Assembly: GCA_951406725.2 (NCBI GenBank)
Contig: OX597819.1
Coordinates: 80,166,001-80,230,000 of the forward strand
Direction: 5' to 3'
Source of the DNA: Octopus vulgaris
Lineage: Eukaryota
Length of the DNA stretch: 64,000 nucleotides
Of this stretch, positions 1 through 64,000 are shown in pieces. Below the pieces are notes generated by a model. The model saw nothing but the letters and a program-made list of their open reading frames with translations. It made no database searches and had not been told where the DNA came from. The position numbers were made by a program, and so were the translations under genes. Positions within the stretch are counted from its first letter, which is position 1. Each line of letters starts with the position of its first letter.

Positions 1-59
1 AGATAGACGAAAAATTAAAAAAGGAATTCATCTGTTAACCCGATGCTAACAGAATAAAA

Positions 60-350
60 CCGACTGTAGACTCCTCCATGTATGTTAATACCATTTTTAG
101 GGCGAAGCTAAAAATGGTAGAAGCAAACTTTGGTTAACCGAATCTTTGGTAATTAAAGGCTTCATCAACGTACCCGAAAAGTAAGATTTTCAAACGAACG
201 CAAAGAACACGTATTGTTGTCCAAAAATCTAATCGATAATTACTACACCGACATCTCTTCCGGAAAACGGTGCGACCTGAACTCTAGCATTCTCTTCTAC
301 ACAAACAATATACTAACATTAACTGTAAGCACGTGTAAAGTTAGTGTATC
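60..350 (-). mobile_element. Highly degenerate LINE 3' fragment (L2/CR1-group-like), tentative
   Basis: Interrupted minus-strand translation (LHVLTVNVSILFV*KRMLEFR..FPEEM..NNTCSLRSFENL / LPKIRLTK) resembles the C-terminus of L2/CR1-group ORF2; many stops and frameshifts. Confidence 0.3.
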
Positions 351-395
351 TTTGACTACACTGGCTAGTGTGGTTTTTCTTTTAATTTTTGTCTT

Positions 396-763
396 TTATT
401 TGTTTCAGCCGTTGGACTGAAGCTATGCAAAAGTCACACCACCTTGAAGAGTACAGACAAACAGATCAACCCCAGTATTCTAGCACTTATTCTCTCAGTT
501 TCCTTTATCGAGTCACTAAGTTACGGTGACGTAAACAAACCAATGAACAGTTATAAAATGGCGAGGAGACAAACACAAGCAAACACAGAATACGAGGTCA
601 CACACACATGACGGGCTTCCATACGGTTTCTCTACCAAATTCTCGGACAAGATATTGGTCTTCCTAGGGCTACTGCGAAAGGCACCAACGAAAAGGTTTT
701 GCACAGTGGGATTAAACTCGAAACTACAGGGAGCTTCTTAACCGCACAACCATACCTGCGCCT
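396..763 (-). mobile_element. tRNA-derived SINE, family A (diverged full-length copy)
   Basis: Colinear with the copies at 25687-26072 and 61228-61668 (ctaagttacggtgacgtaaac, acgggcttcc..taccaaat, cctgcgcc head). Confidence 0.75.
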
Positions 764-2231
764 TTTATTAAAAAAAAAAACAAAAAAAAAAAACGCTAAA
801 GTAATATTTGTTGAAGATATGACTTCTAATTCCAGCAGATTGAGCGACCAGTTATAGGTTTCTTAGTTAACCGGTCTTTAATAACTCTTATATCTGTTAC
901 ATTAAGAATGTTTATATTCAGAAGGAAAATGAATGCAGAAGATTGAAAAATTGGAAGTGATTGGTTCCTTCTCCCATCTCTCTAGTCTTGGTTTTCCTGT
1001 CCTTCGTACACCTCGTATATCAGCTTTATGGTATACGAGATCCACTTCTCTCGCTGCCCTTTTCCTCGCTGTCTCCACATCATCACTTCATTACCATCCC
1101 TTCATTTACAAGCATTCAACCAAAGCGCCAAGTTCACTATTTCTCCCTCCTATTCTTTCTCTCCTCTTATTTCTTTCATTTTATTTCCCCTATTCGCGCT
1201 ATATTCTTTCCCTTTCTCTCTCTCACTCACACACACACTCTTTCTCTTTTTCTCTTTCTTATTTCTCTCTTCTTCACCCGCAGACGACGAGCAAGAACTA
1301 TAAATGTTACGTTACACAAATCTCGCGGCGAATGAACTTTAATAAACGACTTGTAGTTTCCCTCTAATATTACATTTACACTATTTAGCGTAATTTGAAC
1401 GAGATTTAGACACTATGTCTAGCAAATAGCCCTTACATATAAAAGTTCCCTTATTGACTCGCCTTTATCAAATAGTGGAGCCGAAGGAAATAATGGTCTA
1501 ACTCATCAAAAATCAACTGATGAAGTTATAAAAATAGTATAAGTTCGTGATAGAAGGTGAATTGTAGCGTTTCTTGCTGGGTTGATCGTAAGTGAAAACA
1601 TCGATAGAGTATTCCAATTCCTAACGGTTTACAAATCTGTTCAGTTATGTTAAACATTCCATCATGTTGTTGTTAATTTTACTTATCTTTCTGGCGGCTT
1701 TGGTGAAAGAGTTTGAACGAGATTGAAAGAGCCGAAAACATGCCTTTCTCTTTGGCTAAAGCCTCATTAGCTTTTTCTATTTTCACTTGAAAAGAAAATT
1801 GAGAGCGGAAAGGCTCCACGAGTAGTCCTCTCTTGCCATTTTCAAGGAAATTTTTCTTGTTTAAATTTTTCTGTAATCCTACACTCTATCGTTCTGTACT
1901 GTCCGCGATGTTCTTGGCAACCCTTAGTGGTTGATAAAGAAGATATGTTTTTTAGATCCAGTTGACCCAGACTGATAAAACCTTTGGAGGAAACAGATTA
2001 AGGTAAGACCAGCATGTATTTTCATTTTAAGTCAAATATTGTGTAAGTTATGCAGTGTTTCTTTCCGGCGAAAGTAAAAGCCAGGCCCTGAACAGGCAGA
2101 ATGTGCAATAAAATACCTTGCGATATTTGTTTCTGATCTCTTCGTCCAGTGTTCAAATCTCGCCAGAGTCAACTTTAGATTTCATCCTTCCGAGATTAAC
2201 AAATATAATACCTCTCAAATATTTGTTTCCA

Positions 2232-2235
<4 letters not shown>

Positions 2236-2294
<59 letters not shown>

Positions 2295-2295
2295 C

Positions 2296-2332
<37 letters not shown>
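2236..2332. repeat. (TC)n microsatellite
   Basis: Seen directly. Confidence 0.97.
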
Positions 2333-2336
<4 letters not shown>

Positions 2337-2647
2337 TCTGCTGTGTATGACTGTGAGAAGGGACGTTCTAGACCACTCAGTTTTAATTTTTTTAAGAAAT
2401 AGATGTTAAACAAGAGGATACCAACTTTTTTTTCTTCAAAAACTTGATATGCCATTAAACTCGTTTGAAAACCGGACCAATGCGTTTATTTTATACTATA
2501 GCACTGAACGAAAATATATATTAAAAAAAAAGAAACAAACAAAGAAGTGACACTTGAGAGTCATTTAGTTTCTTTTTCTAACATTTCGGACCACACAGAG
2601 TTTCCACCAATTAGTTGTTCGGCAGTAGTAGCAGCAGCAATATTGAT

Positions 2648-2862
2648 TTCAAACTTTGGCAGAAGGCCAGCAATTTTGGAGGTGGTGGGGTAAGTCGATT
2701 ACACCGACACTAATGTTAAATCGGTGCTTATTTATTGAACCCAAAATTATTAAAGGCAAAGTCGACTTCAGCGGAATTCGAACGCAGAACATGAAGACGG
2801 ATAAAATGACGCTATGCATTCTTGTCCAGTGTGATAACAATTCTACTAGCTTGCTGCCTTCA
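2648..2862 (-). mobile_element. tRNA-derived SINE, family B
   Basis: Shares aaaggcaaagtcgac.tc.gcggaattcgaac core and head with many other copies in the window. Confidence 0.8.
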
Positions 2863-3026
2863 TGAACAGTAATTTTTTAAAAAAGTTTCTTCCAAAGTTA
2901 GCCCTGTTCAAGATGTTCCAGTAACGACTAATGCATCTTTATTATTTCCTTTCAAATCTGATACAGTGTATCTGCGACTCAACTCAAGGCAAAAAACGAA
3001 ATGTGCTTTATTATCTTCTGGGTTTT

Positions 3027-3392
3027 TAAGGCGGCGAGCTGGCAGATACGTAATGCTTATTATTATTGTCTGTTTTTACGTTCTGAGTACGAATTCCGCC
3101 GAGGTCGACTTTGCCTCGATAAATTTACATCGACCCAGTAGCATACTGGGGTCGATATAAACGACAGGCCCCCTCCCCAAATCTTTTGGGCCGTGTACCT
3201 AGAGTAGTAAAGAATATTTTTCCCATCTTTAAAGGCTCTTTATGTTCTGAGTTCAAATCCCGCCGAGGTCGACTTTGCTTTCATCCTTTCGTGGTTGATA
3301 CATTAAGTACCAGTTGCGTAATGTGGTCGATTTAATCGACTGGTCCCCTCCCGCAAAATTTTTGGCATTTGTGCCGGTATAAAAGATTATTA
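3027..3392 (+). mobile_element. Two tandem SINE family B copies
   Basis: Head aaggcggcgagctggcaga; B-box-like gagttcaaatccc; gaggtcgactttgc core occurs twice. Confidence 0.8.
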
Positions 3393-3864
3393 TCTGGGTA
3401 TTTACTGGGCCAAGTCGCTGATGTCGCTATAGTAAATAAATAAAACTATGAAAGCAAAAAAAAAAGAAAGTTGATTTTCTCAAATGAAATAGAATTGCTG
3501 ATATCTATATTTGGATCGAAACCCAGAAAATCTTTGACATCATCATCTTGTATACCTGTCTGTCTGTCTGTCTGTCTGAATATCTATCTATCTATAACAC
3601 ATACACATAATCTATATCAGCAACTCAGTCCGTCTACAAATATTTCTGCTTTCCTAACATTCACACTTGCCCAAGGAGGGCGAGTCGTAGACGTTTGGAG
3701 ATTTATTACAATTAAAGGTGGAGTCAGAAATTCGAAGAACAACGTTAACCCTGATGGAAAAGCAGCAAATTGTAAAGATGATCATGCAAGTTGTAAAGGT
3801 CTTCATAGCTATATATACAAATGTATGTGTGGATTTTTATATAAATACATATGTATGTTAAAGC

Positions 3865-3998
3865 ACATCGCTCAGTGCTTAGAGCGTTGGCTCACAATCA
3901 TGAGGTAGTGAGTTCGATTCCCGGACCAGGCTATGTTGTGTTATTGAGCAAGACTTTATTTTACGTTGTTCTTGTCAGCTGTAGAAATAAGTTGCGAC
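3865..3998 (+). mobile_element. tRNA-derived SINE, family C (5' part)
   Basis: ctcagtgcttagagcg...gagttcgattcccgg..ttgagcaagac, matches the copy at 40445. Confidence 0.7.
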
Positions 3999-4001
3999 AC
4001 T

Positions 4002-4058
<57 letters not shown>

Positions 4059-4184
4059 TATGTATATATATTCTTTTTTCTCGAGCCATAATATAACTGG
4101 TAAGCAGTCTTTCATAGTGTATATGTGACCGAGATCACAATGAATTCCCTGAACAAGACACGGGTCCTTTACCGCGCTCAACAC

Positions 4185-4373
4185 CAGCAATTTCGTGGGG
4201 AGGGGCTAGACGATTATATCGACCCACTTTTATTGGACTACCACTTTATTTTATCGACCTAGAAAGGACGGAAGAAAAAGATGACCAGTTTGAGTTCAGA
4301 ACGTAAGGAGCCGGAAAAAATGCCCCTAAACATTTCGTCCGACGAGCTTTACAATTCTGTCCGCTCACCGCTT
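4185..4373 (-). mobile_element. SINE family B (diverged)
   Basis: ccagcaatttc..atcgacc..tttgagttcagaacgtaag..aaatgcc motifs. Confidence 0.65.
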
Positions 4374-4672
4374 AAGTACAAATATGCATACATGCATACG
4401 TATGTACACACGTTCATCTCTCACACACACACTCACATATGAACGTGATCATGCATACACACATATACATGCAAGCATACATACATACACACATACACAC
4501 ACACACACACACACACAAACACACATACACATATATACATACATTTGCGTGCACATAAATGACGAAACGGATTTGCATTAATACACATATTCTTATATAC
4601 ATACATACATACATACATACATACATACATACATACAGATATATATATATATATCAATCTATCTCTCTCTCT

Positions 4673-4738
<66 letters not shown>

Positions 4739-5296
4739 ATAGGTGTATATATATATTTGTAGGTTTAAACAAAAATGCCTATATTCACACAGACACAAAC
4801 ACACACACACGTGTGTGTGTGTTGCGTGAATGCGTCTATGCGCACGCTCGCTTGTGTCTAAATTTCAAACTCCTCATGTCCCAAACATCGGTGTAATTTA
4901 AAGCAAAGCAGCAATAGAATATACATTACGGACATGAGTATTTACATAGAACTAGCTGTTAGAAGCAAAACTATCTAAAAAGAACTAAATTCAAATAGAA
5001 TACCCCATATCCACACTCTGCCACATCCACATCAATGACCCTTTCAGAACCAATTGTTAAGGATGGACAGAATATTCGAGAATGTGAATATCATGGAATG
5101 AAGTGGCGCTTTTAAAGAGATTTTACGTCATTTGTTACAATCAGAACATCTGTTTCCGTCCATCAAACGAGACAGATAAACAGACAACACATTGTGGTGA
5201 AATATATACATTGCTATAAACTGACAAACACATAGCCTTTATGTCCGTACACATATGTATAAACATATACATACACCTACATAATACATACATACA

Positions 5297-5448
<152 letters not shown>

Positions 5449-6037
5449 GTATGTACACACATACACATATCCATATATATTATGTCACGGTTAATTTCAT
5501 AGCAAGTACATCAGGTCTGTTTGTTTCTGTCCTACCAAAACCTGATCGATTTTCCTATTTATCTTTTTCTCAAACTCCACATCTCTCTCTCATTCTCTCT
5601 CTCTCTCTTCATTTCTCTTTGCCTATCTATCTCCCGTGCGTGTGTGTGTGTTTGTGCGTGTTTGTGTATGTGTGTGTGTGCATGTGCGTGTGTGTGTGTC
5701 TGTGTAATTGGTGTCAAGGTGCGTACTTGCGAGTTCTATCTTTCTATATAATCATCCAATATCCTATGTTACGCACAAACATATCAGCTAAAACAACGTT
5801 ATCATACAATAAAATACACGCACACACACACATGCACATACGCAAACATGCACACATCCACGCACACATAGACACACACACCCACATACAACAAACACAT
5901 TTGTCCATATTGATTGGTAACGATTTATTATTCCCTGCATGGACATAAAATTACATGAGCCTCTGTGTGGATCTATCTATCTATCGATCTATCGCTCTTT
6001 CCTTCATTCTCTCTCTCTCTCTCTTTCTTTCTAAAAA

Positions 6038-6210
<173 letters not shown>

Positions 6211-6605
6211 GGACATCTATGACTGTCTATCTATCTAACAGATTCAGTCGACACCATGCAACTTAAACTTTCGTAGGCTCAGCAGAGGAACCTAGCTCCT
6301 CAGGCATGGGAGACCGAATGTATGTGAGTGTATATCATTCTGTATATCTCACTAGTAGTGTATTAGTCTTGAGAAGGCATGTCATATAGACATATAATGC
6401 GTCTATACAAAACTCATTCTCAAGACAAATATCACACTATTGTAGCTTTCGTGCAACGTATACACGTCAAGCGGATAGTTGTTCGGAATTAATACATCTA
6501 TCACTAATAACAACAACAACAATAATACATGTATATACGCGCGCGCACTCACACAGACGCGCGCGTATATATATGTATGCATGTATGCATACATATATAT
6601 ATATG

Positions 6606-7332
6606 TTCAACTTCTTCCCTTCTGGAGTCTCTAAACTTCCCTTCACTCTTGACATCAAGAGCCTATACATGGTGATCCCTCCCCACGAGGGGCTGCGTGC
6701 ACTCCAGCATTTCCTTGACCCAACCTCCAGCCTGACACATCCACACATTTCCAGCTGGCCTAACAGCTTCTCGTTCTCGGGTGATTTTTACCACCAGTTC
6801 TCGGGAGTGGCCATGGTAACGAGAATGGGCCCCAACTATGCGAATCTGTTCTACGTTGAGGCCCAAATATTCTTAAGTTTCACTGGTCTCACTCCTGAAC
6901 TATACGGTCGTTATACTGACGATTCTATCGGTGTGACCTAACACTCCCGCGAACATCTAGACTCCTTCCTCTCTTTTGTCAAATCTTTCCATCCTGCCCT
7001 ATACTTCTCCTGCACTATTTCCGACACCTCAGTCGCTTTTCTCGACATTTCGGTCAGCATTCATCACTCCACTCTCACCACATCCATCCACTACAAACAC
7101 ATAGACTCATATTCATACCTCAACTTCTCCTCCCATTCTAAACACACCAAGCTCTCCATCCCTATTCCCAATTCCTCCGTCTACGCAGGATCTGCAGTGA
7201 CGACCATGACTTTGAGACTCAGTCTCAACTCGTGGCTCGCCACTTCATCCTACGTGGATATCCCCTTACCACTATCCACACCGCCCTTGCCAGAGAACGT
7301 TCTGTGGACCGTGCATCTGCTCTCTCCCCCGC
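6606..7332 (+). mobile_element. Penelope-like retroelement, internal RT/thumb fragment (pseudogenised)
   Basis: FTLDIKSLY..IPPHEGLRAL; FYHQFSGVAMVTRMGPNYANLF; YGRYTDD; then AFLDISV..TTSIHYK..HTKLSIPYSQFLRLRRICSD..FILRGYP across a stop and a frameshift. These are PLE RT motifs. Confidence 0.92.
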
Positions 7333-7347
7333 ACATATGTATGTATG

Positions 7348-7394
<47 letters not shown>

Positions 7395-8285
7395 TTATAT
7401 GCACACACACATATATATATATATACATATTTACAGGTATACATGTATGCATGGATTCATATATATATATGTATGAATTATATATATAAGAGAATTAACC
7501 TAAATATGAAGTAAATTCTTTTTCACGACGGAACTCGAAGTACATAGAGCTATAAAGAATGATATTACTTCGGGATTGAAAATATATCCGAATGCTATTC
7601 GTAATATTTTCCACTATCTTCCATGTAAGGTTTTTTTTTACCCAATATAGTGAACGCTACTACTAAAATCTTAATCTATTTCGACTTCCAATCTTAAAAG
7701 TTATTTTACTTCATATCTCTTGAAGATTCTACACTCTTATTCTGTATATAGCTTAAATGTATAAGTCCTATATTTATGTGTATCAATCTATCTACCGATC
7801 TATCTATATATCTATCTTTGTATGTACGTGTGTATGTGTGTGTGTGTGTGTGTGCAATTACATGTTTATTCTTTACGTGTTAATTGTTTACGATACACGC
7901 ATATAAGTAGACTAAGTAGACAAGGTTTCGCAAAGGTTAGAGTACGATTAATTAGTTTCCTGTGTAAATTACAAGCAATTTTAAACAAAATGACTTGAGC
8001 TAAAGCTGTGATATAAGAACTGAACTGAAGTTTAAACATACCGTATGCGTATTTCTTGTAACTCGTAATTGTACTTACTAACATATTGCATATATATAGC
8101 ATGCACATGGGAATTTTGATGGCAGCTGTTGGTGCTGCCATCGGAGTAAGAGACGGAGAGAAAGAGCATTTGCCAGGAGATAGAAAAGGCGGGGAGAACA
8201 CCGATCCAGGATTGTAATTTTTTTTTGTTACTTTTGCTTTATATTTTTATATTATATATTGCATATATATATATATATTTATATA

Positions 8286-8457
<172 letters not shown>

Positions 8458-8591
8458 ACCACAATTTAGCGATAGGAATTGCAGGGCCCTAACCACTAAG
8501 CCACGCGCCTTTATACGCGAGCACACACACATGCATATATGCGTACATAATTGATTATATATATACATGCATATATATAAATACATACATA

Positions 8592-8661
<70 letters not shown>

Positions 8662-9836
8662 AAAGAGTAAAAGAGTAACTGGGAGAGAGTATATGTATGT
8701 ATATATTGAGAAAAGTAGAGGGGAAATAGAATTAGGTGTCTAACAGCTGGATTTTTAGTAATCTCTGAAAAATGAAGATAAATCAACTAATCTCAAATCA
8801 AACGGGAAGGTCATCGATGAAATGCATTTCATATGAGGTTAAGCAATAACAATGAATAAGACGAGTTTCTCACGGGTGCAATGCCTTTTATTATTAATCA
8901 ACAAGATTAGGGCTGATTTGGAGCTAATCGATACAATTAGCATGTTTAATATGATCAAAATCAACACCACCTCCAATATCATTAACGATACATGCTATAC
9001 CAGATAAAGGATGATTGAAATGGAAAGCCAGAGGGCCATTGCTGGAATCTTTTCTTCGCTCTAGTTGAGTTAAGTTAGAGTTAGATATTTCCAATTACAA
9101 CGAAAACAACAAGAGACGTGAGGGACAGCACATGGTTGCTCGACCCTGCAAGAACTAGCACTCAAATTTCCCTTAAATCACACCTTAATGAAGATATATT
9201 TGATTACCCTTGTTGTCAGGTACACGATGGTTGGGTTTTAAAATAATGAGATCGATGCAGCTGATGTCCAATGTAGCTAAATTTAACTGCTATGGTTCAA
9301 TATCTTTTGAAAACATGTGAGCAGGGATAGAATTTCTCGAGAGAGGTCAACTTATGTTAAGCATGATTAAGCACAATGTTTATTTAGTTAAGTCCTGGAG
9401 AATGAGAGATCGTTGAAATGACAAGAGTGAGACGGTTGCATTTATTGAAAGAACCTAAGATGAAAATGGACATTTAGTAGAGAAGTTGCTGAAGCAGCGA
9501 TATAAGGGTAAAAAAAGAAAGAGTGTGTGTGAGTTTTATCATTTTTCATATAATGAGTTGATCTTTAGTATTAAATTGGCTAATCTTCAGAGAACCTTCT
9601 TTTTAGGCGCGAAATATACTATCACGTGATCACGTGACACTAACACACGGACGTAGCGGGAAACGTACAAAGTTTCTAAAAGTAATCGCGTGTTCATTCT
9701 CTACAAACACTTGACAGAAAACATTCAGAACATTGATTGTTTGGACTTTTTCAGTCAACTGTGTCACCCTTAACTTTCGGATCCACAAAGGGCTTAGTCA
9801 CATGGACGTCTTGTCAGAATATAAAGCCGAAGACAA

Positions 9837-9959
<123 letters not shown>

Positions 9960-10101
9960 TGTATTATACGATAGTGTATATTTATATACATAAGGAATCA
10001 ACACTTAGAGTGAAAATTCAACACATTAGAGAACCACAACAATAACGGATAAGATTCAACAGGAACAAAATTTGGAAATGAAAAACATTTACCATTTAAT
10101 A

Positions 10102-10179
10102 CCCCGGACCAAAATTGGTTTCTGATCTTCTTTTAGCAAGTCAGGGGAACTCACAAGGTCTGATCTTCTTCGGCGAGGG
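10102..10179 (-). ncRNA. Hammerhead-ribozyme-like motif (type I, U4C core change)
   Basis: cctcg-CCGAAGA-agatc..gatca-GAAA-ccaattttgg-TC-cgggg; 5-bp stem I, GUC site. Confidence 0.5.
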
Positions 10180-10318
10180 CCAACCTGGTGTTAAAACATA
10201 TAAGACAGAAGAGAAGAACTGCTGTCTGTCTACTGTTTATACGAAGTAACTTTTCAAATTTTTCTGCGCAATCGCAGTCCTATCGTTAGCTACAATAAAC
10301 CGCCAACTTTAACCGAAA

Positions 10319-10354
<36 letters not shown>

Positions 10355-10944
10355 CATGCATATAATTATGAATAAAATACAGCAGAACGGCAACTGGTAA
10401 TAACATTTTCCTTAGAGCACTTGGATCAAGAGTTTCTTTCCCGAAATATTATTGAAGCTTTAAACAACCTATGTAAGACGATACAATATATTGTCCTTTT
10501 TGTTATATATTGGTATGACCTTACATATTCTGCTTGATTTCGCAATTGCATCGCTTAAAGTTTATTTTAAAATAAGTATGCCATTTACACATAACAATGC
10601 TTTAGGCAAATTACAATATCGTTTTATCAATAACATATTTTTCACGACACTCAGGCATTCGAAAAGATTTCCTAAAGCCTTAAATTATATATTTCAAATA
10701 TCTACAGCTCACTTAGATGTCCTTTGTGTCGCTTCGCTCAATAACCTACATTAAACGAAACCACATGACAAAGACAAATCTTCCTCAAATTATATTGTAA
10801 GATTTTCAGTAAAAAATAATACTTTTGGACAAAGTAGGTACTGGTATTTAAAAATAATGAATGGAGCATCGCTAAAATAGCATTGGTCATAGGCCTGCAT
10901 GGTAAGATCCTGGCTCGTTGTTAAACAATAACTGTTACAGTATT

Positions 10945-11570
10945 GGTTTCAAATTTCGGCACAAGACCAGCAACTTCGGGACAGGAGTAAGTCGATTATA
11001 TCGACCCAAGTATTCAACTGGTACTTTTTTTATCGAGCTTGAAAAGATGAAAGGCAAATTTAACCTTGGTGGAATTTGAACTCAAAATATAAATTTTAGC
11101 TAGCATGCTAACAATTCTGTCCGCTTATAACTTACATTAGGTTAAAATTTTAGCACAGGGCCAGCAATTTTGGGTGAGGAGGTAAGTAGATTACATCGAT
11201 TCCAGTGTTCAACTGGTATTTATTTTATTAACTCCAGAAAGATGAAAGGCAAAGTCGACCTCGGTGGAATTTGAACTCAGAACATAAAGACGGGCGAAAT
11301 ACTGATAAGTATTTTGTCCAGCGTGCTAACGATTCTCCCATCTCGCCGTCTTTATAACTGTTACAATATTCTTTTCTACTCTAGACACAAGGCCCGAAAT
11401 TTTGGAGGAGGGGGCCTGTCGATTAGATCGACCCCAGTATGCAACTGATACTTAATTTATCGACCCCCGAAAGGATGAAAGGCAAAGTGGACCTCAGAAC
11501 GTAAAAACAGACGAAATACCGCTAAGCATTTCGCCCGGCGTCCTAATGTTTCTGCCTGCTCGCCGCCTTC
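10945..11570 (-). mobile_element. Three head-to-tail SINE family B copies separated by a repeated target-site motif
   Basis: Three cores; ataactgttacaatatt-type motif at 10928, 11127 (degenerate), 11354 and 11571. Confidence 0.88.
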
Positions 11571-12381
11571 ATAACTGTTACAATATTGACAAAACACCAA
11601 CATTGCTAAAACCTCTGATACACTTTTAATCAGTAAGTGGCTTTAACTCAGTTAAAATAAACGATATTGTTCTGACATGTTCCCATGTCAGTCAAAAACA
11701 GAGAAATAAATGAGACTGAGTAAAAGAGAGAGAGAGTGAGAAATAAGAAAGACTGTGTAAGAGAGAGAGAGAGAGCGAGAAAGAGAGAAAGAGAAAGAGA
11801 GAGAGACTGAGAGAGAGAGAAATACATGTGCTTAAAATATTAGAAGAATACAGGACGTTCTGTTTTGGTGGTGAATAGTTAAGATGGATGTCACTGAAGG
11901 CTATAGGGTGATGCTGTATGAAGATTTGAGTGAGGTTGTTGTTTCGAAAGAAGTTAATTCCTGAAAAGAAGACGCATTTCTATCAAATAAGATATACATT
12001 TAACGTTGTGTAAACTCTTAAGAACATGCGCATGACATTTCTTTTTCGCTTTTCGTCCAACATGTTTTCTAAGGCTAACACTTTCTAAGCATCTTTCTAT
12101 CTATCTATCTATCCATCTAACGTTTTATTGCTTTATACACACACATACATATATAGATATATATATGTATAGATATGTATTATATATATATATTTATAGA
12201 AAAAATATTTTCACTTACACGTATGAATAGTGAGAGATAGGGAGAAGAAAAGGGCAAGAGAGGGAAAGGGAGAGGGGGAGAGAGGGGAAAGGAGATTTGG
12301 TATACAAGTAGACACAAAGACATATAGAAAGGAGTGCACAATCATCTTCAAGACGTTAGTTCTGTCTCTAATGTCTGTCAA

Positions 12382-12470
<89 letters not shown>

Positions 12471-12538
12471 ATGTGTGTGTATATGCATATATATATGCAT
12501 ATAAATATATGTATATATTTATATATATATTTATATAA

Positions 12539-12583
<45 letters not shown>

Positions 12584-12720
12584 CATACATACATACACAC
12601 GTACATACGTACATACATACAATTCCTTTCTGAATGAATCTTTTGTATGTGTGTATTAGTGCGCTCATGCGTGGATGTCATTGTATATGTGCTGGATATT
12701 TGCGTATGTTTGTATATGCA

Positions 12721-12785
<65 letters not shown>

Positions 12786-13199
12786 ATACGTGTATACGTA
12801 CTTGTATATATGTGTATATTTGTGTGTATTGAAGAGGCTTTTAAAGAACGAAGACAGAAGACAGTGGAGTGACTCTAAAGTTTACTGACACATCTTCCAA
12901 GAAGACACTTCAACTAATCCATTTTACCCTTTCACTGACTCCCACTTACTATTCTATTGCTTTGCACTTTTGTTATTCTTCTCATTGATGCTCGTGTCGT
13001 TATTGTCCTTGTTCTTCTTACTGTTGTTGTTTGTGACGTTCTTGCCATTGTTGTTATAGTGTTTATGATGATGATGATGATGCGGTTGTGCTGATGTTAT
13101 TTTTATCGTTATGATCGTTATTGTAGCTGTTGTTGCTGTTGTCACTCGTGTTGTCTTTGATGGCGATGGTGATCGTGTTTGTGGTGTTTGTGTTGGTTT

Positions 13200-13700
13200 G
13201 TGGTCATTGTGGCAGTGGTGGTTGCGGTGGTGGTGTGGTGGTGGTAGTTGTTATGTTGGCAGTGGTAGATGTGGTGGTGATAGTGTTCGTGGTACTTGTA
13301 GTGCTGTTGGTGATTGTGGTGGTGGTGGTGGTGGTGGTGATGGTCATGGTGATTGTGTTAGTAGGGGTTGTGTTGGTGGTAGTTGTCATGTTGAAGGTAT
13401 TGGTGTTGGTGGTGGTAGATGTTGTGGTGATGGTGTTGGTTGTATTTGTAGTACTGTTGGTGATTGTGGTGGTGGTGGTGGTGGTTGTGTTGGTAGTGTT
13501 TGTGTTGGTGGTTGTGTTCGTGATGGTGGTGGTAGTTGTCATGTTGAAGGTAATGGTGTTGGTGGTACTTGTAGTGCTGTTGGTGATTGTGGTGGTGGTG
13601 GGGGTGGTTATGGTGATTGTGTTGCTAGTGGTGGCAGCTATGTGGTGGCTGTTGGTAGTGGCTCTGTTGGTGGTGGAGCTGCAGCCGGTATTGCTGGGAG
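13200..13700. repeat. Imperfect (GGT)-rich tract with three ~135-150 bp higher-order units
   Basis: gtagttgt(c/t)atgttg...tgtagt(g/a)ctgttggtgattgtggtggtgg recurs three times. Confidence 0.85.
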
Positions 13701-14034
13701 TTGGTAATCTTTTTGATGCTGTTGTTGCTGTTGCTGGGGCTGCCCCTGTTGCTGCCGATATTTTTCTTATTATCGAGGTTGTTGCTGTTGTTATTGTTGT
13801 TAAAATTGTCCTTCTCGCTACATATTGTCCTTCTTTTAATGTCGCTGCGTTTGGCTGTTTGAGCACGTGACTTGATAGTTTGCAATGGAGCTGTACCAGT
13901 GACCAGGTCGCAGCGGTGCGACGAAAATTTCAATATCTCATGAAATCAATTTGAAATAAATTTAACAGCACTCCTGTAATGCTGACTCTGATAATTAAAT
14001 GTATTTTTGTTGTTATTGTTGTTGTTGTTGTTGT

Positions 14035-14118
<84 letters not shown>
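14035..14118. repeat. (GAT)n(CAT)n palindromic trinucleotide repeat
   Basis: Seen directly; centre tgatca at ~14070. Confidence 0.95.
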
Positions 14119-14119
<1 letters not shown>

Positions 14120-14333
14120 GGTGATTAGGTAGCGAGATGATAAAGTCCTTAGCACTCCTGAGAAGATACGAAGAGATATTTCTTACAAGACATTCTGAGT
14201 TGAAATTCTGCGAAGGTCGATTTGACCTTTTATCTTAAGGGGGTCAATAAAATGTATACAAGTTAAACTCCTCGATCGATGTAATCGACTAGCTCCTTCC
14301 CCAAATCACCAGGATTATTATTATTATTATCAA

Positions 14334-14382
<49 letters not shown>

Positions 14383-14385
<3 letters not shown>

Positions 14386-15856
14386 TAGTTTTATTTTTAT
14401 AGCGTGCTTTCACTTCACTACCGAGCGCAGCTCTGTGTGCCTTGTGTATGTGCTGTGATTTGTTGTGATGCTCTGATGGTTATTGTATGGAAAGTGTTCT
14501 GCGTAGGATGTGTGCAGTGCCTAGTAGTGCAATTTTCTGTATGTTATATGTGTTTGTAAATCCTGGTGTTTTTGTTATGTATTTGTCTGAATATTTTTTT
14601 ATCATGCCTAATGCACCTACTATGATAGGAATTGTTTCTGTTTTCAGGTTCCACATTCTAGTTACCTCTATTTCCAGGTCTTTGTATTTTGAGAGTTTCT
14701 CCATTTCTTTTAGAGACACGTTGTCATCTGCCGGTATTGATACATCAATTAGAAAGCATTTTTTTCTTCATGATCTCTGACAACTATATCTGGTCTGTTG
14801 GCCTTAATTTCCCTATCTGTGTGTATCGGCATATCCCAGAGTATGGTTGCGTTCTCGTTTTCTGTGACCTTTTCTGGTGTGTGCCTATACCATCTTTTTT
14901 CTGTTGTTATTCCATAATGTTGGCATAGCTTCCAATGTATGTAGGTTCCAACTCTGTCATGTCTGTGAATATATTCCTTCTTAGCCAGGACTGGGCAGCT
15001 AGAGATAATATGATTTATTGTTTCTTGTCCATCTCCACATATTCTGCAGTTACTTGTAATATTTCTTTTCATTACATGTTTTTGGTAATTTCTGGTGGGG
15101 AGGCTTTGGTCTTGTGCTGCAATTAAAAATCCCTCTGTTTCTGCTTTGAGTCCTGAGCTTCTCAACCATTGCTGGGATTTTTCTTTGTCTATTTCTTTTG
15201 CGTTTAGTTTAGTGCAGTATTTACCATGAAGGGGCTTTTCTTGCCATCGTTTTATCATGGCTCGTTGCTGTTCTATTTTTAGTTTGGATTTCATTTGTTT
15301 TATAGCTTTTGTTGTTTCTTCATCATCTTCTTCTTCTTCTTTGTGTTTATTAGGTGGTATGATTTCTTGTTTGTATTTGTCAGCTTCCTTAAATACTGAG
15401 AACAGTTTTTTGTTTTGCTCGTGTTTTGCTGCTATCTGGATCAGTTTTCCTTCCTTCTGAAGTAGGTATTTTTGCAGTCCTATGGTGGTTATTTTATAGT
15501 AGTTTTCCAGCTGTATAAGGCCTCTACCACCTTCTATACGTTGTATATATAGTCTTTCTATGTCAGATTTTGGGTGATGCATCCTAGATCCTGTCAGTAT
15601 TTTTCTTGTTTTCCTATCTATTTTGGACAGTTCATTTCGTGTTCAGTTAAGGATATTGTAGCTGTAACTTATAACTGGGACAGCTAAAGTGTTGATACCT
15701 ATTATCTTGTTTTTAGCATTGAGCTCTGTTTTTAGTATTGATCTAACTCGTCTATAATATTCTTTTTTTATTTTCTCTTTCATTTGTGTGTGTTGTGTCT
15801 TATCTAGTTCATGGATTCCTAAGTATTTGTAAGTTTGGCTTTGGTCTAATTCTTTT
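14383..15856 (-). mobile_element. R4/Dong-like non-LTR retrotransposon, 5'-truncated (RT end, CCHC finger, restriction-like endonuclease, 3' UTR)
   Basis: YKYLGI; GGRGL; AAQDQSL; CRICGDGQETINHIISSC; RHD; RPDIVV..LIDVSIP..EK..KY; LLGTAHILRR*. One premature stop (~15643) and a 1-nt frameshift (~14760); (TAA)n on both sides. Confidence 0.95.
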
Positions 15857-15873
15857 ATTATTATTATTATTTA

Positions 15874-15933
<60 letters not shown>

Positions 15934-15972
15934 CATTATTATTATTATCATCATCATTATCATCATCATTAT

Positions 15973-16193
15973 TTTTCCTTCTTTCTTCAAATTTTCTTCC
16001 GTTTCTCGCCGGATGTTTTCCATACACCTAGGACAAATAAGCTCATTGTACGCATTCCCAGATTACACACGCAAATTCACAGGTAAAATATGTATTTAAA
16101 AAATTAATGAATAAATAAATTCATGAATGGATGTTGTTTTCACAGCGATAATGCTCTTCTCAGTACATGAGCCGTTCCAGTTAACACAATTTT
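15973..16193 (-). mobile_element. 3' end of a second Dong-like family
   Basis: KIVLTGTAHVLRRALSL* followed by a distinct 3' UTR; embedded in (TAA)n. Confidence 0.8.
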
Positions 16194-16200
16194 ATTATTA

Positions 16201-16483
<283 letters not shown>

Positions 16484-16494
16484 TTATTATTATT

Positions 16495-16756
16495 CAGTAG
16501 TCTTATTTCTAATACCTACTTTCACTGCACTACTGAGCGCAGCTCTATGCGCCTTGGGTTCAGACTGTGGTTGGTTGTAGTGCTCTTATTTTCACTGTAT
16601 TGAAAGTGTTTTACATAGGATGTGTGCGGTGTCTAGTAGTGTTATTTTCTGTATGCTGTATATACTTGTAAGTCCTAGTGTTTTTGTTATGCATTTGTCT
16701 GAATGTTTTTGTTATCATACCTAATACGCCCATTATAATAGGAGTTGTTTCTGTTC
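16495..16756 (-). mobile_element. Diverged Dong-like 3' fragment
   Basis: TETTPIIMGVLGMI..SDKCITKT..IQK..TAHILCKTLSIQ* with frameshifts; UTR homologous to that at 14383. Confidence 0.85.
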
Positions 16757-16768
16757 ATTGTTATTATT

Positions 16769-17332
16769 CAATGAGAGAGCAGTGCATGACACCAAAGTGA
16801 CACTGGGATAAAAATATACGAAGCCCAATATACCCATCATGACTACCTGTCTGATAAGGGTACACCAGGTACATGCATCACAACCAAAAGTGGGTGAGCG
16901 TCATGGTTACCTCACATCAAGATTAACTGCGCATGACCTCGCAGGTGGGGGCCAAGTTAGAATTTTCTTCAGGTCGAATAGCCCATCCCACTCAAAAGGT
17001 CCCTGAATAAATATTGTTTAATGATGTTGAATGAAACATCCATGTTTCCAAAGATGAATTATTCAAGCCCCAAAGAATTCCTCTCAACACATGGCTATGA
17101 TGCTCCCCCACTACTTCTGCTCGTGATCAGAGATGCACATATCGTGAGCCACTAAGGGACATGCTCAACTGGTTATGGTCGAACAACTGACAAGCAAATC
17201 TGTTGTATTGAGCAGAATATTTGCTGTAGCCCATCTTTTATATCAAGACAAAACAATGTGCATGATAACACTTCCAATCCGTTAAGATGAGATTGGCCAT
17301 GGAAGCCACTGGAAGGTACTGCATCAGGGAAT
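16769..17332. mobile_element. Unclassified ~560-bp insert within (TAA)n
   Basis: Complex, more GC-balanced block sharply bounded by ATT repeats; no convincing coding motif. Confidence 0.5.
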
Positions 17333-17351
17333 TTATTATTATTATTATTAA

Positions 17352-17403
<52 letters not shown>

Positions 17404-17421
17404 GTTAATATTATTATTATT

Positions 17422-17919
17422 AATGCAGCTAGCAGACAGAATCGTTCGCACGCCGGACAAAATGCTTAGCTGTATTTCGTCCGTCTTTACGATCCATGTT
17501 CAACTTCGACTTAAATCGATATTTCTTCGATATTTCTTCGTCTTTATATCCTGAGTTCAAATTTCAACGAGGCTGACTTTGCCTTTCGGGGTCGATAAAT
17601 TAGATAGCAGCGAAAGACTGAGGACGATGTAATCCACTTACCTCCTTCCATCAAATTTGAGGCCTTGTGCCTCCAGGACAAACAATTACTATTATTATCA
17701 TTATAAAGGCTGCAAGCTGGCAGAATCGTTCGCACGCTAGACAAAATGCTTTGTGGTATTTTCACCCGTTGCTACGTTCTGAGTTAAAATTCCGCCGAGG
17801 TCGTTTTTGCATCTCATCCTCTCAGGGTCGATGATTTAAATACCAGTTGAACATTGGAATCTATGTAGTTGACTAGTCTCCTCCCACCAAATTTCAGGCT
17901 TTGTGCCTATAAAGAAAGG

Positions 17920-17920
<1 letters not shown>
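17422..17920 (+). mobile_element. Cluster of SINE family B copies (two or three)
   Basis: gctggcagaatcgttcgcacg heads at ~17428 and ~17716; gagttcaaattt..gaggctgactttgcc core. Confidence 0.8.
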
Positions 17921-17957
<37 letters not shown>

Positions 17958-18129
17958 TTTTTTTTTTCTTCTTTCAAATTTGCTTCCATTTCTTGCCGAG
18001 TGTCTTCCCGACTCCTAGGGCAAAGAAACTCATAGTATACATTGGTAGGCCATTAAACCAAACTCAATAGTTCGTTCATTTTTATCTTTTTCTTTTTTTT
18101 TTTTTTTAAGTTAAATTAAAATACATGAG

Positions 18130-18131
<2 letters not shown>
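17958..18131 (-). mobile_element. 3' UTR stub related to the second Dong-like family
   Basis: ttcaaattt.cttcc.tttct.gccg..cctagg.caaa..ctcat.gta shared with 15983-16056; flanked by (TAA)n. Confidence 0.65.
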
Positions 18132-18186
<55 letters not shown>

Positions 18187-19288
18187 CATTATTATTATTA
18201 TTATTATTATCGTTATCGTCATGACATATTGTAAAGATATGTATCTTAAAAATTGTTGTCATATGTAATTTCTTTTTACGCTTAACACTAATATATAAGA
18301 AAAGTTATGAGGTCGATTCGTTCGAGTGAAATTTCTTCAAGGCGTTGTCCCAGCATGGCCGCAGTCTAATAACTAAAACAAGCAAAAGAAGATGAAAGAA
18401 GTAACACTCATTGCTTCTTTTACCAACATTTCACTGATGAGGCTTTGTGTCTTATTTTCTTTGTTAGTATCTATGTTATAACCCAATTCCTTCCATTCAG
18501 GAAGAATTGAAGTAATTCAAAAACAGCACAATACTTAGACACAAAGCTAAACAGACATCAAACAAAACCTCCTTCGCACACATATGCGCGTGTAGGTGTG
18601 TTGCACATACATACAAGTATATATATATATATATATATATATACATAAATACATACATACATACACACACACACATATATATATATGCACACACACACAC
18701 ATATATATATGTATGTATATATATATATATATATGAGCAGAGAGAGGGAGAGGGGAGGAGAAAGAGGAATGAGAGAGTAACAGAGGCAATGATAGGATAT
18801 AAGCTAAATTGTGGGAATTTATATAAATGTTAGAATATTCAACTTTATACCACCTACCACCAAACCAACACCACTACCAATACTACAATCACCAAGAAAG
18901 CCAGCATAAACACCACACTCATCATTACTACTACCTCGACCAGTAGGAGCAAGAATAGCAACAACAACGACAACAGACACAAAGTCATAAGAGACTAACC
19001 CCACCCAACCACCCACCCACCCCAGGGGGTTTGTCGTACCCTTGAATCACACGATTTGGCCAACTCGATTAGCACCATGGTGTCCCAAAGTATTGAACTG
19101 AATCATCTATTGATATATTTGGCGCCAGTTCGAATCAGATGTCTGGACGGATCATGCTGTGTTGGGAAACAATGGAAAGGTTAATACTAACCGTTCTATT
19201 GATACAATTATAAACAAATAACAGAATAACAAACAGAGTAACGATCGTCAAGTAACCACACTCAGCAATCGATAGCGTAAATTATGCA

Positions 19289-19337
<49 letters not shown>

Positions 19338-19376
19338 GTAGGTATATGAGTCTGTGTGTGTGAGAGTGTGTGCATG

Positions 19377-19414
<38 letters not shown>

Positions 19415-19461
19415 GTGCCTTTATATATATGTATATATATATATATGTATACATGTATGTG

Positions 19462-19515
<54 letters not shown>

Positions 19516-19641
19516 TATGCGGTAAGAAGTTTGTTTCTCAACCACATGGTTCCGGGTTCAGTCTTACTGCGTGGCATTTTGGGCAAGTGTGTTACACGAT
19601 AGCCTTGGTTCAACTGAAATAAGCCCGACAGATATAAATAA

Positions 19642-19692
<51 letters not shown>

Positions 19693-19717
19693 CATGTATA
19701 TATATATTTATGTATAT

Positions 19718-19753
<36 letters not shown>

Positions 19754-19791
19754 GGAATAATTAGTGTGAAGCATTGTGTAGAATATATTTA

Positions 19792-19978
19792 TAAGGCCAC
19801 AACAATGCGAAGTAAATGCAAGTTAAATCAAAAATGTGAATTAATGTAGACTTAACTTGTATTCAATTTCTTGGGGATGGGGTCATAACCCCGAAATATT
19901 GAATACAAGTCTACATTAATTCACATGTTTATTTTCTTGTGATTTACCTTACATTTACTTCGCATTGTTTTGGCCTTA
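19792..19978. repeat. ~190-bp imperfect palindrome with a degenerate HHR-like centre
   Basis: taaggccacaacaatgcgaagtaaatg..tgtgaattaatgtagact pairs with agtctacattaattcaca..catttacttcgcattgttttggcctta. Confidence 0.85.
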
Positions 19979-20011
19979 CCCACGACCTTTTATGCAATAT
20001 ATATCTATCTA

Positions 20012-20074
<63 letters not shown>

Positions 20075-20239
20075 GTGTGGTAAGAAGTTTACTTTTCAAC
20101 CACATATTTCCGTGTTTCGCCCTACAGCGTGAAATTTTGGGCGAGCGTCTTCTCCTATAACCTCGAGCTGACCAAAGCTTTGTGAGTGGATTTGGTTGAA
20201 GAAAACTGAAAGAATCCCGTCCATGCTCGACCGCTGAAC

Positions 20240-20412
20240 TCTACAGGTTTCTTCATTCTCTCTGTGTGTAATTCCCCTTATTCCTTGCTTTTGAAGAGCG
20301 TAAGATCGAAACGTAAAAGACTTTTTCATTCTTCCTGAACGTCAAACTAATCCGGTTCCTTGTTGTTCATACACCTGTCTTCGTATTTTGTTTTTCTATA
20401 AATTCAAACTAT
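20240..20412 (+). repeat. Interspersed repeat with a minimal HHR-like motif; second copy at 44236-44380 on the minus strand
   Basis: tcgaaacgtaaaagactttttc..ttcctga.cg..actaat..cttcgt.ttttgttt shared between the two loci. Confidence 0.7.
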
Positions 20413-20859
20413 ATATATCTATGTATGTATATGTGTATCTCTGTGTGTAGGTATATATGTGTATATTTATATAAATATATGTATATGCATACATGTTTGT
20501 CATTTCCCGCCTAATCCTTGGTACTACAACTGGGCTCGATTTTTTTTTACTAAGCCCTTCATAGTGGTACTCCAGCATGTTCGCAGTCTAATGACTGAAA
20601 CAAGTAAAAAGCAAAAGATTTATACACTATGTGAGGAATGAAGTATTCCATTATTTACAATTGTTTCAACAACATGCAGGGGCAAATCAAACATCATGAA
20701 TATAGAAATGGACAGATATTATGGTATAGTCACGCTCATTATGTAATGCGTAATACATATTAGCTACGACAGTCATTTAATCGTAACCAAAGAAATGAAT
20801 ATAATACAAAATCAATGTTGTTATTTCACTTAAATAGAGAAGTCTGGCACTTGATTCAA

Positions 20860-21790
20860 GTAAACTTAGACAGCTACTTACCTGAAGGAACTCCTTTCGC
20901 TAGTATTGACATCGAGGATCAACAACTTACCGTGCTATTCCAGCAAGACTGAAAGCATTTCGAGCGTCACGCCTTCCCCAAACAACAATGCTACTCAGCA
21001 TCCCATTCTAAGTCTGCTCAAATGTGCGTAGATATCAAAGTGATAAAAAATTAGCTCATTGGTACGTGTTAAAAAAACCTGCTCTTGCGGATGGCTATTT
21101 TATCCATAGCTGGTGACGTGTAGTCATAGAGCATCGGCTTTACTTTCAAGATGACCCGGGTTACAATCATTTATGCAAACTGCACTTAAATCTCACAGGT
21201 TACTAGGAAAGAAAGGAATAAGAAAATGAGTCACCTACCTCAATGGCTTTTGTGTTGGCGATCAGTGTGGGGGATCCTTCGGGAAAACTTACTAGTTTCA
21301 GACCCTCCGAGCCCTCAGTTTTCATTTTTTTTTTATTGAAAGCCTTCCACTCAATCTCTAAGTTACAACTTTGTGCTATATAAGATAGCATTTTTAATAT
21401 GACTAAAAATTTCATGTAGTCCACGTATAAGCAATATACAATCAGCCCTTTATTACCAGTTAATAACTACCTAAATTGTTTCTACTTTGGTCTTACTCTG
21501 GTTACTATATTTTCAGACCACAGCATCCCCTAAAAATTATATCACTTTTGCAGTAAAAGATTTTAAATACTTCTTGGGATCTTTCGATTATTGAAAGACT
21601 CTATTTCCTTGGACCTCTTACTGCCAACTATCTCTGCTTGTATGTTGTACTCAGAGTTGTTGCCCTTTTCCAGCTTGCTCTTGATCCCACTGCACGTTTT
21701 GCGAGTATGAAACATTTTGGCGCCGACAATTTAGCGGTACTGATTTGACGATGATTTATTTGACAATCATTTTAATCTTTTTCTTGTTAG
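20860..21790 (-). mobile_element. Very degenerate CR1/L2-group LINE ORF2 remnant, tentative
   Basis: Scattered motifs in expected order: KDPKKY; WKAFNKKKMKTEGSEG (cf. KALKKMK..KSPGPDG); IRKSR; KGVPSG (cf. SGVPQG). Confidence 0.35.
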
Positions 21791-22721
21791 CTCCGTTCCT
21801 CCTCCTTTTCTCTCTGTTTATATGTGTGAACATATTTCACTTTGTGCGTATGAGGAGAAGGAAGGTATCCATGTCACTTGTGTTCAATTACTAAATTGAA
21901 ATCCCTACTCTTTCTCTACATTCATATTTCTACGCTCATGTTCTTGCGTGTTTGTTTGTGCTTGCCTCCAGTGCCAAAGCATACTATCGCCCAAACAGGT
22001 TCAATGTTCACCCAGCCATGTCAAATTGTCAGCGTACTAACTGCTACGCCCAACAGTCTCATTCCATGTGCATCCATGGTTTACACTGAGTATACTACTC
22101 AGAATTCCTCCCTATTCTTATCAATATACATACCATATCCATTTCCAAGACAAGAGAACATTTCTTCTTTCCTTCTGAAATTTTGTAGTTGCTAGGTTTG
22201 TTTTGAGGTATCACGGTTGGAATTTTGTCTCCAAATCAATGGCAGATTCAGTTATGAAATCGAGACCATAAGTATATTGAAGTTTCTATGAACAACCGGT
22301 CTTAAACTCCTCTGTCATGTCTTGGAGAACTATGATGGTGCACAGAAATAGGGTAAGAAACAGGCCCTGGAAGACACAAATCCGCCTGTTGTCTCTCAAC
22401 CAAAATCCATTCACGAGTCATTGGGAAATTTAGTTTAAGTTTACTAATATATTGTGATATTGGTAAACCTCTACTAAGTTAATATACTAGAGTAGATGAA
22501 AATACAAGACACTGGCCAAAGTACTGTGCAATAAGATCGAACCAAACAAATTAGTGGTGAAGCGAACTGCTTAACCACATAGCCATGCTTGATATACATA
22601 TGTGTATGAGTCTGTGTGTTTGGTGCTTGTGTATATATTGGTGCTTGTCTGGTGTCTGTCTATATATGTGTGTGTATGATAGAGATGGAAAATGGAATGA
22701 ATACACGGAGAAGTTTATTGT

Positions 22722-22825
22722 TCACAACAATCGTTTCGACACATCGTGCACCGATCCCTCGCGTGAGGGAAACTATACAACTAGTTGTAGTTCACCCCTC
22801 GGTGCAGAAGCGTCTCGTCAGATGA
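22722..22825 (-). ncRNA. Type I hammerhead-ribozyme-like motif with long stem II
   Basis: tcat-CTGACGA-gacgc.tgcaccga...tcggtgca.gtgtc-GAAA-cgattg-TT-gtga. Confidence 0.65.
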
Positions 22826-22960
22826 TATAAATGTGAAATGAAGGGTATTTCGCTCGGATTTAATACGATATGTTGTTAGTGGCCACATGTTTAAGCCGCC
22901 AAGAAACCATAAGCAGTGAACGTGTTTTATCGGCGTACTACAAGGAATACACCCAAAACT

Positions 22961-23044
<84 letters not shown>

Positions 23045-23320
23045 ACAGCTTATCTATCTATCTACCTACACACACATACACATATGTAACAACTTATCTG
23101 TAACAGTTGAAGTTGAACATGAAATGCACTAACTTTCCTGAAATGATATCCCTCTATCCTCTGTCTACGGAGTAGGAAAAATATCTGAGAATAGCCCTTC
23201 TTTAAACTAAGCAATAAATTAAAGTCAAACACCCTCGGACACTGATACACACTGGTACATACACACAGATACTGATGCTCTCTCTTTCTCATACACGTAT
23301 AAACACACACACACACACAT

Positions 23321-23380
<60 letters not shown>

Positions 23381-23689
23381 GTATTTGGCACACGTTAACA
23401 GACACGCATACATATGCTAACATATGTATGCAAACGCACACAGGCAGACACAGCTACATAAAGATGGTTTCATAGATAAACGAACACAGACACAAGCACA
23501 TAAATATACACACTGATTCACAGTTATATACACGCACACAAGCAAACCCAGACAACGCAGTTACACTTACACACGCTGATAGACGCAATACATACATAAT
23601 TATTATAGTATGATTGATGTCAATACACCAGTTAAGGCATTTGTATTATTTATATTCTCATTGTGTTGGGTGTAGTAGCTGCGGCGACA

Positions 23690-24090
23690 GTGGTGGCACT
23701 GACGGTGGTGGTGGTGGTGGTGGTGGTGGTAGTAGTGGTGGTGGTGGTGGTAGTGATGGTGTTTGTGGTGTTGGTTATGTTGGTGTCGTTGTTGTTGTTG
23801 TTGGTGGTGGTGGTGGTGTTAGTGGTGGTGGTGGTAGTGGTGGTGGTGGTGGTGGTGGTAGTGGTGGTGGTGATAGTGGTGATGGTGGTGGTAGTGATGG
23901 TGTTTGTGGTGTTGGTGATGTTGGTGTCGTTGTTGTTGTTGTTGGTGGTGGTGGTGGTGTTAGTGGTGGTGGTGGTAGTGGTGGTGGTGGTAGTGGTGGT
24001 GGTGTTAGTGGTGGTGCTGGTGCTGGTGGCGCTGATAGTGATGGTGTTTGTGGTGCTGGTGATGTTGGTGTCGTTGTTGTTGTTGTTGTT

Positions 24091-24159
<69 letters not shown>

Positions 24160-24176
24160 GGTGGTGGTGGTGGTAG
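23690..24176. repeat. (GGT)/(GTT) tract with three ~140-150 bp higher-order units
   Basis: agtgatggtgtttgtggtg.tggt.atgttggtgtcgttgttg recurs at ~23752, ~23893 and ~24037. Confidence 0.88.
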
Positions 24177-24769
24177 TTATGTGTTTTTCGGGTTAAGAAT
24201 TCACTATTACTACTTCTGGTATGCCACTGCTGCTGCTGTTGCTGCCGTTGTTGTTGTTGTTGCTGTTGCAGAGTAATTTCCCATTGGACCAGTCAGAGCA
24301 GACTTCATGGCACAATGTATTCGAACGACCGGGCGCACTTGATCATATTCAACATTGCAAATACATCGTCCTACAGCAAAGAGGGAGAGTATACTCTGAT
24401 ATGCAGAGATTATAGTACAGAAAAAAGTAGAGAAGTCGCCGTTCTATGGTTGCCTCCCTTGGTGCCAGGGTACACAACAGGGGAGATCAAAGCGTTCTAG
24501 ACACATCTCCCCTTAACCGCAGGTCATATTTTTGGTCCCAACGAATCTTTTACCTTTTATCTTTTACTTGCCTCAGTCACTGGACTGAGGCCATGCTGGG
24601 GCACAGCCTTGAAGCATTTTTGCAGAACAAATTAACCTCAATGTAGGGGCAACCTTACTGGATGTTGTAGTACTCATAACAAAAGTTCTAAAAGAAAACG
24701 TTTTGGGGGTTATATTGGTGGTGCGGTCATTGTGGTGGTGACGGTAATTGCAATGCTATAGATTATAGG

Positions 24770-25500
24770 GATCTCATAAAGCAGACCTATGGCCAAAGAT
24801 ATTCCAGTCGTGACCAACAAGTCTTCTATCTGCATGTTGGGAACCTATGGTTAAATTATCAAATGAGCGTTTGTCTAAGATAGTTGTGATATGAGGAAAA
24901 TCTAGCTGCTAATTCTAGCATATCCAGTACGAACGGGCTCTGTCCTCAACTTTTTGATACCACTTGTAATAGGAACTGGTGTTGGTGGTTGTGGTGATAG
25001 TGATGGTAGTAATGTTGGTAGAGGTGGTGGCGGTGGTAGGAGATTGTCTTTGGTAGAGAAATGGCGTAGATGTTGATTACTAAATTTGTTTGGACAAATT
25101 TGATGTTGTTATTGTTGTTGCTGTTGTTGTTGTTGTTGATGTTATTAATTGCCCCAGGTCAGCCCAAATCGAGCAGTTCTCAATAATGACCATCTGTTCT
25201 TTCTATGAACAAGGAACCCAGAACTGCAGTTTGCAAAGTGACATATATTTTAAGACAACAGGGTGTATTTATTAATATCTTGGTTGCTATTTCTAACAGA
25301 CCAAGTAAATCTTACCGGTAACGCGGTGATCGAGATGCTGGCCAGGATACTGGAAATAATGCATTGGTCTCGGTGGTGTTGGTGTACCGATGGACTTCGT
25401 AATTTTTTGTGGAGTTATAATTGTTGCTTAAACCCAGATCAGTTCTGCCTGCTTACGGAGACTTTTGATCAAATATGTTCTATGCGTGACCATCCCGTCC
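24770..25500 (+). repeat. Old dispersed repeat family D, three fragments here (others near 9130, 10870, 27990, 35640-35780, 36070)
   Basis: Recurrent consensus-like ccccaggtcagcc..atcgagcagacctatgatcaaa..ttccag..gtgaccatcc and gatttggctgctatttctagcag. Confidence 0.55.
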
Positions 25501-25686
25501 ACGCCCTGGGAAAGGCCTTTCAATCATATCCACAATATCCATTGTCCTTCCTTTTCTTAAGATAATAGATTGCAATTTGAGGATGAGTTCACTGCTATTT
25601 CAAACAACTCGAACGACCAAGTGGAAGTTCCGTTTTCGGTTCAAGAGCACTGGTTTTCAATCTTTTTTTTTTACCTATGGATACCC

Positions 25687-25941
25687 TTTTACTCTCTTTT
25701 ACTTGTTTCAGTCATTTGACTGCGGTCATGCTGGAGCACCGCCCTTAGTCGAGCAAATCGACCCCAGGGCTTATTCTTTGTAAACCTAGTACTTATTCTA
25801 TCGGTCTCTTTTGCCGAACCGCTAAGTTACGAGAACGTAAACACACCACCATCGGTTGTCAAGCGATGTTAGAGGGACAAACACAGATACACAAACATAT
25901 ACACACTCATACATACATACATACATACATACATACATACA

Positions 25942-25977
<36 letters not shown>

Positions 25978-26072
25978 GTAGAAGACACTTGCCCAAGGTG
26001 CCACGCAGTGGGAATGAATCCGGACCATGTGGGTGGTAAGCAACCTACTTACCACACAGCTACTCCTGCGCC
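25687..26072 (-). mobile_element. tRNA-derived SINE family A, well-conserved copy with internal (ATAC)n
   Basis: Head ggcgcaggagtagctgtgtggtaag (A box); ccggattcattcccactgcg (B-box region); 3' gactgaaacaagtaaaagag. Confidence 0.9.
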
Positions 26073-28051
26073 TATTATATTTTTATAATTAAGTATCATT
26101 AGGAACAGTAGAAAAGAAATTTTTAAAAATATTTTGTGTATTGTAGAAGAATAGCCAATATATCATATAAATTTTAATGACAAAAATCTTATATGGACCA
26201 AACCCCAAGGATCATGCTGACCCTGGTTAAGAGACTGTTGTTATTATTGTTTAGTTCTGTCATGAGCCATAGGACTTAGAAGGATGGGGTTAACCCTGTT
26301 TCCATGGTTTATAAATAACTAAGATCACAATCCTTTCCACTTGAACTCATTTACAGTTGAGTGGACTGGAGCAACGTGAAATGAGGTGTTTTGCTCAAGA
26401 ACACAATCCATCGCTCGACCCGGGAATCGAAACCACATTGTTACGATTGCGAGTACCACTGGGTCAGGCGCCTTCACGGTGTTGTTATTTAGTCCCAGGT
26501 AAACCCATACCAAGCAAACGTGAGACCATCGTTCACTTTTTTGCAAGCAAAATATATCAAGAACTATATTTTGTATTCATCGCTTTGTGTGTCATCTGAG
26601 GGAGGTTTGACTGTTATTTCACTACAATCATTACATGGATGTTAGCTCTGATGATAGTGGTGGTGGTGTTGATGATGGTGATGGTGATGGTGGTGGTGGT
26701 AATGGTAGTAGTGGTAATGGTGGTGGTGATGGTGGTGTTGGTAGCGTTCCTTCTTTCAGTGGCTACCACCACAATCGCCATCACCTAACCCATCGCCCAC
26801 ACAACAAACAGCGTTACCTCTAACTCTGTCACTACCATCAATTCCATCCCCATCACTACCCAACAACACCACCATCACCACCATCACTATCAACATCACC
26901 TTTGACCGCCACCACAATCTCATTCACCACTGTTATCACCACCATTACGACTACCATCACTTTACCACTACCTCAATCACATTCAACACAATAACTACCA
27001 CCACCACCACCACTACTACTACTACAAACAAAACCACTATTATCCCCACCACGTTTACCTCACCATCACAACCATAACCCCACTTCAACCGCCAACATCC
27101 TCACCATCTCTGCCATTACTACCACCATCACCATTACATCAACCTCAACCACTTCCACACATTACCCGGCATTCTGTGAGCTTAATATTTATTTTCTTTT
27201 AATACAATGAAATATTAACTCTTGTCCAACCAACTGTTCAACGTCCTCCACACAACCGCCATCTTTCTTCTTACCTCACATCCGGGCATTTCACCATGCT
27301 CCCATTATTTACATTATTTCTGTCTTCTTGACAAAAGAATGGACTCAGTTTTTAGTTGTTGCTGTCCAAGGCGTTACCAATGTAGTTATTATTGTTGTTG
27401 TTATTGTTGTAGTGGTGTTACTACAGTTGCTCTTGTTGTTGCTGTCGTTGTTCTTTTTGTAGATTTTTATCGTTATCCTGAGATATTTTGCTGTTGTTGT
27501 TGTTGTTGTTGCGGTTGCTGTTCTTGTATCTGTTGCTTGTTATTGTCTATTTTTTAATTCTTATTGTGCTTTTGGTGTGAGTAGTGATGGGGGTGATGGT
27601 GGGTTGGTGATTTTAACGGTAGCAGATTTAGTAATTCTTCTGGGAAATAACAATATAAATTTGTCAATAATATATCATAGTGTTGGCGATGAGTTGTTTA
27701 ATCGTTTATTCGATCAACTTCTCGATTTATTGATTTTTCGGTCAACTGTTTTCTATCAATTGTATTTCGGTCAACTATCAATGTACCATGTCTTCTGTGT
27801 GACTTATGAATGTTGAAGAGATATAGGTAATATATGTTTGTCTTTGAATGCGGTGTACTTATGATATGAAATGCAATGATATTTGACATAAGTTACTATC
27901 CATGGACAGAAAGGAGATGGCTGCTGCTGTTGCTGCTGCTGCTGCTACTGCTTCTGCTTTTGTTATTACTGCTTCTGTTGCTGTTGCTGTTTAACCCCAA
28001 CTTAATTCTGATCGATTAGCCTTATGATAAAAGTCAACATTTAAATTTAAT

Positions 28052-28098
28052 TTGTCAAAATATTTTCGTCGCTTTGAGACCGCAACCTGTTCACTAAC
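28052..28098 (-). ncRNA. HHR-like motif, G3:C8 core variant
   Basis: gtta-GTGAACA-g-gttgc..gcgac-GAAA-atat-TT-tgac. Confidence 0.5.
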
Positions 28099-29570
28099 GG
28101 GAATTCATACTATTATGCAAAAACAAATTTGTGTGTGATTTAAAGACGATTTAGCAGTTATTTTTAGTACATCTTACGACCACCGGATACCTCCCTTGTG
28201 TCTTTGTCACTCTGACATGCACTGATATTTTAAAATATTTTTCTTCTGATAAACACATTTAATGAAATGATGATGCTCGCAAGAGTGGTCCATTGATGGG
28301 ATTTAAGCAAAAATGTTGGACTGTCTGTATTTCAAACTATGATTTAAAAAGAAATTCGAAAAAGAGTGTAACTTTTAGGATTTATGGGGGACGGGTTTAC
28401 AATTTAAAAAAAAACACACTGTTTTTGCACAATCGTATGAATCCTCGTGTGTAGAACACAAATTTGCAAAAAATTTCTAAAAATTGCAAAAGAAAAAGAA
28501 ATATATATATATATAAGAGGTGCAGCACAGAGTTTTATCAGTGAACAGGTCGCGGTCTCAAAGCGACGAAAATATTTTGGCAAATTATATTTAAATGTTG
28601 AAGTGAATCTAACGGCTTTTGTGTGTTTCTTAAATGGCTTATAAACACCTTCCACGTTGCAATTGTTTTCGTTCCAGCACACGATCTCAGATCAGGTCAC
28701 TTGCTATGCAAGTACATCTTCGTACATCTTTCTTTTTAAATAGCTGAAACTAAGTTCTTGTATGCTTCTATTTTTGTAAACTGTAGAACGTGATTTTAAA
28801 GGAAATTTGGCAGCGATTTTTATTTCTGGTCACGCAGCGGTTTGAAGGCTTCCTCGTTAGTGGATTTGTCAGGCTTCAATTTTAGTTGACGTGTCAGGTC
28901 AGGTTCAATTCCTTGAAATGCCGATGGAAACATGTGTCTCGTAATCATGCAATTCAATGGTTCTTCCTCAAAGCCGATAAATCGGTAACTGAAGTGGGTC
29001 TCTACTGAGCTTGTTCAGTGCGGTGGAGGATGTAAACACCCAGCAGGATAGCAAATAAATACATAAAACCAATGAAAGGCGGACGAGATTCTTGGAAGCT
29101 AATGTCACCCATATCCTGGGGACGAGATGGGACCACGAGCGTTCCGAATCCCAGCGAAACATTTGAATGTTCTACACACGGGGATTCATACTATTATGCA
29201 AAAATATATGTGTGTGTAATTTAAAGACGCTTTAGCAGTTATTTTTAGTACATCTTGCGACCACCGGATACCTTCCTTGTGTCTTTGTCACTCTGACATG
29301 TACTGATATTTAAAACATTTAAAACATTTAATGAAATGATGATGCTCACAAGGGTGGTCCATTGATGGGATTTGGACTGTCAGTATTTCAAACTCTGATT
29401 TTAAAAGAAATTCGAAAAAGAGTGGAACTTTTAGGATTTATAGGGGAAGGGTTTAAAATAACCCTAAACCCACTTTTTTTGCACGATCGTATGAATCCTC
29501 GTGTGTAGAACACAAATTTGCAAAAAGTTTCTGAAAATTGCAAACGAAGAAGAAATATATATATATATAT
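28098..29570 (+). repeat. Local direct duplication of ~400 bp (28098-28514 and 29180-29570)
   Basis: Long colinear match with substitutions and indels. Confidence 0.92.
28534..28584 (+). ncRNA. HHR-like motif, G3:C8 core variant
   Basis: tca-GTGAACA-g-gtcgc-ggtctcaaa-gcgac-GAAA-atat-TT-tgg. Confidence 0.55.
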
Positions 29571-29910
29571 AGGTTGCTTAAACCAGAATTCCGATTTTTA
29601 ATTCTATTCTGAATTTATCGAACTCCGTGTAAGGGAAATCGTAGACTGTGTGCAGTGGAAAAGATTCATTAAATAATTCTGATGTCCCAATGGCAGGAAT
29701 ATAATGGGAACGACTGAACTTTTAGTTGATGGTCCTGTTGTTAGTCATCATGGTGGTGATGTTAGCAATGACTGAAGTCGTTGTGATGGTGGTGTTAGAA
29801 TACTGATATAAGAATTGAATTGGCTATTCTCGTTACTCTTGCTACTGTTATCGATGTTGCTGTTGAGGCGATGCCGACAGTAAGGGTTGATGGTCTGTTT
29901 TAGTGATGCC

Positions 29911-29949
<39 letters not shown>

Positions 29950-30807
29950 TGTTGTTGTTGTTGTTGTTGTTATTCTTGTAATGTTCCATATTGTTATGTT
30001 GCCGTAGTCGTTATTGTTCTTAGTGCCTAAATTAAAACTGACACTAAAGAGAAACGAACTCTTCAGCATTTTCATACGCTCCGAAGTGATATCACTCACT
30101 CTGCAGTGATATTACACTTTTCAGAATAATATCACACGTATCCACGCACGCACAAATACACTGACTGCGTTTCATACTTCTAGTTTCACTATCTACTTTC
30201 ACTTTCTATTTCCTGTTTTCTCCCGCCTTCCCCTTTCATTCTCCCTCACTCTATCTCTTTCTCTGTTTCAGATATTCTATCACTTTCACTTCACTCACAC
30301 ACTCAACAACTCTATTTTCTTTCCGCCAACGCCACGATCAACACCAGAACTTATAATAAAACAAACTGCACCGCTACTATCAACACCACCACTACCACCA
30401 CCTTCAGCACCTCCACCGGTACTACTAACTCTACTATAAACCTCAGCCCATCATCAACGTTATCCGTAGAAAGCAGCTTTCACCAAGTTTCATTGTCACA
30501 TTTGAGAGCCGTTCATCTTGACAGACAAGTAGCTCCCTCTGTATTTCGCGCCACTCAGCTGTTTCTCGATCTCGCTTCAATTGTCTATATATTGTGAGAG
30601 ACATGATTTGCCGACATTACTTTCGGAGCGGCTTGGCGGTGTAGCGGTATGGTGGTGTGGCAGCTTTCTTAGAGGTAATGTTTGTCATCGTGATAGTGGT
30701 GTTGGTAGTAGTAGTAGTTACGGTGGTGGTGGTGGTTGCAGATATCATCGTCATGGTTGTAATATTGAGAGACAGATGAAGGTGGAAAAGTTTTTGCAGT
30801 TGTATTC

Positions 30808-30864
<57 letters not shown>

Positions 30865-30877
30865 AATGTATGTATAA

Positions 30878-30915
<38 letters not shown>

Positions 30916-30953
30916 TGTATGTATATATATATATATAGATGTATGTGTATGTA

Positions 30954-30986
<33 letters not shown>

Positions 30987-30989
<3 letters not shown>

Positions 30990-31910
30990 GTGTAATAAAT
31001 AAAATATATGCATACATACAAACATATATGTACGTACCGACATCTACATGTATATATACATGCATATATAAATATATATATACGTACAGGACATCACGAG
31101 AAGACGAAAAAATCAACAGAACGAAAACGGAGAAGACATTTTGTTACAACAGAAGGACAGAGACGTGGAACAAGACGAAACGAAAACGAAAACGGGAAAA
31201 ACAATTATGTGTAGCAGAAAAACGAAGTACAGGACATGCTACACAAGGAAAAATCCCCTTCATCAGCTGTCGCTAGCAGACACGTGTTTCGAAGGCAAGA
31301 CAGAACACGTAAGGTCAAGCTAGGCCTTCCTACGAGAGAATTAAAATAAAATAAACTCGTAGAGGGGTAAACGAGCAGGAAAAATGTAACACAAAAAGGG
31401 ATGTAACAAAGAACTGCACAAAAAATACATACAAGAAAAAATAATACAAAATTAAAGATACATGTACACGAAAATACAAAACGAGAATTAAATTACAATA
31501 CGAGAAATCAAAAATAAACAAGAGAACAACGAAAAAGACGAACGAAAGCCTTTGTTCTGGCATGGACGAGAGGGTAACTGGCGAGCGCGAGGAAACATGA
31601 CCTTATGGCCTGAATGCAACAGGCGGAAAGGTTTAGCAGTGACGAAAGTGAGGAGAAGTAGGAGAGAGAGAGACAGATAGAGGAAGACACAGGCTAGAGA
31701 GAACGGTGAGGTAGAGAGAGCAAGAGAGAGAGAGAGAGGGGAAGTTAAAGCAAAGGGAGAGAGTTTTGCATCATTGTAGTAAACTGTAAAAACGGACAAA
31801 GAGGAGGGGACGGAACGAAGTGAGAATTCGAAAAATCGAAAATTCAAACGAACCCGACACGAAGCGCTGTCAGACAATAGTGTAATAAATAAAATATATG
31901 CATACATACA

Positions 31911-31919
<9 letters not shown>
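30987..31919 (-). mobile_element. Putative non-autonomous PLE-derived element bounded by an identical 43-bp direct repeat
   Basis: atagtgtaataaataaaatatatgcatacatacaaacatatat at 30987 and 31877; HHR core pieces at 31255-31296; sits in (TA)n. Confidence 0.55.
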
Positions 31920-31956
<37 letters not shown>

Positions 31957-32069
31957 GGAGTAAACACATAAATGTGAAACAAAGTGGAAAAAAGAGTACT
32001 CAAATACCAGTGGTAGAGCAATATGCTTTATTTAAAGCAGCAGAAAATTCAACAAAATTCTAGCAAAAA

Positions 32070-32107
32070 CTGTCTGATGAACGGCAACGAGAAACTTAGA
32101 GTAACAG
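32070..32107 (+). ncRNA. Minimal type I hammerhead-like motif at the tip of a long hairpin (32026-32140)
   Basis: ctgt-CTGATGA-acg-gcaa-cga-GAAA-cttagag-TA-acag; flanking ~30-bp inverted arms. Confidence 0.7.
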
Positions 32108-32139
32108 ATTTTGTTGAATTTTCTGCTGCTTTGAATAAA

Positions 32140-32173
<34 letters not shown>

Positions 32174-32181
<8 letters not shown>

Positions 32182-32669
32182 ATATTTCGGAATGGTCATA
32201 TTGCCAGTTTAGCCAATAAAAACACACGCACTATATATTTGGTGTTATTTTGCTTCAGTGATATTTATTTTTTACATTAATCTTAATCTTATTTCGGCCA
32301 AAGTTCTTTCGTCACACTCCTGTGACCGCATCAGTGGTCCTTTGTTTTCTTCTCACTTATTTGTGTCTCTCCTTACTAACCGTCAGCCATTTTGTATTTC
32401 TATTGTATATCTTCATTTGCGCATGCTTATATCTCTATGTGCGTCTATGTTTATTTAGTGTCTGTGTGGGGGGGGATGCCTGTAATATTTGTATCTTCTG
32501 TTTATATACATTCTTGTAATTTGTATTTTGTTTTTGTCGTTGTTGCTTTTGTTCTAATTTTTTTCATGTGTTTACATCCACCCATTATTATCATTACATA
32601 TGCTTGTATGTATGTATAACAACAATATTAGTAATAATAATAATAAATCTAATCGAAAAAAATAAATAA

Positions 32670-32724
<55 letters not shown>

Positions 32725-32735
32725 TACACATATAC

Positions 32736-32768
<33 letters not shown>

Positions 32769-33631
32769 TACATAGATATATATACATATATATAGTTATT
32801 CATTTCTATTTCTTTAATTATCTGTGTATTTATTATGTTTGCAGGATCCACTATTGTCATATGTTGTGGTGTGTGCTATTGCTCCATTCTAGTTTTCTAT
32901 TCAGGCTAGGTTTATTTTCTATTATATGTGTAGCTTCTGTAATTTGTCTAATTGTTGCATCTGCTCTATGTGTGGACAATATCTTAATCTCTATTTTGCA
33001 AACATAATAAATACACAGATAATTAAAGAAATAGAAATGAATAACTATATATATATGTATATATATCTATGTATGTATATGTATATATATATATATATAT
33101 ATATGTATATGTGTATATATGTGTATATATATATATTTTTTTTTTTTTCGATTAGATTTATTATTATTATTACTAATATTGTTGTTATACATACATACAA
33201 GCATATGTAATGATAATAATGGGTGGATGTAAACACATGAACAAAATTAGAACAAAAGCAACAACAACAAAAACAAAATACAAATTACAAGAATGTATAT
33301 AAACAGAAGATACAAATATTATAGGCATCCACTCCCCACACACACACTAAATAAACATAGACGCACCTAGAGATATAAGCATGCGCAAATGAAGACATAC
33401 AATAGAAATACAAAATGGCTGACGGTTAGTAAGGAGAGACACAAATAAGTGAGAAGAAAACAAAGGACCACTGATGCGGTCACAGGAGTGTGACGAAAGA
33501 ACTTTGGCCGAAATAAGATTAAGATTAATGTAAAAAATAAATATCACTGAAGCAAAATAACACCAAATATATAGTGCGTGTGTTTTTATTGGCTAAACTG
33601 GCAATATGACCATTCCGAAATATAACAATAT
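32174..33631 (-). mobile_element. 5'-truncated Penelope-like element with inverted pseudo-LTRs
   Basis: Near-identical inverted arms 32174-32843 and 32997-33631. The spacer encodes [45 protein letters not shown], like a GIY-YIG C-terminus. Each arm carries an HHR-like motif. Confidence 0.85.
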
Positions 33632-33684
33632 CTGTTTCAACACACGACTTCACATAAAAAATCTTGCACAACAAATATTTAAAC

Positions 33685-33755
<71 letters not shown>

Positions 33756-33757
<2 letters not shown>

Positions 33758-34825
33758 TAGGGAGACCGTGTCTAGTTGTTACAAGCCCATTGTTTCCAAC
33801 TTCAAGAAATCGGTGACACTCGGGTCTCTACCTCATGAAGGCCAGCTCCATAGCATCATGACTGTACATGTGTATTGCACTGGCGGGCTGTCACCAGGTA
33901 GGGTATGGGTCAAAAAACGATTTTTTACTCCCAAAGTGAAATTTTGCCACAAAGTTATTTTCTTAAGTACTAAAGGAGAAGTGGTGTTACTGAAGTAGCT
34001 TGTGGCTCATTAGGAAATGTTGGAAGTTGCCTTCGATACATGAAGATGTGTTCTGGATGCTATGCATTGCTAGTCCTATGTACGGGGTAATCCCCAGAAA
34101 TCCATGGTCGGAGCTAATTGTTACAGTGTATCAACTTACTCCAGGCCAGCTACACCAGGCCCAAGTTTTTCGGTGTTGTTACAAGCCCAGATATATTGCA
34201 CCTATTAAGGAAGGCTTCCCTCAGGAAGACAGGTCGAAGTCGTTGAAATCGCAAGAGGTACCAAACGGCCATTCTAACCCTAACCCCCGTAAAGCAGCGC
34301 ATAGTGGATGAAATAAACGAAGGGAAATCCGAACCAAAGAAGGCAACTGCTACAGAAAAGGCAACAAAGGGGAAGGGAAAATCAACTAAAACAGATAAAG
34401 GCAAAGGGAAGTAGCCCCGCAGCAAGCAAGTCGCCGATTGGAAATGCCTTGTCTGCTCAGAGTGGTATTCCAACTCCCTTCCAGGTGAAGAATGGGTGTA
34501 ATGCATGATCTGTAAGGACTGGGCGCACACTAACTGTACCGATGGACGACAGGACTTTCTGTGTGATCTGTGAGTCGAGAAGCTAATGGAGGACGATTCC
34601 GATTAGATGGTACGTGTAAAAGTGAGAAAATTGGTTGATGAGGACTCTCAGTATCACAGTTAGGATATGAGGTGGTTCAAAGCGCAGTTAATTAATTAAA
34701 ATAATATTTCCTAGATGCAAGAAGCAGGAGACGTATTCATTTTAAACTTGTTTGTTAACATAGTTCCGAGTTATCGACAGTTGTAACAAAGTACCCCAGT
34801 ATGTGTCATCACGTACCCTGCACTC
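33756..34825 (+). mobile_element. Internally deleted pogo-like DNA transposon with C-terminal PHD finger remnant
   Basis: Terminal gggagaccgtgtctagttgttaca and inverted tgtaacaaagtaccccagt; RKRYQTAILTLTPVK; CLVC..EEWV*CMICKDWAHTNC..FLCDL*. Confidence 0.7.
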
Positions 34826-35244
34826 GGGGAAAATTGTTTCAGCTGACACCGCCTCATTAATTAGAACCTGTCTAATTAATGTTATGTAATTTCTATTTTT
34901 TTGTTGATAATAACAATAAATAGAGATGTTTTACTAATTAAATCTGAAAAGAAACTTCAGCTGTGTTCATTTATGTGGGTGCCAAGGCAAAAAATGAAAA
35001 AATATAACGACTGGACCCCGTCTCCCCTATATATATGTGTGTGTTTGTTCGTGTGTGTGTGTTTGTTCGTGTGTGTGTGTGTGTGGCACGTGTGCGCGTA
35101 TGCATGTGGTATGGCTGTTACTGCTACTACTACTGCCACTGCTGCAGATATAGTAGGACCTGTGATAGCGGTTTGTTGTCGTTTTAGGTGCTGCTTGTTT
35201 AACCCCATATATGACCTGACAGAGTACCTTTTACCTTATTTTTA

Positions 35245-35460
35245 CCTTTTATTTGTTTCAGTCATTAGACTTCGGCCATGCTGGGGCACCACTTTGAAGA
35301 AATATTAGTTGAATGGATCGACACCGGTACTTTTTTTTAAAGACAACTACTTATTCTAGTGGGCTCTATTACCGAACCGCAAGGATACGGGGTCATAAAC
35401 ACACCAACACCGGTCGTCAAGGGGTGAGTGGGGGATAAACACAGACAAAAATACACACAC
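35245..35460 (-). mobile_element. SINE family A, 3' half
   Basis: tgtttcagtcattagac..ggccatgctggggcacc..aaacacaccaacaccgg. Confidence 0.8.
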
Positions 35461-35472
35461 ATGCACACACGC

Positions 35473-35522
<50 letters not shown>

Positions 35523-36229
35523 GTAGACCTAAAATCAAGCGCACTTAAACTATGACGATAACAAACTTTATTTTTAAGAATAGTGTAGCCAGGCATGCAT
35601 TGCGTCATCATTTCTTCTTCATATTAAGATATCACCTTATGACTTGTTGGAGATTTGGCTGTTAATTATAGCAAGTCAAACTATGATACAAAGTCTCCTG
35701 CATAAGTATTCTTCTTTAGCACAGATCACTTTTGATGACACGGGTCTATCAGCATAAGAGTTCCACAAGTGACCATCCTGTATATTCTCCCAATCATACT
35801 GAGCGTCAAACTGTATTGTTCTGTGTCTCTCTTCTTGTTTCAAACAACAGAAAGTATGAAGAATTCGTCACAATAATAAAGTTAGAGAAGATAAACTATG
35901 GCGGCACAATCTTGCGGTACAATAGGAACTGAATCATCGACGGTCAACACGCATTCTTTGTGAGTTGTAGTTGTCTATTCGTGTGACAACAAGTGTGTTG
36001 TCCGTGTGTCACGTTGTCATGTGACACTAAAAGTGCCACGTGCCTTTGTTGTTCTTTCTGATTACTCCAGTCAATCTTGATCGAAGAGATCTACGATTAG
36101 AACGTATATCAGCAGTGACCATTTCTTAATGCGTTGAGAACCTAAAACGTCATTACTCAATGTGTTATTTTCTCAAAGGGTGGCGGAATGATTCGAGGGA
36201 AACTGAGTTGGTTAATATTTCTAGCATGT

Positions 36230-36401
36230 CGGAGTGGCTGTTTGGTAAGTAGCTTCCTTACGAACAACATGGTTCCGGGTTCAGTCCCACTGCGTCGCAC
36301 CTTGGGCAAGTGTCTTCTACTATAGACTGGGGCCGACCAAAGCCTTGTGAGTGGATTTGGAAGACGGAAACTGAAAAAAGCCCGTCGTATACATACATAC
36401 A

Positions 36402-36432
<31 letters not shown>

Positions 36433-37100
36433 TCTATTACACATATCAGTTATTTGACTGCGGCCATGCTGGAGCACCACGTTAAAGGATTTTAATCAAA
36501 GATGTTGACCCTAGGACTTATTCTTTGTAAGCCTCGTACTTATTCTATCGACACTTTTGCTGAATCGCTAAGCTAGGGAACGTAAACACACCAACAACTG
36601 TTGTTAAGCGATGCTGTGGGAGACAATCATAGACACAAAGACACACACAAATAAATATATACATACGACAGGTTTCTTTCAGTTTCCGTCAACTATATCC
36701 ACTCATAAGGTTTCGGTCTGTCCGGGCCATAGTAGAAAACAATTGTCGAAAGTGTCACGCAGTGGGACTGAACCCGGTACCGTATGGTCGGGAAGCAAGC
36801 TTCCTACCCCACAGTCACGCCTGCGCCTGTGTACATGTGTGTGTGTGAATATACATGTGTGCATGTAAGCATGTGTGTGTCTGTGACTGTGTTTGTTCCA
36901 CACTACTGTTTGACAACTCGTCTTTGGTTTGTTTACGCTCCCGTAACTTAGTGGTTCGGCACAAGAAACATAGAATAAATTCCAGACATTGTTTTTTCTT
37001 TTAAAAATTCCTGGAATCGATTCGCTCGACTAAAACACTGCAGCTTATACTGGGGCAGTACTCCAGTATGGCCGCAGTCCAATGACTGAAAGAAGTAAAC
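36230..37100. mobile_element. Nested SINE A pair: plus copy (36230-36388 and 36875-37100) interrupted by a minus copy (36447-36827)
   Basis: The 5' and 3' halves on + flank a complete reverse-oriented copy lying in the internal microsatellite. Confidence 0.85.
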
Positions 37101-37694
37101 GTTAAAAGGTAATTGGATTTGGTGGTGTTTGTAGTGCAATGTATGGTGAACCGTGTTCTGTAATTTAATGTAATGCGCAGGTTATCGTGATATTTGCTAG
37201 GGTGGGGAGTTGATTTCGAGTACCTGTTGTTGTTGCTGTTATATACCTGAGGTAATGTGACATACTTTATGGCAGTTGTAGTCCTAGATGGACTGAGGTG
37301 TGGTATGATATGAGAAGTGTTTGGATTTTACTGATGTAACCAAAACACTTGCTGGGTTTTGTAAAATGTTCCAAATGAAAACTTGGCGACTTACGAAGAA
37401 ATGCGAGAAACACATGCACAGACCCTTCAATCTCTTCGCCACCAGTATCTTTCCGTATCTTATAATGTATTTATCAACCTCTCCCTCTCTCTCTCTCTCT
37501 CTCCCTCTTTCTCTCTCTCTTTCTCTCTGTCACTCTCTCTCCCTCTCTCTCTCTTTCCTTCTCCCTCTCGTTTTACACTCTACACACACACAGACATACA
37601 CATACAACCACACACATACATATTTTACATATATTTGTACCCACCTCCTCTTCGCTATCTCTAGATCAACTACAACTTCTCTCTCTTCTTTACC

Positions 37695-37730
<36 letters not shown>

Positions 37731-37938
37731 CCTCTCTCTGCTTCAATCTCTTTTGCCTTCCTTGTTTCACTATATATTTATCTCTTTCACCTTCACACTT
37801 AAGACTTGGCGTACAAAACTATGTATATATAATACATATGTATGTGTGCGTATATATGTATATATGTAAGCATGTATACATGTATAAGTGTGTAAATGCA
37901 TACGGACACACACACATATACATACATACATATACATA

Positions 37939-37998
<60 letters not shown>

Positions 37999-38194
37999 TA
38001 TATGCATACATATACGTATATGAGTATATGTACACACACATACACAGAAATACACGCACGCACGCACACACACACACATACACATATACATACCTTCATC
38101 TTTAGATCTGTCTTCCTTTCCAAAACTGTTTCTCCTCCATCTCACTATATGTCTGTTTTCATTTATGTCAGTTCATTCTCCCTCCCTCTCCATC

Positions 38195-38242
<48 letters not shown>

Positions 38243-38362
38243 CTGCTACTATATATCCATCTGTTTATCTATCTATCTATCTAGTTATCACTGATAGACT
38301 TCCTTTCACACTTTCTGATATTTTATCGTTACTACGTTCCAAACACACACACTCTCTCTGTC

Positions 38363-38393
<31 letters not shown>

Positions 38394-39139
38394 GTCTCCC
38401 TCTCTCACTCTCTCTCTCTCTCTCTCTCACTCTTCCTCACTCCTCTCACCATTTCCGTTTCATAATCTGTTTTACCTTAGTCTCCTATATCTTTCTACCC
38501 CCTCTGTCACTCTACCCATTGTGGCTTTACTCTGTCTTAACATTCACCCCCACAACTCTCTTCGTCTCTTTCCCCTTCTTCCTCTCTCTCCCTCTCACTC
38601 TTTCCTTTATTTTTCTCTCACTTTTCCCCCATGTCCTCAACTTCCTCACTTCATCTCAATGTAACTGATGCAGGAAATCAAAGAACACCGTACAGTTTCC
38701 AAAAACGTCAATTGTTTAATGAAGGTGACAGCAGCAGTCACAGATTGTACAAAGACATGTCTGCTTTTTCCTGCGAATTATTTTCCTTTTAGTAGAAACT
38801 TCTCGCTGCTTTTCCTGTCTTCCTTTCGCTCAATTTCTTCTGGATCACTCTAGTTTTTGTGACATTTTATTCCAAACTTACATCAACAACAACAATTCAG
38901 TTACAAAACTTTGACACATCATTTCATCAATTGTTATTAATGCGTGCGTGAGCGGCCTCTTCATATTTCTAACACTCTCGGTCATTTTCACTCACCTTTT
39001 ATCTTCCTTTTTATCCTGTTCTCTCACTCCCTCTCACTCATTCACTTATTCCCCTCTCTCTCTATTTCTTTCTTTCTCTCTGTCTTTTCAATATCCATTG
39101 ACTCTCCCTCTCTCTCATTTTATGTACATTATATATATA

Positions 39140-39245
<106 letters not shown>

Positions 39246-39269
39246 CATGTGTATACATATAGATATATA

Positions 39270-39338
<69 letters not shown>

Positions 39339-40383
39339 ATATACATGCACACACAGCACAAACATTTACCTACATACATATCTGCCTTTCTTACTACACA
39401 TGCACACATATGCATACATATATATATATATATACACATATACATACGAGTGTATGAGTTTGTGTGTGTGTGTGTGTTTGTGTATGAGTTTGTGTCTGTG
39501 TGTGTGCGCGCGTGCGTTCAATGCTGCACATTCGTTTTCGCTGTCTGTTATAGGATTCGATTTCGTCATTATAAACCAGCCAAACTACTCGTCAATCCAA
39601 GGTTAATTGTCCACTCCATCATCGAGTTGTTGTTGTTCTCCCACTGTTTCTTATCTGCTACCAACAACATACTACTACTGCCAAATAAATGGATGAAAAG
39701 ACATGAAAAAAAGAAAGAAAGAAGGTAGGAAGAAGAAAGAAAGGAGGAAAGACAGGAAGAAAGAAGAGGCATTAGAAGAAGTTCTCTTACCTTCTCCAAA
39801 GATTCATAGTTCTTTCGTAGTTCTGTCAAATTTCCATTATACATATGTTTGATCCAGACACACATCTTTAAATGTGTGTTTGAATCGTTGCTAGTTTCAA
39901 ACGGTTTCTCCAGGCTTTGGATTAATTTATTTATATGCTCAAGGTAGGGGTTATTATTTTACATATTTTAAGGTGGGAAAAAGAAGCATCAAGTAAGATT
40001 TCGGCCATGTTTCAACAGCCGAATTGTGAATTTCTGTTTCTTTATTATCGCCGTATGATGAATCAATGTATGGCTGTTAGTAAAGAATGGACAAAATTCT
40101 AAGAAATGAAAGTGATTACTGAGGTTTTCGTGTTGGTGTCAGTGTTGGAGTTGATATTAGAGCTAGTAGTGGGATCGTATTGGACGGATGTTTTGGAGAC
40201 GTTGGAGGCTTGTGGTGGTTGTGATTGCGGTAGCCGTGGTGTGAGTTGTGATTGTGGTGGAGGCGAGAGTGGTATTTTAGGTAGGAGTTAGTGCAAAGTG
40301 GTAACTACTGCTTGCAGTTCGGGCGCAGACCACTGCTTCAAGATTGGAAAGAGAGGTCAAAAGAAAAGATTGGTAAATAGATT

Positions 40384-40444
<61 letters not shown>

Positions 40445-40762
40445 CGGCGTACCACTCAGTGGTTAGAGCGTCGGGGTCACAATGATGAGGTAGTGAGTTC
40501 GAATCCCAGGGCTATGTTGTGTTCTTAAGCAAAGCACTTTATTTCATGTTGCTCCAGTTCACTCGTGTAGAAATGAGTTGCGATGTCACTGGCACCAGGC
40601 TGCATCTGCCTTTGTCTTTAACTTGGATAACATCGGTGGCGTGGAGAGGGGAGGCTGGTATGCATGGTCTTCCACAAATAACCTTGCCCGGACTTGTACC
40701 TCGGAGGGAACTTTCTAGGTGCAATCTCATGGTCATTCATGACTGAAGGGGTCTTTACCCTA
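40445..40762 (+). mobile_element. SINE family C variant
   Basis: ctcagtggttagagcg A box; gagttcgaatccc B box; tgtgttcttaagcaaagcacttt..ttgctccagttcactc core. Confidence 0.8.
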
Positions 40763-40798
40763 GACAGACAGCTAGATATATATATATATAGAGAGAGA

Positions 40799-40854
<56 letters not shown>

Positions 40855-41478
40855 GAGAGGGAGAGAGAGGGGGAGGTGAGTAAATCTCATATATTTTACC
40901 ATTTACTTTTTACTTGCTTCTGTATTCGAACTGCGGCTATGCTAGAGCACCACCTTTAAGGAATTTTGTTGAAAAATTCAAATTCAATACATATTTTTAT
41001 AATCTTGTACTTACACAAATGAACGCTTTTGCCAATATAAAATACACCAAGGAAATAAGTAAACCGGTTGTGAATCAATGGGGAGATTAGCACAAAGCAA
41101 ATACCACACACACGAGCACATACAAACACACACACACATGCTCTCTCTCTCTCTTACTTTCTCCTCATCCATCACCTGCTTGTACTGTCTTATTTTCCTC
41201 CCCACCACTACAAACTCAATACCACCATAAAATGGTCAAAACTTTTCACACAGGAACTTAGTTTGATTTGAAAACCCCACTAGAATGGGAGAAAGCGCTA
41301 ATACATGATCTAAGTTATATGATGTATAAAAAATGTAATATACAAATAGATATCTGTAAATATAAACCATCCGATTTTCTGAGTACCTCATTTCTTCTAA
41401 TATAAAATACCTGTACATCATCTCCAAACCTTCCAATATATATATATATATGTATGTATGTATGTATATGTAAATATG

Positions 41479-41720
41479 TGGAGGCGTGTGGCTTAGTGGT
41501 TAGGGTGTCAGCATTATAATCGTAAGATTGTGGTTTCGATTCCTGGACCGGGCGACGCGTTCTGTTCTTGAGCAAAACACTTCATTTCACGTTGCTCCAG
41601 TCCACTCAGCTGGCAAAAATGAGTAACGCTGCGATGGACTGGCTGAGGAACACATTCGCTATTGAAACCGGGAAACCGGGCCCATGAGACTGGCTAGGCT
41701 TTAAAAGGCCGCATTTATTT
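41479..41720 (+). mobile_element. tRNA-derived SINE family C
   Basis: tggcttagtgg A box; gtttcgattcc B box; highly similar to 57191-57447. Confidence 0.9.
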
Positions 41721-41734
41721 TATATATAAATATG

Positions 41735-42126
41735 AGACGGGCTTCATCACTGTTCTCGTCTACCAAATTCATTCACAAGGCATTGGTCGGCCGGAGTTAT
41801 AGTAGAAGACACTTGCCTGAGATGCCGCATAGTGGGAGCGCACACGAAACCACCTGGTTGCTTCTTAACCATGCACCCATGGTTGCACACCCAAAGCGCA
41901 TGTGCTCACAGATGCAAGAATATTTATGTGCGTGCGCCTGAATTATGAGGGGAGAGGATATCCATTACATCGACCCCCAGTGTTCGACTGATACATATTT
42001 TATCTATCACGAGAGAATGAAAGGCAAAGTCAACCTCAGCAGAATTTGAACACAGTACGAGGAACGGACGAAATGCCGTCAAACATTTTATCCGGTGTGT
42101 TAATGATTCTGCCAGTTCACCGCTTT
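41735..42126 (-). mobile_element. SINE A 5' half followed by SINE B
   Basis: Family motifs seen directly. Confidence 0.75.
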
Positions 42127-42220
42127 ACATAAGGTTAAAATAGTGTGAAGAAAATAGCACACAAATACCAAATACAGAGTAAACTATGGAGTTTTATTGA
42201 AACTGAGAAGCTTTACATAT

Positions 42221-42371
42221 TGACACTCCAAGTTTCAGGTCACCGATCATCAGGAAGAAGTGAATCTTGAAAATTAAATGATGTCAGTAAGAAACTTTGC
42301 GGTATTTAAAAAGCATCGTATTATTTCAAAAGTTCTGTCTGATGATCAGATATATGAAACTCCGAGTAACG
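42221..42371. ncRNA. Two degenerate HHR-like motifs in opposite orientation (42221-42256 minus; 42336-42371 plus)
   Basis: CTGATGA-tcggtgacct-GAAA-cttggag-TG and tgt-CTGATGA-tcagatatat-GAAA-ctccgag-TA-acg. Confidence 0.5.
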
Positions 42372-42482
42372 TCATGAGAAAATTCGTTTCCTTCAACACA
42401 CGCACGCACGTATGCATACTCACACACGCGTAAACTAAGGCTTGGCGGTGCATACAAAATTACGATTACGTGTTTTATTTAT

Positions 42483-42597
42483 AGTCGGCAGAAGTAACAG
42501 AGTGACTCAAGGGCCGAGAGTTTCGTGCATTTGATAAATGCCAACGAAACGACACTCCCGGCCCTTAACTTACTCTGTAACTTACTCCTACTGACTA
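42483..42597. repeat. ~115-bp imperfect palindrome (MITE-like)
   Basis: acagagtg..aagggccg.gag..tttcgt gcattt/aaatgc acgaaa..ctc.cggccctt..tactctgt. Confidence 0.7.
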
Positions 42598-42651
42598 TTA
42601 GGAGAAAAAGCATATACAAACTTGTATGTAGGCTCTGAGTATATATTTATA

Positions 42652-42691
<40 letters not shown>

Positions 42692-43167
42692 TGTAGAAAG
42701 AGAGAGAGAAAGAGACGAAGACAAAGAGAGAGAGAGAGATCCGACTTTACTCATTGAGTTCAAACTACGCCGCGCTCATCATCTTTGTCATTCATACATT
42801 CGGGGTCGATTAGACAAGTACCAGCTGAGTACTGGGTTCGATGTAAATGAGTATCATCCCACGCCAGAATTTCAGGCATCATGCCTACAGACGTAATCGA
42901 ATACGAAAAGTTGCTACTTGCAGTGCTGGCAGTGAATTCTTTATAAAATCTACTGAGATAAACTTAAGCTTTATGTCCATACACACATTCACATAGCCAC
43001 TTACACGCATACAAATGTTTACTTTCACATACTATCGAGTTAAACGTTTCGTATACGACATGTTGTTTGTTTGACTCTTGTAAGCGTTTCTAGATTCTTT
43101 CTTTCTTGATTTTTGTTTTCATCTTGTCGTACACGTAGCAATGTAAGGTGCTATTTATATGTATATA

Positions 43168-43561
43168 CGAGAAAAACGCCCCCCCCCCCCGTCCAATGGA
43201 CGGTGCTGAGTTGTCTAACATTTAAACCAAATTTTCTCAAAACAACTTGTCCGACTGTCCCATAGGCCTCCCCTTTTAGAAACACTGATTTAATCTGAAT
43301 TTGAGACACCGTGCATTTTTCTCACGTACACGTAGTATCGATCGCAACACCTGATGTACTTGCGCTTACAAATGCACGTTCCCACGGCTTTATCGATCGT
43401 ATTCTCATTTGGAATTGATTTTTGTAATATTTTCAAGACTTATACACGTCCTGATACCGTCGGTATCTACATATCTAATTTGAGCGCAATCGGATAGAGG
43501 ATGTCCTAGATCCGAGAAAACACACACACACACACAGACAGATCGGATTTTATATAAGAGA
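43168..43561 (-). mobile_element. Non-autonomous Helitron-like element
   Basis: 5' A|TCtcttatataaaa plus (TG)/(TCTG) tract; 3' hairpin ccgtccattggacgg then CTCG|T (degenerate CTAG). Confidence 0.7.
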
Positions 43562-44119
43562 TACGTTTATGTTTAGAGCACGATGTAAGCATACATAATA
43601 TTAGCTTTTTTTTTAGGAAAGCATTTGTGAAAGACAATAAGGAAACAATGAAGAACACCCTCGTTGATTCTCAAGTGATTATCATATTTCCAATACTCAT
43701 ATTTTCATACGTTGGTCCGATGTTACTGTATAACCACCTGATTTATGATATATACACAAATATATAGGTATGTTTATAAAGGTTGACGTAAATCAAATCG
43801 TATAGATTATATTTCTAAAATGAGCTTTGTTTATCCATGTTCAGAAGGTTTAGGGCTGAACTATGTAATTAGTTATTGAGGGTTTAGTCAGTAAGAATAG
43901 AATTATTGACTTTAGCTGGTTAATGTCTGCGGTAGATTATTAATGAATTTACAATATATAATGTATTTTGACTTCGTTGGTTCAATAGCTATAGGTAGAT
44001 ATCAATCTATCTATTCATCTATCTGTTTGTCTGTTTGTCTGTCATCTATATATTTATTTATCTCCTCGTCTATTTATCTATTTTTTTATGTATCATCTAT
44101 CTATCATCTAACCATACAT

Positions 44120-44168
<49 letters not shown>

Positions 44169-44397
44169 TACACACACACATATATATATATATCGTACGC
44201 TCATATGTATACATATATGTGTGTATATATATATAACGCCAAAGTTTACGAAAATAAACAAAAGACGAAGGCAGATGGAGTACAAACATACAAATGTATT
44301 AGTATAGCGCTCAGGAATAGAAATAGAAAAAGTCTTTTACGTTTCGAGCCTACAGAAAGATACACAGAAAACAACAAGAAGAGAAAAAAAAGGAGAG

Positions 44398-44446
<49 letters not shown>

Positions 44447-44566
44447 TATACAAATACAAACAGTCACACACACACATATACATATATACAAACATACATA
44501 TATGCGTTTTATTCACGAAGTGCATATACATATGTTTGCATTTATGTATATATGACTATATGTATG

Positions 44567-44613
<47 letters not shown>

Positions 44614-44626
44614 GCACACACGTATG

Positions 44627-44664
<38 letters not shown>

Positions 44665-45359
44665 TATACAACTATGTATATACTGTATACAATGTTTGTG
44701 TGTGTGTGATGGAAATATATGCGTGTCCTTATGTTTTTGTTTGTTTAATATGATATTACATTTTAAACAATCGGAAATGCAAACTGAAACCTACTTAGTG
44801 AGTATGTAGTGCATAGTTAAGAGAAATGATTGAATGTCAAATACCTGGGTGGCCCCCTCCATTCGATTCTCACATTTCTTACCGTAAAATCTTATATTTC
44901 CCTAGTTCTCTTTAATTTTTTTTTTACTTTAGATACATTTTTTTCATATTGCTCTCTCTAAAGAATCATGCTTGGTGAGTCGCTAGCTTCTTTATATTTT
45001 TTCAGCAGAATATATATACACACATACACATATGTGGGTGTGCATATTAATATGTGTGCATGTGTGTGTGTATGTGTGTGTGTGTGTGTATTCCCTTGTT
45101 GTAGTTGTAATGGAGGTTTCCAAGATTTTTAATTCGCCGCCTTGATACCTGGCATTTCGTCCAGTTTAATAGTAAGGTGACGTAGGATCAATTCGCTCTT
45201 AAGTTTCTGGTCAGATAAATAGCAGCCATTGCTACTATTTATATATATTAATCATAAAATATAAAATCAAATATTTACATTAATAATTCTTATAAAAAAT
45301 TTAAGGCAAATACGTGATGCTCAAATTAAAAATGTGTTTGTCAAGTTATGAGCAGATAA

Positions 45360-45423
<64 letters not shown>

Positions 45424-45476
45424 CTCATATACACACACATTCGCACAAGCAGACACACGTTTATATGACGTGTACG

Positions 45477-45522
<46 letters not shown>

Positions 45523-45656
45523 TATATTATTAAATTAGAGACAAAACCACTATTAGGCAAATCAAACAATGAAAAACTTAAGCCAATACATAAGATTATT
45601 TAATTTATATTATTTAAATATATAACAAAATTATTAAAAAAATATAATTAATATCA

Positions 45657-45720
45657 CACTACGATCGTTTCATGCCTGCTAACTTCTTCAAATTTTTGAG
45701 TCGCAGTCATTCATCAGGTG
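45657..45720 (-). ncRNA. Type I hammerhead ribozyme motif, intact core, palindromic stem III
   Basis: cac-CTGATGA-atgactgc...gcaggcat-GAAA-cgatcg-TA-gtg. Confidence 0.78.
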
Positions 45721-45762
45721 GTTTAAATATTTATCTTGGCGAGGTTTAAACATATATATATA

Positions 45763-46333
45763 TGACGTCATTTTAAGAATTCTCGATCGGCATTTTTCGG
45801 ACGGTTCAGGTCCCTGTTAGTGTATGTGTTTTCATTTACGTGCACTAGCTACAGTATTAGAGCATTTTGGCTCTTATTTCAAGCAATGTAGGTGTTTCTT
45901 AACACACACCCTAGTCACATTTATAAGTAGAATTCTTCTTTATGGTGAAATATTGTAACCTGCTGTTTATATTAATTTTATGTATACACATTAGCCAATC
46001 GCTAAATCATTCATTAATTTGAATGACGGAAACATTTATATTGATAGCGATGCTATTCAGAAAAAAAACGAGTTCGAGCAGGCATAGCTGATGAGGCAAG
46101 GAAAATTGCCGAAACTGACGTCAGTATTAAGAGTTCTCAATCGGCATTTTTCGGACGATTTGAGTATTGTGTTTCCATTCATGTGCGTTAATTACAGCAT
46201 TAGGACATTTTAGGACTTAATTCTAGCTATGCATATGTTTCTTAATAATTTTAGTCACATTTAGTGACGATATTAATTCTCCTTTTTTAATGAAATATTG
46301 AACCTTCTGTTTATATAAATCATATATACACAC
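45763..46333 (+). repeat. Diverged tandem duplication with ~353-bp period, delimited by an HHR
   Basis: 45763-45990 is colinear with 46116-46333; both start with tgacgtca. Confidence 0.85.
46085..46129 (+). ncRNA. Type I hammerhead ribozyme motif, intact core, palindromic stem III
   Basis: tag-CTGATGA-ggcaa-ggaaaa-ttgcc-GAAA-ctgacgtcag-TA-tta. Confidence 0.78.
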
Positions 46334-46730
46334 ACGTGTATATATATATAAATATATATACATACAAACATACTTGACGTCATGAGAATGTGAAATAATT
46401 CTTTCAGGAAATCTCGAAGCAGATAATCCTATATATAATGAGGTTTAAATAATGGGTTTAAATCACTTTGAATAGAGAAAGTTGTAGACTCCTGTTATGT
46501 ATAGAAGAGAGATACGTTCGAATCCCAAAGCCAGCTGTAGCCTTTTTCTGCATAAAAGGTTTTTAAACCAATATTTGTAAGATATAATTTGTAGCTTTAT
46601 TTGCTTTGAGATACACAGTTTGGAAAAAAATAAAGATGTATGTATGCGTGTCTATATGATGTATATATATATATGTATGTACATATGTATGTATGTATGT
46701 ATGCATGATTATATCTCTCTACCCATCTGA

Positions 46731-46803
<73 letters not shown>

Positions 46804-46836
46804 ACTTTCTATGCATATATATGTATATATATATAT

Positions 46837-47235
46837 TCTTTTACTTGTTTCAATAATTTGACAGCGGGCATGCTAGATCACCACTTTAGTCGAACATATC
46901 GACCCCAGGACTTATTCTTTGCAAGCCTAGTACTTATTTTATCGGTCTCTTTTATCGAACAACTAGGTTATGTGGACGTAAACGCACCAACATCGGTTGT
47001 CAAGCAATGGTGGGGCGACAAATACAAACACCCAAATACACACATTCACACACATACACAGACACATATATATATGACGGGCTTCTTCCAGTTTCCGTCT
47101 ACCAAATCTATTCACAAGGATTTAGTTGGCCCGAGGCAGTAGCAGAACACATTTACCCAAGTTGCCATGCATTGGGACTGAAACCAGAATCATATGGTTG
47201 GGAAGCGAGCTTCTTACAAGAAAGCTACATCTGCG

Positions 47236-47237
<2 letters not shown>
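46837..47237 (-). mobile_element. SINE family A, full-length
   Basis: Colinear with 25687-26072. Confidence 0.88.
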
Positions 47238-47286
<49 letters not shown>

Positions 47287-47709
47287 AGAGAGAGAGAGAG
47301 AGAAAAAGATAGAGAGGGAGAAAGAGAGGACAGACACGGATAGAGATGTAGGTGCTAACATACATTTATATGCACAAACATATATATGGAAATACAGCAT
47401 TAAAAAACAAATTCTCATTACACATCGACCTGCGCTTGTGCACACACACAGACACACATATACACACACATATTGATACGTCAATCACACACGAACGACA
47501 ACAGCACATAGTTTTAAACAATATCTTCTGTGGTGGAGACGATGAAACACACTTAGAGCGAAGCTTTCATATCCAATGATCATTTCAAGTGTGAAACCGA
47601 GTTCAAAGTCATAAAAACACACAAGGTGCATATATATATATATATATATGGGTATATGTGGGTGTGTGCGTATAGATAGATATGTAGACAGACACAGAGA
47701 GAGAGATAC

Positions 47710-47775
<66 letters not shown>

Positions 47776-48204
47776 GAGTAGTAAAAAGATGATGGTGAAT
47801 AAGCCCATTGCAATGATGTTGTTTTAAGTAATGCTAGATTATCAGAATGTATTTTATTGGGATATTGGTTTGACAGAATCATCGAATATGTCTATGTTTT
47901 TTTTTTGTATTTTTGTTTATGTACAACTTACTTGTTGGTTTAGTAAGCAAAATCCTCATCATCATCGTCATCATCATCACCGTCATCATCATCATCATTG
48001 TCATCGTTGTCGTCAACGGCGGCGGCGGCATCATCATGACCACAACATCTGCAGATTTATGTTCATCAGCGCAGGCATAAATGTGTGTGATGTTCTAGTA
48101 TTTTTTGTATGCATGTATATATATATATATATATGCCTACATACATACATACATACATACATGCATTCATATATATATATATATATACATATAGATAGAT
48201 ACAC

Positions 48205-48269
<65 letters not shown>

Positions 48270-48270
48270 G

Positions 48271-48311
<41 letters not shown>

Positions 48312-48688
48312 TGCCTATATGCATTTATGTACATATATTGGATATGTGTATGTCTGTGTATGAATAGTATATGTTTAAATAGTTATGGTTATATATGTAT
48401 CTCCTTGACTCCTTTTTCTGCTTTATATCGACAAACGACATAAAATCCCTAAATATTCTTTTTCTTTTTCATTTTCCGTGGCTTTCTTTCGTCACTGTAT
48501 TTTAATTTTTATTTTCTTCATCGTCCCTTTTTCTTTTTGTCTTACATTGTTTCTTCGTTATTCATACAAAAATTCATTTACTTATTCCTCTTTACATCAC
48601 TTACCGTTTCATTTTTTTCATTATTTTCCCTCATATTTATCTTTCAGGCGTTATACTGTCTACCGTTCTACATTCATCTTACTGTAAG

Positions 48689-48777
<89 letters not shown>

Positions 48778-50264
48778 CACACACGCACACAGAGGTGTGT
48801 TCTGTGAGTGTGTGTGTGTGTATGTGTGTGTGTGTGTGTGTGTGTTTGTGTGTAGTCTATTATCGAAACTGAAGTTGAGTGCTTTTCTCGCGACCAAGGC
48901 CCCGAAGATCAGCAGCCGAATGAGCAACGGCATTAGGACTTTTTCCTGAAGATAACAGTGGTGTGAAACTTGGGTCGCGTTTCAGACTCTCATCATCAGT
49001 TGTATTGAGCACGCCTTTATCATGTGATTGATATTAAGTAACATACGTATATACTCATACTGAGACTGCCCTAGTCAGGGCTTATCTTTAGACGACCCAT
49101 TAGACCTGAATTCTAATTCCTATAAACCCTTCCATAATCGAAACGAAAATCAATAATATGTTTATAAACACCCTTGCTACCTACCTTTTGTATTTAGTTA
49201 CTTAATTCTTAAAATTAGCCGTAGAATCACGTCTTTATTCATCTACAGTATAATTTGACAGGAACTCCTATCCTATTATAAGGCTCAATATAGTGTCTTT
49301 ACTTATAACTCTCCTCATCGTCAACCAACTAGTCGTAAGAATCGATCACACAATATGTTTGGGTCTGCTCCTCTTCTTAAATTTTTAGACAAGTGTAGGT
49401 AAAATCACTTTCCAAGCAACGGCAGATATAATAAAATATTTATTTGACACACAAGTAAACTTACATATTCCAGTACCCCACCAATGACGTATAACAAGCA
49501 AAGAATGACTTGGACTCATCCTATTTGCAGAGATGAAGCTAAACGCCCTCTGTTGCAGCTATGTAATAAGCCCTCACTCGTTCATGAAACGTAAGTAACG
49601 GTAAACTACGACATCGGCTAGACAGAGATTAAACGCTATATAGGGAAAATTTAAATTGTGATACAGCAACCATCTTTCTTCTTTAGGTATTTCCAGAAGA
49701 GACGAACAGGAAGCCCTCGACATTAATCTTGAGACTAATAGTTCTGGGCAGCAAATATGACGTCAAATGGAAGAGTCTTTCTAAGACCATACGCTCAAAA
49801 AGAAAAATGTTCCGTAAGCTCACTTGAAAACCCTTACCTCTTAAAGAACTTAAGAACCTCCAGGGACAGAATAAATACTAATAACAAAATTTTCTCATCA
49901 TATCCATATTCTACAAAGTACATTTTAGCAGAATTAAAAGTTAAAACAACAAACAGACTGTAACCCAGCCCACCGTTGGTTTACGAAATTTTCGCCACTC
50001 GCCAGAGCAAGCTGATATACGGAATGTAGAGAATTATCTACCCTTGGTCATTCTTTGTATTTTGATAACTCCGCACGCCGCTTGTTCATTTAAAACTTGC
50101 TCATCCCAAACGCAGTTACTAAACCATCTTGGCATCACCAGTTTTAAAATGGTGCAATGAATTAAATATTCTATCCAGGAAATCCTGGTTAGCTGAATTT
50201 CACAAGTTTTTTTTGTTTTTTTATGTGATCCTTATTAATAACAGGAAGAAAAAAATATAATATT

Positions 50265-50604
50265 CCTTTAGGAAAAAGGCCTGAAATTTTGGGAGAGGAT
50301 AACATTGACCCGAGTACACAATTGGTACTTATTTTATCGACCCCGAAAGGATGAAATACAAAGTCGACCTCGGCGGAATTTGAACTACTAATAATAAATT
50401 TTGCCGCAAGCGCAGCCATTTTGGGTGTGGGTATAAATCGATTACATCGGCTCCAGTGTATCACGGGTACTTAATTTATCGTCTGCTAAAGGATGAAAAG
50501 CAAAGTAGACCTCGGCGGAATTTGAACACATAACGTAACGACGGGTAAAATACCGCAAATCATTACGCCCAGTGTGCTAACGATTCTGCCAGCTCGCTAC
50601 CTTA
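50265..50604 (-). mobile_element. Two SINE family B copies
   Basis: atcgaccccgaaaggatgaaa..aaagtcgacctcggcggaatttgaac core occurs twice. Confidence 0.85.
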
Positions 50605-50635
50605 ACAAAACTACTACTACTACTGCTACTACTAC

Positions 50636-50672
<37 letters not shown>

Positions 50673-50859
50673 TATTATTATTATTATTATAACAACAACA
50701 ACAACAACAACAACAACAATAATAATAATGATAATAAAGACGAAGAGCGCAATTCGATTGTAATAGATATTTTATTGGTTGAACGATATTTCAACAGTAA
50801 GTCAGTCTTTATCAAGTTCAAAATAAGATGTGATACAAATTCAAAATTATAGAGACACA

Positions 50860-51898
50860 ATTACTGAAGACATTCAAATCCCTTCATGGTCATGAACCAA
50901 TACTCTGGTTACGGTTCGTTGATGACGTATTTTTTGTTTGAGAAGGATGGCAAGAATAGTTTAATGGACTTCTTGCATTTCTGTGACTATGCTAATAACT
51001 ATGGCTTTAAGTCCAACATACAATTTACGTCTAGTTTTTCAAAAATTAGCGTTGAGTTTTTGGACACAAAAGTCAAGTTTTCTGGAGGCAGAATAGTGAC
51101 AGAGTTATTTTGCAAGCCCACGTCATCCCACATTTATCTCCACCGCTGCGCCGATCATCCTCATCATATTATTCGGTCAAATCCGAAATCCCAAATTTTG
51201 AGGATAAAGCGGATTTGTACTGACATAAGGGATTACTGGAAACATGCAAATGATTTTCTACATCATTATGTCAAACGCGTTTACAGTGAATCACGATTAA
51301 AGGAAATAGCAAATAAAATGGCTAAGATTAGCAAAGATAGTCAAACCTTCACGCATAATTTTAGCAAGTAAAATATAATAGACTAGGAGAGATACCCGGC
51401 GTTGCCCGGTTACATTCAATTGAAGAAGTAGACTTTTTTGTTATATTTTCTGTAATGAACTGAAATATCTATGTTTCGAATTTCATCAAAATTGCAGATG
51501 AGGGTTATTTCCCTCTTTACATACCCTAAAAAATTTGTAATCGTGCCACATGTATCCCATACTACTGATTTTTATGCACATATTCCAAAATTCCATTGTT
51601 ATTGAACCTGTTAAAAAGATTTTGCTCCTAAAAAATGAAGGTCATGGAGCTCTAAAATGTGAGAGTTAAGGCCCCTGTTGGGGGTGGGCATCTTAATGTC
51701 AACCAAAGAAGTTGAATTGTTGAAAATCTTTTTAACTTGGGTGTTATTTCTATTGTTTGAATTTCTTTGAAATAGGAAATATATGTTCACTGGGTTTGTA
51801 AAAGAGAGCAAAGCTACAGGAAACTAAAAGACGAACGATCACAATAAGCAGTCAGTTACCCTACCCTAGACGTTACTTGAACTACCGGTTCAAGAACT

Positions 51899-51943
<45 letters not shown>

Positions 51944-52503
51944 ATATATATATGTGTGTGTTTGTGTGTACATATATGTATATATATATATGTATACACA
52001 CACACACAGACACATACATACACACACACAAAGATAAAGTGATAGATACAACTGAGTGGGCAAACAAAAATATGAGACACTTCGTAGTGCTGTTATATAT
52101 TTTGATAAGCCTGGTACTTATTCTATCAGTTTCTTCTTGTGAAACCAGTAAGTTATGGGGATGTAAATAAACGAACACCAGTTGTGAAGCAGTGATGAGG
52201 GAGAAACACGAAGACACACACATAGACTTACATATATACATACATATGCATACAATTGATTTCTTTCAGTTTCCGTCTACAAAATCCACTGACCAGGCTT
52301 TGGTTGGTCTCAGGTTATAGCAGAAGACACATGCCAAGTTACCACACAGTGGGACTGAACTGAGGACCATGTGTTTTGGAACCAAGTTTGTTAGCACAGA
52401 GCCACACCTGCACTTATGTATGTGTGTGTGTGTGTGGGGGGTGTATGTGTGTATGGGTGTATATATGTATGCATATATATATGAGTACATATTACATGTA
52501 CAT

Positions 52504-52546
<43 letters not shown>

Positions 52547-52664
52547 TCTAGACATACATGTATACACATACATGTATATCTATAGAAATACATCTATACA
52601 TATACATGTATACATATACAGCTATATATATAGATGTATACATATACAGCTATATATATAGATG

Positions 52665-52695
<31 letters not shown>

Positions 52696-53640
52696 CCATA
52701 TACATACTGCAGAGAGATGTTTTTGTTTCACTTTTAACACGTAAGACTGAAATAGTGGAGAAGATATGATATTGCTGTGGGCTCGCCCTAGGCAAGAATT
52801 TAGAAATTCCTTGGACCCTAAGTAAGGTATGTGTAAAATTTGAATGAAATTGGTTGTGTAGTTCTCAAGTTTTAGGGAAACACACAGACAGACAGACAGA
52901 AAAACATTCTTAGTTTTATATATATATAGATAACAGAATTCCTTTAGTGATTAACTGACACCGAAATTTTGCTGGCATTTCAAAAGTGTTGCATGAAAGT
53001 TACCAGCATGTGGGAGAAAATACTCTTGTTTCAAACAAATATTTCCTCAGCCTCCTATTGTAGCCATTAGACGGAATAAGAATATAAGAGAATTATTGAC
53101 CTCTATTTCTGACTCCAAGAAAACGAACATTGGAGTATCTGCACGCTGTACCTTGAAAAACAGACGAAAGAGAGGTAAGCCACGTTCATTGTGCAGCAAC
53201 ATGAGTCAAGTGGATTCCATCAGGAGTCATGACAGAAATGTTATGATTTATACAGAAGGTTGGACGTGTAGAGATTCCCATTTTGTGTACGCTGCTGAAT
53301 GCACGAAACACAATTTATGTTGGTTGTACAACAGAACAATTAAACAAAAGGTTTAATGGGCACAGATTCGACGTCCGGCACAATAACAGTAGTTCGACAG
53401 AACTTGCTGAACATTTCGTTTCAAACAGCTGCAATTTTGAAGAAGACTTGAAAGTGCATATTCTCAGAAAATATTCTGAATCTACTTCACTTTCACTTCT
53501 CAGAATGTATGAGGAGAAATATGTTTGCTGGTTCTTAACATCACGCCCACGAGTAATGAATAAAACGGCAGGAGAATATCATCAAATTTATGCAAAACTG
53601 TTTGATTAAATATTCTCTTTCTCTTTCTATTTTCTTTCCT
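50860..53640 (+). mobile_element. Penelope-like element (RT C-half, linker, GIY-YIG endonuclease), pseudogenised and split by a Helitron
   Basis: WLRFVDDVF; EFLDTKV..KPT..YLH..HP..PKSQILRIKRIC; RIPLV..FPQPPIVAIRRNKNIRELL; C..C; VYAAECTKH / YVGCTTEQLNKRFNGH..AEHF..MN. Confidence 0.92.
51383..52930 (-). mobile_element. Non-autonomous Helitron inserted at an A|T site; contains a SINE A copy (~52105-52392)
   Basis: 5' A|TCtatatatatataaaactaagaatg..(TCTG)n; 3' hairpin ccgggcaacgccgg followed by CTAG|T; no TSD. Confidence 0.85.
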
Positions 53641-53669
53641 CTTTTTTCTGTCTAATAATAATAATAACA

Positions 53670-54285
53670 CATTCCACTATAAGCACACGGCGTGAATTTT
53701 GTGAGAAGACGGACAGCTGATCACATTGATCACAGTACTCAACTGGTACTTAATTTATCGACCCCGAAAGGATGAAAGACAAAGTTAACCCCAGCGGAAT
53801 TTGAAACCAGAACGTAGCGACGGGCGAGATACTGCTAAGCATTTCTTCCAGCGTTCTAACGATTCTACCAGCTCATCGCCTTAATAATAATCTTTTCTAC
53901 TGTAGGTACAAGGCCCGAAATTTTGGGGGCGGGTGGCAGTCGATTAGATCGACTCCAGTGCGTAACTGGTACTTATTTAATCGACCCCGAAAGGATGAAC
54001 GGCAAAGTCGACCTCGGCGGAATTTGAACACAGAACGTAGCGGCAGACGAAATACTTATTTCTTTACTACCCACAAGGGGCTAAACATAGAGAGGACAAA
54101 CAAGGACAGACAAACGGATTAAGTCGATTATATCGACCTCAGTGCGTAACTGGTACTTATTTAATCGACCCCGATAGGATGAAAGGCAAAGTCGATCTCG
54201 GCGGAATTTGAACTCAGAACGTAACGGCAGACGAAATACGGCTACGCATTTCGCTCGGTGTGCTAACGTTTCTGCCAGCTCGGTG
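53670..54285 (-). mobile_element. Three stacked SINE family B copies
   Basis: Three cores with different 3' tails; (TAA)n flanks. Confidence 0.9.
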
Positions 54286-54287
54286 TG

Positions 54288-54338
<51 letters not shown>

Positions 54339-55671
54339 GTATGTATGTATGTATGTATTCAGGTAACTATGTATAAACAGGTGCGTTTATAGTAAAACAC
54401 GTTCATTGTCGCAGTTAAATTGCAGTAAAACCATTTTATGTTAACGTTGACATATTTTAATAATTTTTAATGGATGTATTTTATGTTGCCTCTTGGAAAA
54501 CTTGTGTTTCTTTTGTACTGAGCTCATAGTACAATAATGAAGATGTAATTTCTGTTAGGGTTACTGTTGTAGATTTTCTTTGTCATCTTCACTTTTAGCT
54601 CCAGATATGCTTGAATCAAGCAAACATATGAAGAATATGAATGGAATTCTAGCTATGACCATCCTATTTTTCCTTAGCTTTCTAGAGACAATGTATCTCA
54701 CACTATGTTATTCACTAGCCTTATCCTTTTAGGATGATAAGCCGTGATCAGAAAGTAAGCTACACCCAGTGTTTCCTCACAGTGGATAGTCGTCTTTCTG
54801 TAGTTATATTTGGTTTGTTTTTGTCGTTGTTTAGCTACATCACAGTTCTGACTCAGCAGAACAATTATCAATGGTATTGCATCCACATAAATATACAACG
54901 ACTGAAAGAAATAAACGGGCATAATTATTATTTCTTTGTTAGAAAACATGAAGCTATGTGGACTAGTGGTAAGGATATTCGGTCAGAGTTCAATTCTTGC
55001 AAACGGCTCACGCGTTGCGTCCTTAAGCGAGACACTTTATTTCCCGTTGTTCCAGGCGATTCAGTTATAATGAATACCGGCCTGGTGCTGAGGCAGCTCT
55101 CTCACTCTCTGTCTCTCTCTCTCTCTTGCTCTCTCTCTCTCTCTCTCCCTCTCTCCAAATTGCGCATGAACAAGAAGGCGAAGAGGATGTCTATATCTGC
55201 CCACAAACACAGAGTCACCAGAAACAATTAGCGAATGACGTCTACTTATAATTGTGACTTCAGATTTCAGACAATTACAACAGAATATTCTAACATACAT
55301 ACGATGTAACGCTAAATAACTACAGCAATAACCCCGAGGCATCCTATCATCGGTAAAAATTGTTGAAACATGAACCACGACTACAACTGAAAACACTAAA
55401 AAATATCACGTACATATAGATAGATAGTCAGACGAAGAAGTTACAAAGAAGCTGGGTAGGTAGATAAGTTATATCTGAGCGACACTGAAAACAGAAGTGA
55501 AACGATTAAGTCCAATATTCTCAAATTTATTGTGTAATAACACGACATTATTATCCGAAAGTTAAGCGAAGTATTATACGCGTTCGACTTCCAAATACAC
55601 TTATAACTCTCAAAAATTTAATAGGTGTGCGTGCGCTCACACATACACACACAGATATGTATGTATATATC

Positions 55672-55772
<101 letters not shown>

Positions 55773-55838
55773 CATATATATTATATATAAATGAGTGTAC
55801 ATGTATATATGTAAATCTGCGTATATATATAAATATAA

Positions 55839-55951
<113 letters not shown>

Positions 55952-55956
55952 CATAC

Positions 55957-56012
<56 letters not shown>

Positions 56013-56169
56013 CAGTAAGAAGATATTCAATGAAATAAAAAAGGACAAGAAATTAACAATGTAAAAGAATGCAAGCTTTATTTTTTTTTATATGGAAATA
56101 TGAATAGTTCTGTTAAACGTCTGTATGCGCTTTGAATGTATATTTGTATATCTATCTATCCATATATTG

Positions 56170-56372
56170 GCATGGCTGTGTGGTAAGTAGCCTGATTCAC
56201 AACCACACGGTGCCGTGTTCAGTCCCGTTCAAGTGTCCTCTAGTATAGCCTCGGGCTGACCAAAGCCTTATGAATGGATTTGGTAGACGGAAATTGAAAT
56301 AAGCCCGTCGTTTAAGGCGGTGCTCCAGCATGGCTGGGGTCAAGTGACTGAAATGTGTAAAAGAATAAAAGA
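56170..56372 (+). mobile_element. SINE family A with internal deletion
   Basis: Head tggctgtgtggtaagtag joined to the 3' end aaggcggtgctccagcatgg. Confidence 0.8.
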
Positions 56373-56454
56373 ATAAAATAATAACATATACATATACACA
56401 CACGTACATACACATACAATCATACACATAATCGCACACGCATACATATATCTA

Positions 56455-56565
<111 letters not shown>

Positions 56566-56644
56566 GTATATATATGCATAGCTAGCACTCGTTGAGTTAA
56601 AATGTAAGTTGCTGAGCATTCTACGTATATGTGTACCCTTAACG

Positions 56645-57040
56645 TACGAGGCTAGGCTGAAAAGTTCAAAGGGTGACTACGAAGGTGTGACGCTGGAGTT
56701 GTGAATTTTGCGTGCATTGATTTCAATCCTTGTTCTTAATAACTGTATTGTTTCTCTTTAGGTAAACTGACATCTGACTATTCAAAGAAGTCTTTAAATG
56801 TAACTTGTAGCAATCTCACTTGAAAACTGACCAAATTTAGCATTGTTGTGTTTTCAAGTACCTACATATAAATGGTTTAACCCCTTGGGACATTCATCCT
56901 GGCATGTGTGCTACATTAGATGATGCTAGTTTTATCAACAGTGCAAAAATGGGCAATTGAATTCAGAAGGGCGAGGGAGAGCCTTGAAGATGACCCAAAG
57001 TCTAGATGTCCTGCAACAACCACCGCTGCGAAAACAATGA
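56645..57040 (+). mobile_element. Mariner-family DNA transposon 5' remnant
   Basis: TIR-like tacgaggctaggctgaaaagttc; KYLHINGLTP.DIH..; [26 protein letters not shown] (mariner HTH, ..R.GRP motif). Confidence 0.85.
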
Positions 57041-57095
57041 TCGTGTATGTATATATATATATGTGTGTGTGTGAGTGTATGTATGTTTGTATGTA

Positions 57096-57176
<81 letters not shown>

Positions 57177-57190
57177 GCGTGTGTGTGTGT

Positions 57191-57447
57191 GGAGGCGCGT
57201 GGCTTAGTGGTTAAGGTGTCACCATCATGATCATAAGATTGTGGTTTCGATTCCTGGACCGAGTGATGCATTGTGTTCTTGAACAAAACACTTCATTTCA
57301 CATTGCTCCAGTTCACTCAGCTGGCAAAAATGAGTAACGCTGCGATGGACTGGCGTTCCGTCCAGCTGGGGAACACATACGGCATAGAAACCGGGAAACC
57401 GGGCCCATGAGCCTGGCTAGGCTTTAAAAGTGAGCATTTATTTTATT
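57191..57447 (+). mobile_element. tRNA-derived SINE family C
   Basis: A and B boxes; matches 41479-41720. Confidence 0.9.
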
Positions 57448-57499
57448 TTTATTATATATATATGTGTATATATATATGTCTCTCTCTCTCTCTCTCTCT

Positions 57500-57540
<41 letters not shown>

Positions 57541-58280
57541 CATATACTCACATAAGATGGCCTCCACACAATACCTGTCTTCTAAATTAACTCACAAGAC
57601 ATTTATCGTCCCAAAATTATAGTAGAAGACTGTTGCCCAAGGTGCCGGGCAGTGAGACCGAACCCGAAACCTCATTGTTGTAAAAGGATTTAACTTCCTA
57701 AAAATTCAGTCCATGTTACCAATATCGTAACTACATCGTTACGTTATTTTAAAACATGTTTAACGTTATAAATTATATTGTTACTTTATAAGCATGTCTC
57801 CACATTATATCTACAGTATAACTTCACTGCTGTGTGATTGCATCATTTTGAAATTATACCTATATAGTTAGGTTGTAGCTATAAAGTTAAATAATAATTA
57901 TATAATTACTCTATAGCTTCATACCTGCGTTATAATTATACAATTACATTATAGCTGTATAATCACATTATATTTTCAATGTATAACATCAAGGAGGAAA
58001 GATGTTAAAAGTTATAATATAATGTAAATAAGAAAGAATACGTAGACGACCATAGTAGTACACGCAATCTGGAGTCATTGTTGCATTTTGGGGTAATTGT
58101 TCCGACTTTGTGGACTCCGAGTTCGTATTACGCTGAGGTTAACTTTGTCTCTCGTCATCGCGGGAACTGATAAGTGAAGTGTTAATCCGTTATAAAGGTC
58201 GAGTGTCCTCTGTGTTCCTCTCTCTCACTTTTTCCCCGCTCCCGCTTGTCCTTTATTCTAGATTCTATTTGTGAGAGATA

Positions 58281-58441
58281 GAAGAAGAAGAAGAAGAAGA
58301 AGAAGAAGAAGAAGAAGAAGAAGAAGAAGAAGAAGAAGAAGAAGAAGAAGAAGAAGAAGAAGAAGAAGAAGAAGAAGAAGAAGAAGAAGAAGAAGAAGAA
58401 GAAGAAGAAGAAGAAGAAGAAGAAGAAGAAGAAGAAGAAGA
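58281..58441. repeat. Pure (GAA)n, ~53 units
   Basis: Seen directly. Confidence 0.97.
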
Positions 58442-59260
58442 AAGGACACATTAGATAGTCTTGCAAAAAGACAGGATTGTTGCAGCCGGGATACAATTGG
58501 TCTGAGATATGCTCATTCAAGATGGATCTAGGACTAAACAACTACTACAGACCATACAATGGAAACTGGCAATCAAACTACAATCTAGCCAAACAGCCGA
58601 ATATAAACCAACCACATGAACCAGTCCGCACATGCACCAACAAACAAACTCGCGCGAACACCATCTGTAGAGGAACAGTCTCCTCTCTCACACACACATA
58701 CACATGCAACGAAATAGCTAACCTACACTAAAAGAACCCACACTCACAAAGAACAATCCAACCGTTATTAACCCACACATTCATCTGCCAACACCACCAG
58801 CAAGTAAAAGAATTAAGTAACAACAACAAAAAAAAGATACCAAAACGAGGTACGTCAAATGACGATGTGCTTAGGCGACGACATGGCGTTTGCATACGTA
58901 GTGTCAGTGTCGGCAGGATGGTGCGAGGCGAAATATTTCTAACATTGCCATCAGCGCCATGTTTCCCTCTCTCTCTACCTCTCTCTACTTTGCTCTCTCT
59001 GTCATTTTTTTTCTCTTTTTCTTCCTCTCTCACATTTTTTCTTACTCAATCTCCGTTGCTCATAGATATATTCAGGTCGTATCCCCTGTTCACTTTCTAT
59101 CATTCTATCTCTCCTTCTCCACCTTTCATTCTCACATCATAAAGCGCATTCTCTTAAGTAAACGATCGTATGTTACTATAAGCTAGTATATGTATATATG
59201 TATGCATGTATGTATGTTTATAAGTGTGTGTGTGTGCGCGCCTGTATATTATGTGTATGA

Positions 59261-59314
<54 letters not shown>

Positions 59315-59449
59315 GTATATATATATACATACATACATATATGCATACATACATACATACATATACACACATATATATATACATGTACATATATATATGT
59401 GTATATATATATATACATATATACATATACATATGTACATGTATATATA

Positions 59450-59495
<46 letters not shown>

Positions 59496-59621
59496 CGTAC
59501 GTACATACATCAAGCACGCATATATACGTGCTTATATATGTGTATGTGTAAAATTTACACATGAAATAATTCCGTACAAATACGTACTTAGGCATGCGCA
59601 ACAGCACAGGACCTTCGCACA

Positions 59622-59662
<41 letters not shown>

Positions 59663-60102
59663 CAACATGAACAGATAGACGCACACATAGAATAACTGCG
59701 AACATTCGAAGTAAAGATAGAAGTGACGGCAAATGGCATGTGTCGGCACGAGTCATATTCAGACTTTATGACATGGCAAAGTAACTTAACTGGCAAGGCG
59801 GGAAAATCTTTGATAAAATTGTCAAAATTTATGTCGGATACCATCTTAGTAACTTTGAAAAGCAAAATGGAGGAAGGGAGGAGTGGAAGATGTTCTACCT
59901 TACTTGCTTACTCCTCTTTTTCTACCTGCTTCTCTCTCTCGCAATCTTACAACATGGCATTTGGTTCTCGGTTTTACAAGTCATCTTTGCCTTTCGTTAA
60001 ACGTCCAGTTGTACATTCATATTTACATGCTTACGTACATGCGTACATAAATACTTACATGCATGCATGTACGTATGTATGCATGTATGCCACACACTCC
60101 CT

Positions 60103-60160
<58 letters not shown>

Positions 60161-60182
60161 AAATAATAATAATAATAATAAT

Positions 60183-60400
60183 CCTTTCTACTAAAGTCAC
60201 AAGTTCAGCAAGTTCGAAGGAAGGAGGGAGTAAATCGATTACATCGGCCCCAGTGTTCCACTGGTACTTATTTCATTGATCCGAAAAGGATAAATGGGGA
60301 AGTTGACCATGGCGGAATTTTAACTCGGAATGTAAAGGTGGGTGAATTACCGTTAAATATTTTGCTCGACGTACTAACGAATCTGCCAGCTCGCCACCTT
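60183..60400 (-). mobile_element. SINE family B
   Basis: Family core and head tctgccagctcgccacctt. Confidence 0.8.
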
Positions 60401-60419
60401 AATAATAATAAGAAGAAAC

Positions 60420-60885
60420 ATGACAGAATATTTGGTAAAAAGAAAACAAGACTTGCTATAGTATGCTGCTAATGCAGGGGGATTTATCAAAAATGGACTT
60501 GAGAGTGCTCATGAATTCCGATCAAGAACAGCCAACGAGAAAGAAGAAACCCTACGCCGCCTGATGAGCTTCCCTGCGAAACCAACAAATTAAAAGACCA
60601 GAAAGCATTATGGAGGTGGTTTAACAAAGGTGACCTAAAAAAGAACACCGAAAGCCTAATCATCGCTGCCCAGGACCAGGCATTGAATACCAACTCAGTA
60701 AAAAAGAATATATACCACACAAGTGCAATGGACCTCTGCAGAATAAGTGGGAAGTAGGTCGAAAGCGTGACTCACAATGTTAGTGCTTGTGTAAATCTTG
60801 CGCAGAAAGAGTACAAGTATAGACACGACAAGGTAGCCCAAAAACCTCCACTGGTTACCTTGCCGTAAGTATGGATATGAGGTTC
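60420..60885 (+). mobile_element. Degenerate R4/Dong-like LINE fragment
   Basis: WRWFNKGDLKKNTESLIIAAQDQALNTN..CRISGK*VESVTHNVSAC..LAQKEYKYRHDKVA. Confidence 0.88.
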
Positions 60886-61227
60886 GAATATACCTCAAGC
60901 TAAATGCCCTTCAAGTCGCATAACATAGTTTTTAACTTCTAAAAAGTATTAAGCTGAAGGGGTCTGCAAGGTTTGGTTCCTGTTGGGCCTGGGATTCATG
61001 GACTTTAGGTGAAAATGTGCTAAAAATACCCGCGAGCCCCATTCTCATTTTACTCTTTATAAATATGTTTTAACGTGGAAATATTAATATAAATGACTGT
61101 TTTCTTTTTTCTTCGCCTGTATTTTCAGTCTTCTAGTACCAATATACGTTGTGCTGGTTTTCTACAAACTTCGTTGTGCAAAAGATACCAACTGGTCACC
61201 ATTTTCAAGATTCCCTTCATAGAAGAG

Positions 61228-61668
61228 CAGGCGTGGTAAAAAGGTAACTTTCCAACCACATGATTCCAGACTAAGTCCTGTTGTGTGGCAACTTGTCCAA
61301 GTATCTTCTGCTATAGCCTCAGGCCGACCAGAGCCTTGTGAATGGATTTAGTAGAACGAAACTCAAAGAATCCAGTTGTATATGTGTCTTTGTGTGTCTT
61401 TATGTTTGTGTGTGTGTGTGTGAGTGTGTGTGTGTTTGTGCGTGTGTGTCTTTTTGTCTGTGTTTGTCCTCCACAACCACTTCATAACCGGTGTTGGTTT
61501 GTTTACGTTCTCGTAACTTAGCGGTCCAGCAAAAAGAGGCCGATAGAATAAGTACAAGGTTAAAAGAAAAAAAAAGCAGAGAAAGTACTGGCGTCGACTC
61601 ATTCGACTTAAAGTTCTTCAAGGCGGTGCCCCAACATGGCCGCAGTCTAATGACTGAAAGAAGTAAAT
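61228..61668 (+). mobile_element. SINE family A, full-length with internal (TG)n
   Basis: Colinear with the other family A copies. Confidence 0.88.
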
Positions 61669-62335
61669 ATATAAACGATACAAGAGAATTACTATGTCCT
61701 CGAACCGGAAATGTTATTGGTTTGTCTTTGAGAGAAGAGCGGACGCTGGTAATGTAGGAAGCGACTACTAACAATTGTTTTTATCATGATCTTTTAGGTG
61801 AAAATTTTGAAGATAAACGACGTATTTATATAATAGGAGGCGCTGCATTTCGAGACAATACGAAACATTGTCGATTGTTACTACAAATAAGATTCTAATC
61901 CTTTCGGTAAAGAAAACGCCGGATTATATTATGATGGTTGACCCTATTAAGGCCTATATGACAATAGCTAATAACGAGGGTGACTCTGCTGCTATTTCTT
62001 GAAGTCTTTTCGCTTATTCGTCATATCATGATAATGGATGATAAAGCAGACAATAATCGTGACGTTACTGGTGGTGACGACAATGACAACGACGATAATA
62101 TCGACGACGACGACGACGTCGACGATGATGATGAAAATATTGATAACGATAATGCTTACAGATGTCGACGACGATGACAATGTTCAAAAGACGACACCGT
62201 CGACATATGTGATGACGGAAAAAGTCGGAATGAGAGAATTAATTTAATACATAAATGCATTCATGGCGAAGAGACGTCAATAATAGTCGATAAGGCCAGT
62301 TTACTATCATTATTATCAGTCATTATTGTTATCAC

Positions 62336-62390
<55 letters not shown>

Positions 62391-62532
62391 GCTCTGCTGT
62401 TGATGTTCGTGTTGTCGTTGTTCATATTATTATCGACGCCGTTGGTGTCGTTGCAGTCACAACAAATGGCGTTTTTGATTGGAGCTATTAATATCACTGT
62501 CACCCTGGTGGCAAATAAATGAAATCAACATC

Positions 62533-62692
62533 CTCATTCTTCTTCTTCTTCTTTCTCCTCCTCCTCCTCCTCCTTCTTCTTCTTCTTCTTCTTTCTTCTT
62601 CTTCTTCTTTCTTCTCCTCCTCCTCCTCCTTCTTCTTTCTTCTTCTTCTTCTTCTTCTTCTTCTTCTTCTTCTTCTCCTCCTCCTCCTCCTC

Positions 62693-62738
<46 letters not shown>
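62533..62738. repeat. Compound (CTT)/(CCT)/(ATT) trinucleotide array with internal duplication
   Basis: Seen directly. Confidence 0.92.
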
Positions 62739-62739
<1 letters not shown>

Positions 62740-63165
62740 TCACACCCCAGATATTGCTGGCCTTGTGTTAAAATTTGCAACCATTACTATCATTATTATT
62801 GCTGTTGTTATTAGTATCGCCATGATCATCATCATCATCAACATCATCATGAAGAAGAACAACAACAACAGCGGTAACAACATCAATGATATAACAAATA
62901 CCAAAATTCAAATGACACATACACCTCGGTTCAATCTAATTAGCCTAGCTTTCTAATAGATGTAATGACGTGTTTAGTGTCAACGTTTGCCAGGTGATGC
63001 TGCCGCCATTAATCCATGATGCCAAAGTGGGGACCATTTCTTCAAGACTGCCTGATTTCACATGGCTCAATGAGCGGAAAACAGATACAGTCGCATACAC
63101 ACTTACACACACATATATATATATATACGCACGCACGATATATGTGATATGTGAGTGTATGTGTT

Positions 63166-63284
<119 letters not shown>

Positions 63285-63385
63285 ATGCATATACATGAAT
63301 ATATATATGTATATATATATATATACATATATACATATATGTGTATATATGCATATATATATATATACACACACACACACATATA

Positions 63386-63439
<54 letters not shown>

Positions 63440-63569
63440 CATGCTCGATGTGCATAACCATACTAATGCATAATCTACATTCGAGAAAACTTGCATATGC
63501 ATTCTTACACACGTTGCACATGCACATAAATATAAAACACCTTCACACACATGCATACACACATACAGG

Positions 63570-63623
<54 letters not shown>

Positions 63624-63666
63624 GTGTGTGTGTGTGTGTGTGTGTCTCTCTTTCTCTCTGTATGTA

Positions 63667-63740
<74 letters not shown>

Positions 63741-64000
63741 AAGAGAGATGTACATACACACAGATACACACAGGCAAACGCATACAGATACATATATACA
63801 TTCTAATATATACACCCACATACATATACACGCACATACACACATATATGTTCATGCATATATATACTCTCATTCCTAAACACACAATATAAACAAGTTT
63901 CAAATTGTTTTTATTGATGAATAATGGATTCCATCAGTTTAATTAATTTCCGAAACCATTCTCTCCCCCACGGACCCTCATCAATCCCACACCTTACCTG

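Follow-up and report, generated by a model that had tools for sequence, protein, structure and literature searches.

The question raised by this locus is whether a hammerhead ribozyme at the junction of two tandem units delimits a small non-coding RNA element, a retrozyme, or is a relic of the 3' end of a Penelope-like element (PLE). A first-pass annotation, made from the letters alone, had favoured the retrozyme. The window referred to throughout is the whole 64-kb stretch of DNA analysed. The plus-strand element probably belongs to a multi-copy family of non-coding 354-nt repeats delimited by a hammerhead, of which it is a decayed 1.6-mer truncated at the 5' end; the family likely consists of non-LTR retrozymes that derive from PLEs and are mobilised by them.

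Hammerheads were located by a structure-based scan of both strands of the whole 64-kb window, with dinucleotide shuffles as a control. Exactly three were found, at 46088-46126 on the plus strand and at 45717-45660 and 22821-22726 on the minus strand; strict matches occurred in none of 40 shuffled windows, and loose matches at a mean of 0.05 per shuffle against the three observed. A relaxed scan of the window (one core mismatch, minimal helix III) returned no further hammerheads. The Rfam models, suggested earlier as a check, gave no hammerhead match at gathering score in the window and none at E <= 10 in 45400-46600. Scans with exact patterns returned no match in viral contigs, and none in metagenomes for the plus or the minus ribozyme.

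The plus-strand ribozyme is a type I hammerhead (46083-46131) with cleavage after 46126, defined by its sequence, the structure scan and the majority letters in four public runs. It comprises stem I (46083-46087/46127-46131), the catalytic core CTGATGA (46088-46094), a 5-bp stem II (46095-46110), GAAA (46111-46114) and stem III, a 12-nt palindrome (46114-46125); a 4x4 internal loop 1 and a 6-nt loop 2 are predicted by folding. The intact core that the first-pass annotation placed at 46085-46129 was recovered with these elements, and its label of 'minimal' hammerhead was dropped because a full helix III is present. The stem III palindrome contains TGACGTCA (46116-46123), the full cAMP response element, and copies of the family would spread sites of this kind.

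For comparison with other copies, contigs of the four runs (X1, X2, X4 and X6; three organism labels) were matched to 45528-46630 at 80% likeness, giving 2892, 1032, 209 and 3211 matched records, respectively. Stem I has three pairs in this copy, one of them G-U. The majority letters are T at 46084 and A at 46087 (750/871 and 812/871 of the X1 depth; the same letters in X2, X4 and X6), so that stem I has five Watson-Crick pairs in most copies. Stem I of this copy has decayed, as had been suspected from its three pairs. Further differences from the majority, at 46100 and 46102, lie in loop 2.

One monomer, measured from cleavage-site equivalent to cleavage site, occupies 45773-46126 on the plus strand (354 nt, 35.6% GC, non-coding) and is tiled by diverged contigs. 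It is followed by a partial second unit of 208 nt (46127-46334, plus strand), which has an 11-nt deletion near 46160, where loose contig ends also fall, and which terminates at a TATACACA stretch entering the (TA)n/(CA)n microsatellite (46335-46372) at the 3' end of the element. Aligned as 45763-45990 and 46116-46334, the units are 72.6% identical (E 6e-28, period 353; 162 of 203 ungapped columns identical), which bears out the claim of a hammerhead at the junction of two diverged tandem units. Unit 1 is preceded solely by a stem-III-like 9-mer, TGACGTCAT (45763-45771, plus strand), which follows (AT)5 and has no catalytic core in front of it; it may be an upstream stem III remnant or the left copy of a 9-bp target duplication. 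The locus holds 1.6 diverged units with a single ribozyme core, and two consecutive units with complete hammerheads are absent from it; no monomer can therefore be released from this copy, and the earlier proposal of cleavage at successive hammerheads does not hold here. This plus copy is likely inert.

Within the window, TGACGTCA occurs at 45763, 46116, 46375 and 49758 (0.33 expected). The first three positions agree with the first-pass annotation; a reading of 46375 as a further unit start is not supported, since there the letters probably encode, on the minus strand, the H-D-V codons of a probable GIY-YIG remnant. As a hammerhead, 46375 was rejected for want of a core on either strand, and 49758 was rejected as a family copy, having no similarity to the unit. 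The 9-nt direct repeat at 45763 and 46375 flanks the plus element and is longer than 4 bp, as target duplications of non-LTR retrozymes are when present, but its letters are those of stem III of the element itself. If the two 9-mers do represent a duplicated target, the insertion would begin no more than one base from the cleavage site; independent insertions nested in one (TA)n tract would fit as well. The locus is no assembly artefact: one contig matches 45777-45981 with no differences and a contig of another run matches 45984-46319 with five (none spans the whole stretch).

The principal alternative is an ordinary PLE pseudo-LTR, in which two 5'-truncated 3' ends of an autonomous PLE, its ORF absent here, would form a partial tandem. 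We regard this as unlikely, and the copies at other loci bear on it directly. That the unit is repeated, as first supposed, and not single-copy is evident from the contigs of all four runs, which form a multi-copy family. At the best covered sites (46102, 45996, 45956 and 45881) the majority letter is carried by 50-98 X1 contigs. At the plus ribozyme the summed depth reaches 15,213, while most single X1 contigs have 40-74; this suggests some hundreds of copies, depth being no copy number. Among 32 of the 7680 matching pieces, diverged ones tile the unit (45777-45995, 45856-46035, 45866-46047, 45931-46153), at least six bridge position 45990, the end of the unit 2 similarity, with 31 or more letters on each side, and at least eight with 32-42 differences (four in one run) cross the unit end, the hammerhead and the next unit start. 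Go-back joints, 45993>45773 and 46026>45815, were found in three runs, one contig each, with 105 further joints beyond those listed; they imply tandem order, and no record among those listed holds two cores. Taken together, the tiling pieces and the joints, in which the unit start recurs after the unit, indicate a family that closes on itself in about 350 nt. Of the 24 loose ends of the unit examined among 1136, none looked like foreign sequence, and they read as indel or subfamily variants. If two truncated copies had been joined here, their junction would be expected at this locus alone; in fact no position of the unit is without a diverged contig that bridges it.

One feature of the coverage favours the pseudo-LTR. 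Directly upstream of the core the depth falls to 404 (46046-46082), between 4853 and 15,213. The differences listed there involve letters that hardly any other copy shares, and the dip is ascribed to private mutations that starve short contigs of matches; it may also hide copies with other (ORF) sequence upstream. Across the unit as a whole there is no monotonic gradient, and about half of the depth continues past 45990. In run X4, guessed to be RNA, the family contigs have a profile like that of the DNA runs, which has no bearing on expression either way.

Two side features of the coverage were recorded. Over a small hairpin at 45861-45897 the X1 depth rises to 77,000, against about 6,000 beside it, which suggests a much larger related family that is alike at 80% in no other segment. 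In two runs, opposite-strand joints (45840/46088 and 46088/46183) suggest that members of the family are arranged in inverted orientation elsewhere; such arrangements are reported for PLE insertions (PMC8557442).

The second hammerhead, which the first-pass annotation had placed on the minus strand at 45657-45720 as unrelated to the first, was found by the scan from 45717 to 45660. It has a 3-bp stem I, a long stem II with one mismatch, an 8-nt palindromic stem III and a cleavage site at 45660. It belongs to a separate and much more abundant element (45528-45752, minus strand), the 3' end of which abuts (AT)n at 45477-45527. The summed X1 depth of this element is 63-72 thousand where the ribozyme lies and climbs to 1.4 million over 45528-45564, a figure that AT-rich cross-matches may inflate, and the same 3'-ward rise is present in all four runs. 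Because the depth rises toward the 3' end at (AT)n, the element is read as a 5'-truncated retroelement, likely the 3' end of a PLE. The plus family, unlike this one, has no one-sided depth gradient to a fixed 3' end, which counts against its being a pseudo-LTR. A link between the antisense hammerhead and the unit is not supported, the two having no similarity and different depth profiles; since this hammerhead lies outside the unit, in an unrelated family, the idea that it serves a replicating circle as its minus-strand ribozyme was rejected. A same-strand endonuclease (EN)-like remnant lies 620 nt upstream of the minus element, across the plus element, and its depth is much lower. The third hammerhead (22821-22726, minus strand) is again unrelated, with a CTGACGA core, a 77-nt branched stem II and a 4-bp stem I, and sits in a 300-nt element (22661-22961, minus strand) between (TA)n and a CA-rich tract.

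No reading frame was found in the unit by searches of limited power, in agreement with the initial description of a non-coding unit of about 350 nt delimited by a type I hammerhead. Pfam gave no match in the six frames read with X at stops, and tblastn of 136 PLE-type proteins against the unit gave a best E of 3.4. These proteins are relatives of one GIY-YIG (EN) query from the window and represent part of the PLE clades; RT and/or GIY-YIG was present in all seven that were scanned. A search with a single frame of the unit against longer proteins gave none at E <= 0.1 among 252 candidates. The same 136 proteins identified broken Penelope-like RT/GIY-YIG relics on the plus strand at 6642-7312, 50852-51338 and 52967-53633, which places PLE coding relics in the same 64 kb as the unit. 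No hammerhead was found behind the EN relic of the window, no RT/GIY-YIG ORF upstream of the plus element on its strand at this locus, and no tRNA genes. A relic of another non-LTR retrotransposon is present at 14483-15642 (minus strand; zf-RVT match, E 6e-06).

A broken stretch at 46373-46500 (minus strand) has the pattern GVY...YIG-x8-R-x3-H-x2-D, into which the third TGACGTCA falls, and is quite likely a real GIY-YIG endonuclease remnant. The window has two instances of YIG-x8-R-x3-H, one in this stretch and the other in the true EN relic (0.033 expected per shuffled window); with the added D the pattern is absent from all of 300 shuffled windows, although it was chosen after being seen. 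Sixteen of the 136 PLE-type proteins align to the stretch (best E 0.006); Pfam and a homologue search gave no match, and a motif HMM gave 2.6 bits, a score that three of 15 shuffles also reached. A 13-bp duplication (46435-46463) lies after the GVY motif and before YIG. This remnant adjoins the plus element, as might be expected of a pseudo-LTR, but lies 3' of it and on the opposite strand. The pseudo-LTR reading gains further from the literature, in which PLEs typically form partial tandems, are truncated at the 5' end and insert into (TA)n (PMC8557442), and PLE hammerheads are described as mostly solitary relics (PMC4209133). Set against the pseudo-LTR hammerheads of the latter study, the plus family closes on itself without an ORF, and its ribozyme has neither the bulged base after A9 nor the 7-8-bp helix II of PLE minimal hammerheads.

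Folded as a circle, the monomer scored z -3.1 (none of 100 shuffles as low). The unit body without the ribozyme gave z -4.7 on the plus strand (none of 60 shuffles) and -1.7 on the minus strand, and one of 48 control stretches of the window folded as well. That control (57590-57920, minus strand) is AT-rich with several hairpins and scored z -5.1, or -2.9 in a repeat run. Unit 2 alone had no structure signal (z +0.5). Differences between this copy and the majority letters were placed on the predicted fold: 40 of 192 difference rows were listed, 28 of them inside the monomer, and 27 were placed after a minority row (45987) had been dropped. Thirteen are unpaired; among them, the majority letter of every run at 46084 would create a further pair, as would the letter at 46068 that is the majority in X1 only. 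Of the 14 paired differences, four make up two both-sided changes, four keep the pair and six break it unless a partner among the unlisted rows also changes. Relative to the majority letters, the both-sided changes are G-C to A-U at 45826/45839, in a 13-bp hairpin (45816-45849) that also has three pair-keeping one-sided changes, and U-A to C-G at 46011/46022, in a 7-bp hairpin (46007-46026). A long-range extension of stem I (45782-45798/46060-46078) and a 16-bp long-range helix (45884-45899/46028-46043), all on the plus strand, are also predicted; the helix has no backing from the listed majority letters and is the least supported part. The predicted circle is highly self-paired, though six of the 14 paired differences are unexplained. 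Under this fold, the substitutions support selection on a plus-strand RNA.

According to the published model, retrozyme multimers are transcribed by read-through, cleaved, ligated by RtcB and inserted by target-primed reverse transcription with a PLE protein (PMC7229834, PMC4209133). For the plus family, intact multimers elsewhere would be transcribed by read-through, two hammerheads would pair via the 12-bp palindromic stem III and then cut, and a host RtcB-type ligase would close the monomer. Priming at a (TA)n target, a PLE RT/GIY-YIG protein would then copy the circle through more than one full turn; this would account for an insertion that is 1.6 units long and runs 208 nt past the cleavage site. 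This overrun and length call for a template continuous across the site, either a circle or an uncleaved multimer. The remaining alternative is a non-autonomous, internally deleted PLE that never formed a circle and either moved through linear multimer transcripts, uncleaved or cleaved in part, or was copied at the DNA level. It is improbable: a linear uncleaved multimer would yield a 1.6-mer equally well, the single ribozyme is predicted to misfold and PLE-type hammerheads cleave poorly in vitro (PMC4209133), but the rod-like whole-unit fold, the compensatory changes and a stem I conserved at 5 bp are in keeping with selection on a closed RNA, and similarly built elements of coral, mussel and axolotl have been shown to give circles (PMC7229834).

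If the plus family is a circular retrozyme, as preferred here, its ribozyme may also control when it cuts. In folding with the letters of this copy (3-bp stem I), the active fold of a single ribozyme scored -5.4 kcal/mol, against -12.5 for a fold that pairs 46087-46093 with the palindrome's 3' arm; for the 5-bp majority stem I the case was argued by hand. Two strands joined by the 12-bp stem III scored -35.1 with both cores free, worsening to -26.5 when the short 3-bp stems I were added, and forcing the active fold in the circle cost 4.4 kcal/mol; these are nearest-neighbour models, which leave out core and tertiary contacts. Similar but weaker misfolds are predicted for the other two hammerheads of the window. 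We hypothesize that the 12-nt palindromic stem III locks a single ribozyme in an inactive state and frees the core only in pairs. The 5' arm of the palindrome would mimic the stem I-core junction, so that the 3' arm would hold the core wherever the ribozyme is single, in monomers and circles alike; with the core paired in this way, the circle is predicted to be protected from re-cleavage. How circles are protected was left open by Cervera & de la Pena (2020; PMC7229834), and the lock, if true, would be an RNA-only answer for metazoan retrozymes as well as a natural pairing-dependent ribozyme switch. The full proposal, of a first retrozyme family in this likely cephalopod lineage with a self-locking ribozyme in which the 3' arm of the palindrome captures the core and dimer pairing releases it, is offered tentatively and is on balance doubtful.

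PLE pseudo-LTR hammerheads (PMC4209133; Craig, 2021, PMC8557442) resemble the plus element in their dimer-suited palindromic helix III, 5' truncation and microsatellite targets, and they fit the minus element (45528-45752) and the element at 22.7-22.96 kb. The repeat-type dimeric hammerheads of Aedes aegypti (Perreault, 2011; PMC3088659, Fig. S8 legend) have a long palindromic stem III plus a loop, with a 10-bp dimer stem against 12 bp in the plus family; the palindrome-core pairing predicted here found no mention in the passages of that paper that treat them. The repeat landscape of the window suggests an octopus. Among cephalopods, the giant squid paper (PMC6962438) counts 235 Rfam hammerhead loci, with nothing beyond the count where they are given. 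No description of a cephalopod retrozyme was found in the literature searched, to which Repbase and Dfam do not belong; the supplements of PMC7229834 and PMC4209133 may list cephalopod examples. That Rfam missed all three of the unrelated hammerhead families in these 64 kb suggests that many more lack annotation.

The retrozymes of Li, Clavereau & Pollet (2026; bioRxiv 10.64898/2026.07.22.740005) are like the plus family in having dispersed monomer and partial copies, PLE ORFs in the same genome and comparable sizes (51-972 bp). Their survey is without molluscs, and their 'active' class has two consecutive complete hammerheads where the plus locus has one; cleavage was obtained in only one of nine predicted dimers. 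At 354 nt and 35.6% GC, the unit lies within the 150-450 bp size range of retrozymes and below 50% GC. Its size, its GC content and the life cycle inferred for it agree with both that study and PMC7229834. The metazoan non-LTR retrozymes of the latter (mussel, 350-390 bp; axolotl, 330/350 bp) share with the plus unit a type I hammerhead at the junction, a non-coding length of about 350 nt, GC below 50%, a predicted self-paired circle and co-occurrence with PLEs. They differ in helix III, which has 1-2 bp plus a short loop in place of the 12-nt palindrome, and in that the hammerhead is predicted to be left free in most metazoan circles, whereas the plus ribozyme is predicted to block itself when single; circles have been shown for them, whereas the plus locus has one core and its family is known here from contigs of runs none of which is on record as RNA. 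Retrozymes have already been published as non-autonomous PLE derivatives (10.64898/2026.07.22.740005, PMC7229834). The plus element is best classed with the metazoan non-LTR retrozymes, as one of their dead copies; the class and its PLE origin are known, and the element extends it to a lineage without a description in the literature searched.
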